DNA of 64,000 bases. It comes from an uncultured delta proteobacterium (GTDB lineage: Bacteria; Desulfobacterota; Desulfomonilia; Desulfomonilales; Desulfomonilaceae). A program made the position numbers and the translations under genes. The notes beneath the pieces were generated by a model that did not search any database, was not told the origin of the DNA, and was given only the letters and a program-made list of their open reading frames with translations. Below are positions 1-64,000 of the stretch, one piece after another (the stretch's first letter is position 1; each line of letters begins with the position of its first letter). The DNA lies in the NCBI GenBank assembly GCA_963789265.1, contig CAWBKB010000003.1, positions 160,001 to 224,000 of the forward strand. Reading direction: 5' to 3'.

Positions 1-1
1 G

Positions 2-253
2 TCTAATAACCCGGAAAAGACCCGCCCATGCCCCAAGAGTCCCCTGGAAGCGAGCAAACTGGCAGCCGAGGACGTTGCAAAGTTCAAGAAGATGTATTAC
101 TCGGGCACATGGACCGGCTTCATGTACCAATTCAGCTTGAAGTATCCCGACTGTCCTCCTTACATCAAGCGTGTTTATCTCGATACGGCCAGACCTCTGA
201 TGAACGCGGGCCCGCCTCAAGTCGGGTCTTTTCAGAACCTATTGAGAAAATGA
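2..253 (+). CDS. hypothetical protein, 3' end only (runs off window start)
   Basis: Open frame SNNPEKTRPCPKSPLEASKLAAEDVAKFKKMYYSGTWTGFMYQF...NLLRK* ending TGA 251-253, followed by a hairpin. Confidence 0.55.
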   Translation, partial: SNNPEKTRPCPKSPLEASKLAAEDVAKFKKMYYSGTWTGFMYQFSLKYPDCPPYIKRVYLDTARPLMNAGPPQVGSFQNLLRK

Positions 254-257
254 TAAA

Positions 258-279
258 GGGCCGCTCTGTCGTGCGGCCC
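258..279. terminator. hairpin between convergent genes
   Basis: GGGCCGC-N8-GCGGCCC; T-rich tail on the minus strand. Confidence 0.5.
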
Positions 280-377
280 AAAGCGGACATGTCCCATCAC
301 CAGGAGACCTCCCGGCCCCGAGATCTCGTTCTCGCAACCGGTTATCCACTGCGAGAATGAGATTTGCGTGAGCATGG

Positions 378-884
378 TCATTGGACCTTTCGGGTTCGGA
401 AGCCTGGAGCACCAGCGGTAACGGCTGAAGGTGCCGGACTCACGGCCGCCGGTTTTGCTGCCGCGAACAGCGGGCTGGGTAGCCGCAACAGGCTTGTGCG
501 TAGCCGCAGCGCTCTTCTTAGCCGTTTCGTTCGCTATTTGTTGCTTTACCGTAACTAGTTCGTCTTGTACTTCTTCACCTGCCGCTGGCAAGTAGACATT
601 GCATTCTGCTTGAGGTCCTGGATCTGGGACTCCATTTGCTGAATTTGAGCCCCGAGCTGCACGCGCTGCTTGAGCAGACTTTCGACTGAATCCGAAAGGG
701 GTTTCAGTTGATGGTTTAGCTTTGCACCGCACTGATGCTGGGCTTGATCGATCTGATTTTGGAGCTGCCCAGCCTTCTGTTTCAAGGCCGAAATCTGCGC
801 CGAGCTATCGTTAGCATAGGCGCTGAGGCCCAGCCCGAGCATAGCAAGAGAAAGAATCGTCAGCAGCACTAGGCTTTTCTTCAT
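378..884 (-). CDS. secreted Gln-rich coiled-coil protein with Ala/Pro tail (apparent frameshifts ~567 and ~465)
   Basis: Signal peptide MKKSLVLLTILSLAMLGLGLSAYA, heptad Q/L-rich body; continues in another frame as QDELVTVKQQIANETAKK and then AAAKPAAVSPAPS. Confidence 0.65.
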
Positions 885-1434
885 GTGTGGACTCCTGTTT
901 CTTTGATTTGAGACGCGCAGGTCTAGCCTGCAAGAGCTATTTATATCATATATTTCAGAGAATTCAAGACAAACTTATTCAATTATCTCAATCTGTTTTA
1001 TTATTAATATAATGTAACACATTATATAATGGTTATTGGACGATGAGAGGCCGACTCGTACAAAATGACCTCATCGGTCCACCTTATTCAGCTTCCGGCA
1101 CTCAGGGTTCGTAACGTAATCGATGAATTTTTTTCGCCAAGCCGCAATCCACCTCGCACGCACTTTCTTGAGGTCGGCCACCTACTTTCCGATCCAATAC
1201 GGTGAGAGAGGATTCTAGATGGACACACTGGAGAGACGAGCGTCTAAAAAGGTCTGTGTGGTCTTCTCTGTGGGAGTGGAAGGAAAAGGATCGCGACGCC
1301 TTGGGCGTAACCGTTCTTTTCGCGCATGCAATGCGCTTATTATCGGCAGCCAAGGAATGCATGCCGACGACGTTTGAATCCGACAAGTCAGGACGCGCCG
1401 GGTGAATTCTTGATCGGTGACTTGTATTTGACGA

Positions 1435-1755
1435 TCAAGCTCGTCGATCTTTGGAGGCCACTTCTTCCATGATGGCAGAGATCTTTTCTGACAGCACGTA
1501 GCTAATTCCGCCCCGTTCAAAGGAATCTCTGACTAGTTTTACGAATTCGTCGAAAGCGCGCCCGTCTTCCAGAATAGTTGCGGCATTGCGAGATTCCTCT
1601 TCGGTATATTCTCCGTCATTATTGCTGGCGACCTCTTGAAACGTTTCCCGAAATTCCCGTTTTCCGCCCCAGAAAACGATGACGTTGTCCATATAGTCAT
1701 TCATTTCCTTTATGTGTTGAATCAACTCTTCCCGACTCATGCCATCGAAATCCAT
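1435..1755 (-). CDS. hypothetical acidic helical protein (106 aa)
   Basis: ATG with upstream AAGGGG; protein-like composition MDFDGMSREELIQHIKEM. Confidence 0.7.
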   Translation of the reverse strand: MDFDGMSREELIQHIKEMNDYMDNVIVFWGGKREFRETFQEVASNNDGEYTEEESRNAATILEDGRAFDEFVKLVRDSFERGGISYVLSEKISAIMEEVASKDRRA

Positions 1756-1934
1756 TGCGCGTCCCCTTGTCCCCGCATCTGTATTTCAATTGCTCCGAAT
1801 CACACCTCGGCGCAACGCGTCCAAGTCGCTATCCCCATTGCATCTTCGCGACTTGCATGCATTGCCCGTCTGCCGGGAATCCAGTTGTGCGATCACGCAG
1901 TCAAGGGGTTTTACGGAGCGACCACTAGCGGGCC

Positions 1935-2240
1935 TTAAAAGCCTAGAGGCAGTTTCTTTATTTCCCGTAAATCCTCTTCTCTCAGAGAGCGGCGCATGGT
2001 CTCTTCCCAGTGGAAAAACTTTTTGGAAAGGTGCTCGACTCGGGAGAGAATTTCCCCGATTTCCAATGCCAATTCCTTGTTTCTTTCCTGGCGAGCCTTC
2101 TTCAGCTCGCGCTCCAGATGGCGAATCAACTTTCGAGCCTGCTCCGGGGTTTCGAGAAAAAGCACGGGGTCGTAGAGGCTTCCGCGCCTCTCTTTCGGAT
2201 TCCAACGGGTCATAATGTCGTTGATATGTTCACGCAACAT
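1935..2240 (-). CDS. hypothetical coiled-coil protein (101 aa)
   Basis: AGGA upstream of ATG; charged helical sequence ARKLIRHLERELKKARQE. Confidence 0.65.
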   Translation of the reverse strand: MLREHINDIMTRWNPKERRGSLYDPVLFLETPEQARKLIRHLERELKKARQERNKELALEIGEILSRVEHLSKKFFHWEETMRRSLREEDLREIKKLPLGF

Positions 2241-2602
2241 GGCGAAATAAGTCCTGTGTCACAAAGTATCATGGTCGTCATAAATGAATGTCCGAACTTT
2301 AATAAAAAAGTTCCTCAGCAGCGCCGGCGCATTAACGGAGTCATTTGTGTATTGGACTGCAGGTGCGCCGGACAGCCGTTGCATATTACACCACACACGG
2401 ACAAATTTCAATCCCGGCAAGGGCGTGGCGGAGCCTGCCGAGCCTGCAAGAAATCCTTTCCCGAAAAAGACGCAAAAGATTACAGAGAATCGGGACAGGG
2501 GCTTTTCGTCGAGCGGCCCAGTTGGTATACTGTGTGAACCGGCTGGACCCTTCTCGGCATTTGAGACGCGGGCAGAAAACCGGCCCTCACGAAGAAACTA
2601 CC

Positions 2603-3145
2603 ATGAATACACCAGGTGAGCAGGAGTGTCTGGCGCTCCTCAAAAAATACTGCACTCCGCACCACATCATACTTCATTCCCGAAAAGTCTGGGAAGTCGG
2701 CAAGTTGTTAGGCGAAGGTCTCTTGCACCGGAATCATCCGGTGGATTTACCGCTGATCAGAGCCTCCTGTCTCCTCCACGATATAGGCAAATATCCCTGT
2801 ATCCTAGACGGCACAAGATATCACGACATCAGGGGGAAACAGATACTGGAGGCTGAAGGTCTGTCTTCGATCGCGGATATCGTTGTCCAGCATGTGATTC
2901 TGAGAAGTGAGATTGATGGGCCTGTCAAAGAAGAACACGTCGTACATTACGCTGACAAGCGAGTTGTTCATGATGAGGTGGTAAGCCTGGAGGAGAGGTT
3001 CCTATACCTCAATGAAACGTACGGAAAAAGCCCGAAGGCTCTTGAAAGACTCGTGATGATGAAGCAGGACACTCATCGATTGGAAGAAGCCATCTTCATT
3101 CTGCTGGATTTTGGTCCTGAGGACGTTGTAACGCTTCTCCGCTAA
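2603..3145 (+). CDS. HD-domain metal-dependent phosphohydrolase
   Basis: HS...LLHDIGK...H...H...YADKRV motifs; start MNTPGEQECLALL. Confidence 0.9.
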   Translation: MNTPGEQECLALLKKYCTPHHIILHSRKVWEVGKLLGEGLLHRNHPVDLPLIRASCLLHDIGKYPCILDGTRYHDIRGKQILEAEGLSSIADIVVQHVILRSEIDGPVKEEHVVHYADKRVVHDEVVSLEERFLYLNETYGKSPKALERLVMMKQDTHRLEEAIFILLDFGPEDVVTLLR

Positions 3146-3174
3146 GAAACACCGACGAGTTCTGCTGAAATCAG

Positions 3175-3198
3175 GCGCCCTCGTGGCGAGGGCGTTTC
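3175..3198 (+). terminator. intrinsic terminator
   Basis: GCGCCCTCG-TGG-CGAGGGCGT followed by TTC, after the HD gene. Confidence 0.55.
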
Positions 3199-3263
3199 AA
3201 AGGATGTAAAAGGACCGTGAATTCAGAGAGTTTTAACTTTTTCATGAATGTCCCACAAAAATC

Positions 3264-3294
3264 TTGACCTATCCTTAAGAATAGGTTTTAGATT
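3264..3294 (+). promoter_or_regulatory. sigma70-type promoter with 19-bp spacer and dyad (MerR-like architecture)
   Basis: TTGACC-N19-TAGATT containing ACCTAT-N8-ATAGGT. Confidence 0.4.
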
Positions 3295-3640
3295 CTGTGA
3301 AGAAAGAGTGACCGCTGCCAGCCCAGGCAGGAGGTTGTATTTCGTGACATGATCTGATATACTTTGATCGTTTATTTATATTAGGTGCTGGTTAACTCTT
3401 TTAAACAGCGTTTCCGAGTGGAGGTTGTGGAGCGATTGTCCGTCTATTCTTGCCCGATGGGCAGCCCAACTACCGGAAGGACAGAACATCTCCGGTTCAG
3501 TATTTTTAGACAATCCACTCCTATATTGACATGTTGGGATAGAGAAATCTTCCCAGAATACTCCGGGTTCGGAACGAGAAGGCTGTGAGCTGGGCTCACT
3601 TGAGGTCTCGCAGCAAAGAACGCGTTCTTCTGGGTGGGAC

Positions 3641-4876
3641 ATGGTGGATATCATTTTCAAGACACTGATTATTCCGGCAATCATCATCGCGGTCTTTTCA
3701 GCACAGTCTATGGGGCAAGAACCGAAATCCTCATGGGAAAGACATGCAAGACTGAACACACAGACGGATTATGATGCAAACGGCTCCACCTCAGAATCTT
3801 CGCCGCCCGCTTGGCTCGAAGATCTCCTGACCCGTGCTCCGACAGAAGTGACGGAAGACGCGCACGCTGAAGGCTCTCGAACCGACATCGACCCAAAGGG
3901 GGCCGAATCGACTGTTTCAGCGAGGCAAGCTCCAGTGCCCGAGGCTCCCCCGACTCAAGCTGCCGTGCCCCGGGAGACAAATCCCCTCTTTCACCAGCCG
4001 CCCGACATTCCGCCGCTTTACACATCCCCGAAGCTGGAAGGAGAAGGGGTTTGGACCGGAGAAGATATGCCCAGATCTGCCGATGGTCTACCTCTTGCCT
4101 ACAAAACCGTGTACCGTCCCAGTGTGGAATTCCCGAATTCGACTGTGTACATGGCTCTATTTGATATGAAGCGGCTCAAGATCCGCCTTTTCATTGGACA
4201 GACGGAACCCGGCATATATCAGATTGCCAATCGGCCGGAAGAAGAAGAGCTGTCAAAAATCGTTGCGATTACCAACGCTATGTGGATGCAGCAGCACGCG
4301 AGGGGGGCCGGTGCAATATTCAGGGGACAGGTGATATACCCCATGGTCCCGGGGATGGCGACATTGGTTACCTACCTCGACGATTCAGTCGATGTCATCG
4401 AGTGGACGGATGAGATACCTGTTTCTCTGGTAAGGGACGCCCGGCAGTTACGGCATCTCATCGTGAAAGACGGAAAGCCGGTTGAAAAGATCGTCAAGAA
4501 CGGCAAGATTACGGATGGAGAAATCGGTCTGGGCGGCTTTTTGATTGACGAGCAGGGTCGCAGCACGATGAGCAACAAGTATTGGTTTCTGGCCACCCGG
4601 ACGGCTTTTGGAATACGGGACGACGGCAACATGGTTTTCGCGATGGGACACCATATCAGCACGAAAGATCTTGCCAAGGCCCTCGTGCTTGCAGGGTGTC
4701 AGAGGGCCGTTCACGGCGACGCCAACATTCATAATGCTGTCTGTAACTTCTATTTCAGGGACGACAAGGATAAGATCGTAAGAAGGGACAAACTTTCCCC
4801 TGGCCAATTAAACTACACCCTGAAACGATACGATCAGGGTTATGCCAAGGATTTCTTCGCCTTTTACGAAAAGTGA
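3641..4876 (+). CDS. exported phosphodiester glycosidase (NAGPA)-like protein
   Basis: N-terminal signal/TM, Pro/Ala linker, ATRTAFGIRDDG and LAKALVLAGCQRAVHGD motifs. Confidence 0.7.
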   Translation: MVDIIFKTLIIPAIIIAVFSAQSMGQEPKSSWERHARLNTQTDYDANGSTSESSPPAWLEDLLTRAPTEVTEDAHAEGSRTDIDPKGAESTVSARQAPVPEAPPTQAAVPRETNPLFHQPPDIPPLYTSPKLEGEGVWTGEDMPRSADGLPLAYKTVYRPSVEFPNSTVYMALFDMKRLKIRLFIGQTEPGIYQIANRPEEEELSKIVAITNAMWMQQHARGAGAIFRGQVIYPMVPGMATLVTYLDDSVDVIEWTDEIPVSLVRDARQLRHLIVKDGKPVEKIVKNGKITDGEIGLGGFLIDEQGRSTMSNKYWFLATRTAFGIRDDGNMVFAMGHHISTKDLAKALVLAGCQRAVHGDANIHNAVCNFYFRDDKDKIVRRDKLSPGQLNYTLKRYDQGYAKDFFAFYEK

Positions 4877-5028
4877 CCAAAATAAGTAGATTGGTGGGGT
4901 ACTGAATGTTCGAGACGATCAGAGGGACACTAGGCGCTTTCATCTAAGTCTGTCGCACCTGTTCGAGCAATTGCCTGAAATTTGAGGGGCCTGCGTGCAA
5001 AGCCCTTCGTGCATTCGCATCAAAGCCT

Positions 5029-5220
5029 TAATGCCGGTGCGCGATCAAACGGTGAACAATCAAGGAAATACAGCACGGATCTGACAAAGCCCAGATCCGT
5101 GGCACCTAAGACTCGTCTTGACTGGATGTTGGGTGCCACTGACCTGAGCACCATCATGGCGCCAGGTCGGTGCCATTTGCCATCGGCCCATTCTTACTTG
5201 CTTGAAAGCGAATCAGTATA
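5029..5220. repeat. modular palindromic repeat (inverted copy at 26065-26248)
   Basis: CACGGATCTGACAAAGCCCAGATCCGTGGCACC...GGTGCCACTGACCTGAGCACC...CAGGTCGGTGCC; ends TTGAAAGCGAATCAGTATA. Confidence 0.85.
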
Positions 5221-5320
5221 AGGTCTTTGTCCCCTGATCTGAGCCCAGGGCACTGCTGCTCTCCCCCCTTTATTTCCACGGCGTTCCTACCTATACTATA
5301 ACAAGCAAATAGGCGAGGCA

Positions 5321-6553
5321 TTGGAGGAAGAATTGAAAGACGGCAGGCCGCGCATAATCATATTCTCAGGCAAAGGCGGAGTCGGGAAGACAACGGTGGC
5401 AGCGGCCACCGGGTTACGGTGTGCCGAGCGGGGTCTCAGGACAATAGTCATTTCCATAGACATCGCTCACAGTCTTTCCGACGCTTTTCAACTGGACACC
5501 GACCTCCATGACCACAACCGCGGGAAGCCGCGCAGCATTCGGGAAAATCTCTGGATTCAAGAAGTGGATATTCAAGAAGAGATCGACCACCACTGGGGAG
5601 AAGTATCAAAATATTTGGCCGCGCTTCTTGGATCGAGCGGTGTGACCGAGGTCCTGGCGGCGGAACTTGCCATAATACCCGGAATGGAAGATGTTGTGAG
5701 TCTGCTTTATATCAACCAATACTACCGGGAAAGCACTTACGACGTTATCGTGATAGACTGCGCACCTACAGGAGAATCTCTGAGATTTGTAGGTATGCCC
5801 ACCACTTTGGAATGGTACATCAGGAAGGTCTTCAAGCTGGAACGCAGTTTAATGAAGGTGGCACGGCCGATAGCTAAACGGCTAACTGACATTCCTCTTC
5901 CGGAGGATACTTATTTTGCAGGCTTACAAGAACTCTTTCTGAGACTGGACGGCGTTGACAATGTGCTTCTGGACCGCGAAATAACTTCCATACGACTGGT
6001 GACCAATGCTGAAAGAATGGTCGTCAGGGAGACCCAGCGAGCATTCATGTACTTCTGTCTTTACGGCCTGGTAGTCGACGCGGTAATCGTCAACAAGCTC
6101 TTCCCGGAAACTTTGCAGGACGAATACTTCAAGGACTGGCTCGTAACCCAACAGAAGAGCCTCCAGCAGATAGACTCTACGTTCCATCCGGTTCCCACCT
6201 ACAAAGTCAACATACATAGCGATGAAGTAGTGGGGTTGGAGAGGTTGTCCATGATGGGAAAAGCGATTTACGGCGAGACCGATCCCTCGGCGGTGCTTCA
6301 CCGGGATAAGGTCTACGAAATCGAGAATTACAATGGAGACCTCGTTCTCAAGATCAAACTACCCCTTGTGAGAAAGGATTACGTGGACCTATTCAAAGAA
6401 GAGGGGGACCTGGTCGTCCGTATAGGCTCTTTCAAGCGACACGTATTCTTGCCCAGAATGCTCGCCCACAGACAGCCGGGAAGGGCATCCTTGGACAATA
6501 ATGTGCTGGCAATCCACTTTCCGAAACCGATTGAAACGGGAGAACAACGATGA
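5321..6553 (+). CDS. ArsA/GET3 (TRC40) family ATPase with C-terminal HSP20-like domain
   Basis: GKGGVGKTT, DIAHSLSD, DCAPTG; C-terminal beta domain GDLVVRIGSFKRHVFLP...ASLDNNVLAIHF. Confidence 0.92.
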   Translation: MEEELKDGRPRIIIFSGKGGVGKTTVAAATGLRCAERGLRTIVISIDIAHSLSDAFQLDTDLHDHNRGKPRSIRENLWIQEVDIQEEIDHHWGEVSKYLAALLGSSGVTEVLAAELAIIPGMEDVVSLLYINQYYRESTYDVIVIDCAPTGESLRFVGMPTTLEWYIRKVFKLERSLMKVARPIAKRLTDIPLPEDTYFAGLQELFLRLDGVDNVLLDREITSIRLVTNAERMVVRETQRAFMYFCLYGLVVDAVIVNKLFPETLQDEYFKDWLVTQQKSLQQIDSTFHPVPTYKVNIHSDEVVGLERLSMMGKAIYGETDPSAVLHRDKVYEIENYNGDLVLKIKLPLVRKDYVDLFKEEGDLVVRIGSFKRHVFLPRMLAHRQPGRASLDNNVLAIHFPKPIETGEQR

Positions 6554-6792
6554 GTCCACTTTGGTTCTTCACCAGAGCAGCGGGGATGGCTTTACTTACA
6601 GTTGCAGGAATAACGCTGGTACTGGAGAAATTGACCCCCCGGCCTTCGGACCTGATAGCCGGGGCGATTCATTTTCGGAAGGGGATGAATGAATTTCAAA
6701 AGGGAGTTGCGACCATTTTTCTTGGTTCCCCGGCGCCTTCGGCCGAAGAGGCGGCTAAGGCACGAGAGGCCTCCCGAATTCCGATCGACTGA
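6550..6792 (+). CDS. small membrane protein coupled to the ArsA/GET3 gene
   Basis: ATGA overlap; one TM segment, an amphipathic helix, ends SRIPID. Confidence 0.8.
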   Translation: MSPLWFFTRAAGMALLTVAGITLVLEKLTPRPSDLIAGAIHFRKGMNEFQKGVATIFLGSPAPSAEEAAKAREASRIPID

Positions 6793-6981
6793 GTGCCGCT
6801 GACGGTGGACTTGAACGCAATAGTGTGCATTTCTTACGATTCTGCACTCTTCTTTTACATGTTCCGGCGTCGAAGTGGCATTAATGGTAAATCCATGCGC
6901 GAGGGGTGGTTTCTCCGCAGGACGGGTCTCGGTACTAATGACCGGGAAAGCGCTTAACGTTGTTCTGTAATTGGAAACTGC

Positions 6982-7608
6982 ATGCTGTTCAGTTATCTTG
7001 TGAAAGGCTTTGTCATTGGGCTGTCGCTTGCTGTGCCGGTGGGGCCGATTGCTTTGTTGTGCATACGGCGAACATTGACCCGCGGGGCTGCGTCCGGAAT
7101 ATCCTCCGGGCTCGGCGCAGCAACGGCGGATGGAATCTATAGTTTAATAGCAGCTTTCGGAATCACCTTCATTGCCAACTTCCTTTTCAGCCACAACATT
7201 ATTCTACGCGTCGTAGGGGGCGGGGTTTTGTGCTATATTGGCGTCAAGATATTCCTCTCTATCCCCGGGGAAAATTCCTCCTCGACCCAGGAGGATGGAC
7301 TCGTTCACGATTACGTTTCCGCGCTGCTCCTCACCCTCACAAACCCTATGTTGGTTGTTGCGTTTGCAGCAGTATTTGCCGCGGCAGGTGTCGGATATCC
7401 CAAAGGGAATTATCTGGACACCGTGGTGCTCGTCGTGGGGGTGGTGCTGGGCTCGACGCTCTGGTGGCTGATCTTAAGCGGAGCCGCGGGTTACCTTCAC
7501 GGTAAGATCGACAACAGGATGTTAAGACTTGCGAACCAAGTTTCCGGCACTATTCTTGCCGGCTTCGGCCTGATTGTGCTCCTGAGCCTTGCCTTCTGGT
7601 GTAACTAA
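6982..7608 (+). CDS. LysE family translocator
   Basis: AVPVGP, GLGAATADG, LTLTNP, GSTLWW motifs. Confidence 0.92.
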   Translation: MLFSYLVKGFVIGLSLAVPVGPIALLCIRRTLTRGAASGISSGLGAATADGIYSLIAAFGITFIANFLFSHNIILRVVGGGVLCYIGVKIFLSIPGENSSSTQEDGLVHDYVSALLLTLTNPMLVVAFAAVFAAAGVGYPKGNYLDTVVLVVGVVLGSTLWWLILSGAAGYLHGKIDNRMLRLANQVSGTILAGFGLIVLLSLAFWCN

Positions 7609-7681
7609 CTTGAACCGGGACCGATTTACCGGGCATTGCAACAGCGCGCTGCAAAAGGTCCGCAGCGACAAGTGGAGTTCA

Positions 7682-8650
7682 ATGACGAATATGTACGAAC
7701 AGGTCTACAAGGATATTTTGGATAATCTGTATGAGGGTGTTTATCTGGTGGACCGCGATCTAAGAATCACATTCTGGAACAGGGGTGCACAAAGAATCAC
7801 TGGATTCTCGAGGGATGAGGTTATCGGAACCTCTTGCCGAGACAACCTCCTCAGTCATGTTGACGAGCTTGGTACGCCGCTTTGCGATAGCCCTCTGTGT
7901 CCAACCGAACGGGGCATGGCCATCGGGCCCCCGATTGAACAGATCTTATATCTTCGTCACAAAGAGGGCCATAGGGTTGCCGTATCCACAAGGGTTGCTC
8001 CCCTGAAAAATGCCGATGGCAAAATCGTGGGAGCCACACATTCTTTTACTGACAACCACGCGGCAGTTGAAGCACGGCGCCGAATTGAAGACCTGGAGAA
8101 GCTCGCTCTGCTTGATCCACTGACGCAACTTGGAAACAGGCGTCACCTCGAAATGCACTTAGAGAGCAGCCTTTCGGAGATGCACCGATATAGCCGGCGG
8201 TTCGGAACACTATTCATCGACGTAGACCGCCTCAAACAAATAAACGATCTCTACGGACACGATGTTGGAGACCGGACGCTCAGGATGGTAGCCACAACCA
8301 TGTCCAACAGCCTGAGGTCTTCCGATTTCCTGGGACGATGGGCTGGGGACGAATTCCTGGCCATAACGATGAATATCCGCGCAGATCAATTACTTGCCAT
8401 CGGAAACAAACTGCGTGCGCTTGTGGAACACTCCGCGATAAATCTCGGCCATGCCTTCGGTCGCGTGACGGTTTCGGTGGGAGCGACTCTTGCCGATACG
8501 GCAGACACCGTGGGTACCCTGTTAAAACGGGCGGACATACTCATGTACCGAAGCAAGGCTCGCGGAGGAAATTTTGTGACAACGGACTCTGCTTCCCAAA
8601 TTGAAAATTATGAGGAACTTCCTCAAGAACCCGCAAGGTTCTTCCGGTAA
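7682..8650 (+). CDS. PAS-GGDEF diguanylate cyclase (AGDEF variant)
   Basis: PAS ITFWNRGAQRITGF; DPLTQLGNRR, INDLYGHDVGD, RWAGDEF. Confidence 0.92.
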   Translation: MTNMYEQVYKDILDNLYEGVYLVDRDLRITFWNRGAQRITGFSRDEVIGTSCRDNLLSHVDELGTPLCDSPLCPTERGMAIGPPIEQILYLRHKEGHRVAVSTRVAPLKNADGKIVGATHSFTDNHAAVEARRRIEDLEKLALLDPLTQLGNRRHLEMHLESSLSEMHRYSRRFGTLFIDVDRLKQINDLYGHDVGDRTLRMVATTMSNSLRSSDFLGRWAGDEFLAITMNIRADQLLAIGNKLRALVEHSAINLGHAFGRVTVSVGATLADTADTVGTLLKRADILMYRSKARGGNFVTTDSASQIENYEELPQEPARFFR

Positions 8651-9135
8651 ACTTCCAGGTCCGAATCGGAAAACAGGACGAAAATAACTCGCTCCATCTC
8701 CGGAAATAGTTTGAGCTGAGCCAACGAGGTTTTCAGTGCTATTTTGGAAGCCTCCGTTATAGGGTATCCATAGGCCCCAGTGCTTATCGAGGGAAAAGCT
8801 AAAGAGTTGAGCCCGTTTTCGTGCGCCACCTCAAAGCACCTCCTGTAACAGCTTTCCAGTAACCTAGGCTCACCCGAGTTGCCACCTCTGTAGATAGGTC
8901 CGACGGTATGTATGACATGACGCGCCTTGAGACGGTAACCTCGGGTAATCTTCGCGTCGCCGGTTTCGCAGCCTCCCAGAGTGCGGCATTCGGCCAGCAA
9001 TTCCGGCCCCGCCGCCCGATGGATGGCGCCGTCCACCCCTCCCCCTCCCAGCAGACTTTTATTGGCCGCGTTGACGATGGCGTCCACGTCCATTGTCGTA
9101 ATGTCGTCCCGAACTAACTCGATCTTGTCTTTCAT
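8623..9135 (-). CDS. ymdB: macro-domain O-acetyl-ADP-ribose deacetylase (YmdB-like)
   Basis: DAIVNAAN-SLLGGGGVDGAIH, AFPSISTGAYGYP. Confidence 0.93.
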   Translation of the reverse strand: MKDKIELVRDDITTMDVDAIVNAANKSLLGGGGVDGAIHRAAGPELLAECRTLGGCETGDAKITRGYRLKARHVIHTVGPIYRGGNSGEPRLLESCYRRCFEVAHENGLNSLAFPSISTGAYGYPITEASKIALKTSLAQLKLFPEMERVIFVLFSDSDLEVYRKNLAGS

Positions 9136-9222
9136 GGCTATTCCCTCACCTCACACAAGTACAGAGACATTGTTCCTTCAGTAAACCGGGCCCGTAGCCA
9201 AGCCTAAGGTTTCTTTTCAAAA

Positions 9223-9317
9223 TTATACCAATTCGCGTTCAAAGTTAGAATGAAATCCCCTCTAACCTCCCTTTAATAAAGAGGGGAACAGGGGATTTTG
9301 AATGCGAATTGGTATAA
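9223..9317. repeat. MITE-like element: 21-bp terminal IR around a CCCCTCTAACCTCCCTTT-type palindrome
   Basis: TTATACCAATTCGCGTTCAAA ... TTTGAATGCGAATTGGTATAA (1 mismatch). Confidence 0.85.
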
Positions 9318-9318
9318 A

Positions 9319-9598
9319 TAATAGCGGTGCGCCATCAAACAAATGACAATCCCCGCGAGGATATGGTGGAACATCCCGCGCAGAGGGCCGGACTGCCTGT
9401 CCCGCGTTCCGCGGGATCGCCCCGGACTTCCATCCAGGCTATGTAGGGGCGGACCCGCGTGTCCGCCCAGGGCAGACACATAGGTCTGCCCCTACAATTG
9501 ATGCCCGTGTACGCGGGCATGACGACAGGCAATCCCGAGCGGGCGGGACTGTCTCACTAAAAACACGATGTCACCTGTTTGAAAGCGAATTGATATAA
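9319..9598. repeat. composite REP (GTAG-type) element; near-complete inverted copy at 35325-35604
   Basis: GTAGGGGCGGACCCGCGTGTCCGCCC-AGGGCAGACACATAGGTCTGCCCCTAC doublet, ATGCCCGYGTACGCGGGCAT, end TTTGAAAGCGAATTGATAT. Confidence 0.9.
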
Positions 9599-9703
9599 GT
9601 AAGTGATTACGGCTTGATAAACATTGCAATTGACAGTTCGCCAAGACTAAGCAATGCTTCTGGTCTTAAGAAATACTTAATTCTCCACCTCAAGCAAGAT
9701 TCC

Positions 9704-10186
9704 ATGGCGCTTGAAATTGACATAGGACCAAGGATCAGACCACATCGGCCGGGCAATCGTTTGACCCTGAAACATCTCGCGAATAAGGTCGGCCGCACTG
9801 ACGCGTATTTTTCTCAGGTCGAAAACGGCCGCGTTTCTCCCTTTAAAGCAAGCTTGAAAAGAATCGCCGGCGAGTTGCAAACGAAGATTACCGATTTTTT
9901 CGTGGAGAGCCGGGAAAGACGAACCGTAGTTCTCGGGCCGGGTCAGCGGATCACGCTGTCGCTGGAGAGATGGTATGCAGAAATTCAGTCGCTGGTCGTG
10001 AACCCCAAGGACAAACGAATGCACCCGTTTCTCGCTACCATTCGGCCTGGAGGAGGCTCCCACGGCCTTTACACCCACTTGGATGAAGAATTCGGCCTGG
10101 TTTTAAAAAGGGAGCTGGAGATCGACCTTAATGGTGCGCTCCATCGGGTCAAGAAAAATGAGAGCTTTTATGTATACATTCAGTAA
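9704..10186 (+). pseudogene. XRE-HTH + cupin regulator, apparently degenerate and C-terminally truncated
   Basis: LTLKHLANKVG..AYFSQVENGRVSP; cupin H..EEFGLVL..ELEI ends at ESFY without the usual PH..N strand; several non-conservative changes. Confidence 0.6.
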
Positions 10187-10210
10187 CAGCCGGAATTTGC
10201 GGATGGCTTC

Positions 10211-10288
10211 GTGGGGTGGGCTTTCTAGCCCGCCATTGAACCGGAGTTTCCTCGGCAGGCTGTCCCGCGCCTCTCGGGACTGCCCCAC
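10211..10288. repeat. REP doublet (GTGG type) with mini-hairpin substitution
   Basis: GTGGGGTGGGCTTTCTAGCCCGCC ... GGCAGGCTG[TCCCGCGCCTCTCGGGA]CTGCCCCAC. Confidence 0.75.
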
Positions 10289-10477
10289 AAGACTGAATGG
10301 TTACGCTTTTATTACATTTTGTCCCAGCCTCATAGCTGGACCGATCCGGGCCAAGTGGACACCGTGGTGGTTTGGGTAATCAGTCCTCCCACGTTTTGAT
10401 TCTGTGTTGGCCCCACTGGCGTGAATCCGGGTTAAGTCCTGTCGACTAAAGGTTTTCACACAAGAAAGGAGGGTGAG

Positions 10478-11701
10478 ATGTATCGTAGAGCTGTCATAAT
10501 AGTGGGAATTGCAGTGTTGGTCGGCCTGTTGTGCGGTATACCCGTCCAAGCCAAAGATGCTCAACCGTTTCGCATCGGCGTATCGGTCTCATTGACCGGA
10601 GTGTTTGGCAAGGACGGTAGTCTGGTAAAAGATGCCTATACTCTCTGGAAGGATACAGTGAATGCGAAAGGGGGCATAAACGGCCATCCGATTAAGCTTA
10701 TTTTCTACGACGACAAGAGCGACAGTGCCACCGGAGCAAAGCTGACGGAACAGCTCATAGTCAGCGACAAGGTGGATCTGCTTCTTGGAGGATTCGGAAG
10801 CAACGCACTTTTCGCCGACAGTCCCGTAGCCGAGAAGTATGAATACCCACTGATCAGCGGAGGCGCAAGCTCGAACAAGCTGTTCGAACGAGGCTTCAAG
10901 TATTATTTTTCAACCTTGGGGAAGGCTACCGAAGAAGTTCGAGGCTGCGTTGATATGCTTGGAACCGTGAAGCCTAAACCCAAAACGGCCGCTATCATAG
11001 GCGCCGATATTTTGTTCACTTCGCTGGCCTGCGAAGGATTCAAGAAATATTGTAATGAAAACGGAATCAAAGTAATTCATTATGAGCTTTTTCCTATGGC
11101 CCTGGAGGACTACAATTCATTGCTTGCAAAAGTGAAGAATAAGAATCCTGACATACTCCTGGTGGGCTCTCATCTGCTTGTTGCGATGAAAACCATAAAG
11201 GCAATGAAAGAGATAGATTTCAGCCCGAAAGCAGTGGCATTCAGTTACGGACCAACCGTGCCGAAGTTCATCGAGGACCTGAAGGGTGATGCCGAATACG
11301 TCATAGCAGCTTCCGAGTGGACTCCCAATATGCCCTTCAAGGGCAAAGTCTTTGGATCTGCATCGGATTTCAACAAGCTCTACTTTGAAAAGTTCAAGAG
11401 GCATCCGGATTATGTGGAAGCTGCCTCCGCCGGTGGGGCTGTCGCACAACAGATGGTCGTTGAAGAACTGGCTCTCAAACCGCCCCTCACCAAGAAAGAC
11501 CGGCAAGCGATCATGGAAAAGCTCCACACCGGCACCTTTGACACATTTTACGGGAAAATCCACTTTGGGCCTGACGGTGCCAACGTGGCCCACCCACCTG
11601 TGGCAGTTCAGATCCAAAATGGAAAGCTGAAAAACGTTTTCCCTCTGAATTACGCAGAATCCAAGATTTGGTATCCCTTCAAACCTTGGAAGAAGCGCTG
11701 A
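10478..11701 (+). CDS. branched-chain amino acid-type ABC transporter substrate-binding protein
   Basis: Signal peptide; RIGVSVSLTG, NAKGGING, YDDKSD; RBS GGAGG. Confidence 0.92.
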   Translation: MYRRAVIIVGIAVLVGLLCGIPVQAKDAQPFRIGVSVSLTGVFGKDGSLVKDAYTLWKDTVNAKGGINGHPIKLIFYDDKSDSATGAKLTEQLIVSDKVDLLLGGFGSNALFADSPVAEKYEYPLISGGASSNKLFERGFKYYFSTLGKATEEVRGCVDMLGTVKPKPKTAAIIGADILFTSLACEGFKKYCNENGIKVIHYELFPMALEDYNSLLAKVKNKNPDILLVGSHLLVAMKTIKAMKEIDFSPKAVAFSYGPTVPKFIEDLKGDAEYVIAASEWTPNMPFKGKVFGSASDFNKLYFEKFKRHPDYVEAASAGGAVAQQMVVEELALKPPLTKKDRQAIMEKLHTGTFDTFYGKIHFGPDGANVAHPPVAVQIQNGKLKNVFPLNYAESKIWYPFKPWKKR

Positions 11702-11727
11702 GGACTGAGTACAAACGGGAGACACAA

Positions 11728-13210
11728 ATGGCTTTGCTACCTGAAGTCAGGCGGCATTACGGGAAATTGAAACTGCTGATCGACGGAGAGTGGGTGGATT
11801 CCAAATCCACCCACGTCCATGAAACTGTCAACCCGGCCACTGGAGAAGTTATCGCCGAATTTCCCACGGCCACCGAACAAGAAGCCAGAGCTGCAGTAGA
11901 GGCCGCCGGACGTGGCTTCGAAGCCATGAAGAAAATCCCCCTGCGCGAGCGCGCCAGGATGCTTTTCGACATGCGTCAGAGATTCGAGGAGCATTTTGAC
12001 GAGCTGACCAGAGTCCTTACTCAGGATCATGGACGAACCATAAAAGAGTCCACCGGCTCAGTGCGTCGGGTGATTGAAAATATCGAATCAGCATGCTCCG
12101 CGGCTTATGGTATGGCAGCCCGTAACGAACATATTGACGATCTGGCAAACGGCATCGACATGTGGTTAACATGGGAACCTGTGGGAGCTTTCCTTATTGT
12201 CACTCCCGGAAACATCCCCATGCACGCATGGTCCTCCTTTGTCCCGTATGCCTTGGCAGCAGGCTGTTCGGTGGTGGTCAGCCCCAGCCGTCAAGACCCG
12301 GTCGCGGCTGAATACATAGCCCGGGTTGCTCTGGAAGCCGGTTGGCCCAAAGGGGCGATCAACTTGATTCACGGAGGCCGAGAAATCAACAAATATATCC
12401 TTCGGCAGCCGGAAATTCGGGGCCTGGGCTTTATCGGCTCGACATACGCCGGCTCGGAGCTTTTCAAGCTCTGCGGCGAACTCGGCAAGAATTCCTCCAT
12501 CAACGGCAATGGGAAGAATACCGTGGTAATCATGCCGGACGTCGATATAGAGAACATCGTTCCTTATGTCCGCCAAGGATGTTTCGGCATGACGGGTCAG
12601 CGCTGCCTCGGCTCTGATAACGTGGTGGTGGTAGGAAACGTGTACAACGAATTCAGACGCCGATTCGCCGACGAAGCTCAAAGCATGAAGCTGGGTTATG
12701 GTTTGGATGAATCAACGGCAATGGGGCCGTACTGCACGGCAGCAGGTCGAGACAAAGTCGCCGCGTGGATTCAACGGGGCCTGAATGAGGGTGCGGCCAT
12801 AGTTCATGATGGGCGAGTTTTGGGGCCGGAAATGTCTCGTGGCTTTTTCATGGGGCCCACTATCGTCGAGAATATTCATCCAGATATGGAAGTCGCGAAA
12901 GAGGAGGCCTTTGGCGCGGTCGCCGGCCTTATTCGCGCAGAGAGTCTCGAGCAGGTGATCGAGTGGATCAATACCAAGACCGATTTGGGTCATTCCGCTT
13001 GCATCATGACGGAAAGCGGGCGACAGGCGCGGAAGTTCGCGCGGGAAGTCAACGTAGGCAATGTGGGCGTCAATGTTGGTGTTCCTCAGCCGTACGCCTT
13101 CTTCCCGCTTGGTTCGAAGCGGAAGTCTTTTCTCGGAGGGGCCAAAAGTAGGATGGCATCGATGAGGCTCTTTCTGGATGAAAAAACGGTGACCGCGAGG
13201 GTGGGTTTGA
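11728..13210 (+). CDS. CoA-acylating aldehyde dehydrogenase (methylmalonate-semialdehyde DH-like); apparent +1 indel ~13200, true end ..TARWV*
   Basis: ITPGNIP, FIGST, GQRC catalytic Cys, EEAFG, NVGVPQP..FFP; lacks the general-base Glu (SINGNGKN), as MMSDH does. Confidence 0.85.
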
Positions 13211-13273
13211 CTTCACCCTTCACTCAGGTGAGACATAGGCGCTAATTTAAGGGCAATTTCGCCGCCCTCAAGG

Positions 13274-13490
13274 TCCCCCTTTTCTAAAGGGGGATTAAGG
13301 GGGATTTCCAATGGGTTATCCAAAAATACTCACTACCCTTCTTCACAAAAAAGGGGTACAAATCGGCAAGTAGGCCCGCAACCCTTCATAAGGAATACGG
13401 TTCAACTTGTGTACGGCGTAGCCGGCAGGGACGTCGGCCCTACTATAACGCGGTATACCGGCCGCCGCGCCGGTTACAAAATCTGAACCC
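13274..13490. repeat. palindromic repeat cluster inside the operon
   Basis: CCCCCTTTTCTAAAGGGGGATTAAGGGGGATT; GGTTCAACTTGTG...ACAAAATCTGAACC bracketing GC hairpins. Confidence 0.7.
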
Positions 13491-13511
13491 GATTCCGTCG
13501 TGTTATAAAAC

Positions 13512-14385
13512 ATGAGCACTGTCTTACTCCAAGCAATTATAAACGGGCTGCTCCTGGGCGGAGTTTATGCCGCCTACTCAGCGGGCTTTTCCCTGATTTT
13601 CGGGGTCATGGGCGTGGTGAATCTGGCCCACGGCGAATTGGTAATGCTGGGAGCCTTCACTTCCTATTGGATGTTCATATACCTGCATATAGATCCCTAC
13701 TGGACAATTCCCTTCGCCATGGCCTTCTTGTTCGTATTCGGTTACCTGGTGCAGAAATACATAATAAATCGCGTCATTGAGCAGCCGCACATAATGAGCT
13801 ACATTCTGACCTTCGGCATTCATCTTATGGTGGCCAATCTGGCCGTAAAACTCTGGACGCGTGATTTCAGGTCTGTGACCACTTCCTACTCAGGATTGAA
13901 CGCAGCCTTTTGGGGCCTTAACGTGCCCTTATCCAGGCTGATCACTTTTTGCTTGGCAATTCTGGTTGTCACGTTATTGTGGTTTTTTTTGGCCCGTACT
14001 GAAACCGGACGCGCAATCCGCGCTACCGCTATGGACAAGGACGTTGCGCGGCTCATGGGGGTCGACATCCGAGAGATCTATGCCGTTACCTTCGGAATTG
14101 GAGCCGCCATCACAGGGTTGGCAGGCGCTTCGATGAGTCCGTTTGTGATCATATTTCCGGAGATGGGCCTGCAGTACACAATAATCGCGTTCTGCGTGGT
14201 AGTCCTGGGAGGCATGGGCTATATGCCCGGGGCGCTGTGCGGGCGCGTTGATCCTCGGTGTGGCCCAGTCCCTGACCGCGACCTATCTGACCGCCGGACT
14301 CTCCGTGGCTATTACCTTTTTGATCCTATTTTTCATGTTGATCTTTCGACCCACCGGCATTGTGGGCAAAGGTCTCGTCACATAA
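13512..14385 (+). CDS. livH: ABC permease LivH-like (apparent +1 indel ~14238)
   Basis: GVMGVVNLAHGE, GRAIRA..D...ARLMGV, VVLGGMG; continues GALILGVAQSLT...RPTGIVGKG*. Confidence 0.88.
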
Positions 14386-14446
14386 AGCCCCCGCCGGCGA
14401 TAAATCGGTCCGTGGCTTCCTGAATCAGATTCGCCTCGATAGGTCA

Positions 14447-15382
14447 ATGAAAAAATTTTGGATATTCTTCATTTCTCTTTCTGCGGCAGTGGCTCTGTTT
14501 CCACTGGTAATCACTTCTGAGTACGCTGTGCGCGTCGCGGCCATAGTGCTCCTCTGGATCGGTATGGCCGGCTGCTGGAATCTCATGAGCGGCTACACGG
14601 GCTACATTGATTTCGGGCCTGTGGTCTATTTCGGTCTGGGCTCATACGCCACAGCCATTCTAATGACCAAGTGGACGCTCCCGTTTATCCCGTCGGTCAT
14701 CATTGCCGGAATAACGGCTGCCATCATCGCCATCCCAATAGGTATTCCGACCTTGCGTCTCAAAGGCGCCTATTTTGCCATCGCTACCCTAGCATTCGCC
14801 GAGACGATGAAGGAGGTCGCCCTAGAATTCGATAGGACATTCGGCGTGACTTTTTTCGAGGGGAGTAATGGCATTACCCTGCCTCTGAGCCGTCATACCA
14901 ACCTGTTTTTCTTCTATTGTATTCTGGCAGTCACATTCGTGATTGTGCTGCTCCACTACAGCATCGAGCATTCAAAATTCGGGTACGGGCTCAAGGCCAT
15001 TCACGAAGCTGAGCTAGCCGCAGAAATTGCCGGAGTAAACACCACATGGCTAAAACTGAGGGCGTACGTGACCAGCGCGTTCTTTCTCGGATTATTAGGC
15101 GGCATCGAAGCCTATTGGATCACGTACATTACACCCGAAGACGTTTTCAACGTTCACAAGACAGTGCAGATGGTCATTATGACCCTGCTCGGAGGCATGG
15201 GTACGTTTCTAGGACCCATCGTGGGCGCTTCCTTTTTGACTCTCCTGTCGGAGTACTTGGGTGCCACGTTTGTGGAAGATTACATGATCCTGGTGGGAGC
15301 CATTATCATTATCATCATTCTCATTATGCCCAAGGGCATAATAGGAACGATAAAGGATCGGAGCGGCATTCGCTTCATTTGA
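14447..15382 (+). CDS. livM: ABC permease LivM-like
   Basis: WNLMSGYTGYIDFG, LRLKGAYFAIATLA, LLGGMGTFLGP. Confidence 0.92.
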   Translation: MKKFWIFFISLSAAVALFPLVITSEYAVRVAAIVLLWIGMAGCWNLMSGYTGYIDFGPVVYFGLGSYATAILMTKWTLPFIPSVIIAGITAAIIAIPIGIPTLRLKGAYFAIATLAFAETMKEVALEFDRTFGVTFFEGSNGITLPLSRHTNLFFFYCILAVTFVIVLLHYSIEHSKFGYGLKAIHEAELAAEIAGVNTTWLKLRAYVTSAFFLGLLGGIEAYWITYITPEDVFNVHKTVQMVIMTLLGGMGTFLGPIVGASFLTLLSEYLGATFVEDYMILVGAIIIIIILIMPKGIIGTIKDRSGIRFI

Positions 15383-15431
15383 CGGACGTGCTGACGGCTT
15401 TTCACAAAATGTTACTGTTTACCCGAACTTT

Positions 15432-15502
15432 GTGACCGGCATCCCACGTCTCGCGGGACCGGTCCTACCGGGCTCACAGTAGAGCCGGCGTCCTTGCCGG
15501 CC
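15432..15502. repeat. REP-like pair with mini-hairpin substitution
   Basis: GACCGGCA[TCCCACGTCTCGCGGGA]CCGGTC and GTAGAGCCGGCGTCCTTGCCGGC. Confidence 0.65.
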
Positions 15503-15572
15503 AAGCCAAAAACTGGGTAAACCGTTTTCCCGCTGAACGGTTATCACAAAATGTTCCATGCAGGGTCGGTTC

Positions 15573-16310
15573 ATGGTTATTCTTGAGTGCAGCAATATCA
15601 CCAAGCGCTTCGGATCTCTGACAGCCGTTGAGATGGTGAGCTTTTCCCTTAACCGGGGGGAGATCCTGGGCATGATCGGCCCCAATGGAGCCGGAAAAAC
15701 TACGCTGTTCAATTGCCTAATCGGCGTCTACCGTCCGGATCACGGCCGAGTCCGCTTCAATGATCTCGACACAGTAGGGATGAGGCCCTACCGAATCTGT
15801 CGGCTGGGAATGGCCAAGACATCTCAAATCATGGAACCATTTCGGGCCATGACGGTGTTCGAGAACGTCCTGGTTGGCGGACTTCACGGCGGACAGCTCA
15901 ATATGTCCCAAGCCAAGCGAGAAACCGCAAGCGTCCTGGAACTGGTTGGGCTATCCGAACACAGCAACAGGCCTTCCACTTCCCTCTCCGTTCCTGCTCG
16001 AAGGCGTTTGGAGTTGGCGCGGGCTCTGGTTACCGGTGCACAGGTGCTGCTTTTAGACGAAAATATGTGCGGGCTTAACCCACACGAAATCGACGAGGCC
16101 CTGGTACTCTTGCGCAAGATTCGCGATTCGGGAAAATCGCTTATAGTTGTCGAACACATCATGCGAGCGGTTATGGGTATATCGGACCGGATCATCGTGC
16201 TGAACTACGGAGCCAAGATAGCAGAAGGCACGCCCCGCGACGTGGTTAACGACGAGCAAGTCATACAAGCTTATTTGGGCGCCAAATCCTCTTCCGGCTC
16301 GCTGGCATAG
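15573..16310 (+). CDS. livG: ABC ATP-binding protein LivG-like
   Basis: GPNGAGKTT, LLLDE, VVEHIM, VIQAYLG. Confidence 0.92.
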   Translation: MVILECSNITKRFGSLTAVEMVSFSLNRGEILGMIGPNGAGKTTLFNCLIGVYRPDHGRVRFNDLDTVGMRPYRICRLGMAKTSQIMEPFRAMTVFENVLVGGLHGGQLNMSQAKRETASVLELVGLSEHSNRPSTSLSVPARRRLELARALVTGAQVLLLDENMCGLNPHEIDEALVLLRKIRDSGKSLIVVEHIMRAVMGISDRIIVLNYGAKIAEGTPRDVVNDEQVIQAYLGAKSSSGSLA

Positions 16311-16322
16311 GACCCGAACGGC

Positions 16323-17039
16323 ATGAATCAGGTGCTCTTGAAAATCAACCGGATCAACGTTTCTTACAAAGATGTTCAGATATTGCATGACGTAAGCCTC
16401 GAAGTAAGTAGGGGAGAAATAGTCACCGTCATCGGCCCCAACGGAGCTGGAAAGAGCACGCTCATGAATACCGTGGTCGGCTTTTTGCACCCGGGAACGG
16501 GATCGATCAGCTTTGGCAGCCGCTCCATTCAGCGTGAGCCGCCGGAAAAAGTAGTTCAGCTCGGTCTCACCATTGTGCCCGAGGGGGCTCGAGTCTTTTC
16601 AGAGATGAGTGTCATAGACAATCTGAAAATGGGTTCGTACGTAAAAACTGCGCGCGTGGAAAGAGAGAAGACTCTGGGAGAGGTATTCAGCTTCTTTCCA
16701 AGGCTGCATGAACGCATGCACCAGAAAGCCGGGACCTTGAGTGGAGGCGAACGACAAATGTTGGCAATCGGCCGGGCCCTGATGTCCAGACCGTCATTGT
16801 TGCTGCTCGACGAACCCTCCTTGGGGCTCGCACCCATCCTGGTGGCCAAGGTTTTCGAGACGGTCAAGAAAATTGCAGCCACTGGTCTGACTGTGCTGTT
16901 GGTGGAGCAGAATGTTCACGCTTCGTTGGAACTGGCGGATCGTGGGTACGTGCTGGAAAACGGCCGCGTTATAATGGAAGGGCCCAGCTCGGGACTTATG
17001 AGTAACGCGCACATCCGAAAATCATATCTCGCTATATAA
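16323..17039 (+). CDS. livF: ABC ATP-binding protein LivF-like
   Basis: GPNGAGKST, LSGGERQMLAI, LDEPSLGLAP. Confidence 0.93.
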   Translation: MNQVLLKINRINVSYKDVQILHDVSLEVSRGEIVTVIGPNGAGKSTLMNTVVGFLHPGTGSISFGSRSIQREPPEKVVQLGLTIVPEGARVFSEMSVIDNLKMGSYVKTARVEREKTLGEVFSFFPRLHERMHQKAGTLSGGERQMLAIGRALMSRPSLLLLDEPSLGLAPILVAKVFETVKKIAATGLTVLLVEQNVHASLELADRGYVLENGRVIMEGPSSGLMSNAHIRKSYLAI

Positions 17040-17052
17040 GAGGACATTCTTC

Positions 17053-17568
17053 ATGGACGAAAATCCTCAGGAAATTGTCACACCTTTCGTTACGATCACC
17101 TTTACCGTGAACGGAAAGCGTGTGGAGATTGATGTGAGACCTTGGGACACAGCTCTTGCGGTGCTTAGAGACCAATTGGGCCTGAAGGGTACCAAGGAAG
17201 GCTGCGGTATCGGTGAATGCGGCGCTTGCACTATTCTGGTGGATGGGCTCGCTGTGGACTCGTGTCTCATGTTGGCTCCAAAGTTGGACGGCAAGAAAGT
17301 GGAAACGGTTGAAGGGCTTCGCCAGGGCGAGACTCTCCACCCGCTCCAAGAAGCCTTTGTGGCCCGGGGCGCGGTTCAATGCGGGTATTGCACGCCCGGC
17401 ATGCTTATGTCCGCTAAGGCCCTTCTGGATCAAAACACGAGCCCGGATCGCAAGGAATTGGTAGGGGCGCTTGCCGGCAATTTGTGCCGCTGTACCGGCT
17501 ACGTTCAAATCATGGAGGCAGTTGAAGAGGCGGCGAAAACGCTGCGTGAAACCAAGACGTCATCGTAG
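17053..17568 (+). CDS. Mo-hydroxylase small 2x[2Fe-2S] subunit (CoxS/NdhS-like)
   Basis: GCGIGECGACT..SC; QCGYCTPG; GNLCRCTGY. Confidence 0.95.
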   Translation: MDENPQEIVTPFVTITFTVNGKRVEIDVRPWDTALAVLRDQLGLKGTKEGCGIGECGACTILVDGLAVDSCLMLAPKLDGKKVETVEGLRQGETLHPLQEAFVARGAVQCGYCTPGMLMSAKALLDQNTSPDRKELVGALAGNLCRCTGYVQIMEAVEEAAKTLRETKTSS

Positions 17569-17585
17569 CGAAGAACAGTGAATTC

Positions 17586-18461
17586 ATGAGATCCCACTTT
17601 GAATACGTGCAGCCTCGCTCCTTGAAGGAAGCTCTAGCCTTTCTCGCCGAACGCGGCTCTCAAACTTCTGTACTTGCCGGTGGAACCGATCTGATGATTG
17701 CCGTCAGAAATGGGGACATAGCAGCCGGATACGTGATGGATGTTTCCCAACTCGACGAGTTGCGGAAGCTCGAAACGGCAGACGGGGTCCTTTGGGTCGG
17801 AGCGGCTGTAACCTACACTGAAATCATTAGCAGCCCTCAGATAGCTCAATGCGCGCCGATACTGGCCGATGCCGCCGGGTATGTAGGCAGTGTTCAGATC
17901 CGCAATGTGGGAACCCTTGGCGGAAATGTTGCCAATGCCTCGCCGGCTGCGGACAGCGTGCCGCCTATGATGGTCCATCGGGCTCGTGTGCATATTCAGT
18001 CTGTCTCGTCGGAACGACAAGAGCCTTTAGAAAACGTTATCGTCGGGCCGTACCGCACCAGCCTGAGACCCGATGAACTCATAACCGGATTTGCTCTGGA
18101 GCCCTTGGGAGACGGGTACAACTGGAACTTTCAGAGGATCGCCAGGCGCAGGGCCCTGTCTGTGGCGAGAATCAACGCGGCGGCAATAGGACGGCTGGAC
18201 TCAAGAGGCAAGGTAGACGACTTGCGGCTTTCGGTTGGATCCATTACCCCCGAGCCTTCGAGAATGACCGCAGCGGAAGAACACTTGAAAGGAGAGGCCC
18301 CGAATCTCTTGCTCATACAAGAGGCTGCCGAAAAGGTATCGAAGGAGATGGTCCACAGGAGCGGAATGCGCTCTTCGACTGAATACAAACGTCCGGCCGT
18401 AGAGGGACTGGTAATAAAGGCGCTAACCGAGCTATTTATCAAGCAGGGTTCCGATGCATAA
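17586..18461 (+). CDS. Mo-hydroxylase FAD subunit (CoxM/NdhF-like)
   Basis: LAGGTDL, QIRNVGTLGGNVANASPAAD. Confidence 0.95.
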   Translation: MRSHFEYVQPRSLKEALAFLAERGSQTSVLAGGTDLMIAVRNGDIAAGYVMDVSQLDELRKLETADGVLWVGAAVTYTEIISSPQIAQCAPILADAAGYVGSVQIRNVGTLGGNVANASPAADSVPPMMVHRARVHIQSVSSERQEPLENVIVGPYRTSLRPDELITGFALEPLGDGYNWNFQRIARRRALSVARINAAAIGRLDSRGKVDDLRLSVGSITPEPSRMTAAEEHLKGEAPNLLLIQEAAEKVSKEMVHRSGMRSSTEYKRPAVEGLVIKALTELFIKQGSDA

Positions 18462-20762
18462 GGAAATCTTGAAGACTGTTGGTACAAGCGTTCAAAGAGT
18501 GGGAGCCTTGGAGCGGGTCACAGGTGAAGCTTCATTCGCCGCCGATCGGCATATCGAAGGCGCATTATCGCTTATGGCAGTCCGAAGCGATCGGCCCCAT
18601 GCCCGAATTGCCGGCATCGACCTGTCCCGGGCTTTGGAAGTACCCGGTTGCCTGCGCATCTTCACAGCGCGTGACATTCCCGGGCGCAACCGTCTCGGTA
18701 TCATCACTAAAGATCAACATCTGCTGGCTGAACACAAGGTGAGATGCGTCGGCGAACCCATAGCCTTGGTTGCTGCCGAAACCCCAGAGGCTGCACAACG
18801 AGCGGTTGAGTCGGTACGAGTTCTTACGAGAACTTGCCGCCCGTTTTCGATCCGGAAGAAGCGTTGAGGCCGGGAGCACCACTGATTCACGAAGGCGGGA
18901 ATTTGCTTGGCAGACGAGTGGTAAAACGCGGCAATCCCGATGCTGCTTTCAATAAGGCCGATGTGGTCATAGAACGCATTTATACCACGCCATACATCGA
19001 ACATTCATACCTGGAACCGGATGCAGGGCTCGCCTACGTGGCCCCGGACGGAACGCTTGTAATCCACGCGTCCACTCAGAATCCTCATTATGACCAAAAA
19101 GATGTCGCGGACTTGTTGGGGATAGAAGAGAGCAGGGTAAGAGTCCTACAGACAGCAACCGGCGGCGGGTTTGGTTCGAAGTTGGACCTGAACGTGCAGG
19201 GCTTCGTCGGGTTGGCGGCGTATCTTTTGAACAGGCCCGCGCGCATGGTTTACACGAGAGAAGAGGCCTATCTGTGTACCTCAAAACGCCATCCCCTTAA
19301 AATTTACTACAAGAGCGCCGCGACCCGGGACGGCAGGCTTATTGCCGCGAACATACGAATTATCGGTGACACAGGGGCCTATGCGTCTTACGGGTTGGCA
19401 GTAGTCACACGTACAGCGGTTCACTCCACGGGTCCGTACGAAATTCCGAATCTCTATTGTGAATCGCTGTTCGCGTACACCAACAATCCCATGGCTGGAG
19501 CCATGAGAGGCTTTGGTGTCCCTCAAGTGGCCTTCGCGCACGAATCGCAAATGGATATACTCGCCGAAGAGCTCGGCCTAGATCCACTGGAAATACGGCT
19601 AAGGAATTGCTATCGGATCGGTTCCCTTACAGCCACAAAACATGAGCTTGCGGCAAGTGTCGGTATAAGGGCCACGCTGGATGCAGTAGCCTCCTACTAT
19701 CACAGGAGCATAGAAGATAGGAAGGCTGCTGCCGAGCCGCACATGCGGAGGGGAGTCGGCCTTGGGTCCATGTTTTTCGGCATCGGCAACACCGGCGTAC
19801 AAAATCCGGCTACCGCACACATAGAATTGACCGAGGACGGGCGCGTAACCTTATTTTCCGGTGCTGCGGACGTGGGGCAAGGTTGCTCCACGGTGCTTAC
19901 TCAAATCGCCGCGGAGGAATTGCGGCTAAGCCCTGAAGATATTCGACTGGTGGCGGCAGACACCCTGCTCACTGCTTCGGCCGGGGCTTCCTCAGCCAGC
20001 CGTCAAACGTATATTTCCGGTAACGCCGTTTTGGAGGCTGCGAAAAAACTGAAGGATGTGCTACTGACCGAGGCGGCCATGATTCTCAGGATCGACCGCG
20101 CAGACCTGGCACTAGAGGCCGGTCGCGTCTATTCACAATCCGAGCCGGCAAAGGCTGTCTCATTTGAGCGCATCGCCCGGCGCGCACGTCGCACCGGGCT
20201 GCCCCTAAAATGGCAAGGATATTTCGATCCCATCACGACTTCTTTGGACTCCGAGACGGCTGAAGGAATCCCGTACGCGACCTATGCTTTTGCCACTCAT
20301 GTCGCAGAAGTTGAAGTGAACATGCTGTCGGGCGAAGTGCGAGTTTTGAGAATCGTTGCAGCTCATGACGTCGGCAAGGCGATCAATCCGCGGAACGTGC
20401 ACGGCCAGATTCACAGTGGAATTGCAATGGGGCTCGGTTTTGCCCTGATGGAGGAATTCATTCCCGGAAAGACTGAATCCATGAAGGATTATCACATACC
20501 TTCCTGCGCCGACATGCCGGAAGTGGTTTCCATTATTGTCGAAGACCCTGAACCTACCGGTCCTTTCGGGGCGAAAGGTGTGGGAGAGCCTGCACTTATC
20601 CCGACGGCTCCTGCCATATTGAACGCCATTGCGGATGCACTGGGCGTCCGAATCTACGATCTGCCGGCTAACTTGGAGCGGGTCCTTAAAGCTGCTTCGA
20701 CCGTGAAACAGGTCCATAACCAGAGCGCTCTCGAACAAGCAACAATCTTGGAAAGAAGTTAG
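18454..20762 (+). CDS. Mo-hydroxylase molybdopterin subunit, putative nicotinate dehydrogenase large subunit (apparent -1 indel ~18823)
   Basis: RSDRPHARI, GGGFGSK, AMRGFGVPQ, SASRQT, AHDVGKAINP, AKGVGEPA; context with enamidase and Hnr. Confidence 0.88.
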
Positions 20763-21123
20763 TAGGACGGGCATCTTGCCCGTCGTCATCCCCCGTTCGC
20801 GGGCTTCCAGGAGCTGCCTGAGCGTTGCTCTCAAACCGCCGGCACGGAGAAAGTGTCTCAAAACTATTTTGATGCCTGGAATCGTGCTACGATGTCAGCC
20901 CGGCGCTGAAGCACCAGGCTACTTTCTGTCGCCCCGATGGGGCTTAAATGCAAGCGTCCCGCAGGGACTGCAGATAGTAGCCCGACAATTCATTGCCGGG
21001 AAAAGCGAGCATCGTGCTACGAATTTCATTCATGGTTTGTTTTTGAGACAGTTTCCGGAGGCCGGCGCTACCTCCCAAATCAGGTCCGAGGTGACATGCG
21101 ACGGGCAAGATGCCCGTCCTACT
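20761..21123. repeat. nested repeat bracketed by perfect 25-bp inverted REP copies
   Basis: AGTAGGACGGGCATCTTGCCCGTCG (20761-20785) and its reverse complement (21099-21123). Confidence 0.88.
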
Positions 21124-21187
21124 GAAAAGCGAACAGGTTAAAACCGTGTGGCGCGCGGCCGAACATATTTGCCACAAAGGAGGGCTC

Positions 21188-22350
21188 ATGCCAGGCACTC
21201 TCATTAAGGGTATAGGGACACTCATAAGCGGTGACATCAATAACCCCATCCTGAATGCAGACTCGATATTTGTTTCGAAAGGCAAGATCAACAAGATCGG
21301 AAAAGCGGTGGATCTTGAAAAGCTTGAGCCGGAAACCGTCATTGATGCTTCCGGAAGCACCATAACCCCCGGCCTAATCGATTCCCATTGCCACGTCGTC
21401 TTTGGCGACTATACCCCGCGGCAGCACCAGGTTGGTTTCCTGGAGAGCGAGGTCCACGGCGGCGTCACAACGATAATATCAGCCGGTGAAGTTCACTTGC
21501 CCGGCAGGCCCAAAGACCCGGCTGGAACCAAGGCACTTGCAATCCTTGCCGCCAAGTCGTTTGCCAATTTCAGACCCGGTGGCGCAAAGATCCTCGGAGG
21601 TTCGGTGATCTTGGAAAAGGGGCTGACCGAAGAGGATTTTGCAGAGATGGCACGTGAGGGCGTGAAAGTGGTCGGCGAAATCGGCCTGGGCTCGGTCAAA
21701 TTCCCGGAAGATGCGGCTCCTATGGTTAAGTGGGCCAAGAAGCATGGGATGGTGGTGCTGATGCATACCGGAGGCACTTCCATCCCCGGCAGCGACACTG
21801 TCACAGCGGCTCACGTGATGGCAACGGACCCGCACGTCGCCTGCCACGTCAATGGAGGGCCGACAGCGGTTTCTCCCGAGGAAATCCGTAAGCTAATTCA
21901 GGAGACCTCGTACGTTTCTCGAGTTGGTGCATTGCGGCAATCCGAAAGCGATGCTTGAGGCCCTGAACCAGGGATTGAAGCACAACGCACTGCCCCGATT
22001 CATCATCGGAAACGACGCACCGTCGGGGACCGGGGTTGTGCCCCTTGGTATTTTGAGGGTGATCTGTATGGCCGCTTCTCTGACCGACGTCAGGGCCGAG
22101 CAGGCTCTCTGTATGGCCACAGGGAACACCGCCAGGGTGTTCGGCCTCAATACCGGCTTCGTGCGTGAAGGTTCTGGCCGCGGACCTGGTAGCAATGGAT
22201 GCTCCTATGGGCTCGATCGGCGCGGACGCGTTACAGGCCATCGAGGCCGGCGACGTGCCCGGAGTTTCCATGGTGATGATCGACGGCAAGATAGAAGTGA
22301 AAGTCAGCCGAAATACCCCACCGGCAGTGAGAAAAGCCAAGGTGGCTTGA
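21188..22350 (+). CDS. ena: enamidase (amidohydrolase family); apparent +1 indels ~21916 and ~22172
   Basis: PGLIDSHCHVVFGDYTPRQ, SAGEVHLPGRP, HTGGTSIPGS, HVNGGPTA, GNDAPSGTGV, SRNTPP. Confidence 0.88.
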
Positions 22351-22389
22351 TGAGAGCTTGTTTGTCAGCGAAGAGAATCGGGTATACAC

Positions 22390-23889
22390 ATGCAGGTAAT
22401 CATTGAAAAGTGCAAGGGGTGCGGGGCCTGCGTTCTGGATTGCCCGCAGCAAGCAATATCTTTAACCAAAAGAAAAGCTGTAATTGGGGATGCATGCTCT
22501 CAGTGCGGCGCATGCCTCAAAGTTTGTCCCGAAGAAGCAATATTCTCTGAGGACGCGCCCTCTCCGGGGGCCGTAACCTGTGAAGCCTGCCCCATTCGAT
22601 GCCGCATCAAAGAGGGGTACACCGGTGCCTGCCAGCGGTTCATGAATCGCGGCGGCACTCTTGAACGGACCATTTCTCTTCAGACTTACGAAGAGGTCAA
22701 GCATCTGGTAGGACCCGATTGGGAGCCCGCGATTCGGCGGCCGCTAATCACCGGTATCGGCGCGGGAACAACATACCCCGATTGCAAGCCGGCACCTCAC
22801 ATCGTTCAGTCAAAAGCTGATGGAGTGGACGTCGTCACTGTAGTCACCGAAGCCCCGCTGAGCTATTCCGGCATAAAGTTGAAGGTGGATACCGATTCGA
22901 CCATCGGGCAAGAAGGAGCGGGCATATTCTTTAGGAAGAAAAAGGTCGGACATCTCACCACCGAGGAATACGGATCGAAAATCCTCTCCATAGGTGGGGC
23001 TAATCTACTCACCAGCGCCGACGGTCTCACTGTGGCGAGGCTGATATCCGACCTCTCTAATCGCAAGATGGTCAAACTACGTATTGAAGAAGGTAGCCGA
23101 CTCGAACTTCAGGTGGGAAACCACCCGGTCATTGATGGAAAGGTGGACGAAGTGATGCGCGTCGGTTGCGGGAGTGCTACTCTGGGGCTGTTTGCTAACA
23201 TTTTCAAAGACGTAGCCGACGAAGTCATAGTGCTGGACTCCCACCTCACAGGTTTGATGAGCGAACACGCGGCCGGGCTGTATGTGGGTGCGCGACCCAG
23301 CGGCATAAAGCTGCGCTTCAAACAGAGCACGCCAGGCAGGTATTTCGGCGATCACGGCAAAGGCTGGGGCGGCACTTCGATAGTTGACCCCAGGGAGGTC
23401 ATAGAATCGATTGATATGAACCTGGCTAGATCGGGAATGAGAATTCTCATCACTGAAACTACCGGCCGCAAGGCGGCTTTCCTGGAGCTGAATGCGGACG
23501 GAAGTCTGAAAGAGATTGCCATTACTCCAGACGCTCAGAGGGCTGTGGGAGAACTGGCTGCCACGTGCCAGGAATCAAGAGTTTCCGGTATATATTGCGG
23601 CGGCTCGGGAGGAAGCGCTCGGGCAGGCGTAACGCGTTATCCCATAAAGCTTACACGTGCTGTGCATTCCATGAGGGCGCGCTTGACTGTTGGCGGAGCC
23701 CCTACATTCGTGCTTCCCGGAGGCGGCATAAATTTCATGGTAGATGTTGAAAAAGTCATGCGCGGAGCGTTCACCTGGGTTCCAACACCCGCTACAGTTT
23801 GCCCGATTGAGTACACCATGACTCTCGAGGACTTCCGCACCATCGGTGGCCATCTGGAAGCCATGAAGCCGTTTGTTCCAAAGGAATAG
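22390..23889 (+). CDS. hnr: 6-hydroxynicotinate reductase
   Basis: 2x CxxCxxCxxxCP ferredoxin, CEACPIRCRI..G..GACQR, GAGTTYPD.KPAP, MRVGCGSAT, GGSARAGVT..P, WVPTPA. Confidence 0.85.
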   Translation: MQVIIEKCKGCGACVLDCPQQAISLTKRKAVIGDACSQCGACLKVCPEEAIFSEDAPSPGAVTCEACPIRCRIKEGYTGACQRFMNRGGTLERTISLQTYEEVKHLVGPDWEPAIRRPLITGIGAGTTYPDCKPAPHIVQSKADGVDVVTVVTEAPLSYSGIKLKVDTDSTIGQEGAGIFFRKKKVGHLTTEEYGSKILSIGGANLLTSADGLTVARLISDLSNRKMVKLRIEEGSRLELQVGNHPVIDGKVDEVMRVGCGSATLGLFANIFKDVADEVIVLDSHLTGLMSEHAAGLYVGARPSGIKLRFKQSTPGRYFGDHGKGWGGTSIVDPREVIESIDMNLARSGMRILITETTGRKAAFLELNADGSLKEIAITPDAQRAVGELAATCQESRVSGIYCGGSGGSARAGVTRYPIKLTRAVHSMRARLTVGGAPTFVLPGGGINFMVDVEKVMRGAFTWVPTPATVCPIEYTMTLEDFRTIGGHLEAMKPFVPKE

Positions 23890-23890
23890 A

Positions 23891-24736
23891 GTGCCGAACC
23901 ATTGGGAAAGCCGGATTTTTACGCTGGGGGATGGCACGGTTCTCGTCGAATGCGGACCCATGCGCATGTTTATTGAAGGATATTCGCAGGGGGCCAGTCA
24001 ACCACAAATTTGTCTCAGAGGTGCGCAGGAAGCAATCAAGTTCCTGGAACAAGTGGCAGAGCATAGGGCGGAGATTCTGACTCCTGCCCTATGGCTGCCT
24101 CCACCGCCGACAGATCTTTTGATTCATGAAATGTGGAAAGCCGCGCGTGAGATAGGGGACGAGGATCTCACTCCTATGGCAGCGGTGGCGGGCACTATTG
24201 CGGATGCAACCGCGGATTTCCTTGCAATTCACCATCTGACCAAAATCGTGGTAAACAATGGTGGGGATGTGGCGGTGCGCTTGGCGCCCGGAGAAGAGGT
24301 GGTGGTGGGAATCCGGCCTGATGTGAACGGCACGCAGGTTACGCGCAGGGTTCTAATTACCGCTGAAATGAATATTGGCGGAATATGCACGAGCGGGCTC
24401 GGGGGTCGAAGTTTTACTCGCGGAGTGGCTTCCGCGGCTACCGTCTTCGCCCCTCGAGCTTCAGTGGCTGACGCGGCTGCAACGGCGGTGGCCAACGCCA
24501 CATACTTTCATGGCCCTGCAGTTCATAGGTGCAGAGCCGACTTGATCGATCCCAACACTGATCTGCTAGGAATACAGATCACCACTTCGGTGGGAGAACT
24601 GACAGGCAACGAGATCCACAGGGCTCTGAAGCAGGGTGTCAAACGCGCCGAACAACTGGTACAACGCGATATTATCGTGGGAGCTTGTGTGGCAGTTAAG
24701 GGCCGAATGGAGTGCACCGCGAGTTTCGACCGATAA
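23891..24736 (+). CDS. UPF0280 / ApbE-like protein
   Basis: TPMAAVAGTIAD, VNNGGD, GICTSGLGGRSFTRGVA, ADAAATAVAN. Confidence 0.9.
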   Translation: MPNHWESRIFTLGDGTVLVECGPMRMFIEGYSQGASQPQICLRGAQEAIKFLEQVAEHRAEILTPALWLPPPPTDLLIHEMWKAAREIGDEDLTPMAAVAGTIADATADFLAIHHLTKIVVNNGGDVAVRLAPGEEVVVGIRPDVNGTQVTRRVLITAEMNIGGICTSGLGGRSFTRGVASAATVFAPRASVADAAATAVANATYFHGPAVHRCRADLIDPNTDLLGIQITTSVGELTGNEIHRALKQGVKRAEQLVQRDIIVGACVAVKGRMECTASFDR

Positions 24737-24791
24737 AGTCTTCTCAATTCTTCGTCTGTTGGACCTGCCAATATGAATAGGAGTAAAGAAT

Positions 24792-25188
24792 ATGGAAACA
24801 ATGCAGGTGAAAACAAAATCGCGAATTGAGTTCGTAGACATCACATCTCGTGTTAAGGAAGCAATCTCGAAGAGCGGAGTCAAAGAAGGCGTCGCTGTAG
24901 TATATGTTCCCCACACTACGGCGGCGGTCACTATCAACGAGGCCGCGGATCCTGCTGTCGTTCAGGACATAGGGGAAAAACTCTCCCAATTGGTTCCCCA
25001 TGACAAGTCCTATCGGCACACGGAAGGGAATGCCGACGCGCATATAAAGACCACTCTCGTGGGGAGTTCGGTGCATTTGATCATTTCCGACGGGTCCACG
25101 GTTCTCGGAACATGGCAGGGTGTATTCTTTTGCGAGTTCGACGGTCCCAGAAACACGAAGGGTTTTGGTCAAGATTCAAGCTGATTAG
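24792..25188 (+). CDS. yjbQ: YjbQ / UPF0047 family (apparent +1 indel ~25151)
   Basis: PHTTAAVTINE, HTEGNADAHIK, LGTWQGVFFCEFDGPR. Confidence 0.92.
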
Positions 25189-25217
25189 AAACGATCATCG
25201 GATGCTATGGATCGCCG

Positions 25218-25514
25218 CAAATGACACCGTGTTTCCGGTGGGACAGTCCCGCCTGGGGCGGGATTGCCTGTTGTCATGCCCGCGTACGCGGGCATCAATT
25301 GTAGGGGCAGACCTATGTGTCTGCCCCGGGCGGACACGCAGGTCCGCCCCTACATGACCCGGATCGGAGTCTGGGGCGATCCCGCGGAACGCGGGATAAG
25401 CAGTCCCGCGTTCCGCGCGGGCCCGGGTACGCGGGCATGACGGGATGTAGGGGCGGGTTTGAAACCCGCCCCTACCAGAAACACGGTATCACTTGCTTGA
25501 AAGCGAATTGGTAT
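25218..25514. repeat. composite REP element (same family as 9319, 35325)
   Basis: GTAGGGGCAGACCTATGTGTCTGCCC doublet, GTAGGGGCGGGTTTGAAACCCGCCCCTAC, end TTGAAAGCGAATTGGTAT. Confidence 0.9.
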
Positions 25515-25527
25515 CTGAGGATGAAGT

Positions 25528-25971
25528 GTGACTGAAACGGTGGAAATCTTCACTGATGGAGCGTGCAAGGGCAATCCAGGCCCCGGTGGCTGGGCCGCGC
25601 TTCTGCGATATAAAGGGGTCGAAAAGGCGATGAGCGGCGGCCAGCGCAATACGACGAACAACCGGATGGAAATAATGGCAGCCCTCATGGCCCTCGAGAC
25701 GCTCAAACGTCCGTGCAAGGTTACAATCACGACTGATTCCCAATACCTGATGAAGGGGATCACTGAATGGCTCAAGAACTGGAAGAAGCAGGATTGGATG
25801 ACGTCACAGAAAACTCCGGTCAAGAACGCAGACCTATGGAAGCGCTTGGACGAGGTTGCATCTCGCCACGAAGTCCAGTGGAGGTGGGTGAAGGGGCACA
25901 ACAACCATAACGAGAACGAGAGGGCCGACGCTCTCGCTCGAAACGAAATAAAGAAGTTTCTTAGAAGTTGA
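25528..25971 (+). CDS. rnhA: ribonuclease HI
   Basis: [40 protein letters not shown]. Confidence 0.97.
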
Positions 25972-26064
25972 CCGCGAGAAACCGGTTGAGTGTGCCGGCA
26001 GGCGACTCAACTCCAGCCAGCAGCCGCGGCAGGCAATACCCGCTATTTCACGTTTCAACTCTGA

Positions 26065-26248
26065 TTCTGGTTCGCTCTCAAATAAGTGAGAATCGCCAAG
26101 TAGCGAACGGCACCGACCTGGCACCATAACGGTGCTCAGGTCAGTGGCACCCAACGTCCATTCATGAGGTACTGGGTGCCATCCCGCGTCCCGCGGGAGG
26201 CTTTGTCAGATCCGTGCCGTATTTGTCGTTTGATCGCGAATTGGCATG
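26065..26248. repeat. inverted copy of the 5029-5220 repeat
   Basis: GGCACCGACCTGG..GGTGCTCAGGTCAGTGGCACCCAAC..GGCTTTGTCAGATCCGTG..GTTTGATCGCGAATTGGCAT. Confidence 0.85.
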
Positions 26249-26405
26249 AGCTCTTGGCTAGGACCGGCACAATTGGCAGAAATCCTGGTCTGGTGGGTTA
26301 TGGGACAGTTTGTTGACAGAGAAAATGGTGAGGGGTAATTTCAAGGGTTGTGAAAATCCGATCTTGATAGAGGTGTACATTGTCTGTAGGCTCGGGTAAA
26401 ATAAA

Positions 26406-28083
26406 GTGATATCGCGCAGTCATCGTCTGCTTATTGATTCGATTCTGCTGGGCGTGGTGGGAGCGCTAAGCGCCCAGGTCTTCATGTTTCTCTTGCACGC
26501 TAGCACTCATTTGTTCAGCGTCTGGATCGCAGGATATGTTCCCCCTGGATTGCCTGAAGAGGGCGGCGTGCTCATCGAAAAGATCGGTGCCCATTGGCTT
26601 TGGTATATCCCAATCATAACAACGTTGGGTGGCTTAATCTCCGGAATTTTGGTGTTCAGCCTGGCTCCTGAGGCTGAGGGTCACGGCACGGACGCCGCTG
26701 TCAAAGCGTATCATCAACGGGGAGGGTTCATCCGGGCTCGGGTCCCGTTCTTGAAGATGCTGGCTTCCGCAATCACCATTGGTTCAGGGGGCTCTGCTGG
26801 ACGAGAAGGGCCGACGGCATTGACGAGCGCCGGGATTGGAGCTATCTACGCCGGTCTTTTCAAGCGTTCCGATGAGGACAGGCGTCTGCTGGTTCTGATA
26901 GGCATGGCCGCAGGACTCTCCGCGATCTTCCGTTCGCCGATAGGGTGCGCTGTCTTGGCCGTCGAGGTGCTCTACAGTGAGATGGATTACGAGTCTTCCG
27001 CCTTATTCTACGCCATGTTCGCGTCAGTGGTGGCCTATGTTCTCAATGGAGTTTTCGTAGGCTGGCACCCGTTGTTCAAGGTACCTCCGCATCTGGGCAT
27101 CAACAGCGCTGAAGACTTTCTTTATTATCTGGCACTCGGACTCGCCAGCGGACTCATTGCAACCCTATTGCCGATGATGTTCTACGGCATTCGGGATTTA
27201 TTCAAGCTGATCCCGTTGCCTCCCCATGTCAAGCCCGCCATCGGCGGGCTCGGAGTTGGATTGATGGCGCTGGTGGTACCCCAGGTGCTTGGAGGAGGCT
27301 ACGGTTGGATTCAAGAGGCCATTAACGGACGTCTAACAGGAGAACTGCTGCTCACGTTGGTATTCGCCAAGGCCCTGGCTTTTTGCTTCACCGTTTCCTC
27401 TGGGGGATCCGGGGGAATCTTCGCGCCATGCCTTTTCGTCGGAGCAATGCTCGGAGGATTCCTGGCCCAAGTCTTCGGTCAGCCCCCCGCAGGATTCGTT
27501 GTCGTGGGAATTGTGGCGGTCTTCGGAGCTGCAGCGAGAGTTCCGTTCGCAACCCTGCTGATGGTTGTAGAAATGACAGGCGGCTATGAGATGCTGGTAC
27601 CTGCGGCGGCAGCCGTTGCCGTAAGCTACTTTGTGCAGTACCAGCTATCCTCGCCATTGAAGTACCGGAAGCATGTACGAGGCCCAGGTACCGACGAGGG
27701 CTGACTCGCCAAGTCATCATGCGGAAACGTTGGAAGTGGCTTGCAGGCTGCTGCGAGATAGACAGGTCCCTCCCGATACAATGGTGGATCGTATGAATCT
27801 CCTCGATCTCCTGGAGTCGGGTATCCCTGTGGATCTCTCTTACGGCAGGAACCTGGACATCGTGAAAGTTACAATGGACAGCTCTTGCGTCGGCATGCCT
27901 CCTCAATCGGTTATGCTCGTAGACCCGGGCAAAGATGCTGAGGTGGCTGCCATAGTCCGCGCGGGAGCGGTGCTGATACCCCAGCCCGACACGGTATTAC
28001 AGGCTGGAGATCGGTTGCTGGTCGTGGAGCACCCTGGTATTCAGTGCGAAGTTCCGGGTCTCACAAGCAGGCAGGCTAAATAG
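26406..28083 (+). CDS. CLC chloride channel/transporter with C-terminal TrkA-C (RCK_C) domain (apparent +1 indel ~27669)
   Basis: PEAEGHGTD, GGSAGREGP, GGSGGIFAP, VEMTGGY; SMYEAQVPTRADSP; IVRAG..LIPQPDTVLQAGDRL. Confidence 0.88.
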
Positions 28084-28166
28084 GCCAATTCACAACGAAG
28101 TAGCCAAGTGGAATGGGAATCGCGCCGGCGCCTGCGGCCAAGGTCTCGTTTCCAAAGGGCAACAAA

Positions 28167-30059
28167 TCAGAGGTGGGGTCCGAATAGGTGCGGGCTCACG
28201 TTGAAGAGCCTACGCCGGAGTTCGTTACGCAAAACGTATTTGCGGCCTCGCACTGATGCCGGAGTCGATTTGATCCCTTTGTGTCCGAGCGAAGTAATCA
28301 GATCGGGCACGTTGCCGGCAATTCTTGTCTCAGAGGAAACCGGGAGTGACCACGGCTCGATCCTCTCGAAGTTGGTTGCGAGTTGCTGAACCCCTCTCCA
28401 TTCGATCCCTGTTGGAACTAAGCCGTCTTGGGCTGTAATCTTGTCCAGCAAAACCAGTTCACGCCCCGACCTCTTGAACAACAACAGACTGTTGTGCGGG
28501 GATGGTTCACGCTGCCTCTGGCTGTCGCCGCAGAGAAATCCCTCGGGCGTGGCGACCGATTGTTGATTCACATGAGAGAGACGATCATAGGCATAAGGAT
28601 AGAGTCGCCAAGCACCTAGAGTGCGATCTCCATAGAGCATTTGGATCAGTTCGGCCAAGCCGTTCTCTCTGCGAATGACCTCCGCACGCTTGTGGGTGCA
28701 GGCGAGGTCGAGAAATACGAAATTGGTGCCGGATTTCACGGCAGGAACTCGGCTTATCAAGCTTCGCAAGAGATCGTTGCGGATTGCCGCTGCCTCTCTC
28801 CAATCCTGGCTCAATCCGGCGTGAAAAACCGCCATGAAACCGATGAGAACCAGGGCCACTATCTTTCCGATCGATTTGGCCACCGCCTGCCGCCACCCAC
28901 TGAGCAGGCAGGCTAGTAAAATGGCCACTCCAAAAGAAGCTGAAGAATAGATCCTGCTCGCCCAAGTGAAATTATACCATGAGAGATCGCCCTCGGGCAG
29001 CAGCCGACACTTCACCATCACAGTCTCGAACATATTAGGGGTGGAACTTCCGTATCCTGCGAGCTGGTATGGCAGCATTCCCAGCATCAGAATGCCTACG
29101 CCGAGAGCTACCGGATACCATTGCGATCCTGGCCCGAATCGACCCTCCGCCGCAACCTTTTCCACATGGCTTCGACTCGAAAAGAGGAACAGCCCCGCCG
29201 TCCACAGCACTATTAGCGCACCTGCCAGAAGCGCCCACCGATCGGCAGACATTGAGGTAAACGGCGCCATCAGATAGAACGGAAGCAAAGCGAGATATGA
29301 CCACACAAGTTCGAGGGACGACAGAAGATCGGTTCGCGCTACTGCTCCTCCGCTGAGGACTACTAATCTGATCGCCACTGCAAGGGTAAACGCAGACAAA
29401 ATCCCTACGCAGAGTTTTACCAAGAAGGCCCGATCGGAACTCTGGTCGGAATAGCGCCGGTAAACGGGCAACACCAGCAATGGCGTCAAGAAAATCAAGA
29501 AGCTGGGCCCCTCATACGTGAGGAATGAAACCACGTACAGAGCAATAGGCAGGGCCAGCCCGCGCCACGATGACGACTTTTGGGCCCACCGTTGGAACGC
29601 AATCACCGAAGTCCAAAACAACAACGTGGTAAGACGGGAATTATCGGTGAACACTACATACGTTAAGCAGGAAACGGGCGGCAAGAAAAAAGCCAGCAAT
29701 ACGGCTATGGAAACGAAGGTCTGCCGACGCGGAAAAGCCTTATCCAGGGCCACTCCCATGAGAACCGCGGATCCTGCCAGCAACAACAATGAACAGAGGT
29801 GAAACGCCGCCCTCTCGAAGCCGAAGAGCTTGAACAGAGTGATCCAATAAAGTCCTTCCACCGGTCTCGAGAACTGGCGCGCGTAGCGAGCTATTGCATG
29901 GGGAAAGCTATTCCAGTACGGGACCGCCAGCACCCACCAGTCGTCACCGGTGAAGCCGATGTCCCCCGTAAACGCCGTGAGCACAATACAATATAGGCCC
30001 AGTCCCACTGCTAAAAGCCATAGGTATGATCTGCTGCTCTCAGATTGTTCCATGGACAT
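28167..30059 (-). CDS. polytopic membrane protein, possible GT-C glycosyltransferase
   Basis: TM followed by GFTGDDW, RP, ~11 TM helices, LTYE, C-terminal soluble domain. Confidence 0.7.
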   Translation of the reverse strand: MSMEQSESSRSYLWLLAVGLGLYCIVLTAFTGDIGFTGDDWWVLAVPYWNSFPHAIARYARQFSRPVEGLYWITLFKLFGFERAAFHLCSLLLLAGSAVLMGVALDKAFPRRQTFVSIAVLLAFFLPPVSCLTYVVFTDNSRLTTLLFWTSVIAFQRWAQKSSSWRGLALPIALYVVSFLTYEGPSFLIFLTPLLVLPVYRRYSDQSSDRAFLVKLCVGILSAFTLAVAIRLVVLSGGAVARTDLLSSLELVWSYLALLPFYLMAPFTSMSADRWALLAGALIVLWTAGLFLFSSRSHVEKVAAEGRFGPGSQWYPVALGVGILMLGMLPYQLAGYGSSTPNMFETVMVKCRLLPEGDLSWYNFTWASRIYSSASFGVAILLACLLSGWRQAVAKSIGKIVALVLIGFMAVFHAGLSQDWREAAAIRNDLLRSLISRVPAVKSGTNFVFLDLACTHKRAEVIRRENGLAELIQMLYGDRTLGAWRLYPYAYDRLSHVNQQSVATPEGFLCGDSQRQREPSPHNSLLLFKRSGRELVLLDKITAQDGLVPTGIEWRGVQQLATNFERIEPWSLPVSSETRIAGNVPDLITSLGHKGIKSTPASVRGRKYVLRNELRRRLFNVSPHLFGPHL

Positions 30060-30171
30060 AGGCCAAGGATCTCCGATATCGTTAAGATATGATCAATGCG
30101 GCACTGGCCCGTGAGAAACACACTTTGGGTATAACAAAGCTGTCACAGCTTGAAAAGGCAAAATTTTCCGT

Positions 30172-30200
30172 TGACCCGGGTGGGGCCGTGATGTACTGTT
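30172..30200 (+). promoter_or_regulatory. putative sigma70 promoter of the merR-family gene
   Basis: TTGACC-N17-TACTGT. Confidence 0.4.
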
Positions 30201-30306
30201 ACGTAGCTGTATTGTAGTCGCGTTTTCGACTCGAGCTATTCGGAGTCCTCAACCGCGTTACAATTTTTCGACAGCCAAGTTTAGCCCGGCCTGCAGGAGA
30301 CCTGTC

Positions 30307-30780
30307 ATGGGCGCTTCGCGACAACTATTGCAAATTGGAAAAATCGCTGTCGAAGCAAAAACTACTGTCCGAACTGTACGCTATTATTTGGAAGAGGGCT
30401 TAATAGAATCGGCAGGGAGAAGCCCTGGTGGGTTCTACCTCTTTGAAACATACACCGTGGATACAGTCCGTTTTATCCAGAAGCTTAAAAGCCTGGGTAT
30501 GTCACTTAAGGAAATCAAGGCCCTATATCGGATCAGGCGAGAAAAGCAGACGGGCAATGAAGCGTATCCGGTAGTTCTTAAGCGACTTCAAAAAAGCCTA
30601 AAGGATGTCAAGAAAAAGATCGAAGAATACGAGGCGCTCAGAGACGAGTTGGCGAAAGCTATAGTCCTGGTTCAAGAATGCCACGGCTGTAAGATGAAGC
30701 CGAACCGAAAGAACTGTTTAGCCTGCAAAATTGTCAAGCAGCGGGATCGAATTCCTTCTCCGTTTGCGGCCATCCTCTAG
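30307..30780 (+). CDS. MerR family regulator with C-terminal CxxC-x8-CxxC
   Basis: QIGKIA...TTVRTVRYY, RSPGGFYLF, LGMSLKEIK; CHGC...CLAC. Confidence 0.92.
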   Translation: MGASRQLLQIGKIAVEAKTTVRTVRYYLEEGLIESAGRSPGGFYLFETYTVDTVRFIQKLKSLGMSLKEIKALYRIRREKQTGNEAYPVVLKRLQKSLKDVKKKIEEYEALRDELAKAIVLVQECHGCKMKPNRKNCLACKIVKQRDRIPSPFAAIL

Positions 30781-30869
30781 GGTATTCAGTGCTGATGAAC
30801 TGTAAAAAAACCGGCGTTTGCCTTGTGATGCCGGCCGGATGAAGATTTGCCCGGGAAGCTGGGTACAGT

Positions 30870-31017
30870 TTTTCGTAAGTACGGTGAAGTTAAGAACCGG
30901 GTCCAGAAGAAGATTGCTTCGCTGCGCTCGCAATGACAGGTAGTGGGAATGTCATTGCGAGGAGTGAAACGACGAAGCAATCTCTGCCGTGAAAATCCGC
31001 GACCTTACTTACGAAAA
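30870..31017. repeat. palindromic repeat (GTCATTGCGAG..GAAGCAATCT type) inside terminal IR
   Basis: TTTTCGTAAGTA ... AGATTGCTTCGCTGCGCTCGCAATGAC ... GTCATTGCGAGGAG..CGAAGCAATCT ... TACTTACGAAAA. Confidence 0.8.
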
Positions 31018-31105
31018 CCAGTACTTAGCAGACATGCCGCATTTTTTGCCGGAACTTGCTACCTGCAGAACATTAAATAGCCCCGTCCATGTGAGGAGAT
31101 TTTTT

Positions 31106-31696
31106 ATGAAGAAGCGGTCGAGCTTGGAAAGAAGGATGTTGAATTATTTCCTATTGATAGCCGTGGCTTCCTTGTTGATAACATTTGAGTTTGTCTGGGC
31201 CATAGGGAAAATCATGCCTCAAGGCTCCCTGCCAGCCTCTCAGGCAGTTGACGCCGTGAGGCAAGGCATCGAGTCCCTGCGACAAAAGACTCTACTGATG
31301 TTTGTAGTTCAAGCGGTGGAGACTCTTATCATTTTGGTAATGTTCGTGAGAAAAATCACCACACCCCTACAACAGATGGTGAACGAGGCTGAAATCATTT
31401 CCGAGGGCGATCTTAGCCGAATTATACCTGTTCGTACGAGAGATGAGATCGGTCTCATCGGACAGACCATAAACGCCCTGACCAGTAACATCCAGGAAAT
31501 GGCAGCCGTCGGATCACATACCGAGGCATCGGTGCGAATACCTCTTGCGGAGCTTCGGCAACGATGGAAGACCGATCCGGTCTCTACAAAGAAACTGTGT
31601 GATATTGAGGCAATCCTTGACAGTTTCAAGCAAATCGCGCGGCACGTGAAAATGTTGCCCGGTCCTCTCGATTCGCAGGAGGAGGGCCTATCATGA
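31106..31696 (+). CDS. 2-TM HAMP-domain protein without output domain
   Basis: TM-short loop-TM, ITTPL...ISEGDLS...RDEIGLIGQTINAL. Confidence 0.85.
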   Translation: MKKRSSLERRMLNYFLLIAVASLLITFEFVWAIGKIMPQGSLPASQAVDAVRQGIESLRQKTLLMFVVQAVETLIILVMFVRKITTPLQQMVNEAEIISEGDLSRIIPVRTRDEIGLIGQTINALTSNIQEMAAVGSHTEASVRIPLAELRQRWKTDPVSTKKLCDIEAILDSFKQIARHVKMLPGPLDSQEEGLS

Positions 31697-32453
31697 CAAT
31701 GCAGTTGTTGACCTTTCCCGTAGGAGTTACGATAGCAACTCTGGCCACCATGGTCGGCCTGGGAGGCGGAGTACTTTCGGGTACCTTACCTGGTTTTAGT
31801 GGCTGGACTCAAACCTGCGGTCGCCATAATGACGTCTCTGGTGATTCAGATTGCCGGCATGGCGTCAGGAGGTGTTTCTACCATACGGCAACAAAAAACC
31901 GATTTAAAACTGGCGCTCATGTTGGCGGCGGCGGCATTTCCCGGGCTTGCTTTCGGCGTGTGGTTGCAAGGAGAGGTGAACTCCCAGTCGCTGATCTTTC
32001 TGGTGGGCCTGGCTTGTATGGCCTGCGGTTTGGCCTTCGTGCTTGCGAGAGAGGATTACCAATTGCTATCCGGGAGAGAAGTCTCACTGCGTGCTGTGGT
32101 TCCGTATTTATGGACACCGGCCACTCTTTCGGTGCTCACTGGGCTCCTTTCGGTGGGTGTAGGCGATTTTCTCGTACCGATCCTGAGAAGCCGTCTCAAA
32201 TTAAAAATGGACGCAGCTATTGGAGCCTGCCTTATCGTGATGACGGTAAATGCTATTGCCGCATTCTTACTATACATGGCGGCAGGAAGGTTGTTTTCCG
32301 GACCGACCGCCTTGTTAGGTGCTATGGGAGCGTTGTTAGGAGGACAGATCGGACCGCGGATTGCCGACAGGATCCCAGAACCAGACTTTGAAGGAGATTT
32401 TTATTTACGGACTCTCGCTCATTGGAATACATGTCCTCTTTAATGCCTTCTAG
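31693..32453 (+). CDS. sulfite exporter TauE/SafE family (apparent indels ~31778, ~32379)
   Basis: ATMVGLGGG..VP.L, AIMTSL, GLLSVGVGDFLVP, GGQIGP; ATGA overlap with the HAMP gene. Confidence 0.85.
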
Positions 32454-34920
32454 ACCGGAGGTAAGCTGCTCGAGTGACGGGCTCACCGCCCAGCGCGTTC
32501 AGTGCACATTCCGGCAGCGCCTCCTGGAACAAAGGTAGAATCGGCTGCTTGGACAACGTTCCAGAGCAGTGATTCCCGAGTTCGCCTGACAGTGCAATTC
32601 TAATGGCATCCCCTACTTCTCCCACGAAGTGCAAGGTCATCCCGTCCTTTACATAATCAGGCAGGTCTCTGAGGTGGGCCTCATTCCTTTTCGGCAGGAT
32701 TACCTCGCGGACTCCTGCACGTCTTGCAGCCAGCAATTTCTCTTTGACTCCTCCGATGGGCAAGACTCGCCCTCTGAGAGTTAGCTCGCCGGTCATAGCC
32801 ACATCTCTGCGCACGGGGATTCCGCTGAAGAATGATGCCAATGCCACGGCAATGGTTACCCCGGCGGACGGTCCGTCTTTGGGAATGGCACCGGCCGGCA
32901 CATGTATGTGTAAATCTGTCTGTGACAACAGTTGCTCGTCTAATCCATACACTGAACATGTACTTCGCAAATAGCTCAAAGCGGCTCGCGCAGATTCCTG
33001 CATCACATCACCCAGGCAGCCGGTCATGGTAAGTTCCTTCTGACCCTTGAACCCGGTCACCTCGATGAAGATGATGTCACCGCCGGTCTCCGTCCATGCC
33101 AAGCCCGTAGCAATCCCTACCTGATCCTCCTCTTCGGCCAAGTCGAAAAAGTATTTCGCCGGCCCAAGCAATTCTTCCACCGTCTCTGGAAATATCTCTT
33201 CGCGCAAAGGTTTTTCTTCGGTGATCTCACGTGCGATTTTTCGGCATATAGACCCTATCTCGCGTTCAAGATTGCGCACTCCTGCCTCACGAGTAAAAGC
33301 TCGCACAATCAAACGGATCGCTTCAGGGTTGAATTGAATAGGGTATCCCCGAATCCCGTTTTCATCCATAGCCTTGTTGATGAGGAAGAATTCCGAGATC
33401 TTTTCCTTTTCTTCATCTGTGTAACCGGAAATGCGAATAACTTCCATTCGGTCACGCAGAGGAGCCGGAATAGGATCGAGCTGGTTCGCCGTAGCAATGA
33501 ACAAGACACTGCTCAGATCAAAGGAGAGGTCCAGATAATGATCTCCAAACGCGTTGTTCTGTTCGGGATCCAGGACCTCAAGCAGGGCGCAAGCTGGGTC
33601 GCCTCTGAAATCCTGGCCGATCTTGTCCACTTCATCCAGCATGAAGACAGGATTATTAGTTCCGGCCCTACGGATTTCCTGGATGATCCTGCCGGGCATC
33701 GCGCCTATGTAAGTTCTTCGATGACCTCTGATCTCGGCTTCGTCGCGCATGCCACCCAGTGAGATCCGGATGAATTTTCTACCGAGTGCTCTAGCTACGG
33801 ATCTTCCCAGAGAGGTTTTGCCGACTCCCGGTGGACCCACAAAACAGAGTATTGGGCCTTTATTGCTTTCTTTGAGTTTTCGGACTGCAAGGAACTCTAA
33901 AATACGATCTTTCACCTCAACGAGGCTATAGTGGTCTTCATTGAGTATCCGCTGAGCTCTGCCGATATCCAGGTTGTCCTGCGTTGCAACATTCCAGGGT
34001 AAGCCGGTTAGAACCTCAAGATAGGTCCTTGATACAACGTATTCCGGCGAATGTGGCGGAATCCGCTCCAGACGTTGAAGTTCCCTGGTTGCCACTTCCA
34101 TGGCATCGTCCGACATCCCCGAGTTGCGTATCTTCTCTTGAAACTCCTTGATTTCGGAGCCATGCGCGTCATCAACCGACCCAAGGTCCTTTTGCATGGC
34201 GCGCATTTGCTGGCGAAGGCCCATTTCTCTCTGGCGCCGTGTCGAAGAAGACCCGTGGACAGCTTCGTTTGATGCTTGAAGCTTGGGTTGAAGGGCCTGA
34301 GTATCAGTTTGTAGATGTGCAAAAACTTTCTTTAGCCTTGCCAGAGGGTCATCGATCTCCAGGAGGCCTTGTTTGGCCTCGGCCTTCAACGGCAAATAGA
34401 CTGCTATGAGATCCGCGAGCTTTCCGGGATCATCCGCACGTTCAATCATTGAGATGGCGTGGTCGGTAATGGGTCTGTCGAGGCTCAGTGTCAATTTGAA
34501 CAGCGCCGCTACACTGTGGATAAGGGTATCCATCAGTTCTTGAGGTTCGCACTCTTCTTCGACGGGGCTTATTTCGCCCATGAGATACGGTTCATACTGG
34601 ATCTGCCTCACCAGACGTACGCGGCAGATGCCGTCCGCGATGGCTTTGACACCTCCGCTTTCCAGCCGAACTACCTGGTGGATACGAGCCAGTGTTCCGA
34701 CCATTGAGATCTCTTCACCGGGCGAGTTCAGGCGATTGCGGGCTTTCTGGTAGAAGAGACCTACAAGATTGTCTCCTCCCACAACGGATTCGGCCAACTT
34801 CACCACTCGTGATCCTTTTAGGAAGAGCGGTATCATCACGTTGGGAAAAACAACCATATCCCTCAACGGAAGAATAGGGACAACCGTAGGAAAGTCGTCC
34901 ACCAACTTGGATGATTTCAT
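32440..34920 (-). CDS. lon: Lon protease
   Basis: LPLRDMVVFP, GPPGVGKTS, HRRTYIGAMPG, PKDGPSAG, PIGGVKEK. Confidence 0.97.
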   Translation of the reverse strand: MKSSKLVDDFPTVVPILPLRDMVVFPNVMIPLFLKGSRVVKLAESVVGGDNLVGLFYQKARNRLNSPGEEISMVGTLARIHQVVRLESGGVKAIADGICRVRLVRQIQYEPYLMGEISPVEEECEPQELMDTLIHSVAALFKLTLSLDRPITDHAISMIERADDPGKLADLIAVYLPLKAEAKQGLLEIDDPLARLKKVFAHLQTDTQALQPKLQASNEAVHGSSSTRRQREMGLRQQMRAMQKDLGSVDDAHGSEIKEFQEKIRNSGMSDDAMEVATRELQRLERIPPHSPEYVVSRTYLEVLTGLPWNVATQDNLDIGRAQRILNEDHYSLVEVKDRILEFLAVRKLKESNKGPILCFVGPPGVGKTSLGRSVARALGRKFIRISLGGMRDEAEIRGHRRTYIGAMPGRIIQEIRRAGTNNPVFMLDEVDKIGQDFRGDPACALLEVLDPEQNNAFGDHYLDLSFDLSSVLFIATANQLDPIPAPLRDRMEVIRISGYTDEEKEKISEFFLINKAMDENGIRGYPIQFNPEAIRLIVRAFTREAGVRNLEREIGSICRKIAREITEEKPLREEIFPETVEELLGPAKYFFDLAEEEDQVGIATGLAWTETGGDIIFIEVTGFKGQKELTMTGCLGDVMQESARAALSYLRSTCSVYGLDEQLLSQTDLHIHVPAGAIPKDGPSAGVTIAVALASFFSGIPVRRDVAMTGELTLRGRVLPIGGVKEKLLAARRAGVREVILPKRNEAHLRDLPDYVKDGMTLHFVGEVGDAIRIALSGELGNHCSGTLSKQPILPLFQEALPECALNALGGEPVTRAAYLRSRRH

Positions 34921-34985
34921 GGCAGCGTCACACCCATCCCTGAATAATGGAACAGAGGTTTATTCTTCGCAGATTGTTGCGTGCT

Positions 34986-35014
34986 AACATACCTGATTTC
35001 CACGTAAAAGTCAA
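34986..35014 (-). promoter_or_regulatory. putative sigma70 promoter of lon
   Basis: minus strand TTGACT-N17-TATGTT. Confidence 0.45.
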
Positions 35015-35252
35015 GATTGGATGCAAAATGTGAAGCGGAACCATATTTCGCGACAATTTCTCCTCACAAAATCAACATAATTTTGAAAAGCAAAATCAAC
35101 TTCTTCCAATTAGTTTCGCGTCAAAGCATTTAAGCTTTAGAGCAGCGGTCCCACGGGTCGCGGTACGCCCCCCGCCGGATTCCGGAAAAGATAAACGGCA
35201 CAAACGTTCTGCGGACCGAACCTGTATGATAGCGGATTGGCGGGCCTTTGTT

Positions 35253-35604
35253 GGTGGGGCAATCCCGCGAGGCGCGGGACAGCTTGTCATTGATGGACGG
35301 GCAGGATGCCCGTCGCCACCGAATTAATACCGATTCGCTTTCAAACAAATGACACCGTGTTTCCGGTAGGGGCGAGTTTCAAACCCGCCCTTACATGTTG
35401 TCATGCCCGCGTACGCGGGCATCAATTGTAGGGGCAGACCTATGTGTCTGCCCTGGGCGGACACGCGGGTCCGCCCCTACATAGCCCGGACAGAAGTTCG
35501 GGGTGATCCCGCGGAACGCGGGACAGGCAGTCCGGCACTCCACGCGGGATGTCCCACTATATCCTCGCGGGGATTGCCACTTGTTTGACGGCGCACTGGT
35601 ATTA
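35253..35604. repeat. REP pair plus composite element (inverted copy of 9319-9598)
   Basis: AATACCGATTCGCTTTCAAAC ... REP doublet ... TTGTTTGACGGCGCACTGGTATTA. Confidence 0.9.
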
Positions 35605-35690
35605 TACACCTATCCCCAATCCGTTGTTCTCGTTCCCAGGCAGAGCCTGTGAACCAGAAAACATTAGGATCGACAATCCGTTTGTTACGG

Positions 35691-37670
35691 TCAGGTGATT
35701 AATATCTTCTCAGGCAATCTCGTGGATTGATCCAGGTTGCGGGCCAGAGAATTCCAGATCTGCTGGAGCCGGCCGTCGCGAAAGAGCACCTCTTCAGGAC
35801 TATTACGGTGAACCCTGTGGAGGGCCTTCAAGGTTCTTTCATAAGTGTCGCCGATTTCACATAACGGGCTTGAGATCAGCAGCGGCACTTCGGTATCGTC
35901 CACTTCTTCTTCCTGCAGCCAGTCTACCTCCCACACCACTGAAGCCGCCGATAGACACTCGGCCGAAATTCGTTCCCGTTCCCTGCCCCCTCTCGGATCG
36001 GGGAGCACAACCACGAAGTTGATTGAGACAACTTCCCCCTCCTGATGGAGCGGATAATACGAACGGTTCAAGAAGAGCCCGGGGTGAGCCGCTCTCTCAA
36101 TCGCTTTTTCAAAAAACGTTGATGGCGGAACCGTCTTGAAATCAAGCACCAGATGGAGAACCGTGTGCGGGTTCGCCTCGCTGAACTCATGAAGCATTGT
36201 GAGCATGGCTTCCTCTCGGTAGCCGCCTCTTAACCACATCACAAAGGGATCCGTGGCCTTTTGGATGACCTTGGTCAAAATCCGCTGCCACACTGTGTGC
36301 GACGGATCGACTATCCACTTACTCACATACGTAGCCTGATCAAGTGTGCCGAGCAAGCCGGGTCCGGATTCCACGAGCGACGGCGGGGCAATGTAGTCGA
36401 GTTCCATCTCGAAAACTTGCTCACAGCTCAACAAGGCCGGCCGAAACTCTTCCTTCGGGAAACTTGGCGTGGAGTGCACGTAGTAAGGAGGACGCGAATC
36501 GTGTATCAGGCCGAGGCTTGACGCTCGGGCTCTGAAATCGGTACCCGGGAGGACCGAAAGCATGAACGGATGAACTACTGAATAAGCTTGAGTTTGTCGC
36601 ACCCATTCCTGCGTGCGCGAAAATCCGGCTGGAGTGTCCCCGGGCAGACCGAGGATAATCCCCGTTGTGACCTCGATTTCCGCCTCCTTGAGCCACTTTA
36701 TGCCACGTTCAATCTTGTGGAGGTCCATCTCACGCCCCGCTACGCGCAGAGCTTCAGGGTTGACGCTCTGAAGCCCCACCTCTGCACTTACAAGGCCGGC
36801 TTCTCTCAGGAGCCGAACGTCATCCGAAATCAATGTATCCGCCCGCAATTCCGCGTGGAGCCTCAAGTCATTTCGGCTTCTGCGGCCGACCATGGACTTG
36901 AGCAGGTCACGAAATCCCGGCTGTCCGTTAAAGGTGGGATCCATCAGATAAATCTCTCTTACACCGGAATCCGGGCCGTATATGAGATCAAGCACTTGTT
37001 CTATGGATGCCGGGGGGTGGCGCCTGATCCCCTGAAACGCCTTGTGGTAATAACAGTAGCGACAGCGAAACGGACACCCTCTGACTGTTTCCAGAAAAAT
37101 CGTGCCGTCCCGGGAAGGGCCGATTCGACCATGAATATAAGGATACGGACAGGATGCGAGATCCCAGGGCGGCGCAGCTTGTTGATTCATGTAGATCTTG
37201 CCGGAATCCTTGAAAAAGACCCCGGGAATGACCAAGGGGCTTTGCTCTGACGTCAGCGCGTCCAGCAACAATCCGATCCTGGATTCTCCTTCACCAAAAA
37301 CCCCCGCATCTATTGCCGGGTGTTCCAGGACCCACGTATTGTCAGGAGTCACCTCAGGTCCGCCCACGACCACCAGAGTTGACGGCAAATGCCTCTTCAC
37401 GTTTGACGCGACAAACAAACTCCTTTCCGCGTTCCACACGTAAATCGTCATGGCGACCACATCGGGGCGCATGTCGGCAATGGTCCTGGCGAGACCCTGA
37501 TCCGCGAATGTGTCCACGACTTCGGAGCCAACGATTTGTGCCCGGATGTCACTTGGGCCCATGGCCTCCAACGCTGCCACTATAAATCCCGCGGCCAAAG
37601 GAATGTTTGTAGGTGGTTCCTCGAAGCAGAAACGAGGCGGCGGTAACTGCAAAAAAAGGGCTGATTTCAT
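35691..37670 (-). CDS. B12-binding radical SAM protein
   Basis: VVGGPE, GEGE, RGCPFRCRYC, EVGLQS, ILGLPGDT. Confidence 0.92.
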   Translation of the reverse strand: MKSALFLQLPPPRFCFEEPPTNIPLAAGFIVAALEAMGPSDIRAQIVGSEVVDTFADQGLARTIADMRPDVVAMTIYVWNAERSLFVASNVKRHLPSTLVVVGGPEVTPDNTWVLEHPAIDAGVFGEGESRIGLLLDALTSEQSPLVIPGVFFKDSGKIYMNQQAAPPWDLASCPYPYIHGRIGPSRDGTIFLETVRGCPFRCRYCYYHKAFQGIRRHPPASIEQVLDLIYGPDSGVREIYLMDPTFNGQPGFRDLLKSMVGRRSRNDLRLHAELRADTLISDDVRLLREAGLVSAEVGLQSVNPEALRVAGREMDLHKIERGIKWLKEAEIEVTTGIILGLPGDTPAGFSRTQEWVRQTQAYSVVHPFMLSVLPGTDFRARASSLGLIHDSRPPYYVHSTPSFPKEEFRPALLSCEQVFEMELDYIAPPSLVESGPGLLGTLDQATYVSKWIVDPSHTVWQRILTKVIQKATDPFVMWLRGGYREEAMLTMLHEFSEANPHTVLHLVLDFKTVPPSTFFEKAIERAAHPGLFLNRSYYPLHQEGEVVSINFVVVLPDPRGGRERERISAECLSAASVVWEVDWLQEEEVDDTEVPLLISSPLCEIGDTYERTLKALHRVHRNSPEEVLFRDGRLQQIWNSLARNLDQSTRLPEKILIT

Positions 37671-37815
37671 CCTTCAAATCTAAATCAGAGCGTTTCGAAA
37701 CTCAACACGGGCCTTATAGAGTATGTCTTGAATACATTCCCGTCTGGTGTATTTTTAAGTTAAGAATGGCAGGCTCCTTCAGTGGCGCCTGCGGGTCGAT
37801 TGACGGGAGAAATCC

Positions 37816-39333
37816 ATGCAAGCCCGATGCGAATACTCGAAACTTTCCGTGCCTAACGACCGTTTATATGTGCCCGTAGCGGTCGCGTATGCAGCGGAAA
37901 TTTCAAAAAAGCTGGGATTTGAAGACAGCCAACGAATGGAAATTGGTTTGGCAGTGGACGAAGTGATCAACAGTGTGATGGAATACGCATTCGAACCTGG
38001 TGATAGGCAGGCTTTTGAGATCTCCTGTGAACGTATCCCGGTCGGTCTGCAGCTCATTATCAAAGAAAAGGGCATGCCATTTGATCCATCGCGCATACCC
38101 GCGTTCCAACCCAAAACGCAAGATGGCCGGAAGACCGGACGAAAGGCCGAAATCCCTTTGCTAAGAGACCTTGTAGACGAGTTCTCGGTTCATAATCTTG
38201 GGCCGGACGGACAGGAAATTCATCTCGTAAAGTACCTCAGGAACAAAAGTATTCAAGATTATTTCCAGGCCTGTGAACTGGAGCAATTTCAAAGGCCGCC
38301 GAAGAAGCGAGACCGCGTAGCAAGGCCTGTAGAGTTCGACGTCCACCTGCTGAAACCCTCGGAGGCTGTTGAAGTTTCCAGGGCCACGTACAAGGCTTAT
38401 GAGTACACGTACTCCAACGCGCACATTTACTATCCGGAACGCATTGTGGAGCTGAACGAAAGTGGACAAATTATATCCGCGACAGCAGTGACTCCGGATG
38501 GGGAACTCGCAGGACACTGTGCCATTTTTCACTCAAACTACGGATCTCAAAGCGCTGAAATCGGCCAGGCCGTAGTGAAACCCGAATTTCGAGGCCAAGG
38601 GTGCCTGTTGCGCCTCACGGAATTCCTTATAAACGAAGCGAAATCCCGCGGGTTGACCGGCCTGTATGTCCGGGCCGTAACCAGTCACACCTTTTCTCAG
38701 CGAGTGACCACACGGCTCGGCTTTACTGCTTGCGCAATAATATTGGGTTACGCTCCGGCAACCATTATTTTTAGAGATATAGAAGAAGACCTATCCCAGC
38801 GTGAAACTTTCGTGGTGCAACACAAGTATCTCGAAACTCCGGCCCCTATAAGACTTTATCCTCCTTCTAAGCACAAAGAGTGGATTCAGAAGCTCTACGG
38901 TAGTCTAGGCGCTTCGCCCCGGTTTGAGTCCTCCGATGCACATGCTGCGCCATTCCGGCAATCAGATTCCATTTTGAGGGCCAGGACGGGTGGTTCAATG
39001 CCGCCGGGCTACGCCTCAATAGAGGTATTGCGATACGGGAAAAACATCGTTTCGGAGGTAAGAACTGTTCTCAGGGAATTTCGCCTGAAACATTACGACG
39101 TTATTTCGTTATATGTAGATCTCCGAGACCCCCTTAGCTTTGATTTAGTCCCTGAATTCGAGAATCTCGGCTTTTTCGTCGGCGGGATACTGCCGGGAGC
39201 GTCGGTGGGGGAAGCTTTGCTATTGCAATGTCTCAATAACGTTGAAATAGATTATGACAAGATCAAGCTGCATCCAGAGACAAGTCGTGAACTATTATCT
39301 TACATCAAAAGCCAAGATCCGACTCGGCGGTAG
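37816..39333 (+). CDS. RsbW-like (HATPase_c_2) domain fused to GNAT-like acetyltransferase
   Basis: LAVDEV, GMPFDP; AEIGQAVVKPEFRGQG, AVTSHTFSQ. Confidence 0.8.
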   Translation: MQARCEYSKLSVPNDRLYVPVAVAYAAEISKKLGFEDSQRMEIGLAVDEVINSVMEYAFEPGDRQAFEISCERIPVGLQLIIKEKGMPFDPSRIPAFQPKTQDGRKTGRKAEIPLLRDLVDEFSVHNLGPDGQEIHLVKYLRNKSIQDYFQACELEQFQRPPKKRDRVARPVEFDVHLLKPSEAVEVSRATYKAYEYTYSNAHIYYPERIVELNESGQIISATAVTPDGELAGHCAIFHSNYGSQSAEIGQAVVKPEFRGQGCLLRLTEFLINEAKSRGLTGLYVRAVTSHTFSQRVTTRLGFTACAIILGYAPATIIFRDIEEDLSQRETFVVQHKYLETPAPIRLYPPSKHKEWIQKLYGSLGASPRFESSDAHAAPFRQSDSILRARTGGSMPPGYASIEVLRYGKNIVSEVRTVLREFRLKHYDVISLYVDLRDPLSFDLVPEFENLGFFVGGILPGASVGEALLLQCLNNVEIDYDKIKLHPETSRELLSYIKSQDPTRR

Positions 39334-40061
39334 CAATCTTGGGGCCTTTGATCCGGTTTTACTATCAATCATAACGGAGGAACGAAATGGATGTGAAGGT
39401 TTTCGGTGTGGTAGGAGCAGGTCAAATGGGGAATGGAATCGCCCACGTAGCCGCGGCGTCCGGCCTCAAAGTCATAATGAATGATGTCAAAGATGAGTTC
39501 GTGGATAAAGGCCTCCAGACTATCGAAAATAACCTAGGCCGTGCAGTTTCCAAGGGCAAAATGACCCAGGAAGAGAAGGCCCTGATCCTGGAACGAATAA
39601 GTGGTAGCACAGAGCTGGCTGACTTCAAGGAAGCGGATTTCGTCGTGGAAGCGGTCCTCGAAGATTTCGAGCTGAAGAAGAGCGTTTTCCACACCCTTGA
39701 CGAGATCGTTCCCTCCAGAGGGATACTGGCGAGCAATACTTCTTCCATTTCCATCACCAAGCTCGCAGCATCTACAAGAAGACCTGAAAAATTCATCGGC
39801 ATGCACTTCATGAACCCGGTTCCGGTCATGAAACTGGTGGAAATCATTAACGGTCTCGCGACGGAACCGGGAGCTACCGCGATCACAGTGGAACTAGCCA
39901 AGAAATTTGGGAAGGTCCCGGTTGAAGCTCGGGACTTCCCGGGATTCATCTCGAATCGTGTTCTGATGCCTATGATCAACGAGGCTGTGTATGCTCTGTT
40001 CGAGGGGGTTGGGACCCCTGAAGCCATTGACGAAGTCATGAAATTGGGCATGAACCACCCC

Positions 40062-41910
40062 CCTTGATTGCGCATCAAAAAAAGTGAAAAACCTCGTTGT
40101 TCTTGAGGAATCAAGAGGATAGAATCCGGTTTGCAACAAGGATCTATCACCAACGAGGTGAAGTGATTATGGCACAAGGCATTTTCCCTTTCCAGTATGA
40201 GGTTGAGAAGAAGCCTGGGGGGATGACGGCGTTGGCCGGATTGCCGACATACCTGGAATTCGGGTATGTGATGGGGTTGAGCAGGGCCATAGAGAATCGG
40301 CTCAAGGTGCGATCAGGTGCCCAGGGGTGGTCTGACTCCGAGACAGTAATGGCTCTGATACTTCTGAATCTGGCGGACGGTCAAGGGATCAGCGACCTGG
40401 AGATACTGGAAGGAGACGAGGGATTTTGTCGGGTACTTCGGGAGTCAATGGGGTTTGGAAAACCGCGACAGGAGAGACGAGTCCTGAGCAAGAGGCTGCG
40501 CAAGGGGCAGAAGAGGTCGGTGCCGTCTCCTTCTTCGGCCAGCCGGTATCTGTATCAGTTTCACGATCCCGAGCAGGAGAAGCTCAGGGAGGCGGGCACT
40601 TCTTTCATACCGATGCCGACCCCCCGTTTGCGAGCGATGATGCAGGTGAACGAGGATTTTCTGGGCTCGGTGCAGAAGCGGTCTCCTCAGGAGGTAGCGA
40701 CTCTGGATCTCGATGCGACGGTGGTGGAGACGAACAAGCGAGAGGCTCTCTACTGCTACAAGGGGCACAAGGCGTATCAGCCTTTGCAGGTGTACTGGGC
40801 GGAACAGGATCTCATTGTGCACTCGGAGTTCCGAGACGGCAACGTCTGGGCCGGTAAGGACAATCTTCGCGTCTTTGAAGAGGCCTTGGGGTTCCTGCCT
40901 GCGGGGGTGTCGAAGGTATATCTGCGGTCGGATACGGCAGGATATCAGCATGAGCTGATGAGGTTCTGTGCGGAGCCGAAGAAGCTGCGTTTCGGTGTCA
41001 TCGAGTTTGCCATAGGGGCCAAGGTAACCGAATCGTTCAGGCAGGCTGTTCGCGAGGTTGAGGAGTCGGATTGGCATAGTTTGTATCGCAAGACTGAGAA
41101 TGGCTTGGTTACAAGGGGTCAAGAGTACGCGGAGGTCTGTTTCGTTCCCGATGAGCTCGCACGCAAGAAAGATGGTCCATGTTTCCGGTACCTGGCTATT
41201 CGCGAGGTTTTGGAGCAGCCGGAACTTCCGGAGATGGATGGGCAAGTTTCATTGCCGTTTCCTACCATGCATTTTGGGTCGATGAAGTACAAGGTGTTCG
41301 GGATTGTCACGAATCGTGACATTCCTGGGGACGAGCTGATTTGGTGGTACAGAGAGCGCTGCGGTAAATCTGAAGAGGCGCATTCGGTTATGAAGGAAGA
41401 TCTTGCAGGGGGCAGACTTCCTTCAGGGTATTTCGGGGTAAACGCAGCATGGTGGCACATCATGATCTTGGCTTTGAACCTGAACTCGGCGATGAAGCGC
41501 CTGGTTCTGGGAGAAACATGGGTGGGCAAGCGCATGAAGGCCATAAGGTTCTGGTTGATCAAGCTGCCGGGACGCGTGCTCAAGCGTGCTCGGATGCTGC
41601 GTGTTCGACTGGTTGGGGGGCATGCGTCGAACGAGACACTATTTGAAATGAGGAGGAGAATTCTGAGCCTTTGCGAGTCAGGCTAGAGAGCGCCGCCGAC
41701 GGGGGAAATGAGGCGCAGACGGGTGGAAATAGACTGACCGGGGGGGGTTAGTGTGCCGGAAATCCGCCCGAGCAGGGGGAATTCGGCATACGAATCGGTC
41801 CGACGTGCTACCTGGTCCGGTTCGCATGGGCGGGGGACATAACCAAGGGTAAATTTTCGGTCCAAGGGGACATCAAGAGATCCTCCGCCAAATGAGGTGG
41901 TGGATTATGG
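40062..41910 (+). mobile_element. IS1380-family insertion sequence, 1849 bp, CCCC target duplication
   Basis: Ends CCTTGATTGCGCATC / GGTGGTGGATTATGG; DR CCCC at 40058-40061 and 41911-41914; excision restores CAC CCC ATG (HPM). Confidence 0.92.
40169..41686 (+). CDS. IS1380 family DDE transposase
   Basis: TLDLDAT, YQPL, EFRDGN, LRSDTAGY, YRERCGKSEEAH..MKED, FGVNAAW; RBS GAGGTG. Confidence 0.92.
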   Translation: MAQGIFPFQYEVEKKPGGMTALAGLPTYLEFGYVMGLSRAIENRLKVRSGAQGWSDSETVMALILLNLADGQGISDLEILEGDEGFCRVLRESMGFGKPRQERRVLSKRLRKGQKRSVPSPSSASRYLYQFHDPEQEKLREAGTSFIPMPTPRLRAMMQVNEDFLGSVQKRSPQEVATLDLDATVVETNKREALYCYKGHKAYQPLQVYWAEQDLIVHSEFRDGNVWAGKDNLRVFEEALGFLPAGVSKVYLRSDTAGYQHELMRFCAEPKKLRFGVIEFAIGAKVTESFRQAVREVEESDWHSLYRKTENGLVTRGQEYAEVCFVPDELARKKDGPCFRYLAIREVLEQPELPEMDGQVSLPFPTMHFGSMKYKVFGIVTNRDIPGDELIWWYRERCGKSEEAHSVMKEDLAGGRLPSGYFGVNAAWWHIMILALNLNSAMKRLVLGETWVGKRMKAIRFWLIKLPGRVLKRARMLRVRLVGGHASNETLFEMRRRILSLCESG

Positions 41911-42105
41911 CCCCATGGGTCCCTTGACCTTGGCCGATTTTATAGGCTTGGATACGTGTTTGGCCATCATGAATGTTCTGTACGATGGGTTCGGCGATTC
42001 CAAGTATCGGCCGTGCCCGCTCCTCAGAAAGTACAGTCGACGCGGGATATTTGGGCAGGAAAAGCGGCCGCGGCTTTTATGATTATTCCGAGAAATAGGA
42101 ACGAC

Positions 42106-42272
42106 TAATACCAATGCGCCGTCAGAGACGGTGACAATCCAGGACAGGATATGGTGGGGCGGTCCCGCGGGATCGCCCCTACAGTTCCCCGCGTGCGCGG
42201 GCACGACGTCGCGTAGGGGCGGGTTTGAAACCCGCCCCTACCAGAAACCAGGTGTCACTTGCTTGAAAGCTA
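42106..42272. repeat. short composite REP element
   Basis: TAATACCAATGCGCCGTCA...GTAGGGGCGGGTTTGAAACCCGCCCCTACCAGAAAC..TCACTTGCTTGAAAGC. Confidence 0.85.
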
Positions 42273-42321
42273 AAAGATGTGATCACGTTGCCGCAGCCCC
42301 TCGGCTGCGGGTAGACTTGTC

Positions 42322-43113
42322 ATGAATCTCTGCCGTCCCGACAATCAAAAGTCATGTGCCGCGTGTTGCGGCCTGTACAACGTACGTGATGCCACGCGGC
42401 CAACGCTCCGGAAAAACCTCGAAACACGTACGCTTCTTTTCCGTGAAAAGGAGCGGTCTGCGGACGCGATTGAGAAGTATGCCGCTCTGATCCGGCAATC
42501 GGGGAAAGTCCTGCCAATAGATGATGCCATACATGTTTGCGAATTTACAGGTTTTTTAGATGAGGCCTTCAACGTCGTCGGCTGCATGCTTCATCCAAAT
42601 GCACCGGGAAATCGCGGAATAGATCTGAGGGGCCTGTGTCACTACGGTAGCGTGGCCTGCAAGACCTTCTATTGCCCCGCTTGGGATGAACTCGATCCGC
42701 AGCACCGCAGCATTCTCGTAGACGCGATAGATGACTGGCATCTTTATGGATTGGTGATGACTGATGTGGACTTTGTGAGGTCGTTGTTCGGTCTTATAGA
42801 AAAAAGACTGGGACGAGCAGTTCAGCCGCGGTTGTTGTCTTCAGTTCCTACACTGGAAATCTTCAAGCGAATGCTTTCATGGAAGAATACTTGGCCGTTC
42901 GCCGGATCTTCCTCAATGCGCGACAGCCGGTACTACTTCAAGGGATCGTGCTTGTCAGAAGGACTCGGATGTGAAGCGCATTTGGCCCGTTTGCTTGGTA
43001 CCATCAGCTTTACGTTCGGCGCAGACCGCGGGACGGATCGCGCAGAAAATTTCGTGCGGCAAACAGTGGAAGATTTCGTGGCGGCCTATGCCGGCGGATC
43101 GGTAGATTTTTAG
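42322..43113 (+). CDS. hypothetical Cys-motif protein
   Basis: SCAACCGLYN, VCEFTGFLD, GCMLHP, CKTFYCP. Confidence 0.8.
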   Translation: MNLCRPDNQKSCAACCGLYNVRDATRPTLRKNLETRTLLFREKERSADAIEKYAALIRQSGKVLPIDDAIHVCEFTGFLDEAFNVVGCMLHPNAPGNRGIDLRGLCHYGSVACKTFYCPAWDELDPQHRSILVDAIDDWHLYGLVMTDVDFVRSLFGLIEKRLGRAVQPRLLSSVPTLEIFKRMLSWKNTWPFAGSSSMRDSRYYFKGSCLSEGLGCEAHLARLLGTISFTFGADRGTDRAENFVRQTVEDFVAAYAGGSVDF

Positions 43114-43129
43114 GATATTCTATGAACGG

Positions 43130-43383
43130 AAATCAATGCGTCGTCATAGAGGTGACAAGCCTGGGCAAAATGTGGGGGCATCCCGAGCGGAACGCGGGAC
43201 TGCCCGCCATCCGTCGCCCCGGACTCGGATCTGGGCATGGTAGGGGCGAATGACATTCGCCCTGGGCGACCGGCGGTCGCCCCTACATTGCCCCGCGTAC
43301 GCGGCAGAACGACACGCGGGGGCGGGTTTGAAACCTGCCCCTACTGGAACCAGGTGTCACTTGCTTGAAAACGAATCGTCATA
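43130..43383. repeat. composite REP element
   Basis: GTAGGGGCGAATGACATTCGCCC-TGGGCGACCGGCGGTCGCCCCTAC; end TCACTTGCTTGAAAACGAATCG. Confidence 0.85.
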
Positions 43384-43489
43384 AGACTCATCCAGGGATT
43401 CTTATGAATAATAGTTAATCTATATCAATAAGTTATAATAATAAGCTCAACTCTTAGTGAAGAATTTCAATAAACCGTACTAAAAATGC

Positions 43490-43518
43490 TTGACCCCTGT
43501 CAGGCGATCCTGTATTGT
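43490..43518 (+). promoter_or_regulatory. putative sigma70 promoter
   Basis: TTGACC-N17-TATTGT, with an AT-rich stretch upstream. Confidence 0.5.
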
Positions 43519-43588
43519 TATTTCACCGATATCTTCGGACAACGAAGTGTGCGTTTGGGGGCCCCAGTAGCGGGCTTCTTTGGAGAGT

Positions 43589-43969
43589 ATGGACATGCGT
43601 CGAGGCTTTCTCATCGCCGTGTCTGCTATTGCAGTCGTGGCAGCCATTGCGGCTTTCCCCCTACAAGTCGCGGCGTACATGCCTCCCCCGGACCCCTGCG
43701 AACTGGTCCCGATGACTTACGGACCACCCTCACCGCCGACCTGCGCGGCGCCTCCGCCACCGCATTATTGCGGTTCATGCCCTCCTTATAGGTGTTACCC
43801 CCCGAAACTGGTGGGGCCACCCCCCTGCCCTGTAGTGGTCTGCAATTGCTCCTGCCCCACACCTGCAGCTTACAGAATAACACCTTGTCCTCCTTGCCCC
43901 CCGCCCCCATGTACCCCGGTGTGTGGGCCTCCTGCCTGCTCTCCCCCGGTTTGCGGTTATCCCCGTTAA
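43589..43969 (+). CDS. secreted Pro/Cys-rich small protein
   Basis: Signal MRRGFLIAVSAIAVVAAIAAFPLQVAA; mature part has 15 Cys and CPP/PPC repeats; own promoter and GGAG RBS. Confidence 0.8.
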   Translation: MDMRRGFLIAVSAIAVVAAIAAFPLQVAAYMPPPDPCELVPMTYGPPSPPTCAAPPPPHYCGSCPPYRCYPPKLVGPPPCPVVVCNCSCPTPAAYRITPCPPCPPPPCTPVCGPPACSPPVCGYPR

Positions 43970-44346
43970 CGGGCCCGTACCGACGCCTATAGTGAATAGA
44001 GCCTCAACTTCCCACAGCAATCGATCTAGCCGAAATCACTACTCCATGGGGTTCTGATTCCCAAGCATCGCGGGGAAATTCCGCGGTACGCGGGACTATG
44101 CCCGCAACTGCCTTTGTTTGGCTGACATAGTCGAGGCAGAGTCCGTGAACGAAAAATCCTGAGCAGTGGCACAAGGTTGTCGCGATATCTCGGCGGATGT
44201 TTACTCTTTTATTCCGAATGTTATTGAAAAGATATCAAGTATTATGTTATTATTAACCGTAATGTTCCGCTGTCACTACTATTTGTAATGATACTCTGTG
44301 TCACAGGACACGGTACGATTGACTCTGAAAAGAGGCTCTCAGGGCG

Positions 44347-46983
44347 TTGCGAGTAAAAGCATCACATAAACATACCCTTGTAAGGGACATCCCCTCGACC
44401 GGGCGCCCCCCTTCGCGTACTCATGGTAGCGAATTCGCCGCAATCATCTTTTTTGCCCTGGCCTTGTTTCTGGTGTTGTGCCTCATTTCCTACGACCCCC
44501 GAGATCCGTCGCTGAATGTGGCCACCACGAGGCCCCACGTCTCAAACCTGTGCGGGTTGGTCGGGTCTTACGTGGCCGATGCCATGGTACAGCTACTGGG
44601 AGTTTCTGCCCTGCTGATCCCGCTTGGCTTGGTGGTGCTGGCCCTGCGAGTTTTCGTGCCACCCCGCGTCCCGCTGAGAGGACCCGAATCAATCAGCATA
44701 ATTCTCCTGATTTCTGGAACTTCCACGCTTCTGGAACGTTTCGGCATAGGTCCTGTTCTGAAATTCCCCACTGAGGATGCCGGAGGGGCTGTGGGAGCTC
44801 TTCTTCACAGGACCTCGCTAAAATTCCTTGGCAGCGGAGGAGAGATCGTACTAAGCTTAACCCTTGTCCTGCTCTGCGTTTTGCATCTCTCCAAAATGTC
44901 CCCAAAGAGGACTGTTCGGCTGGGAGCTAGAATCGTTAGGGGATCGGCCAAGATGCTGATATGGGGCTGGAAAACTCTCAAACACCTTTGGGCCGGGCCC
45001 AGTCGCCGGAGCGTGGATTCTTGGGAAGAGCAAACTTGTCCCGGCTTCGCCGACGACTTGGATTATTCAGATGTCGTTCTGCCGAAGATCGGTCAGCGCG
45101 TGAAGCGTCAGGCCGAAGAGGCCGACATGGAGGTCGCGCATCGGTCCCAGTCGCCAGAGATATCCTCAGCATCCAGCGGTAATGGAAAATCAACTCGATC
45201 CTACACAGCCCCCAAGGCATCGGCCGAGGTTTCCGATGTTGAGCGAGAGAATCTAAGACAGGATTCCGAAACTGCTCCTCCCGGGCCTTTCCCCTGGCAA
45301 GCGTTGCAGGGGGTCGAAAGACCTGTGACTTTTGGAGCCATGGAACAAGCCATAGAAGAGTATCTGAAAGACCGACTGTCGGCCGGGGATCGTAGAGAAG
45401 CCCGAGCCCCGGCAATGGCGACCGGGAAACCGGACTCTCAGCGCTTAAGACCCATACGGGTTACCAAACGAGCGGATGAAGATATCCCGCGGGCCGCGAC
45501 TAAAAGCGACAGCGGCTCCGCGGACGGCGACTACATGCTCCCGTCGATTGATCTTCTGGACAAGCCCGCGACCTCCGGGCGCACAATTGACGAAAAACTC
45601 CTGGAACGGAACGCTGTGATCTTAGAACAGAAGCTGTCGGATCTTGGCGTGCAAGGCAAAGTTGTGGAGATCCATCCCGGTCCGGTCATTACCATGTACG
45701 AACTGAGCCTGGCATCAGGTATTCCGCTTCGGAAAGTACTCAGCACCTCGGATGACCTCGCCATGGCGCTCAAATCGGGGTCCACACGCGTCGTGGCGCC
45801 GATCCCCGGTAAAGCTACAGTGGGTATCGAGGTCCCCAACCTGAATCGAGAGATTGTCTATTTTAGGGAAATCATTGAATCGCCCGCGTTCATGGAGTCG
45901 AGCGCTCCGCTGAAAGTCGCCTTGGGCAAAGGCATTGACGGCGAACCTTTCGCCACGAGTCTTGCCAAGATGCCGCATCTTCTCATAGCCGGCGCAACGG
46001 GTACCGGCAAGTCAGTGGGTTTGAACTGCCTGATATGCTCGTGGCTCATGTCCTGCCACCCCGATGACCTGAAGTTCCTCATGGTGGATCCCAAAAAGCT
46101 TGAACTTTCTTACTATCAGGATATTCCGCACTTGCTCCATCCGGTGGTAACCGAGCCGGAAAAGGTCCCCAAGGTCCTGAGTTGGGCCATCAGAGAGATG
46201 GAACGGCGTTACGATCTGCTTAGCAAGGCAGGGGCAAAGAATATTGAAGGATACAATCAACTCGTGCGTTCCATGGAAGTCCCTGACGATCCGATAGGCC
46301 CTCCGGCTGAAAAGCTGCCTTACATCGTAATCATTGTGGATGAGCTCGCGGAACTCATGATGGTGGCTGCCAAGGACATTGAGATTTCCATCGCCCGCTT
46401 GGCCCAGATGGCCAGAGCCGCGGGTATCCATCTTATCCTTGCCACTCAGCGGCCGTCCGTTGACGTGATCACCGGTGTCATCAAGGCTAATTTTCCCGCC
46501 CGGCTCTCGTTTCAGGTGTCGGCCAAGCCTGATTCTAGAACCATCCTGGACACAGTTGGGGCGGAAAACCTTTTGGGAATGGGCGACATGTTGTTTCTTC
46601 CTCCGGGAACGGCCAAGATGCGACGCCTCCACGGAGCATACGTGTCAGAAAGAGAAATCCGCAAGATAGTCGATTTCATTAAGGCTCAGCGCTCTCCAGT
46701 TTATCTGCAGGAGATTACGAAACACGTCTCTGAAGATGATTCAAAGGCCGCGGGCTCCGATCTGATCGACGACGCGAAGTACGATGAGGCAGTGGAATTG
46801 GTCACCAGGCTGGGCCACGCGTCCATCTCTCTGATCCAACGCCACATGCGCATTGGCTACAATCGCGCGGCCCGGATTATCGAAGCCATGGAGTCTGAAG
46901 GGCTTATTGGTCCTTCAGATGGCACCAGCCGCCCGAGGGAAGTAATGGCACGATCTTTGGAATCCATACCCGATAACGGATAA
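44347..46983 (+). CDS. ftsK: DNA translocase FtsK
   Basis: 4TM N-domain, PHLLIAGATGTGKS, IVDELAELM, ATQRPSVDVITG, gamma domain IGYNRAAR. Confidence 0.96.
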   Translation: MRVKASHKHTLVRDIPSTGRPPSRTHGSEFAAIIFFALALFLVLCLISYDPRDPSLNVATTRPHVSNLCGLVGSYVADAMVQLLGVSALLIPLGLVVLALRVFVPPRVPLRGPESISIILLISGTSTLLERFGIGPVLKFPTEDAGGAVGALLHRTSLKFLGSGGEIVLSLTLVLLCVLHLSKMSPKRTVRLGARIVRGSAKMLIWGWKTLKHLWAGPSRRSVDSWEEQTCPGFADDLDYSDVVLPKIGQRVKRQAEEADMEVAHRSQSPEISSASSGNGKSTRSYTAPKASAEVSDVERENLRQDSETAPPGPFPWQALQGVERPVTFGAMEQAIEEYLKDRLSAGDRREARAPAMATGKPDSQRLRPIRVTKRADEDIPRAATKSDSGSADGDYMLPSIDLLDKPATSGRTIDEKLLERNAVILEQKLSDLGVQGKVVEIHPGPVITMYELSLASGIPLRKVLSTSDDLAMALKSGSTRVVAPIPGKATVGIEVPNLNREIVYFREIIESPAFMESSAPLKVALGKGIDGEPFATSLAKMPHLLIAGATGTGKSVGLNCLICSWLMSCHPDDLKFLMVDPKKLELSYYQDIPHLLHPVVTEPEKVPKVLSWAIREMERRYDLLSKAGAKNIEGYNQLVRSMEVPDDPIGPPAEKLPYIVIIVDELAELMMVAAKDIEISIARLAQMARAAGIHLILATQRPSVDVITGVIKANFPARLSFQVSAKPDSRTILDTVGAENLLGMGDMLFLPPGTAKMRRLHGAYVSEREIRKIVDFIKAQRSPVYLQEITKHVSEDDSKAAGSDLIDDAKYDEAVELVTRLGHASISLIQRHMRIGYNRAARIIEAMESEGLIGPSDGTSRPREVMARSLESIPDNG

Positions 46984-47035
46984 GAATTTCCAATATTTAT
47001 AGCTGCCAAAAATTTTGTCCAATTTTCCCTGCAAA

Positions 47036-47116
47036 ACGCGGGGTCACCCCGGACTCCGATCCGGGTGTAGGTTCGGGCCGTGCCCGACGCAATATGGCGG
47101 CCACAGGCCGCCCTAC
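47036..47116. repeat. REP-like fragment between convergent genes
   Basis: CCCCGGACTCCGATCCGGG, GGCGGCCACAGGCCGCCCTAC. Confidence 0.6.
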
Positions 47117-47889
47117 CAATCCGGCTTGTCCATTCCCCTACAGAGTGCCAGAGCATTTTCTCCCAGGACGTGAATGTTGTACCCGCCTTCCAGGACGGCA
47201 AAGTATTGTCCGTTACATCGGGCCACAGCGTGGTCCCGAACACTTCTCCCGATAGTAAAGTAGTCTTCGGTGGTCAGGGTGCCGCCCCAATCTTGCACAT
47301 GCCTGTCGAAACCCGCGCTTATGGCGATTATGTCGTACTCGTTGGAGACCAAGGCCCTGTCAACATTTTCCAGAAAAGGCCGCCTGCTGTCGTCCTGGAT
47401 ATTGGCCACGACAACTTCTTTTCTGTCCCTGAAAAAGTTGTCCGTGCCGTCTCCGAAATGCAGGTCAATATCCAGGACAAGGGCCTGCGAGATTTTTCGG
47501 GTTCTGATAAGCTTTTCCAGTGCAATGGCAACATTGTTAAAAAAACAAAATCCCCAGTGGCTATCCGGACTCGCATGGTGTCCCGGCGGTCGAACCGCCG
47601 CGAAGGCAGACTGCCCGTGACAGGCCAATTCCCCGGCCATAAGCGCGCCTCCCGCTGCCATAGCGGCCGCCTGATACAGTTCCGGATGGGTCTTCACTGA
47701 ATTCAGAATGGACGGGCTGTGCACCATGAGTATGTCATCTTCAGACGCGGCTGATGGCTGGACAACCGGATAATGCGTTTTGAGGACATTCACGATGGAG
47801 ACCACTCTCGCCGGGGTCTCGACTGACGCTGTCGGATAATCGGTCAGGTACACGTCGTGATAAATGACCTTGAGTGTATTCGATTTCAT
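47113..47889 (-). CDS. histone deacetylase family protein
   Basis: RPPGHHA, GFCFFNN, DIDLHFGDGT, SAGFD, LEGGY. Confidence 0.93.
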   Translation of the reverse strand: MKSNTLKVIYHDVYLTDYPTASVETPARVVSIVNVLKTHYPVVQPSAASEDDILMVHSPSILNSVKTHPELYQAAAMAAGGALMAGELACHGQSAFAAVRPPGHHASPDSHWGFCFFNNVAIALEKLIRTRKISQALVLDIDLHFGDGTDNFFRDRKEVVVANIQDDSRRPFLENVDRALVSNEYDIIAISAGFDRHVQDWGGTLTTEDYFTIGRSVRDHAVARCNGQYFAVLEGGYNIHVLGENALALCRGMDKPDW

Positions 47890-47922
47890 TGTTTATCCCC
47901 CTCCGCTTGGTCCAGCAAAAAT

Positions 47923-48675
47923 TTATGATCCGTCGGTCAGCCCTATCCACCGCTTCACAAGCACTTCCGGCCAGGCTGCGGCCATGATCGAAGCGATTCT
48001 TCCGGCGTCTCCCCGAATTTTTGGGCTCAGAAAAGGGAGCCCAACTACGGGCACATCATCCGCGAGATAAGCCAAGTCGTCCAGGGTAAATTCCTCTTCC
48101 GGGCCGGCAAGCGAGGATTCGGAACAGGAGAGAACCACCCCTGCAATGGGTATCCCGCGTTCCTTGAGCGCGTGCAGGCTTAGCAAGGTGTGATTAATAG
48201 TCCCCAATCTCGTTCGCCCCACAAGCAGACTGGAATACCCAAGCCTTTGGGCGAGGTCGATCATCATGAGTCTGCCTTGAATCGGAACCATCAGTCCCCC
48301 CGCACCTTCGACCACGGTCAGATCTGCATCCTCGGTCAGGGCACGAACATGCTCCTCCACATCGGCCATATTAAGACCACATCCCTCCATCGCGGCGGCT
48401 CTAGCAGGTGAGGCAGGCAAAGAGAATCGAAAAGGCACACATTCATCCAAAGAGAGATCATTTTCCGCGGCTTCGGCAAGAAATGCACCATCTTCAGGGA
48501 ACAATACCCCGGAGCGCACCTGGCAGCCGGTCTCCATCGGTTTGACCGCGATGGCACGAATACCTGCATTTCTCGCCAGTCTTACCAGGCCTGCCGCAAC
48601 GATAGTCTTGCCCACACCAGTGTCGGTGCCGGTTATGAATAATCCTCTTTTTCGGTAAGCGTGTGAGGAAGTCAT
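47923..48675 (-). CDS. bioD: dethiobiotin synthase
   Basis: FITGTDTGVGKT, VEGAGGLMVP, LGTINHTLL. Confidence 0.95.
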   Translation of the reverse strand: MTSSHAYRKRGLFITGTDTGVGKTIVAAGLVRLARNAGIRAIAVKPMETGCQVRSGVLFPEDGAFLAEAAENDLSLDECVPFRFSLPASPARAAAMEGCGLNMADVEEHVRALTEDADLTVVEGAGGLMVPIQGRLMMIDLAQRLGYSSLLVGRTRLGTINHTLLSLHALKERGIPIAGVVLSCSESSLAGPEEEFTLDDLAYLADDVPVVGLPFLSPKIRGDAGRIASIMAAAWPEVLVKRWIGLTDGS

Positions 48676-48691
48676 GCTTTGACGGCTTTCC

Positions 48692-50039
48692 CTACCTGTC
48701 GCCGCAGGTCTCAATTATGGATCGTGCCGTTGCCGAAACTAGCAATTCTATTTCCTCCGCGCTGATCGATAGCGGGGGCATTAGTACCACAACATCACCG
48801 AGGGGCCGGAGAATCACCCCATATTTTCTAATATGTTCGGCAACTTGTGCCCCCATCCTCAACTCCGGGGGATAATCGGTACGTAGCGTGGTGTCCTCTA
48901 TCAGTTCTATGCCCACCATGAAGCCGCGCTGTCTGATCTCGCCAACATGATGCAAGGGTTCAATCTCGGCCGCAAGACGCTCTCCCAGTAAGCCTATCTT
49001 CGGTTGAATCGCTTCCAAAGTGTTTTCCGACTCGAATATATCCAGGCATGCACAGGCTGCTGCGCAAGCCAGGGCATTACCGGTGTAGCTGTGGCCGTGG
49101 AAGAAGGTCTTGTATTCCGTATGCGGTCCGAGAAAAGCGCGGTATATCTCATCAGTCACCAATGTGGCGGCCAACGGCAGATATCCTCCTGACAAGCCTT
49201 TGGCCAAAGCCATCATGTCCGGATGAACCTCCTCATGCTCGCAGGCAAACATCTTCCCTGTTCTCCCGAACCCTGTCGCAACTTCGTCACAGATCAGAAG
49301 AATCCCGTGTTCGCGGCAAATCTCTTCAAGTCCTTTTAGAAAGCCGGCCGGATGGACAATCATACCCGCGGCTCCTTGAACTAGAGGCTCCACCACAAGT
49401 GCGGCTATCTCGTCGGCCCTTTGTTCGGCCATTGCGCGAAAATTACGGAGAGACTTATCGCGGCATTCTTCCGGCGTTGACTCATGGCAGCGGTACGGGA
49501 AAGGAGTTGGAATCGTGAGGGTTCTGGAAAAGAAGCGGATGAAAGATGCTGTGGAACAGATCTATGCCGCCGAGACTCACCGAGCCGATGGTATCTCCGT
49601 GATATGCCTGGGACAGAGTGGCAAACAGCCTCTTTTTCTCGAATCCGAGGTTTCGCCAGTATTGGAACGCTATCTTGAGCGCTACTTCAACAGCGGTGGA
49701 GCCCGAATCTGAATAGAAAACCCTGTTCAAGCCCTCAGGTGTGATCGCCACCAGCTTTTCCGCCAACTCTATGGACGGGACCGCGGCCAGCCCAAGCAGG
49801 GTCGAGTGGGCCAACTTGCCGAGTTGCATGATGATAGCGAGGTCTATAGCCTCCTTGCGATGCCCGTGGACATTCACCCATAACGAAGAAACACCATCCA
49901 GGTACCTTCGACCTTCTGTGTCGATCAGGAAATTCCCTTCGGCCCTTTCTATTACCAGAGGTTGAGATTGAAGCCATTCTTCCATCTGGGTAAAGGGGTG
50001 CCAGATATACTTCTTGTCCAGTTCAGGCCAGTTCTTCAC
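48692..50039 (-). CDS. bioA: SAM:8-amino-7-oxononanoate aminotransferase (apparent +1 indel ~49523)
   Basis: [64 protein letters not shown]. Confidence 0.93.
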
Positions 50040-50204
50040 TGAATAGTCCTCAAAGCTCGGGTGCAGGCCATTTTCCGCGCGTGGAATGTGTGGCAAGAAG
50101 CGGGAATCCATGCCGCCCAGATCAAACCGCACTGTCCCCGCGAAATCAGTCCTGCCCGCCGGATGATTCCAATTGATAGCAGAGTACGCCCCGATCCGCT
50201 CCCC

Positions 50205-51326
50205 TCAATCGGGAGCGGCCGCGCCTTGAAGAGGTTTGTCTTTGCTCAACAGCGGTCCGGTGGATATTTCTTTCAAGCCCTCTACCGCTTCGGACAGCCC
50301 GTCCGCAGAACACTTCTCGGATTCATTGGCGAACATTGCCTGGTCGAACCGAAAATCACTTGTAAGGTAGGATACAAGCCCGAGAGCCAAGCATAACACA
50401 AAGCTGAACAAGTGATAGACTGTTGCAAAAGATACGGCCACCACAGCGCTTATTCCGAAAAGGGTCAAAGCATAACGACATGCCGCATGAAATGTTCCGA
50501 TGAAGCCGGGCGCGGATGGGAGGGCTACCCCCAGACAGATGAAGACCTGTATCGTAACCGCCACTAGAAAAGGAGCCTTAATCGAAAAGGCCAGCAAGAA
50601 GAGATAAGTCAAGAGTGAAAAAACGAACCACAGCATCACGGAACAGGCGAAGAGTATTATGGCCTGTCTAAAGCTGGCCATAATCCCGAAGCCGTCCAAA
50701 AGACGTTGAAAGATTCCCTCCAAGAAGCCGGCGGCCGTTGCAGGCAACCACGATAAGAGCCTGTGCACGATCCGATCTGCCTTTTCCCTTTGTGCCAAGG
50801 CCAGTAGAACCAGCACGTATCCCGCCGCAAGCATAAGTAGCAGGGTTTGCCCAAGTAAGGAATAGATTCTGGGTACTTGGGGCGTGGTCCATAGCACAAG
50901 TCCCATCAGCACCAAAAGCCCCGAAAGGTCGAAAAACCGCTCGACCATTACCGCTCCGACACCGCTGGTAAAAGAGGCGCCTCTGGTGCGCAGCAGGTAC
51001 GGCCTGACCAACTCCCCTAGCCTCGCAGGCATGATCATGCTTGCCGCAGCCCAAAGGTTGAGGAGATCCCAGAGATCTTTTAAGGATAGACGACAGATAG
51101 GACGAAGGATCAGCCCGAAACGAAGGGCTCTTGCGAGCTGGGCGAAAATCACGAGAAGCGCGCACGGCAGGAGATAAAGGGGCTTCATCTGTCTCAGGCC
51201 GCTTACGAAGTCCTGCCATGAGATGTCCCGGAAGGCCAGATACAGAAAGAACATTCCCAGAGCGGTCCCGGCTGCCACAAACAAAAAGCGCTTGACGTTT
51301 CGGCTCCTTGAGCTATAGCTGGCCAT
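50205..51326 (-). CDS. UPF0104 / lysylphosphatidylglycerol synthase TM (flippase-like) protein
   Basis: [28 protein letters not shown]. Confidence 0.9.
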
Positions 51327-52263
51327 GCGAACTCCCCAGTTCCCGGCGAAAGTAAGCAATGGTCGCCTTCAGGCCCTCTGTCAAAGACACCTCGGGGACC
51401 CAGCCCAATTTACCTTTTGCAAGAGTGATGTCCGGTCTGCGCCTTGTCGGATCATCTTCAGGCAGAGGCTTGTAGACGATTTCGGAACCTGTGGCGGGTA
51501 TCATTTCTAAGATCATCCTTGCCAAATCCTTAACGGTCACCTCGTGAGGGTTGCCCAAGTTTATCGGGCCGGGCTCAGAGCTTTCCATAAGACGTATGAG
51601 GCCGTCAACCATGTCGGAGACATAGCAAAAAGATCGGGTTTGCATGCCGTTGCCATACACGGTTAAATCGTCGCCTCGGAGCACCTGGCAAATAAAATTA
51701 CTTATCACTCTGCCATCATTTGGAAGCATTCGGGGACCGTACGTATTGAAAATGCGTGCTATGGCCACATTGACGTTGTTGTAGTCACGGTATCCCACCA
51801 TCAAGGTCTCGGCAGCACGCTTACCTTCATCATAGCACGCCCTGGGGCCCACTGGGTTTACATTCCCGTGGTATGTTTCCACTTGAGGATGAACCTCCGG
51901 GTCACCATATATCTCGGAAGTCGAGGCAAGCAAGATTCTGGCCTTGATGCGTTTCGCCAAGCCGAGCATGTTCAGTGTCCCCAGGACCGAGGTCTTCAAG
52001 GTCTTGATAGGGTTACCCTGGTAATGGACTGGGGATGCCGGACAAGCTAAGTGATAGATCTGATCGGCCTCGAGCAAAATGGGCGTGACGACATCATGGC
52101 GAATGTACTCAAAGTTTGGCTCGCCCATGAACGGAAGAATGTTTTTCTTGCTTCCCGTGAAGAAATTATCCAAGCACATTACAGCGTGTCCTCGGGCGAG
52201 GAGCGCTTCAACCAGATGGCTGCCGATAAAGCCCGCGCCACCTGTGACAACGACATTTTTCAT
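51313..52263 (-). CDS. UDP-glucuronate decarboxylase (UDP-xylose synthase)
   Basis: [52 protein letters not shown]. Confidence 0.93.
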
Positions 52264-52479
52264 TAGGATTGGCTCCCAGGTGCTTGCAAATGAGCCCCAG
52301 TATCCGATACACGAGAGATTATGTCAATCGTCATGACAGGCTGCTATCGCGGGCTGCTGCACCGTACGCGTACAGAACGGTTCAGCTTCATTGTGTGGTT
52401 GCCTCGGATAGTTTGCCGGGCGTGCGGCTGAATTGAAGCTGAAGTCAGGACAGGCTGAGCCCGATAGTAAGAGGTGGGA

Positions 52480-52505
52480 TGCCGGGGGAGCGCTGCCCCC
52501 CGGCA
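52480..52505. terminator. GC hairpin downstream of the Cys-rich gene
   Basis: TGCCGGGGG-N8-CCCCCGGCA. Confidence 0.45.
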
Positions 52506-52629
52506 ATTGATGCAGTAATTTTCTTGGGTCAGGTTTTGATTGTTTTGTACCGCTCTTTGTGCCGGTACGCTGACTTCGATGAGCTATTAATATCTATTCC
52601 CACACCTTCCACAAACAAACCAAAAGGCA

Positions 52630-53085
52630 TTAATGCCCGCACATAGGAGTTTCTCGCACCAGATAAGTTTGAGGCACCATCACCTGCCGGCAAACAGGCC
52701 TATACACCACATTATAACACGTCACGCACATGGGCTGATAATAGACATAAGGTACTTGCCGCTGGACCACCTGGCAGAACGGTTGTGGACAGCACTTCGT
52801 GCAGGGATCCTGTCCGCAAGGCGAACCGACGGGAATGCCCTTCAACATGAAGTTTTGAATCCTGTAGCCGATTCTCTTAACCGGGATCGCACGCGTACAA
52901 GGCTGAACTTCTGCGACCATTTCAGTCCTTACACAGGGAACCATTCTTGTTACAAACGTGCCACAGGATCCGCATTGCGCAGGCCCGGGGTAGCAGTTCA
53001 TGCATTCACCGGAGACAACGGACGCTGCGAGGAGTAACAAAGCCCCTACAACCGAAACCATAGCCCTTTCCATGATCGACCTCAC
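52630..53085 (-). CDS. secreted Cys/Val/Pro-rich protein (YTV-like composition)
   Basis: Signal peptide; 15 Cys; VTRMVPCVR, RQVPYVYY, VVYRPVCRQVMVP. Confidence 0.8.
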   Translation of the reverse strand: MRSIMERAMVSVVGALLLLAASVVSGECMNCYPGPAQCGSCGTFVTRMVPCVRTEMVAEVQPCTRAIPVKRIGYRIQNFMLKGIPVGSPCGQDPCTKCCPQPFCQVVQRQVPYVYYQPMCVTCYNVVYRPVCRQVMVPQTYLVRETPMCGH

Positions 53086-53405
53086 TTGTTAGTGACAATT
53101 AATCTGTGATACAGACAGCTTAATGATCGAATTATAACATAATGATGAGGACTTCTCAATAAATAAATTAGTAAAGAGGATAATAATTTGATAATTCACG
53201 ATAAATTGGGTAGGCAGGAGCCGTACAAACGAGAAGCCCGGCGACAGGACATCAGAAGCCGTCAGGCTTCTCTCGTTACGCATACGCGGTATGGTGATTG
53301 AATGTAGCCCCTACATAGCACATTAAACCCCTATGGCAAGAAAAAAATTCTACCTCTGCTGCTATACGTAACTAGCTGATCCCCCTGAGCAATCATGTTC
53401 CACGG

Positions 53406-53612
53406 CTATTTTTCGCGCGACTCCAGCATCTGTTTGATGCCGTGCACCAAGAAATAGGCGAACCCGAGAAAAACCAGCCCCCTGAAAATGGTCACGGAGT
53501 CTTCAATGGATCCGGAGCGAATCGCGGGGTAAAGAACATATCCCATGACAAACATTCCAATGAGACAGACAGCTACTTTCAGAGAGGGATTTAAGAACTT
53601 CCTTCCTGCCAT
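53406..53612 (-). CDS. small 2-TM membrane protein
   Basis: MAGRKFLNP.., two hydrophobic helices, GAGGA RBS. Confidence 0.7.
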   Translation of the reverse strand: MAGRKFLNPSLKVAVCLIGMFVMGYVLYPAIRSGSIEDSVTIFRGLVFLGFAYFLVHGIKQMLESREK

Positions 53613-53964
53613 TATAATCCTCGGAACAGGAGAGACCGGTTCGAACCGGCACGGGCTCCTGTCAATATAGTCGGTCGCTTGAAAGCGGAGCGATCTCATT
53701 CCATTCATTCCGCTCGGGATTCCGCGCTATATTAACGCAATGGTAGAGGCCGTCAAGTACAGCGGTCTGGAGGCGGGACAGTGAATTTCCTCCGGACGGA
53801 AATTGAACCTTGCTTGGCATCAGTACAAATGGAATACTACCCAATTCCTATTACCAATGCGGAATTTGTTGATTTCACGCTGGAATATTGTTATAGTACG
53901 GCTGGCATAAACTTGACAGATCATCGCTGATGCAAACGCGCATGTCACGAGAAGGAACAAGCAG

Positions 53965-54291
53965 TTGAAGTCCACCGGCTTCCGAGGTACCATAACAAAT
54001 ACGAGCCTGCCGGATATCATTCAACTTATCTGCATAGGTCGCAATAGCTGCCGTATGCACGTGCGCAGTGGAACAAATAACGGTCTGATATATTTCCGAA
54101 GGGGCGAGATCGTCCACGCCCAAACCAACAGAACGGAAGGCGAGGAAGCATTTTACACAATTCTCTCTTGGGAACTAGGGGTATTCGAGTGTGATAATGA
54201 ATCGGCCAAGACCGAAACGATTCAAGAGAGTTGGGATTTTTTGCTGATGGAGAGTGTGCGGCGACTCGACGCCGAGCGCGGCCTCTCTTAG
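53965..54291 (+). CDS. stand-alone DUF4388 (PATAN-like) domain protein
   Basis: GFRG.I...SLPDIIQL, GLIYFRRGEIVHA, GEEAFYTILSW..G.F, LLMESVRRLD. Confidence 0.9.
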   Translation: MKSTGFRGTITNTSLPDIIQLICIGRNSCRMHVRSGTNNGLIYFRRGEIVHAQTNRTEGEEAFYTILSWELGVFECDNESAKTETIQESWDFLLMESVRRLDAERGLS

Positions 54292-54348
54292 GCGATTCGA
54301 CCGTATAATCCGAAGAACCGGCCAAGGCAAGTCGGTTGAGTGAAACAA

Positions 54349-54765
54349 ATGGCAGATCTCGTGTTAACGAAGCAATCCCTCGACCGTATAGACTCGATTT
54401 TGGCGACCCTCGTGGCACGCAGCGGTGCCCACACGGTCTTGTTGATAGACAAGGCCGGACAGCTCATCAGCTTCCAGGGTTCGATGGATCAGGAAAAGGT
54501 TGCCTCTTTGGCGGCCTTGACAGCGGCCAATTACGGAGCCACCACGGCGATTGCAAGGCTGTTCGGAGAAGAAGAGTTTACGCTTCTCTTCCACAAGGGA
54601 AAGGAGGAGAACATTCACTTTTCCAATGTGGGGGAAGAGTACCTTATGATAACGATTTTCAACAACAATACCCACTTGGGCCTCGTACGTCTGGAGGTGC
54701 GCAAAAGTTTGGAACAGATTGAGGCCATGTTTGCTGAGAATCTCCGCCAGTGGTTCAATGCCTAA
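54349..54765 (+). CDS. mglB: Roadblock/LC7 protein MglB
   Basis: LIDKAGQLI, SLAALTAANYGAT..IARL.GEEEF..LFHKG, IF...T.LGLVRL. Confidence 0.9.
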   Translation: MADLVLTKQSLDRIDSILATLVARSGAHTVLLIDKAGQLISFQGSMDQEKVASLAALTAANYGATTAIARLFGEEEFTLLFHKGKEENIHFSNVGEEYLMITIFNNNTHLGLVRLEVRKSLEQIEAMFAENLRQWFNA

Positions 54766-54797
54766 TCTGGACGTGAGCGGTCTTACAGGATAATTTC

Positions 54798-55439
54798 ATG
54801 GCCATAATAAGTTTCCGATCCGACGAAATTCATTGCAAAATCGTCTATTATGGTCCTGGAAGAGGTGGAAAGACGACTAATCTGATAGCGATCCACAGAG
54901 CTTTAGGCCACCAGGTGCGCGGCGAACTGCTCTCCATCGATACCTCGGGAGATCGTACCCTTTTCTTCGATTTCCTTCCTATGGACCTTGGAACTATTGG
55001 GAAGTTTCGCATCAAGATCTCCCTCTATACCGTTCCCGGTCAAGTGCGTTATAACGATACGCGTAAATTGGTTTTAAAGGGTGTTGACGGCATAGTATTC
55101 GTGGCGGATTCATTGGAGGCCCGCAGGAACAACAACATCGAAAGTCTATTGAACCTTGACGACAATCTGAGAGATCAAGGCAAGACCAGTACATCACTTC
55201 CGCTTGTGCTTCAGTTCAATAAACGGGACTTGGCCGGCAGTCGAGTTGCCGTGCTACCCGTGGAGGAAATGGACAAAGATCTCAACCCTGCATCTCGATT
55301 TCCGTCGTTTCCGGCCAGTGCCTTAAAAGGAGACGGCGTGCGCGAAACGTTCAAGAAGATTTGCATGATGACCGTTGTTGATGTGAGTACAAGACTCTTG
55401 AAGGATAAAGGAATGAGCCTGACAGGGTCGGGGCCCTGA
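54798..55439 (+). CDS. mglA: small GTPase MglA
   Basis: KIVYYGPGRGGKTTNL, DRTLFFDFLP, YTVPGQ, GVDGIVFVADS, NKRD, ASA. Confidence 0.95.
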   Translation: MAIISFRSDEIHCKIVYYGPGRGGKTTNLIAIHRALGHQVRGELLSIDTSGDRTLFFDFLPMDLGTIGKFRIKISLYTVPGQVRYNDTRKLVLKGVDGIVFVADSLEARRNNNIESLLNLDDNLRDQGKTSTSLPLVLQFNKRDLAGSRVAVLPVEEMDKDLNPASRFPSFPASALKGDGVRETFKKICMMTVVDVSTRLLKDKGMSLTGSGP

Positions 55440-55463
55440 TCTAAAAATTCCGGAGAGTTCCCT

Positions 55464-56778
55464 GTGAATGGAAAAAAATACAAGACACCTGATGAACTTG
55501 GCGAAGCTGTAGGATTAAAGATTGAGGAACTCTTCGGCACGATAGTCCACGACCTTCCTCCGGAAGAGCCCGAGGATCAATCGATTGTCAAAGAGCGAAC
55601 GGAAAAAGCTCCTACGGCTCCTATTTCGCGGGCCCCCACACCTGACAGGTACTCCCCGGGATGCAAGATCACGTCCGGGTACCGTCGCAGCCGCCGTGCC
55701 TTCCCCCGCCTCTAACGCTCAAAAGAAGGCCGGCAACACCTGCGCGGAGATTCTTGAGCGTATTGAAATTCTCATGCTGAAACTTGAGTGGGAGGTGAAT
55801 CCCGAGTCGGTCAGAGAGATATTTCAAAGATTTATGGAGTTGGAAGGTTTCTTTTCGGCAGACCGATCGGCGCTAAACATATTAGCCATGAACCGTCGAG
55901 TGCTGCCGCGATTCAAAGACCCGGGGGCGGTGCCTCATCGATCCCTTCTGAGATTGCTCCAGGACAGCATCACGGCTTTAAAAGCCATACATTTATCGCA
56001 GGGCCGTCAGCGTCCCTCAGAGAAATTGATAGCCTCCATCACTAATAGTTATAAAGAAATCGTTTCTTCGCCTCCTGTGTCCGGCGCAGCTTCAAAGTCA
56101 ATGGGTGGAACCACGGAGCAAGGCAACAGACAACGCTACGCATCTTTGATCTCGGAATTTGGTGGGTCTATCCGCTCCATCAACGAGGTTAATCACCGGC
56201 TCGGAAGAATTCTTGGGGTTCTGCGCCAGGGGGGAGGCATGTCCGGCGAAGAAATCAGCCGGCGCCTTGGGGCACTCGAACACCTCATTGCCGAACGTGT
56301 GGAACATCTCTCTGCCGTCCACAAAGAACTGGTTCATATCGGCACACCCACGGGCAGCATAGCGGCTGAATCCGGTCACAATCCTCAGGGAGGCGAAGCC
56401 CGGCCCGACGGGCTGCTAATGATCACGTGGGGAGGAGCTTATCTCGCGATCCCGTCTTCTATCGTAGCGGCTCTCTATCCTCTGTCAAAGGCTCAGACAC
56501 AGCAATTGCAACACAAATCCTCCATTGTCATAGGAGGTCGTACCGTCCAACGAATTCCCCTGAAAAAGCCTCAAGGGGCACAGGCTGAGGCAACAACCCT
56601 GTCCGCTTGGCTCACTCATATTTCTTGGGATCGGAACGATTACTTCCTTCTGGCGGACAAGGTGCTCGGCTATCGCAAGACTCCCGAAGGAGTCGACATA
56701 GCAGGCCAAACAAAAATCAAGATCGGTCCTACCGGATACACGCTTATAGACCGAAAGATTTTGCGTCGGACATCATAG
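55464..56778 (+). CDS. hypothetical protein with C-terminal CheW-like domain (apparent frameshift ~55600-55700)
   Basis: N-helix KIEELFG, P/A linker, LKLEWEV helical domain, C-term LLMITWGGAYLAIPSSIV...YFLLADKVLG. Confidence 0.65.
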
Positions 56779-56825
56779 GCCATTAAGGGTTGGTGGATTC
56801 TTCCTCCAAAGGCCGGCTACCTGCG

Positions 56826-58569
56826 ATGATTAAACAAACAATGTTCAAACCGACGACGTTCGGCCGTTACTGCCTCATCGACCAGATTTCCAAGGGCGGC
56901 ATGTCCGACATCTATCTCGCGAAAGCCGTAGGTTTCGGGGGATTTCAGAAACCATTGGTCATCAAGAAACTTCTTCCTCAATACTCTGAAAAGCCACGCC
57001 ATGTGAAAAGGTTCATAAATGAAGCCAATACGTTAGCTCGCCTGAACCACGCCAACATCGTCCAAATCCTGGATATGGGCGTGATTGCAGGTGAATACTA
57101 CATTGCGTTGGAGTATATCGAAGGGCGAAATGTGGCCCACGTTCTCTCCAAATCCGCACGCAGCCAGGCGCGGCCTCCTCTGGAATTTACTTTGCACGTG
57201 ATTGCGGAACTCGCAAAAGGGCTAGGCTATGTTCATAAGAAACAGGGAACGGGCGGCGAGAATTTAATGCTGGTTCACCAGGACGTGAACTCGTTCAATG
57301 TGATGGTTTCTTACGAGGCCGAGGTAAAGATCATCGACTTCGGCATTGCAAGGATCTTTCTCGACAAGGCGAGGCAGGACAAGCTCCCGGTGGCGGGTAA
57401 GCTTTTGTATTTTTCACCTGAGCAACTTCAGAAGAAACCGTTGGACCGCAGGGTCGATATTTACGGAACAGGCGTGCTGTTCTACGAGCTCCTTACCGGC
57501 AAACGGCTCGTGGAACACCGACCGACCATCGAAGAAACCGTTAAAATGATCTTGAAGGTCGATATCAGGGACAAGGTTCGAGGTGATAACGGCATTCCCG
57601 ATGAACTGAAACCGATACTCACCAAGGCCATGGCTTTCGATCCGGGGGCAAGATATTCCTGGATGGAAGAAATGATCGAAGATATCCGATCCGTCTCAAA
57701 GAAACTCTCGCTCGATCTCAATTCAGCCTCTCTATCGGCGTACATGAAAGAACATTTTAGCCAGGAGATACATCTTGACAGGCGCAGAATGCGGAAGCTC
57801 GTATCCGAGGAAGTTCCTCCGGTTGAAAGAACCGGGGGGGGGACCAAGGGGACATCGGCCGGCACCGGGACCGACCTGCTGGAGGCAATCCTGAATCCTG
57901 TTTTAGCGCCGCTGACGGATCACGAAAAAGGATGGGAAGAGCAGACTCAGTTTATCCCGAAGACTATGAAACTTAAGGCTGGAAAGACAATCTTTAGGCA
58001 GGGAGACACGGGATCCGACATTTTTGTAATCAAAAAGGGTACGGTGAGGCTCTTCGTAAAAGTAGGATCGACACGCCGAGACCGTGTCCCTAATCGGGGA
58101 AGGTGACTTCTTCGGAGAAACCGCCCTCCTGGACGGGTACGGCCGGTCGGTTACAGCGCGGGCGGAGGAAAATTGCCAGCTTGTTCCAATAGGCAAGGAA
58201 GCTTTCTTAAGGCTTGCCGGAAGCGATCCCGCACGTACGGTAATTAAACGTCTCGTGGCACGTATCCGAGACTCCAACTCTCTGCTCGAAAGCGCCATGT
58301 TGCAGGACACCCTGTCACGACTGATTTACGCACTGTTGTTCTTCCAGCGAAGAGAACTCGGGCAAAACGGCAAGGCTATAAACCTGAAGGAGTTAACTGA
58401 GTTGTTTCGCCTGGAAAACAGCCGCGAGATGCAGAAGTATTTGGCCAAATTGCAAGCCCTCAATGTTCTTCAGGCCGATGAAGAAGTTGTGCAAGTAAAG
58501 AATCCTCAAAAGCTGGAGAACATCCTGAACATCCTGGTCGGCCGCGGAAAATTCACTTTGAAATTGTGA
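56826..58569 (+). CDS. Ser/Thr kinase fused to cNMP-binding and CRP-like HTH domains (apparent +1 indel ~58078)
   Basis: KGGMSDIY, VIKK, HQDVNSFNV, DFG, YFSPE; IFRQGD..IFVIKKG.V; FFGETALL...RSVTA. Confidence 0.85.
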
Positions 58570-58649
58570 TCCTCATGATGTTCGTAAGGTTTCCTGGCTG
58601 TCGTCTACTGTGATACAGTCCTGCGACTGTGCATCCCAGGTGAGATCAA

Positions 58650-59378
58650 ATGCATATTATAGCGATAAACGCGGCCCCGCGCATGGAAGCGGGTAATACT
58701 CAGATGATTCTTAACCCCTTCCTGGTTGGTGCGCGACACGTAGGAGCCAAAGTGGATGTGGCACTTCTGGCCAGAAAGAAAATAAACCCGTGCATGGGAT
58801 GTTTCTCATGCTACGCTCTGACTCCGGGCGTATGCGTCCATAATGACGATATGCAAGGCCTCATTGAGAGAATTCGAGCGGCCGACATGATGATATTGGC
58901 CACTCCCATCTATCTGGATGGGATGACTTCTCTGGCAAAGATCTTTATCGACAGACTGGTAGTCTTTCTGGAGCCGCATTACATCATGGATGAAATGGGT
59001 CTGTTACACCCGCTGAGGTGGAATTTTCCCCGGAAAATGTTCCTGGTTTCTGTCTGCGGCTATTCGGGCCTGCACAACTTTGATCCCCTGGTTCTGCACA
59101 TGGAACGACTCGCCAGAAACTTTCACACCGAATTTTGCGGTGCCCTCCTACGACCGGCCGTATTTTCGGTCCTGCTCACCAAAAAGTATCCGGAGCGGGT
59201 TCGCGGGGTGCTCGATGCCGTCAGGATGGCCGGGGAAGAATTGGTGAGGTTCGGAAACGCCACAGCTCCTACCCTAAAGGCCGTAGCTGAGGACATTTGC
59301 ACTCCGGAAGAATTGATGGCGACCGCCAACTCTTATTGGGATCGTGAACTCGGAGGGCCTCCTGACGAACCTGCATAA
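58650..59378 (+). CDS. flavodoxin family / iron-sulfur flavoprotein
   Basis: PRMEAGNT, CMGCFSC..TPGVC..NDDM, ATPIY, KIFIDR. Confidence 0.9.
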   Translation: MHIIAINAAPRMEAGNTQMILNPFLVGARHVGAKVDVALLARKKINPCMGCFSCYALTPGVCVHNDDMQGLIERIRAADMMILATPIYLDGMTSLAKIFIDRLVVFLEPHYIMDEMGLLHPLRWNFPRKMFLVSVCGYSGLHNFDPLVLHMERLARNFHTEFCGALLRPAVFSVLLTKKYPERVRGVLDAVRMAGEELVRFGNATAPTLKAVAEDICTPEELMATANSYWDRELGGPPDEPA

Positions 59379-61510
59379 GACGCATCGGCACCTGTCCGAG
59401 GGAGGAGACGTCTGTGGTGGGGTCAGGTCGCGCAGTACCAATTCGGTTTTCTCAACTATTGTTCGCTTACATTTTATCACTTTATTCCTCCTTGCGATCC
59501 CGGTTCAGTGCCTTGGCGGCGGAGTCTTTCATGTTTTCCCGCCGACTTTGAAAGATGGAACCGTTGCCGTGGCGCGACTTTCCGTCCTTCTTTCGAGGAC
59601 ACTCATTACGGTTTCAGAATCCTCCGTCGAATATAGGATCGACCAGACTTTTTTCAACGATAATGACTATCCTTTGGACGGGCTGTTCATTCTGCCCATT
59701 GGATGCGGCGAGCCCTCAATCAAGGCCGATGTACACGTAGATGGTTCCCCCTGCCCTTTTACTCTCTCCACCGCCAAACATTTCTTCCCCACATTGCGCA
59801 ACCTGACCGTGTCTATGAAGGACCCATCCCTTCTCGGGCTTTCCGGAGGGTCAGTGATGGTAATTCAGCCGATCCACATAGGTGTGCGTCAACAGAAGTC
59901 ATTCCGGATAATGTTCAAGAAACCTTTGACCTTGAAAAACGAAGAACTGGAAATTCTGTTGCCTCTCGTCGGTGAGCGGTATTCCCTTGGGCCCGTCGGC
60001 GAACTGAATATTCGTGTGCGGCTGAAAATGTCACGATCTGTGAGAGCAGTATTTTCACCATCCCATCACCTTACAATTGTGAGGGAAGCCCCTCACAGAT
60101 GCATGGTTATCGCAAAAGCAAAAGAAAAGAAGGTTCGGCATGATTTCCGATTGCTCATCACATTCTCCGGTGAAGATCTGGATTTGAGGGTGTTCAAAAA
60201 CCGACCCGCAGGAAGGAAGGGGACGTTCATGGCACTTGTTTCGCCACCAGTTGCCTGCTCCAAGGGAACGGGGCCTGACAAAGACGTTGTCTTCCTGTTA
60301 GATGCTTCCGGCAGCATGAGAAAGCCGGATTTCGAACTTGCCAAGAAAGCAGTTCTTTTCGGCCTGGAAAAACTTCGCTCGACGGACAGGTTCAACGTGT
60401 TAACTGTCGGCACCCGCACCGGAAGGCTGACGCACAGTCTTGTCTCTGCAAGCTCGGAAAATCTCATGAAGGCCGCTCAATTTGTGAATTCAACCCGGGG
60501 GGGCGGCGGCACAGACATGTACAACGGTCTGATGAACGCCTTGGAGCAGTTCACTTCTCGCAAGCGGGCCGGCATCGTGATTTTCGTCGGCGATGGCTGT
60601 GCCACGGTTGGGGTAACGAATCGCGAAGTGATCGATGAGGATGTCCGTCGCAACAACAAAACACGAGCGCGGATTTTCGTCCTCACTATGGGAGACGCGG
60701 ATGTGGCCATGCTCGACAAGGTGGCAATGTCGAACCGAGGCGGCTCCTTTCATCTCACGGACAACGATGATTTTCCTTCCGCCATGAATCACTTTTTTGC
60801 CCGGATTTCTCCACCTCAGGCTGCCGATCTTTCCCTGGTATTCCAAAATATTTCTGCCGAAGATGTTGAGCCGAAGGACATCCCGGACCTGTTTGGGCAA
60901 GAGAGTATCGCAGTGTTTGGGCGTTACGACCGGGCGAGCGATACCGAGGCAAAAGTTGTACTCAAGGCCAGAGTCCAAGGCCGTGTGAACACAGTCGTGC
61001 AGAATCTTAGATTCTCCGCGGTTGATGAGGGCCACTCTTATATACCGCGCTTGTGGGCCATGCGACACGTTAGCGCGACTGCTCGAAAAGGAATCTCTCA
61101 AAGGATTCGACTCAGAACGGCTACATCAGATTACGGCCCTGGCCGGGGTATATGGATTCCGACTGCCGAAAATTTCAACAATGCCCACTGAACATGGTGC
61201 TACGACCGACAAAGACACAGGCGGGCTGCTGTGGAGCTATAAGATGTCCCCGGTGGCCGTGGACGTGGAATCAGAACAATTCCGAAGTGTTGAAGGCAGG
61301 GTATTTCGATCGGACAACGGGCTATGGGTAGACACGGAGTATCGCCCTTCAATGGCGGCTCGCACGGTGAGATTTCTGAGTAAAGAATATTTTTCCCTTT
61401 GCAGGGACGATCTGTCCGTAGGTCATTACTTGGCCCTCGGTTCCAACTTAATCTTCATGTCGGATAAGGGCCCCATAAGAATAGTCTCTGATATCAATGC
61501 ATCCCGATAG
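59344..61510 (+). CDS. exported VIT + vWA domain protein (start uncertain; apparent +1 indel ~61070)
   Basis: IDQTFFN...LDGLFILP (VIT); DVVFLLDASGSM MIDAS, DRFNV, GGTD, IPDLF, RLWA; C-term GLWVDT. Confidence 0.82.
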
Positions 61511-61540
61511 CCCCCGATTTCGACGTCCAAAAGTCTTTTT

Positions 61541-63211
61541 TCATTCGGGATGCATCACAGGCCCGTCTATGCACGATCTCAGGCCGCTCTTTGTTCCGCA
61601 ACTGCCGCAGAGGCCGATTCCACATCTCATTATGTCTTCACGCGCTACTAAGATTCGCTCCTGGGGAGTTTTCTGTCTCAGAACGGCTAATGCTGCGTCC
61701 ACCATGGGCTCCGGCCCGCAAATAAAAATTTGACACTCCTCGTAAAGATCGGGTTCCATGGCGGTGTCGTGGGCCAAGAGTTTCACTATCTCGCCAATGT
61801 GGCCTGGAGGATCGATTGCTATGCAGGCCGAAGGAATCTTCGCGAGTATTTCATCTTGAAAACTATCGCTCACTTTGTCCGAAAATCCGAAGAAAGCCTT
61901 CGATACGGATCCGCGCCAATATGCCGCGGCCAGCATGATCGGCGCCGCGCCTGTCCCCCCTCCAATCAAGACTACCGGGCTTCCCGGCTGGGGCGTGGAG
62001 AATCCTTTGCCGTACGGACCTCTCATGAAGATTGGATCCCCTGGCTCGAGCTGCTCCAGTGCCCGGGTGAACGGCCCAACACTGCGTACTAAATAGATTG
62101 GTTCCTTGTCCAGGGCCGGAGAAAAGGGCTTCTCGCCAACGCCGGGTAGCCGAAGGAAAAAGAACCGACCGGGAGCACACGGGGGGCCTTCCTCGAAACG
62201 GAGCCTAAAGAGCCCGGGCCCGAAAGAGGTATTCTCGACGACACGAGTTTTGAAATAGGTGGTGCGGGCATTTCCGGTAGGCCGACAGACAGAAGAGACC
62301 GGCGCTGATTTTCCGGTCAGAGAATCAACCAGACATTGAAAGTAGTCCGCCACTTGGGCTGTCGGCAGTCCGGCCAGGGCCGATCCTACTGAAAAAAAGG
62401 ACGCCCCGGCCTTCCTGTAGGCTCTCACGTCTTCCGCTGAAGTTATTCCTCCCGCGGCAATTATCGGGATGTTCACCGACGACGCTGCTTCCATCACTGA
62501 TTTCAGGCCAATGGGCAATATGCCCGCGCCGGACACTCCGCCGGTCACGTTTGTCAGAACGGGATTACCCTCCGCGTCCGTCGCGATACCCGGACCTACG
62601 GTGTTGATCAGACACAATGCGTCTGCGCCCTCCGCTTCGCACAAGCAGGCCATTTCCGGGATGTCTCCAAGATTCGGAGAGAGCTTGGGGATAATGGGCT
62701 TTCGGAAATGCTGCTTCAAGAGCCTTATGATCGTACGCACCGCATCCGGATCGGAACCTACGTTCTGGCCTGCTCCTTTCACGTGAGGGCAAGAAAGGTT
62801 CAGCTCGAAAGCGTCTGCGATCGTATTCAAGATGAGAGCGCATTCCAGAAACTCTTCCGCGTCTTTGCCCATGATGGAAACAATCAATGGTTTATTATCA
62901 TGGAGCGGCAGCAGTGGCTGCATGGCCCTGAGAAAGTCTTTAGCGCCGGGGTTCGCCAACCCTACTGCGTTGACGAAACAGCCCGGATAATACTCATGGA
63001 GCACCGGTTCCCTGTAGCCCGATCTGGGCTCGGCACTGAGAGTTTTTGTCGTCAAGAACCCTATGGCAGGAATGTCTCTGGCGATGCGTGCAATGACGGA
63101 AGGGATGGTCGTGAGAATGCCGGACGGTATAGTGAACGGCGACTTCACCGCCAAGCCGGCTAGGCTGGTGTTCGAAAGATCTTTTATCATGGCTGCCAGT
63201 GATGAACTCAT
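61541..63211 (-). CDS. pyrD: dihydroorotate dehydrogenase 1B fused to electron-transfer subunit (PyrD-PyrK)
   Basis: NAVGLANPG, ELNLSCPH, KLSPN, INT, GGVSG; then EKPFS, RGPYGKGF, GGGTG, CGP, CGIGLCGSC...C.DGPV. Confidence 0.92.
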   Translation of the reverse strand: MSSSLAAMIKDLSNTSLAGLAVKSPFTIPSGILTTIPSVIARIARDIPAIGFLTTKTLSAEPRSGYREPVLHEYYPGCFVNAVGLANPGAKDFLRAMQPLLPLHDNKPLIVSIMGKDAEEFLECALILNTIADAFELNLSCPHVKGAGQNVGSDPDAVRTIIRLLKQHFRKPIIPKLSPNLGDIPEMACLCEAEGADALCLINTVGPGIATDAEGNPVLTNVTGGVSGAGILPIGLKSVMEAASSVNIPIIAAGGITSAEDVRAYRKAGASFFSVGSALAGLPTAQVADYFQCLVDSLTGKSAPVSSVCRPTGNARTTYFKTRVVENTSFGPGLFRLRFEEGPPCAPGRFFFLRLPGVGEKPFSPALDKEPIYLVRSVGPFTRALEQLEPGDPIFMRGPYGKGFSTPQPGSPVVLIGGGTGAAPIMLAAAYWRGSVSKAFFGFSDKVSDSFQDEILAKIPSACIAIDPPGHIGEIVKLLAHDTAMEPDLYEECQIFICGPEPMVDAALAVLRQKTPQERILVAREDIMRCGIGLCGSCGTKSGLRSCIDGPVMHPE

Positions 63212-63371
63212 TTACAACTGTTTCAGGCGACTGATACGATAAAAACGGAATGCAGATCCATGCGGCTTCTCGAGCCCTGAGCCCCGCTGACCGGTAGTCC
63301 GTCGCGGGAACCGGCTTGGCCAAGGTCATGACCTCTCACGGAATCCGTGCCGCCGTGTTCCCTCGGGAGGC

Positions 63372-64000
63372 TCACGCTCCCGGGCCGAGGAATAAAATCG
63401 GGTTTCGAGGCTTGGAACGGGAACGGACCTCGAAGTAGAGAGATGGAGCCTGTACCTCTCCCTGAAGTCCCGACAGTACCTATGATTTGGCCTCTCTTGA
63501 CAGGCTGGCCGTTGGTCACTCGCACCTCTTTCAAATGGGCATAAACAGTGACGAGCCGCCCGGGGTGCTCAATCAAGACTACTTTGCCATATTCCCCAAT
63601 AGTTTTCACGCAACCCACCAGGCCGTCGGCCGCTGCCGCCACAGGTGTTCCTTCTTTTGCCTGGATAGTTATACCATTGTATTGGACACCGTTTCTCGCT
63701 CCGTATTCGGAAATGACGTTTCCATTTACAGGCCATGCAAGGCTCCCTCCGAAATCTTGCATGCGTGATCTCTTTGCTGAAGGCCCTTGACTCGGAACAA
63801 TCAATCTTTTCCGCGGCGCACAGGGAATGAAGATTCTTGCGCCGGCCTTAACGGTATAAGGGCGCGTCAAATTATTTACCTTAGCGAGCATTTGGAGGTC
63901 AACGCCGTAAGCCTTGGCTACATCGGACAAGCTCTCATTACGTCCCACGACATGATAGATCCCCGTCCCCGAGACCGGATTGTTCGGCCGTGAGTGTGGC
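63372..64000 (-). CDS. LysM + M23 peptidase protein (NlpD-like), 5' end outside window (apparent +1 indel ~63456)
   Basis: LysM ESLSDVAKAYGVD..LAKVNNL; WPVNG, NGITI, YGKVVLIEH, VYAHL; corrected end PSLYFEVR..NP. Confidence 0.88.

Follow-up and report, generated by a model that had tools for sequence, protein, structure and literature searches.

Layout and conservation of the gene run

The window, a stretch of 64 000 nucleotides from an uncultured member of the Desulfomonilaceae, contains five closely spaced genes on the + strand (Table 1), and all five were found where the original prediction had placed them, with a kinase::cNMP::HTH fusion as the last gene. The intergenic gaps of the run are, in order, 57, 32, 24 and 11 bp. 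The gap between the DUF4388 gene and mglB is short in the window only, being 67–416 bp in 14 relatives. The two hexamers of a promoter candidate recur upstream of the DUF4388 gene in 7 of 15 loci (260 bases compared).

Table 1. Genes and features of the mgl locus (positions in the window)
Feature	Position	Strand	Basis or remark
Promoter candidate, sigma-70-like, TTGATT-17 nt-TATAGT, TG before the -10 box	53869..53897	+	Consensus match
DUF4388/PATAN protein, stand-alone, 108 aa	53965..54291	+	PF14332, E 1.6e-23
MglB, 138 aa; alternative GTG start at 54340	54349..54765	+	Roadblock PF03259; no acidic C-terminal helix
MglA, group-1 GTPase, 213 aa	54798..55439	+	PDB MglA match, E 7.7e-53; motifs
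Pseudo-CheA scaffold, ~440 aa	55464..56778	+	Model of orthologue P0008, fold searches, contigs
Scaffold: N-terminal amphipathic helix, residues 8–24	55485..55535	+	Predicted binder of the MglB C-terminal helix pocket on MglA
Scaffold: P1/Hpt-fold domain without phospho-accepting His; conserved LxLEWE and HP motifs	55735..56076	+	Structural matches, HHalign
Scaffold: helical hairpin at the CheA P3 place; likely dimerization	56113..56337	+	Generic hairpin matches
Scaffold: CheW/P5-like beta domain, nearer CheA P5 than CheW	56401..56775	+	Foldseek, HHalign
Kinase::cNMP::HTH fusion, ~595 aa	56790..58569	+	Non-RD Hanks-type Ser/Thr kinase, CRP-like cNMP domain, winged helix
FMN_red flavodoxin-fold protein	58650..59378	+	PF03358; usual neighbour 3' of the kinase gene
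VIT-VWA protein; frameshift near 61070 in the assembly	59344..61510	+	Pfam VWA_3; usual downstream gene

The same order of the five genes is found at all 20 orthologous loci fetched, from 19 genomes of the Desulfomonilaceae, and at 3/3 full-length kinase loci in a separate scan. The DUF4388 gene is present at all 20 loci (one copy is cut by a contig start), the FMN_red gene at 17 and the VIT-VWA gene at 16. The kinase and CheW-like genes stay with mglAB at all 20 family loci, and the five-gene cluster is a real conserved unit, beyond chance.

As assembled, the scaffold and kinase genes are each split by one frameshift. In run X1, contigs matching the window at 99+% have one base fewer at 55648 and at 58078 (one contig per place, depth 2.8 and 3.7); at 58078, the extra base is also missing from run X3. 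Among 20 relatives, 16 have each gene as a single ORF, and the others break at scattered places. Because the bases are absent from near-identical contigs and the genes are single ORFs in most relatives, the frameshifts are most likely assembly errors.

MglA, MglB and a CheA-like scaffold without kinase domain

The motifs of MglA are intact (GPGRGGKTT, DRTLFFDF, TVPGQ and NKRD), as had been read in the original prediction. The protein has the G1 motif, the intrinsic Arg in G2, TVPGQ in G3, NKRD in G4 and the coupled mglB gene that characterize group 1, following PMC4316618. MglB matches MglB in the PDB (E 2e-30) and is 80–97% identical among 13 family orthologues. Myxococcus MglB has a C-terminal helix that occupies an allosteric pocket of MglA, described for PDB 6IZW; this helix keeps MglB on MglA-GDP and promotes nucleotide exchange (PMC6785124). 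The pocket is conserved here, with L64, I67 and K186 (Myxococcus K181) kept and Myxococcus K185 replaced by M190. The acidic helix beyond the Roadblock core that marks the dual GAP/GEF MglB of Myxococcus is, however, missing: 28 residues follow the core motif and contain no matching helix, in comparison with 45–51 residues and the motif at 40 other loci.

The next gene encodes a protein that had been called a CheW-like adaptor. Its tail is CheW-like by fold, but the protein as a whole is a kinase-dead, CheA-like scaffold. It starts with a helix and a disordered linker; a P1/Hpt fold that lacks the phospho-His comes next, then a hairpin, and a P5/CheW-like tail forms the C-terminus. An ATPase domain is absent. 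The three best structural matches of the P1-like domain are all CheA P1 (Z 13.1–13.3, rmsd 2.7–3.4, 114–118 aligned). Its match to 1i5n has Z 13.3, rmsd 2.7 and 114 aligned, and a designed bundle ties at 13.1. HHalign also assigns the five-helix CheA P1/Hpt fold (probability 83.6), and the scaffold profile picked up two true CheAs. At the CheA column of the phospho-accepting His (helix B), His occurs in 2% of 302 P1-like domains. The hairpin at the P3 place gives generic structural matches but no profile support (HHalign probability to P3 of 0.9). No P4 HATPase was matched by Pfam in 17/17 members, and ~22 residues lie between hairpin and tail. The tail has the two-subdomain fold of CheA P5, CheW and ParP-AIF: Foldseek ranks 1–9 are all CheW or CheA-P5 chains, and HHalign gives 96.7 to P5 and 94.6 to CheW with a wide alignment; with the family alignment the values are 31 and 0.9. 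It is strongly diverged in the family, where Pfam scores it in 0/17 members; PF01584 is found in 7 of 65 distant relatives.

The scaffold shares with CheA the P1/Hpt fold and the P5 fold, in CheA order and with a hairpin in the place of P3, but has an extra predicted MglA-binding helix. It cannot autophosphorylate, because the phospho-His, P2 and the P4 ATPase are all missing. Like RomR, it combines a signalling-type domain with an acidic amphipathic helix, the two being connected by a disordered, Pro-rich linker. In contrast with RomR, which combines an N-terminal receiver with a C-terminal helix bearing a conserved Trp (PMC12719032), the domain order is reversed, the C-terminal motif is lacking, no receiver domain was found in the scaffold and CheA folds are present instead. 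RomR itself was not found in 11/11 family genomes searched, and the RomR profile found nothing in genome G000; outside the family, 11 of 42 genomes with a scaffold have RomR-like helices.

With its P5/CheW fold, the tail could insert into chemoreceptor arrays in the manner of ParP, placing or gating MglA from the single Chp-like chemosensory system, and docking on such arrays had been part of the original prediction. A chemoreceptor is present in 24 of 25 family genomes. The three near-complete family genomes with no MglA match (G007, G012 and G016) also lack the family-typical large receptor and large CheA. In G000, the che cluster includes genes for a DUF4388-containing regulator and a ParA/MinD-like protein. 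ParP of Vibrio (PMC5706961) shares the layout of an N-terminal NTPase-binding element, a Pro-rich linker and a CheW-like C-terminal domain. The partner of ParP is, however, ParC and not a Ras-like GTPase, and the scaffold has an extra Hpt fold and keeps its tail where no chemoreceptor is matched. Among 22 tail-bearing genomes of the phylum, a chemoreceptor match is present in 17 and absent in 5 (95–100% complete). No tail was detected in 19 of 41 scaffolds of the phylum or in any of the 17 paralogous scaffold copies, and the divergence of the tail in the family likewise argues against insertion. Docking on arrays is not obligatory, and we consider it improbable as the way in which the scaffold works. 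Of the self-contained module with co-encoded inputs first proposed, the conserved MglA/MglB unit with co-encoded partners is upheld and the array docking is weakened.

The scaffold helix and the MglA pocket

At 46 loci outside the Desulfomonilaceae, picked by the scaffold profile alone, the scaffold gene lies directly 3' of mglA in 37 and in the same locus in 41, across 23 families. No mglB could be detected at three scaffold loci, and the sequence fetched around two scaffold-type genes contains no mglA. In the phylum sample, none of 35 loci with a helix-bearing MglB has a scaffold, and the scaffold is present at 38 of 39 loci with a helix-less MglB, the exception being at a contig end. A third mgl paralogue in the family has a helix-bearing MglB and no scaffold at 5/5 loci; overall, 0/40 helix-bearing loci have a scaffold. 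Of 77 scaffolds, 69 have the helix motif N-terminal to the P1-like domain (2.6 expected from shuffles). All 55 scaffold-linked MglAs fall on one side of one long branch of a quick tree (SH-aLRT 100). Because they form one clade, the mutual exclusion represents one evolutionary event and not many. MglB has lost its helix where the scaffold has gained one, which suggests that the same function has been replaced.

The predicted complex of MglA with the scaffold helix scores 0.76 and the best of three controls 0.00; this mark is reached by 116 of 157 solved pairs and by 2 of 215 mismatched pairs. At least 81% of contacts are shared between runs, and the partner pLDDT is at least 65. The confident contacts are solely on alpha5 and the beta2-beta3 loop of MglA, which form the pocket described for 6IZW (PMC6785124). 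The predicted register looks about one turn off the K181–F157 and K185–D154 contacts reported for that structure, where the helix, unlike that of the scaffold, is tethered to MglB (PMC6785124). The predicted complex resembles the solved structure and may reflect recall by the model.

Covariation points to the same pocket. A Lys at MglA residue 190 goes with an acidic residue (Asp or Glu) at helix residue 17 in 23/23 pairs. Of the 21 pairs without Lys at 190, 18 have Gly at position 17 of the helix, one Met/Gly pair from another family among them; 17 of these 21 rows come from one family. Complex and covariation are not independent, because the model received the same paired alignments as the covariation count. 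Taken together, the modelling and alignment data make MglA binding through the N-terminal helix the best-supported job of the scaffold.

The same evidence for the pocket would be obtained if the helix merely anchored or sequestered MglA, as a landmark or competitor, and left nucleotide exchange unaffected. Some scaffolds have several helix copies within long acidic linkers, three in most paralogous scaffold copies and six or more in the scaffolds at L132, L137 and L141, an arrangement that suits a multivalent hub. RomRX, too, has been reinterpreted, not as a GEF but as an effector and partitioning factor (PMC13408092). Against this, loss of the helix in MglB tracks its gain in the scaffold, and the acidic helix of RomR can replace the MglB helix in vitro, restoring turnover when grafted (PMC6785124). 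We think it unlikely that the helix is only an anchor.

The best explanation, which we judge to have about an even chance of being correct, is a split-regulator form of the MglA/MglB polarity switch. As in Myxococcus xanthus (PDB 6IZW; PMC6785124, PMC13408092), a group-1 MglA with all catalytic motifs and a conserved pocket is coupled to a Roadblock MglB; here, in contrast, MglB is helix-less, the matching helix is on a separate CheA-like protein and the partners are co-encoded. Judging from Myxococcus and Thermus, MglA would act as an intact GTPase and MglB as its GAP. The helix, absent from MglB and carried by the N-terminus of the next gene's product, is predicted to dock in the MglA pocket. 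MglB alone would then be a plain GAP, and MglA would be recharged or retained only where the scaffold sits, providing a spatial cue. The His-less P1 fold and the P5-like tail would serve as surfaces for interaction and self-assembly, not for phosphorelay.

The kinase fusion, the PATAN protein and the wider family

The kinase has the PknB-like fold and the residues of a Hanks-type enzyme: Lys59 (beta3), Glu78 (alphaC), H-x-D-x-N-x-x-N with the catalytic Asp and Asn, and DFG are invariant in 16/16 sequences. The residue before the catalytic Asp is Gln in 15 of 16 and not Arg, which makes it a non-RD kinase. The cNMP domain (PF00027, E 1e-20 in an intact orthologue) has a phosphate-binding cassette with the pocket Gly, Glu and Arg in 16, 15 and 14 of 16. 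In CRP/FNR transcription factors, the recognition helix has a role for the residues Arg-Glu-x3-Arg. The C-terminal 200 aa of the fusion match Thermus CRP (4ev0) across the cNMP domain and HTH (E 9e-20), but neither the Arg nor the Glu position is conserved, and Lys or Arg occupies the last one. The cNMP domain, C-helix and winged HTH resemble CRP/FNR regulators, whereas the module is fused behind a kinase and has not kept the Arg-Glu pair.

The working unit might be mglB-mglA-scaffold with PATAN. The kinase gene and the two next genes would then be additions of this lineage, co-transcribed but with targets elsewhere, for instance transcription or the FHA-cyclase. This is compatible with the split regulator and is a serious possibility, although we rate it somewhat below an even chance. 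The full-length fusion was found only in Desulfomonilaceae-type loci (3 of 80 scanned), and none of the 77 others has kinase and cNMP domains in one ORF. In other families the scaffold is followed by TPR-pseudokinase (4 loci), TPR-PilB ATPase or pilM genes, and the match to Thermus CRP would also fit a role elsewhere. However, the kinase gene directly follows the scaffold at 20/20 family loci, and 14 of the 15 gaps measured there are between -4 and 25 bp. Two other families also have a kinase-fold gene after the scaffold, and mglB is flanked by cNMP-DUF4388 fusions at L118 and L138. The missing Arg-Glu pair argues against an effect on transcription, and none of 15 upstream regions yielded a CRP-like site. 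A kinase–MglA link has precedent in MasK of M. xanthus, a protein kinase encoded beside mglBA and tied to MglA and pili; MasK is membrane-associated and divergently transcribed (PMC3546991), whereas this kinase lies in the same gene run and is fused to a CRP-like module. In the split-regulator explanation, the cNMP-binding kinase would be an input added in the Desulfomonilaceae. Most likely, cAMP on the CRP-like module would switch the non-RD kinase, whose substrate would be the scaffold or a partner with an FHA domain; no other step of the explanation is as weak.

PATAN/DUF4388 genes near group-1 mglA are already in print (PMC4316618), and PATAN domains bind PilB1 and PilC in Synechocystis (bioRxiv 2021.06.11.447907). 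The DUF4388 protein resembles the PATAN/PatA-type regulators of these sources in lying next to group-1 mglBA, but it is stand-alone and has no receiver domain. Genes of pilM-Q are found within ~8 kb at 13 of 46 loci (4 families), pilM is directly 3' of the scaffold at L107, L108, L109, L114 and L127, and a TPR-PilB-type ATPase follows it at L134. From these neighbourhoods and the cyanobacterial PATAN data, the switch would probably act on the type IV pilus motor through the PATAN protein as an adaptor. The module could instead control division, filament polarity or secretion. No pil gene is adjacent at the Desulfomonilaceae loci, G007 and G012 keep pilM with no MglA match, and most of the 46 loci have no pil genes nearby. 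The six loci with pilM or the ATPase after the scaffold and the binding of PilB1 and PilC by PATAN domains argue against this, and we regard an output other than pilus motility as improbable.

More broadly, and tentatively, this MglA clade may run across the Desulfobacterota on a two-part exchange factor, the MglB Roadblock core plus a helix supplied in trans by a repurposed kinase-dead CheA, usually standing in for RomR. In the Desulfomonilaceae, two paralogous switches may be cross-wired as a feedback loop through the cAMP-binding kinase of this locus and a phosphothreonine-reading FHA-GAF-adenylyl cyclase at a second locus.

How the GAP and exchange activities of MglB are spatially separated is an open problem in Myxococcus (PMC6785124, PMC13408092). 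The scaffold clade appears to place them on separate proteins, giving a natural system in which each could be added or removed. A large unannotated family (the scaffold profile matched 318 clusters at 50% identity, some members being labelled FimV or hypothetical) would gain a testable function, and CheA folds would have been reused as a GTPase scaffold. Scaffold relatives are also in cable bacteria, with a family member in Candidatus Electrothrix, so that the finding may bear on how these steer. Through the cNMP-binding kinase, a bacterial Ras-like switch would come under second-messenger control. In summary, the data point to the scaffold and kinase beside MglA/MglB as an undescribed wiring of a known polarity switch.

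Organization and conservation of the mgl locus

The five + strand genes of the original prediction, namely a DUF4388 (PATAN) gene, mglB, mglA, a hypothetical gene and a kinase::cNMP::HTH fusion, are all present in the window where they were placed (see table). In the window assembly one extra base splits the hypothetical gene and another the kinase gene. The bases at 55648 and 58078 are absent from contigs that are 99+% alike to the window, each gene is a single ORF in 16 of 20 relatives, and further frameshifts are scattered elsewhere in the same genome (G000). On these grounds real pseudogenes were rejected and, because the splits most likely come from the assembly, intact orthologues were analysed.

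An orthologue of the window mglA is present in 21 of 25 Desulfomonilaceae genomes (G000 counted), and the order DUF4388-mglB-mglA-hypothetical-kinase is kept in all 20 loci fetched, which come from 19 genomes of the family. The claim that the hypothetical and kinase genes are syntenic with mglBA thus holds within Desulfomonilaceae, but among the matches listed the full kinase fusion was seen only in family-type loci. Across genera, identity is 80-97% for MglA and MglB, falling to ~40% for the product of the hypothetical gene (the scaffold) and to ~50% for the kinase. A sigma-70-like hexamer pair lies upstream of the DUF4388 gene in 7 of 15 loci; an upstream search for a CRP-like or sigma-54-like site found none.

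Within Desulfomonilaceae, the kinase gene is followed on its 3' side by a flavodoxin-fold gene in 17 of 20 loci and by a VIT-VWA gene in 16 of 20. The small membrane-type ORF is found upstream in 17 of 20 loci and the gene for the Cys-rich protein is kept upstream in many; neither product matched Pfam.

Coordinates of the mgl loci, neighbouring genes and scaffold domains
Feature	Position	Description
mgl locus	window 53965-58569 (+)	five genes
Cys-rich protein gene	window 52630-53085 (-)	151 aa, signal-peptide-like start
Membrane-type ORF	window 53406-53708 (-)	divergent, conserved part ~70 aa
Flavodoxin-fold and VIT-VWA genes	window 58650-61510	VIT-VWA product with MIDAS-like motif, signal-like start
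Second mgl locus	L051:4228-13235 (G000:C3, ~120-129 kb)	large multi-DUF4388 protein, MglB, MglA, scaffold, PilZ, FHA-GAF-cyclase
Chemosensory cluster	L070:7892-19867 (G000:C7)	REC-DUF4388-REC-CheB fusion, second REC-CheB, ParA/MinD-like gene
cNMP-DUF4388 and ParA-cNMP-DUF4388 fusions	L118:5661-6797, L138:10350-12347	adjoin mglB
Scaffold helix	P0008 residues 8-27	AlphaFold2 model
Scaffold disordered linker	P0008 residues 29-102	AlphaFold2 model
Scaffold five-helix bundle (P1-like)	P0008 residues 103-216	AlphaFold2 model
Scaffold hairpin	P0008 residues 229-303	AlphaFold2 model
Scaffold beta domain (P5/CheW-like tail)	P0008 residues 325-446	AlphaFold2 model

The scaffold as a pseudo-CheA beside mglA

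The Desulfomonilaceae scaffold has no match in Pfam or NCBIfam, and its assignment therefore rests on fold and profile methods. In the AlphaFold2 model of an orthologue, P0008 (54 rows, mean pLDDT 71.5), the bundle's three highest-ranking structural matches are all P1 domains of CheA (Z 13.1-13.3, rmsd 2.7-3.4, 114-118 aligned), and a designed helical bundle ties with CheA P1 at Z 13.1, a value that can be generic for helical bundles. Sequence comparison supports the link to P1, since HHalign of the bundle against CheA P1 gave a probability of 83.6 and two true CheAs are among the matches of the scaffold profile. At the column of the CheA phospho-His, 2% of 302 P1-like domains have a His. For the beta domain, Foldseek ranks 1-9 are CheW and CheA P5; the predicted CheW-like tail is therefore upheld as a fold, although P5 is nearer than CheW. 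No ATPase domain was found in the scaffold, and P3 homology of the hairpin is without profile support. By its anatomy, the hypothetical protein is a kinase-less pseudo-CheA. Its layout is similar to that described for ParP (PMC5706961).

A LEWE motif was considered as the RomR C-terminal motif and rejected, as it forms the last part of the Hpt fold's helix A; a long repetitive match, P0098, was rejected as a low-complexity artefact. Some scaffolds are acidic and very long, with a pair of P1-like domains and numerous copies of the helix (loci L126, L132, L137 and L141, and protein P0244), and one such member, from Candidatus Electrothrix aarhusensis, carries the UniRef label FimV.

The pairing of this gene with mglA, originally drawn from one locus, extends across Desulfobacterota. 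With an E cut-off of 0.001, the scaffold profile matches 318 clusters. In a survey of 201 genomes of the phylum with a wide scaffold alignment, 46 loci outside Desulfomonilaceae were fetched among the matches listed, chosen mainly by coverage of the scaffold's helical domain. Among these, the scaffold gene is directly 3' of mglA in 37 and shares a locus with mglA in 41, from 23 families. The remaining five comprise two true CheAs, one locus at a contig end and two without mglA in the fetched stretch.

A proposed displacement of a helix from MglB to the scaffold

In Myxococcus xanthus, the MglA pocket formed by alpha5, beta2 and the beta2-beta3 loop accommodates MglB residues 147-157; this contact holds MglB on MglA-GDP and stimulates exchange, a role in which the RomR acidic helix can substitute for that of MglB (PMC6785124). 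An MglA search of the same 201 genomes gave at least 150 matches; from those listed, each of the 43 remaining short forms was fetched, together with 17 of the long ones. Among the matches listed, the scaffold is present in none of the 35 phylum loci whose MglB bears the C-terminal helix, in 38 of the 39 with a helix-less MglB, and in 3 of the 27 in which mglB was undetected. The flanks fetched were ~3.5 kb for helix-bearing loci as against 8 kb, which still covers the gene after mglA. In the third mgl paralogue within Desulfomonilaceae, MglB likewise bears the helix and the scaffold is absent (5 of 5 loci). Ahead of the P1-like domain, 69 of 77 scaffolds carry the motif [ILVAMF][DE]x[LIFY]F, against 2.6 expected. 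Loss of the MglB helix is thus complemented by gain of a helix in the scaffold. In a quick MglA tree built from 125 rows, after removal of 27 that were near-duplicate or cut, all 55 scaffold-linked MglAs lie on one side of one branch, and the pattern of loss and gain therefore counts as one event.

The third paralogue, found in some genomes of the family (L060-L064), sits on a long branch, is flanked by DUF4388 genes and includes a second small Roadblock gene.

A complex of the window MglA with two MglB chains, GTP and residues 1-36 of the scaffold was predicted. This modelling of MglA with a neighbour placed the scaffold segment in the MglA pocket with a score of 0.76 vs 0.00 for the best control, a mark attained by 116 of 157 solved pairs and by 2 of 215 mismatched ones; these counts are only roughly valid for this complex. 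Contact agreement between runs was at least 81% and partner pLDDT at least 65, and the confident predicted contacts are confined to MglA 35-40, 64-72 and 182-201, the described pocket. The model sets MglA residue 190 against helix residue 17. All 23 pairs with Lys at MglA 190 have an acidic residue 17; of the 21 pairs with another residue there, 18 have Gly at position 17. Relative to the published contacts, the helix seems to be shifted in register by one turn. Because a like complex (6IZW) has already been solved, the prediction may be recall of that structure, and since the paired alignments were part of its input, the prediction and the covariation are not independent lines of evidence. 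The scaffold helix is thus predicted to bind the allosteric pocket of MglA, and the scaffold may act in trans in exchange or retention of MglA.

The search for RomR started from a helix motif that agrees with the residues named in PMC12719032. Of the 34 genomes with helix-bearing MglB, 33 have a RomR-like C-terminal helix (27 detected by DNA pattern and six of the other seven by profile). It was also found in 11 of 42 scaffold genomes outside Desulfomonilaceae, where it is mostly diverged or weak, and in none of the 11 Desulfomonilaceae genomes searched. Strict exclusion between RomR and the scaffold is rejected by the 11 scaffold genomes that have the helix. That RomRX is the GEF is now contested (PMC13408092). 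RomR-like proteins without the conserved Trp (L237, L240-L242) occur in a scaffold-carrying family.

Candidate inputs and outputs of the switch

The original prediction had the CheW-like tail dock on chemoreceptor arrays. The fold of the tail, that of CheW and CheA P5, agrees with this, but 5 of 22 tail-bearing genomes have no MCP match and in 19 of 41 scaffolds the tail was not detected. G000 encodes a single chemoreceptor, a single CheW and one large CheA, in a cluster that includes a DUF4388-containing regulator; three near-complete Desulfomonilaceae genomes without MglA, which are kin, also lack that chemosensory system. This is the only chemosensory cluster of G000, and no CheR was found among the ORFs scanned in it. 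Five mglA copies without mglB (L053-L057) are near the window mglA in the tree, three of them beside che and DUF4388-bearing genes.

The catalytic residues of the kinase are invariant in 16 of 16 orthologues. It is of the non-RD class, retains the cNMP pocket and, in its HTH, lacks the CRP recognition pair. In four loci from two other families, a TPR-pseudokinase takes the kinase's place after the scaffold; such genes, with degenerate catalytic loops, lie directly 3' of the scaffold gene in L111-L113 and L116. In two loci cNMP-DUF4388 fusions lie beside mglB. A kinase linked to MglA, MasK, is already described (PMC3546991).

In the second mgl locus of the family, MglB is N-terminally extended (278 aa) and the scaffold has no CheW tail and up to three helix copies. 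The arrangement, with PilZ and FHA-GAF-cyclase genes next, is kept in 17 of 17 Desulfomonilaceae loci fetched. The cyclase has the adenylyl-specific Lys and Asp. A kinase-cyclase loop is plausible and is only a lead, because at least 12 further cyclase-like regions are present in G000.

On the output side, pilM-Q genes lie within ~8 kb in 13 of the 46 loci (four families), and in L134 a TPR-PilB-type ATPase gene follows the scaffold. In Desulfomonilaceae pil genes do not adjoin the locus. The idea that MglA and pili are always lost together was rejected. A Synechocystis PATAN protein binds PilB1 and PilC (bioRxiv 2021.06.11.447907).

Other MglA forms were also seen. In L165, L178, L201 and L202, as read from sequence, a subgroup of short MglAs without MglB is followed by a gene of ~390-410 aa with a DUF4388-resembling start and has a PilZ-like gene nearby. 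Long forms (310-520 aa; L065-L067, L207-L223), extended at the C-terminus and lacking an adjacent mglB, are frequent in the phylum.

PATAN genes near group-1 mglA have been noted before, and the neighbourhood table of that study gives only MglB, MglA and PATAN for five such genomes (PMC4316618). Searches of the open-access literature turned up no account of the scaffold or of a displaced helix. In summary, the MglA/MglB switch exists here in a real and conserved variant form, one that may receive its input from the cNMP-kinase and may have the pilus as its output.
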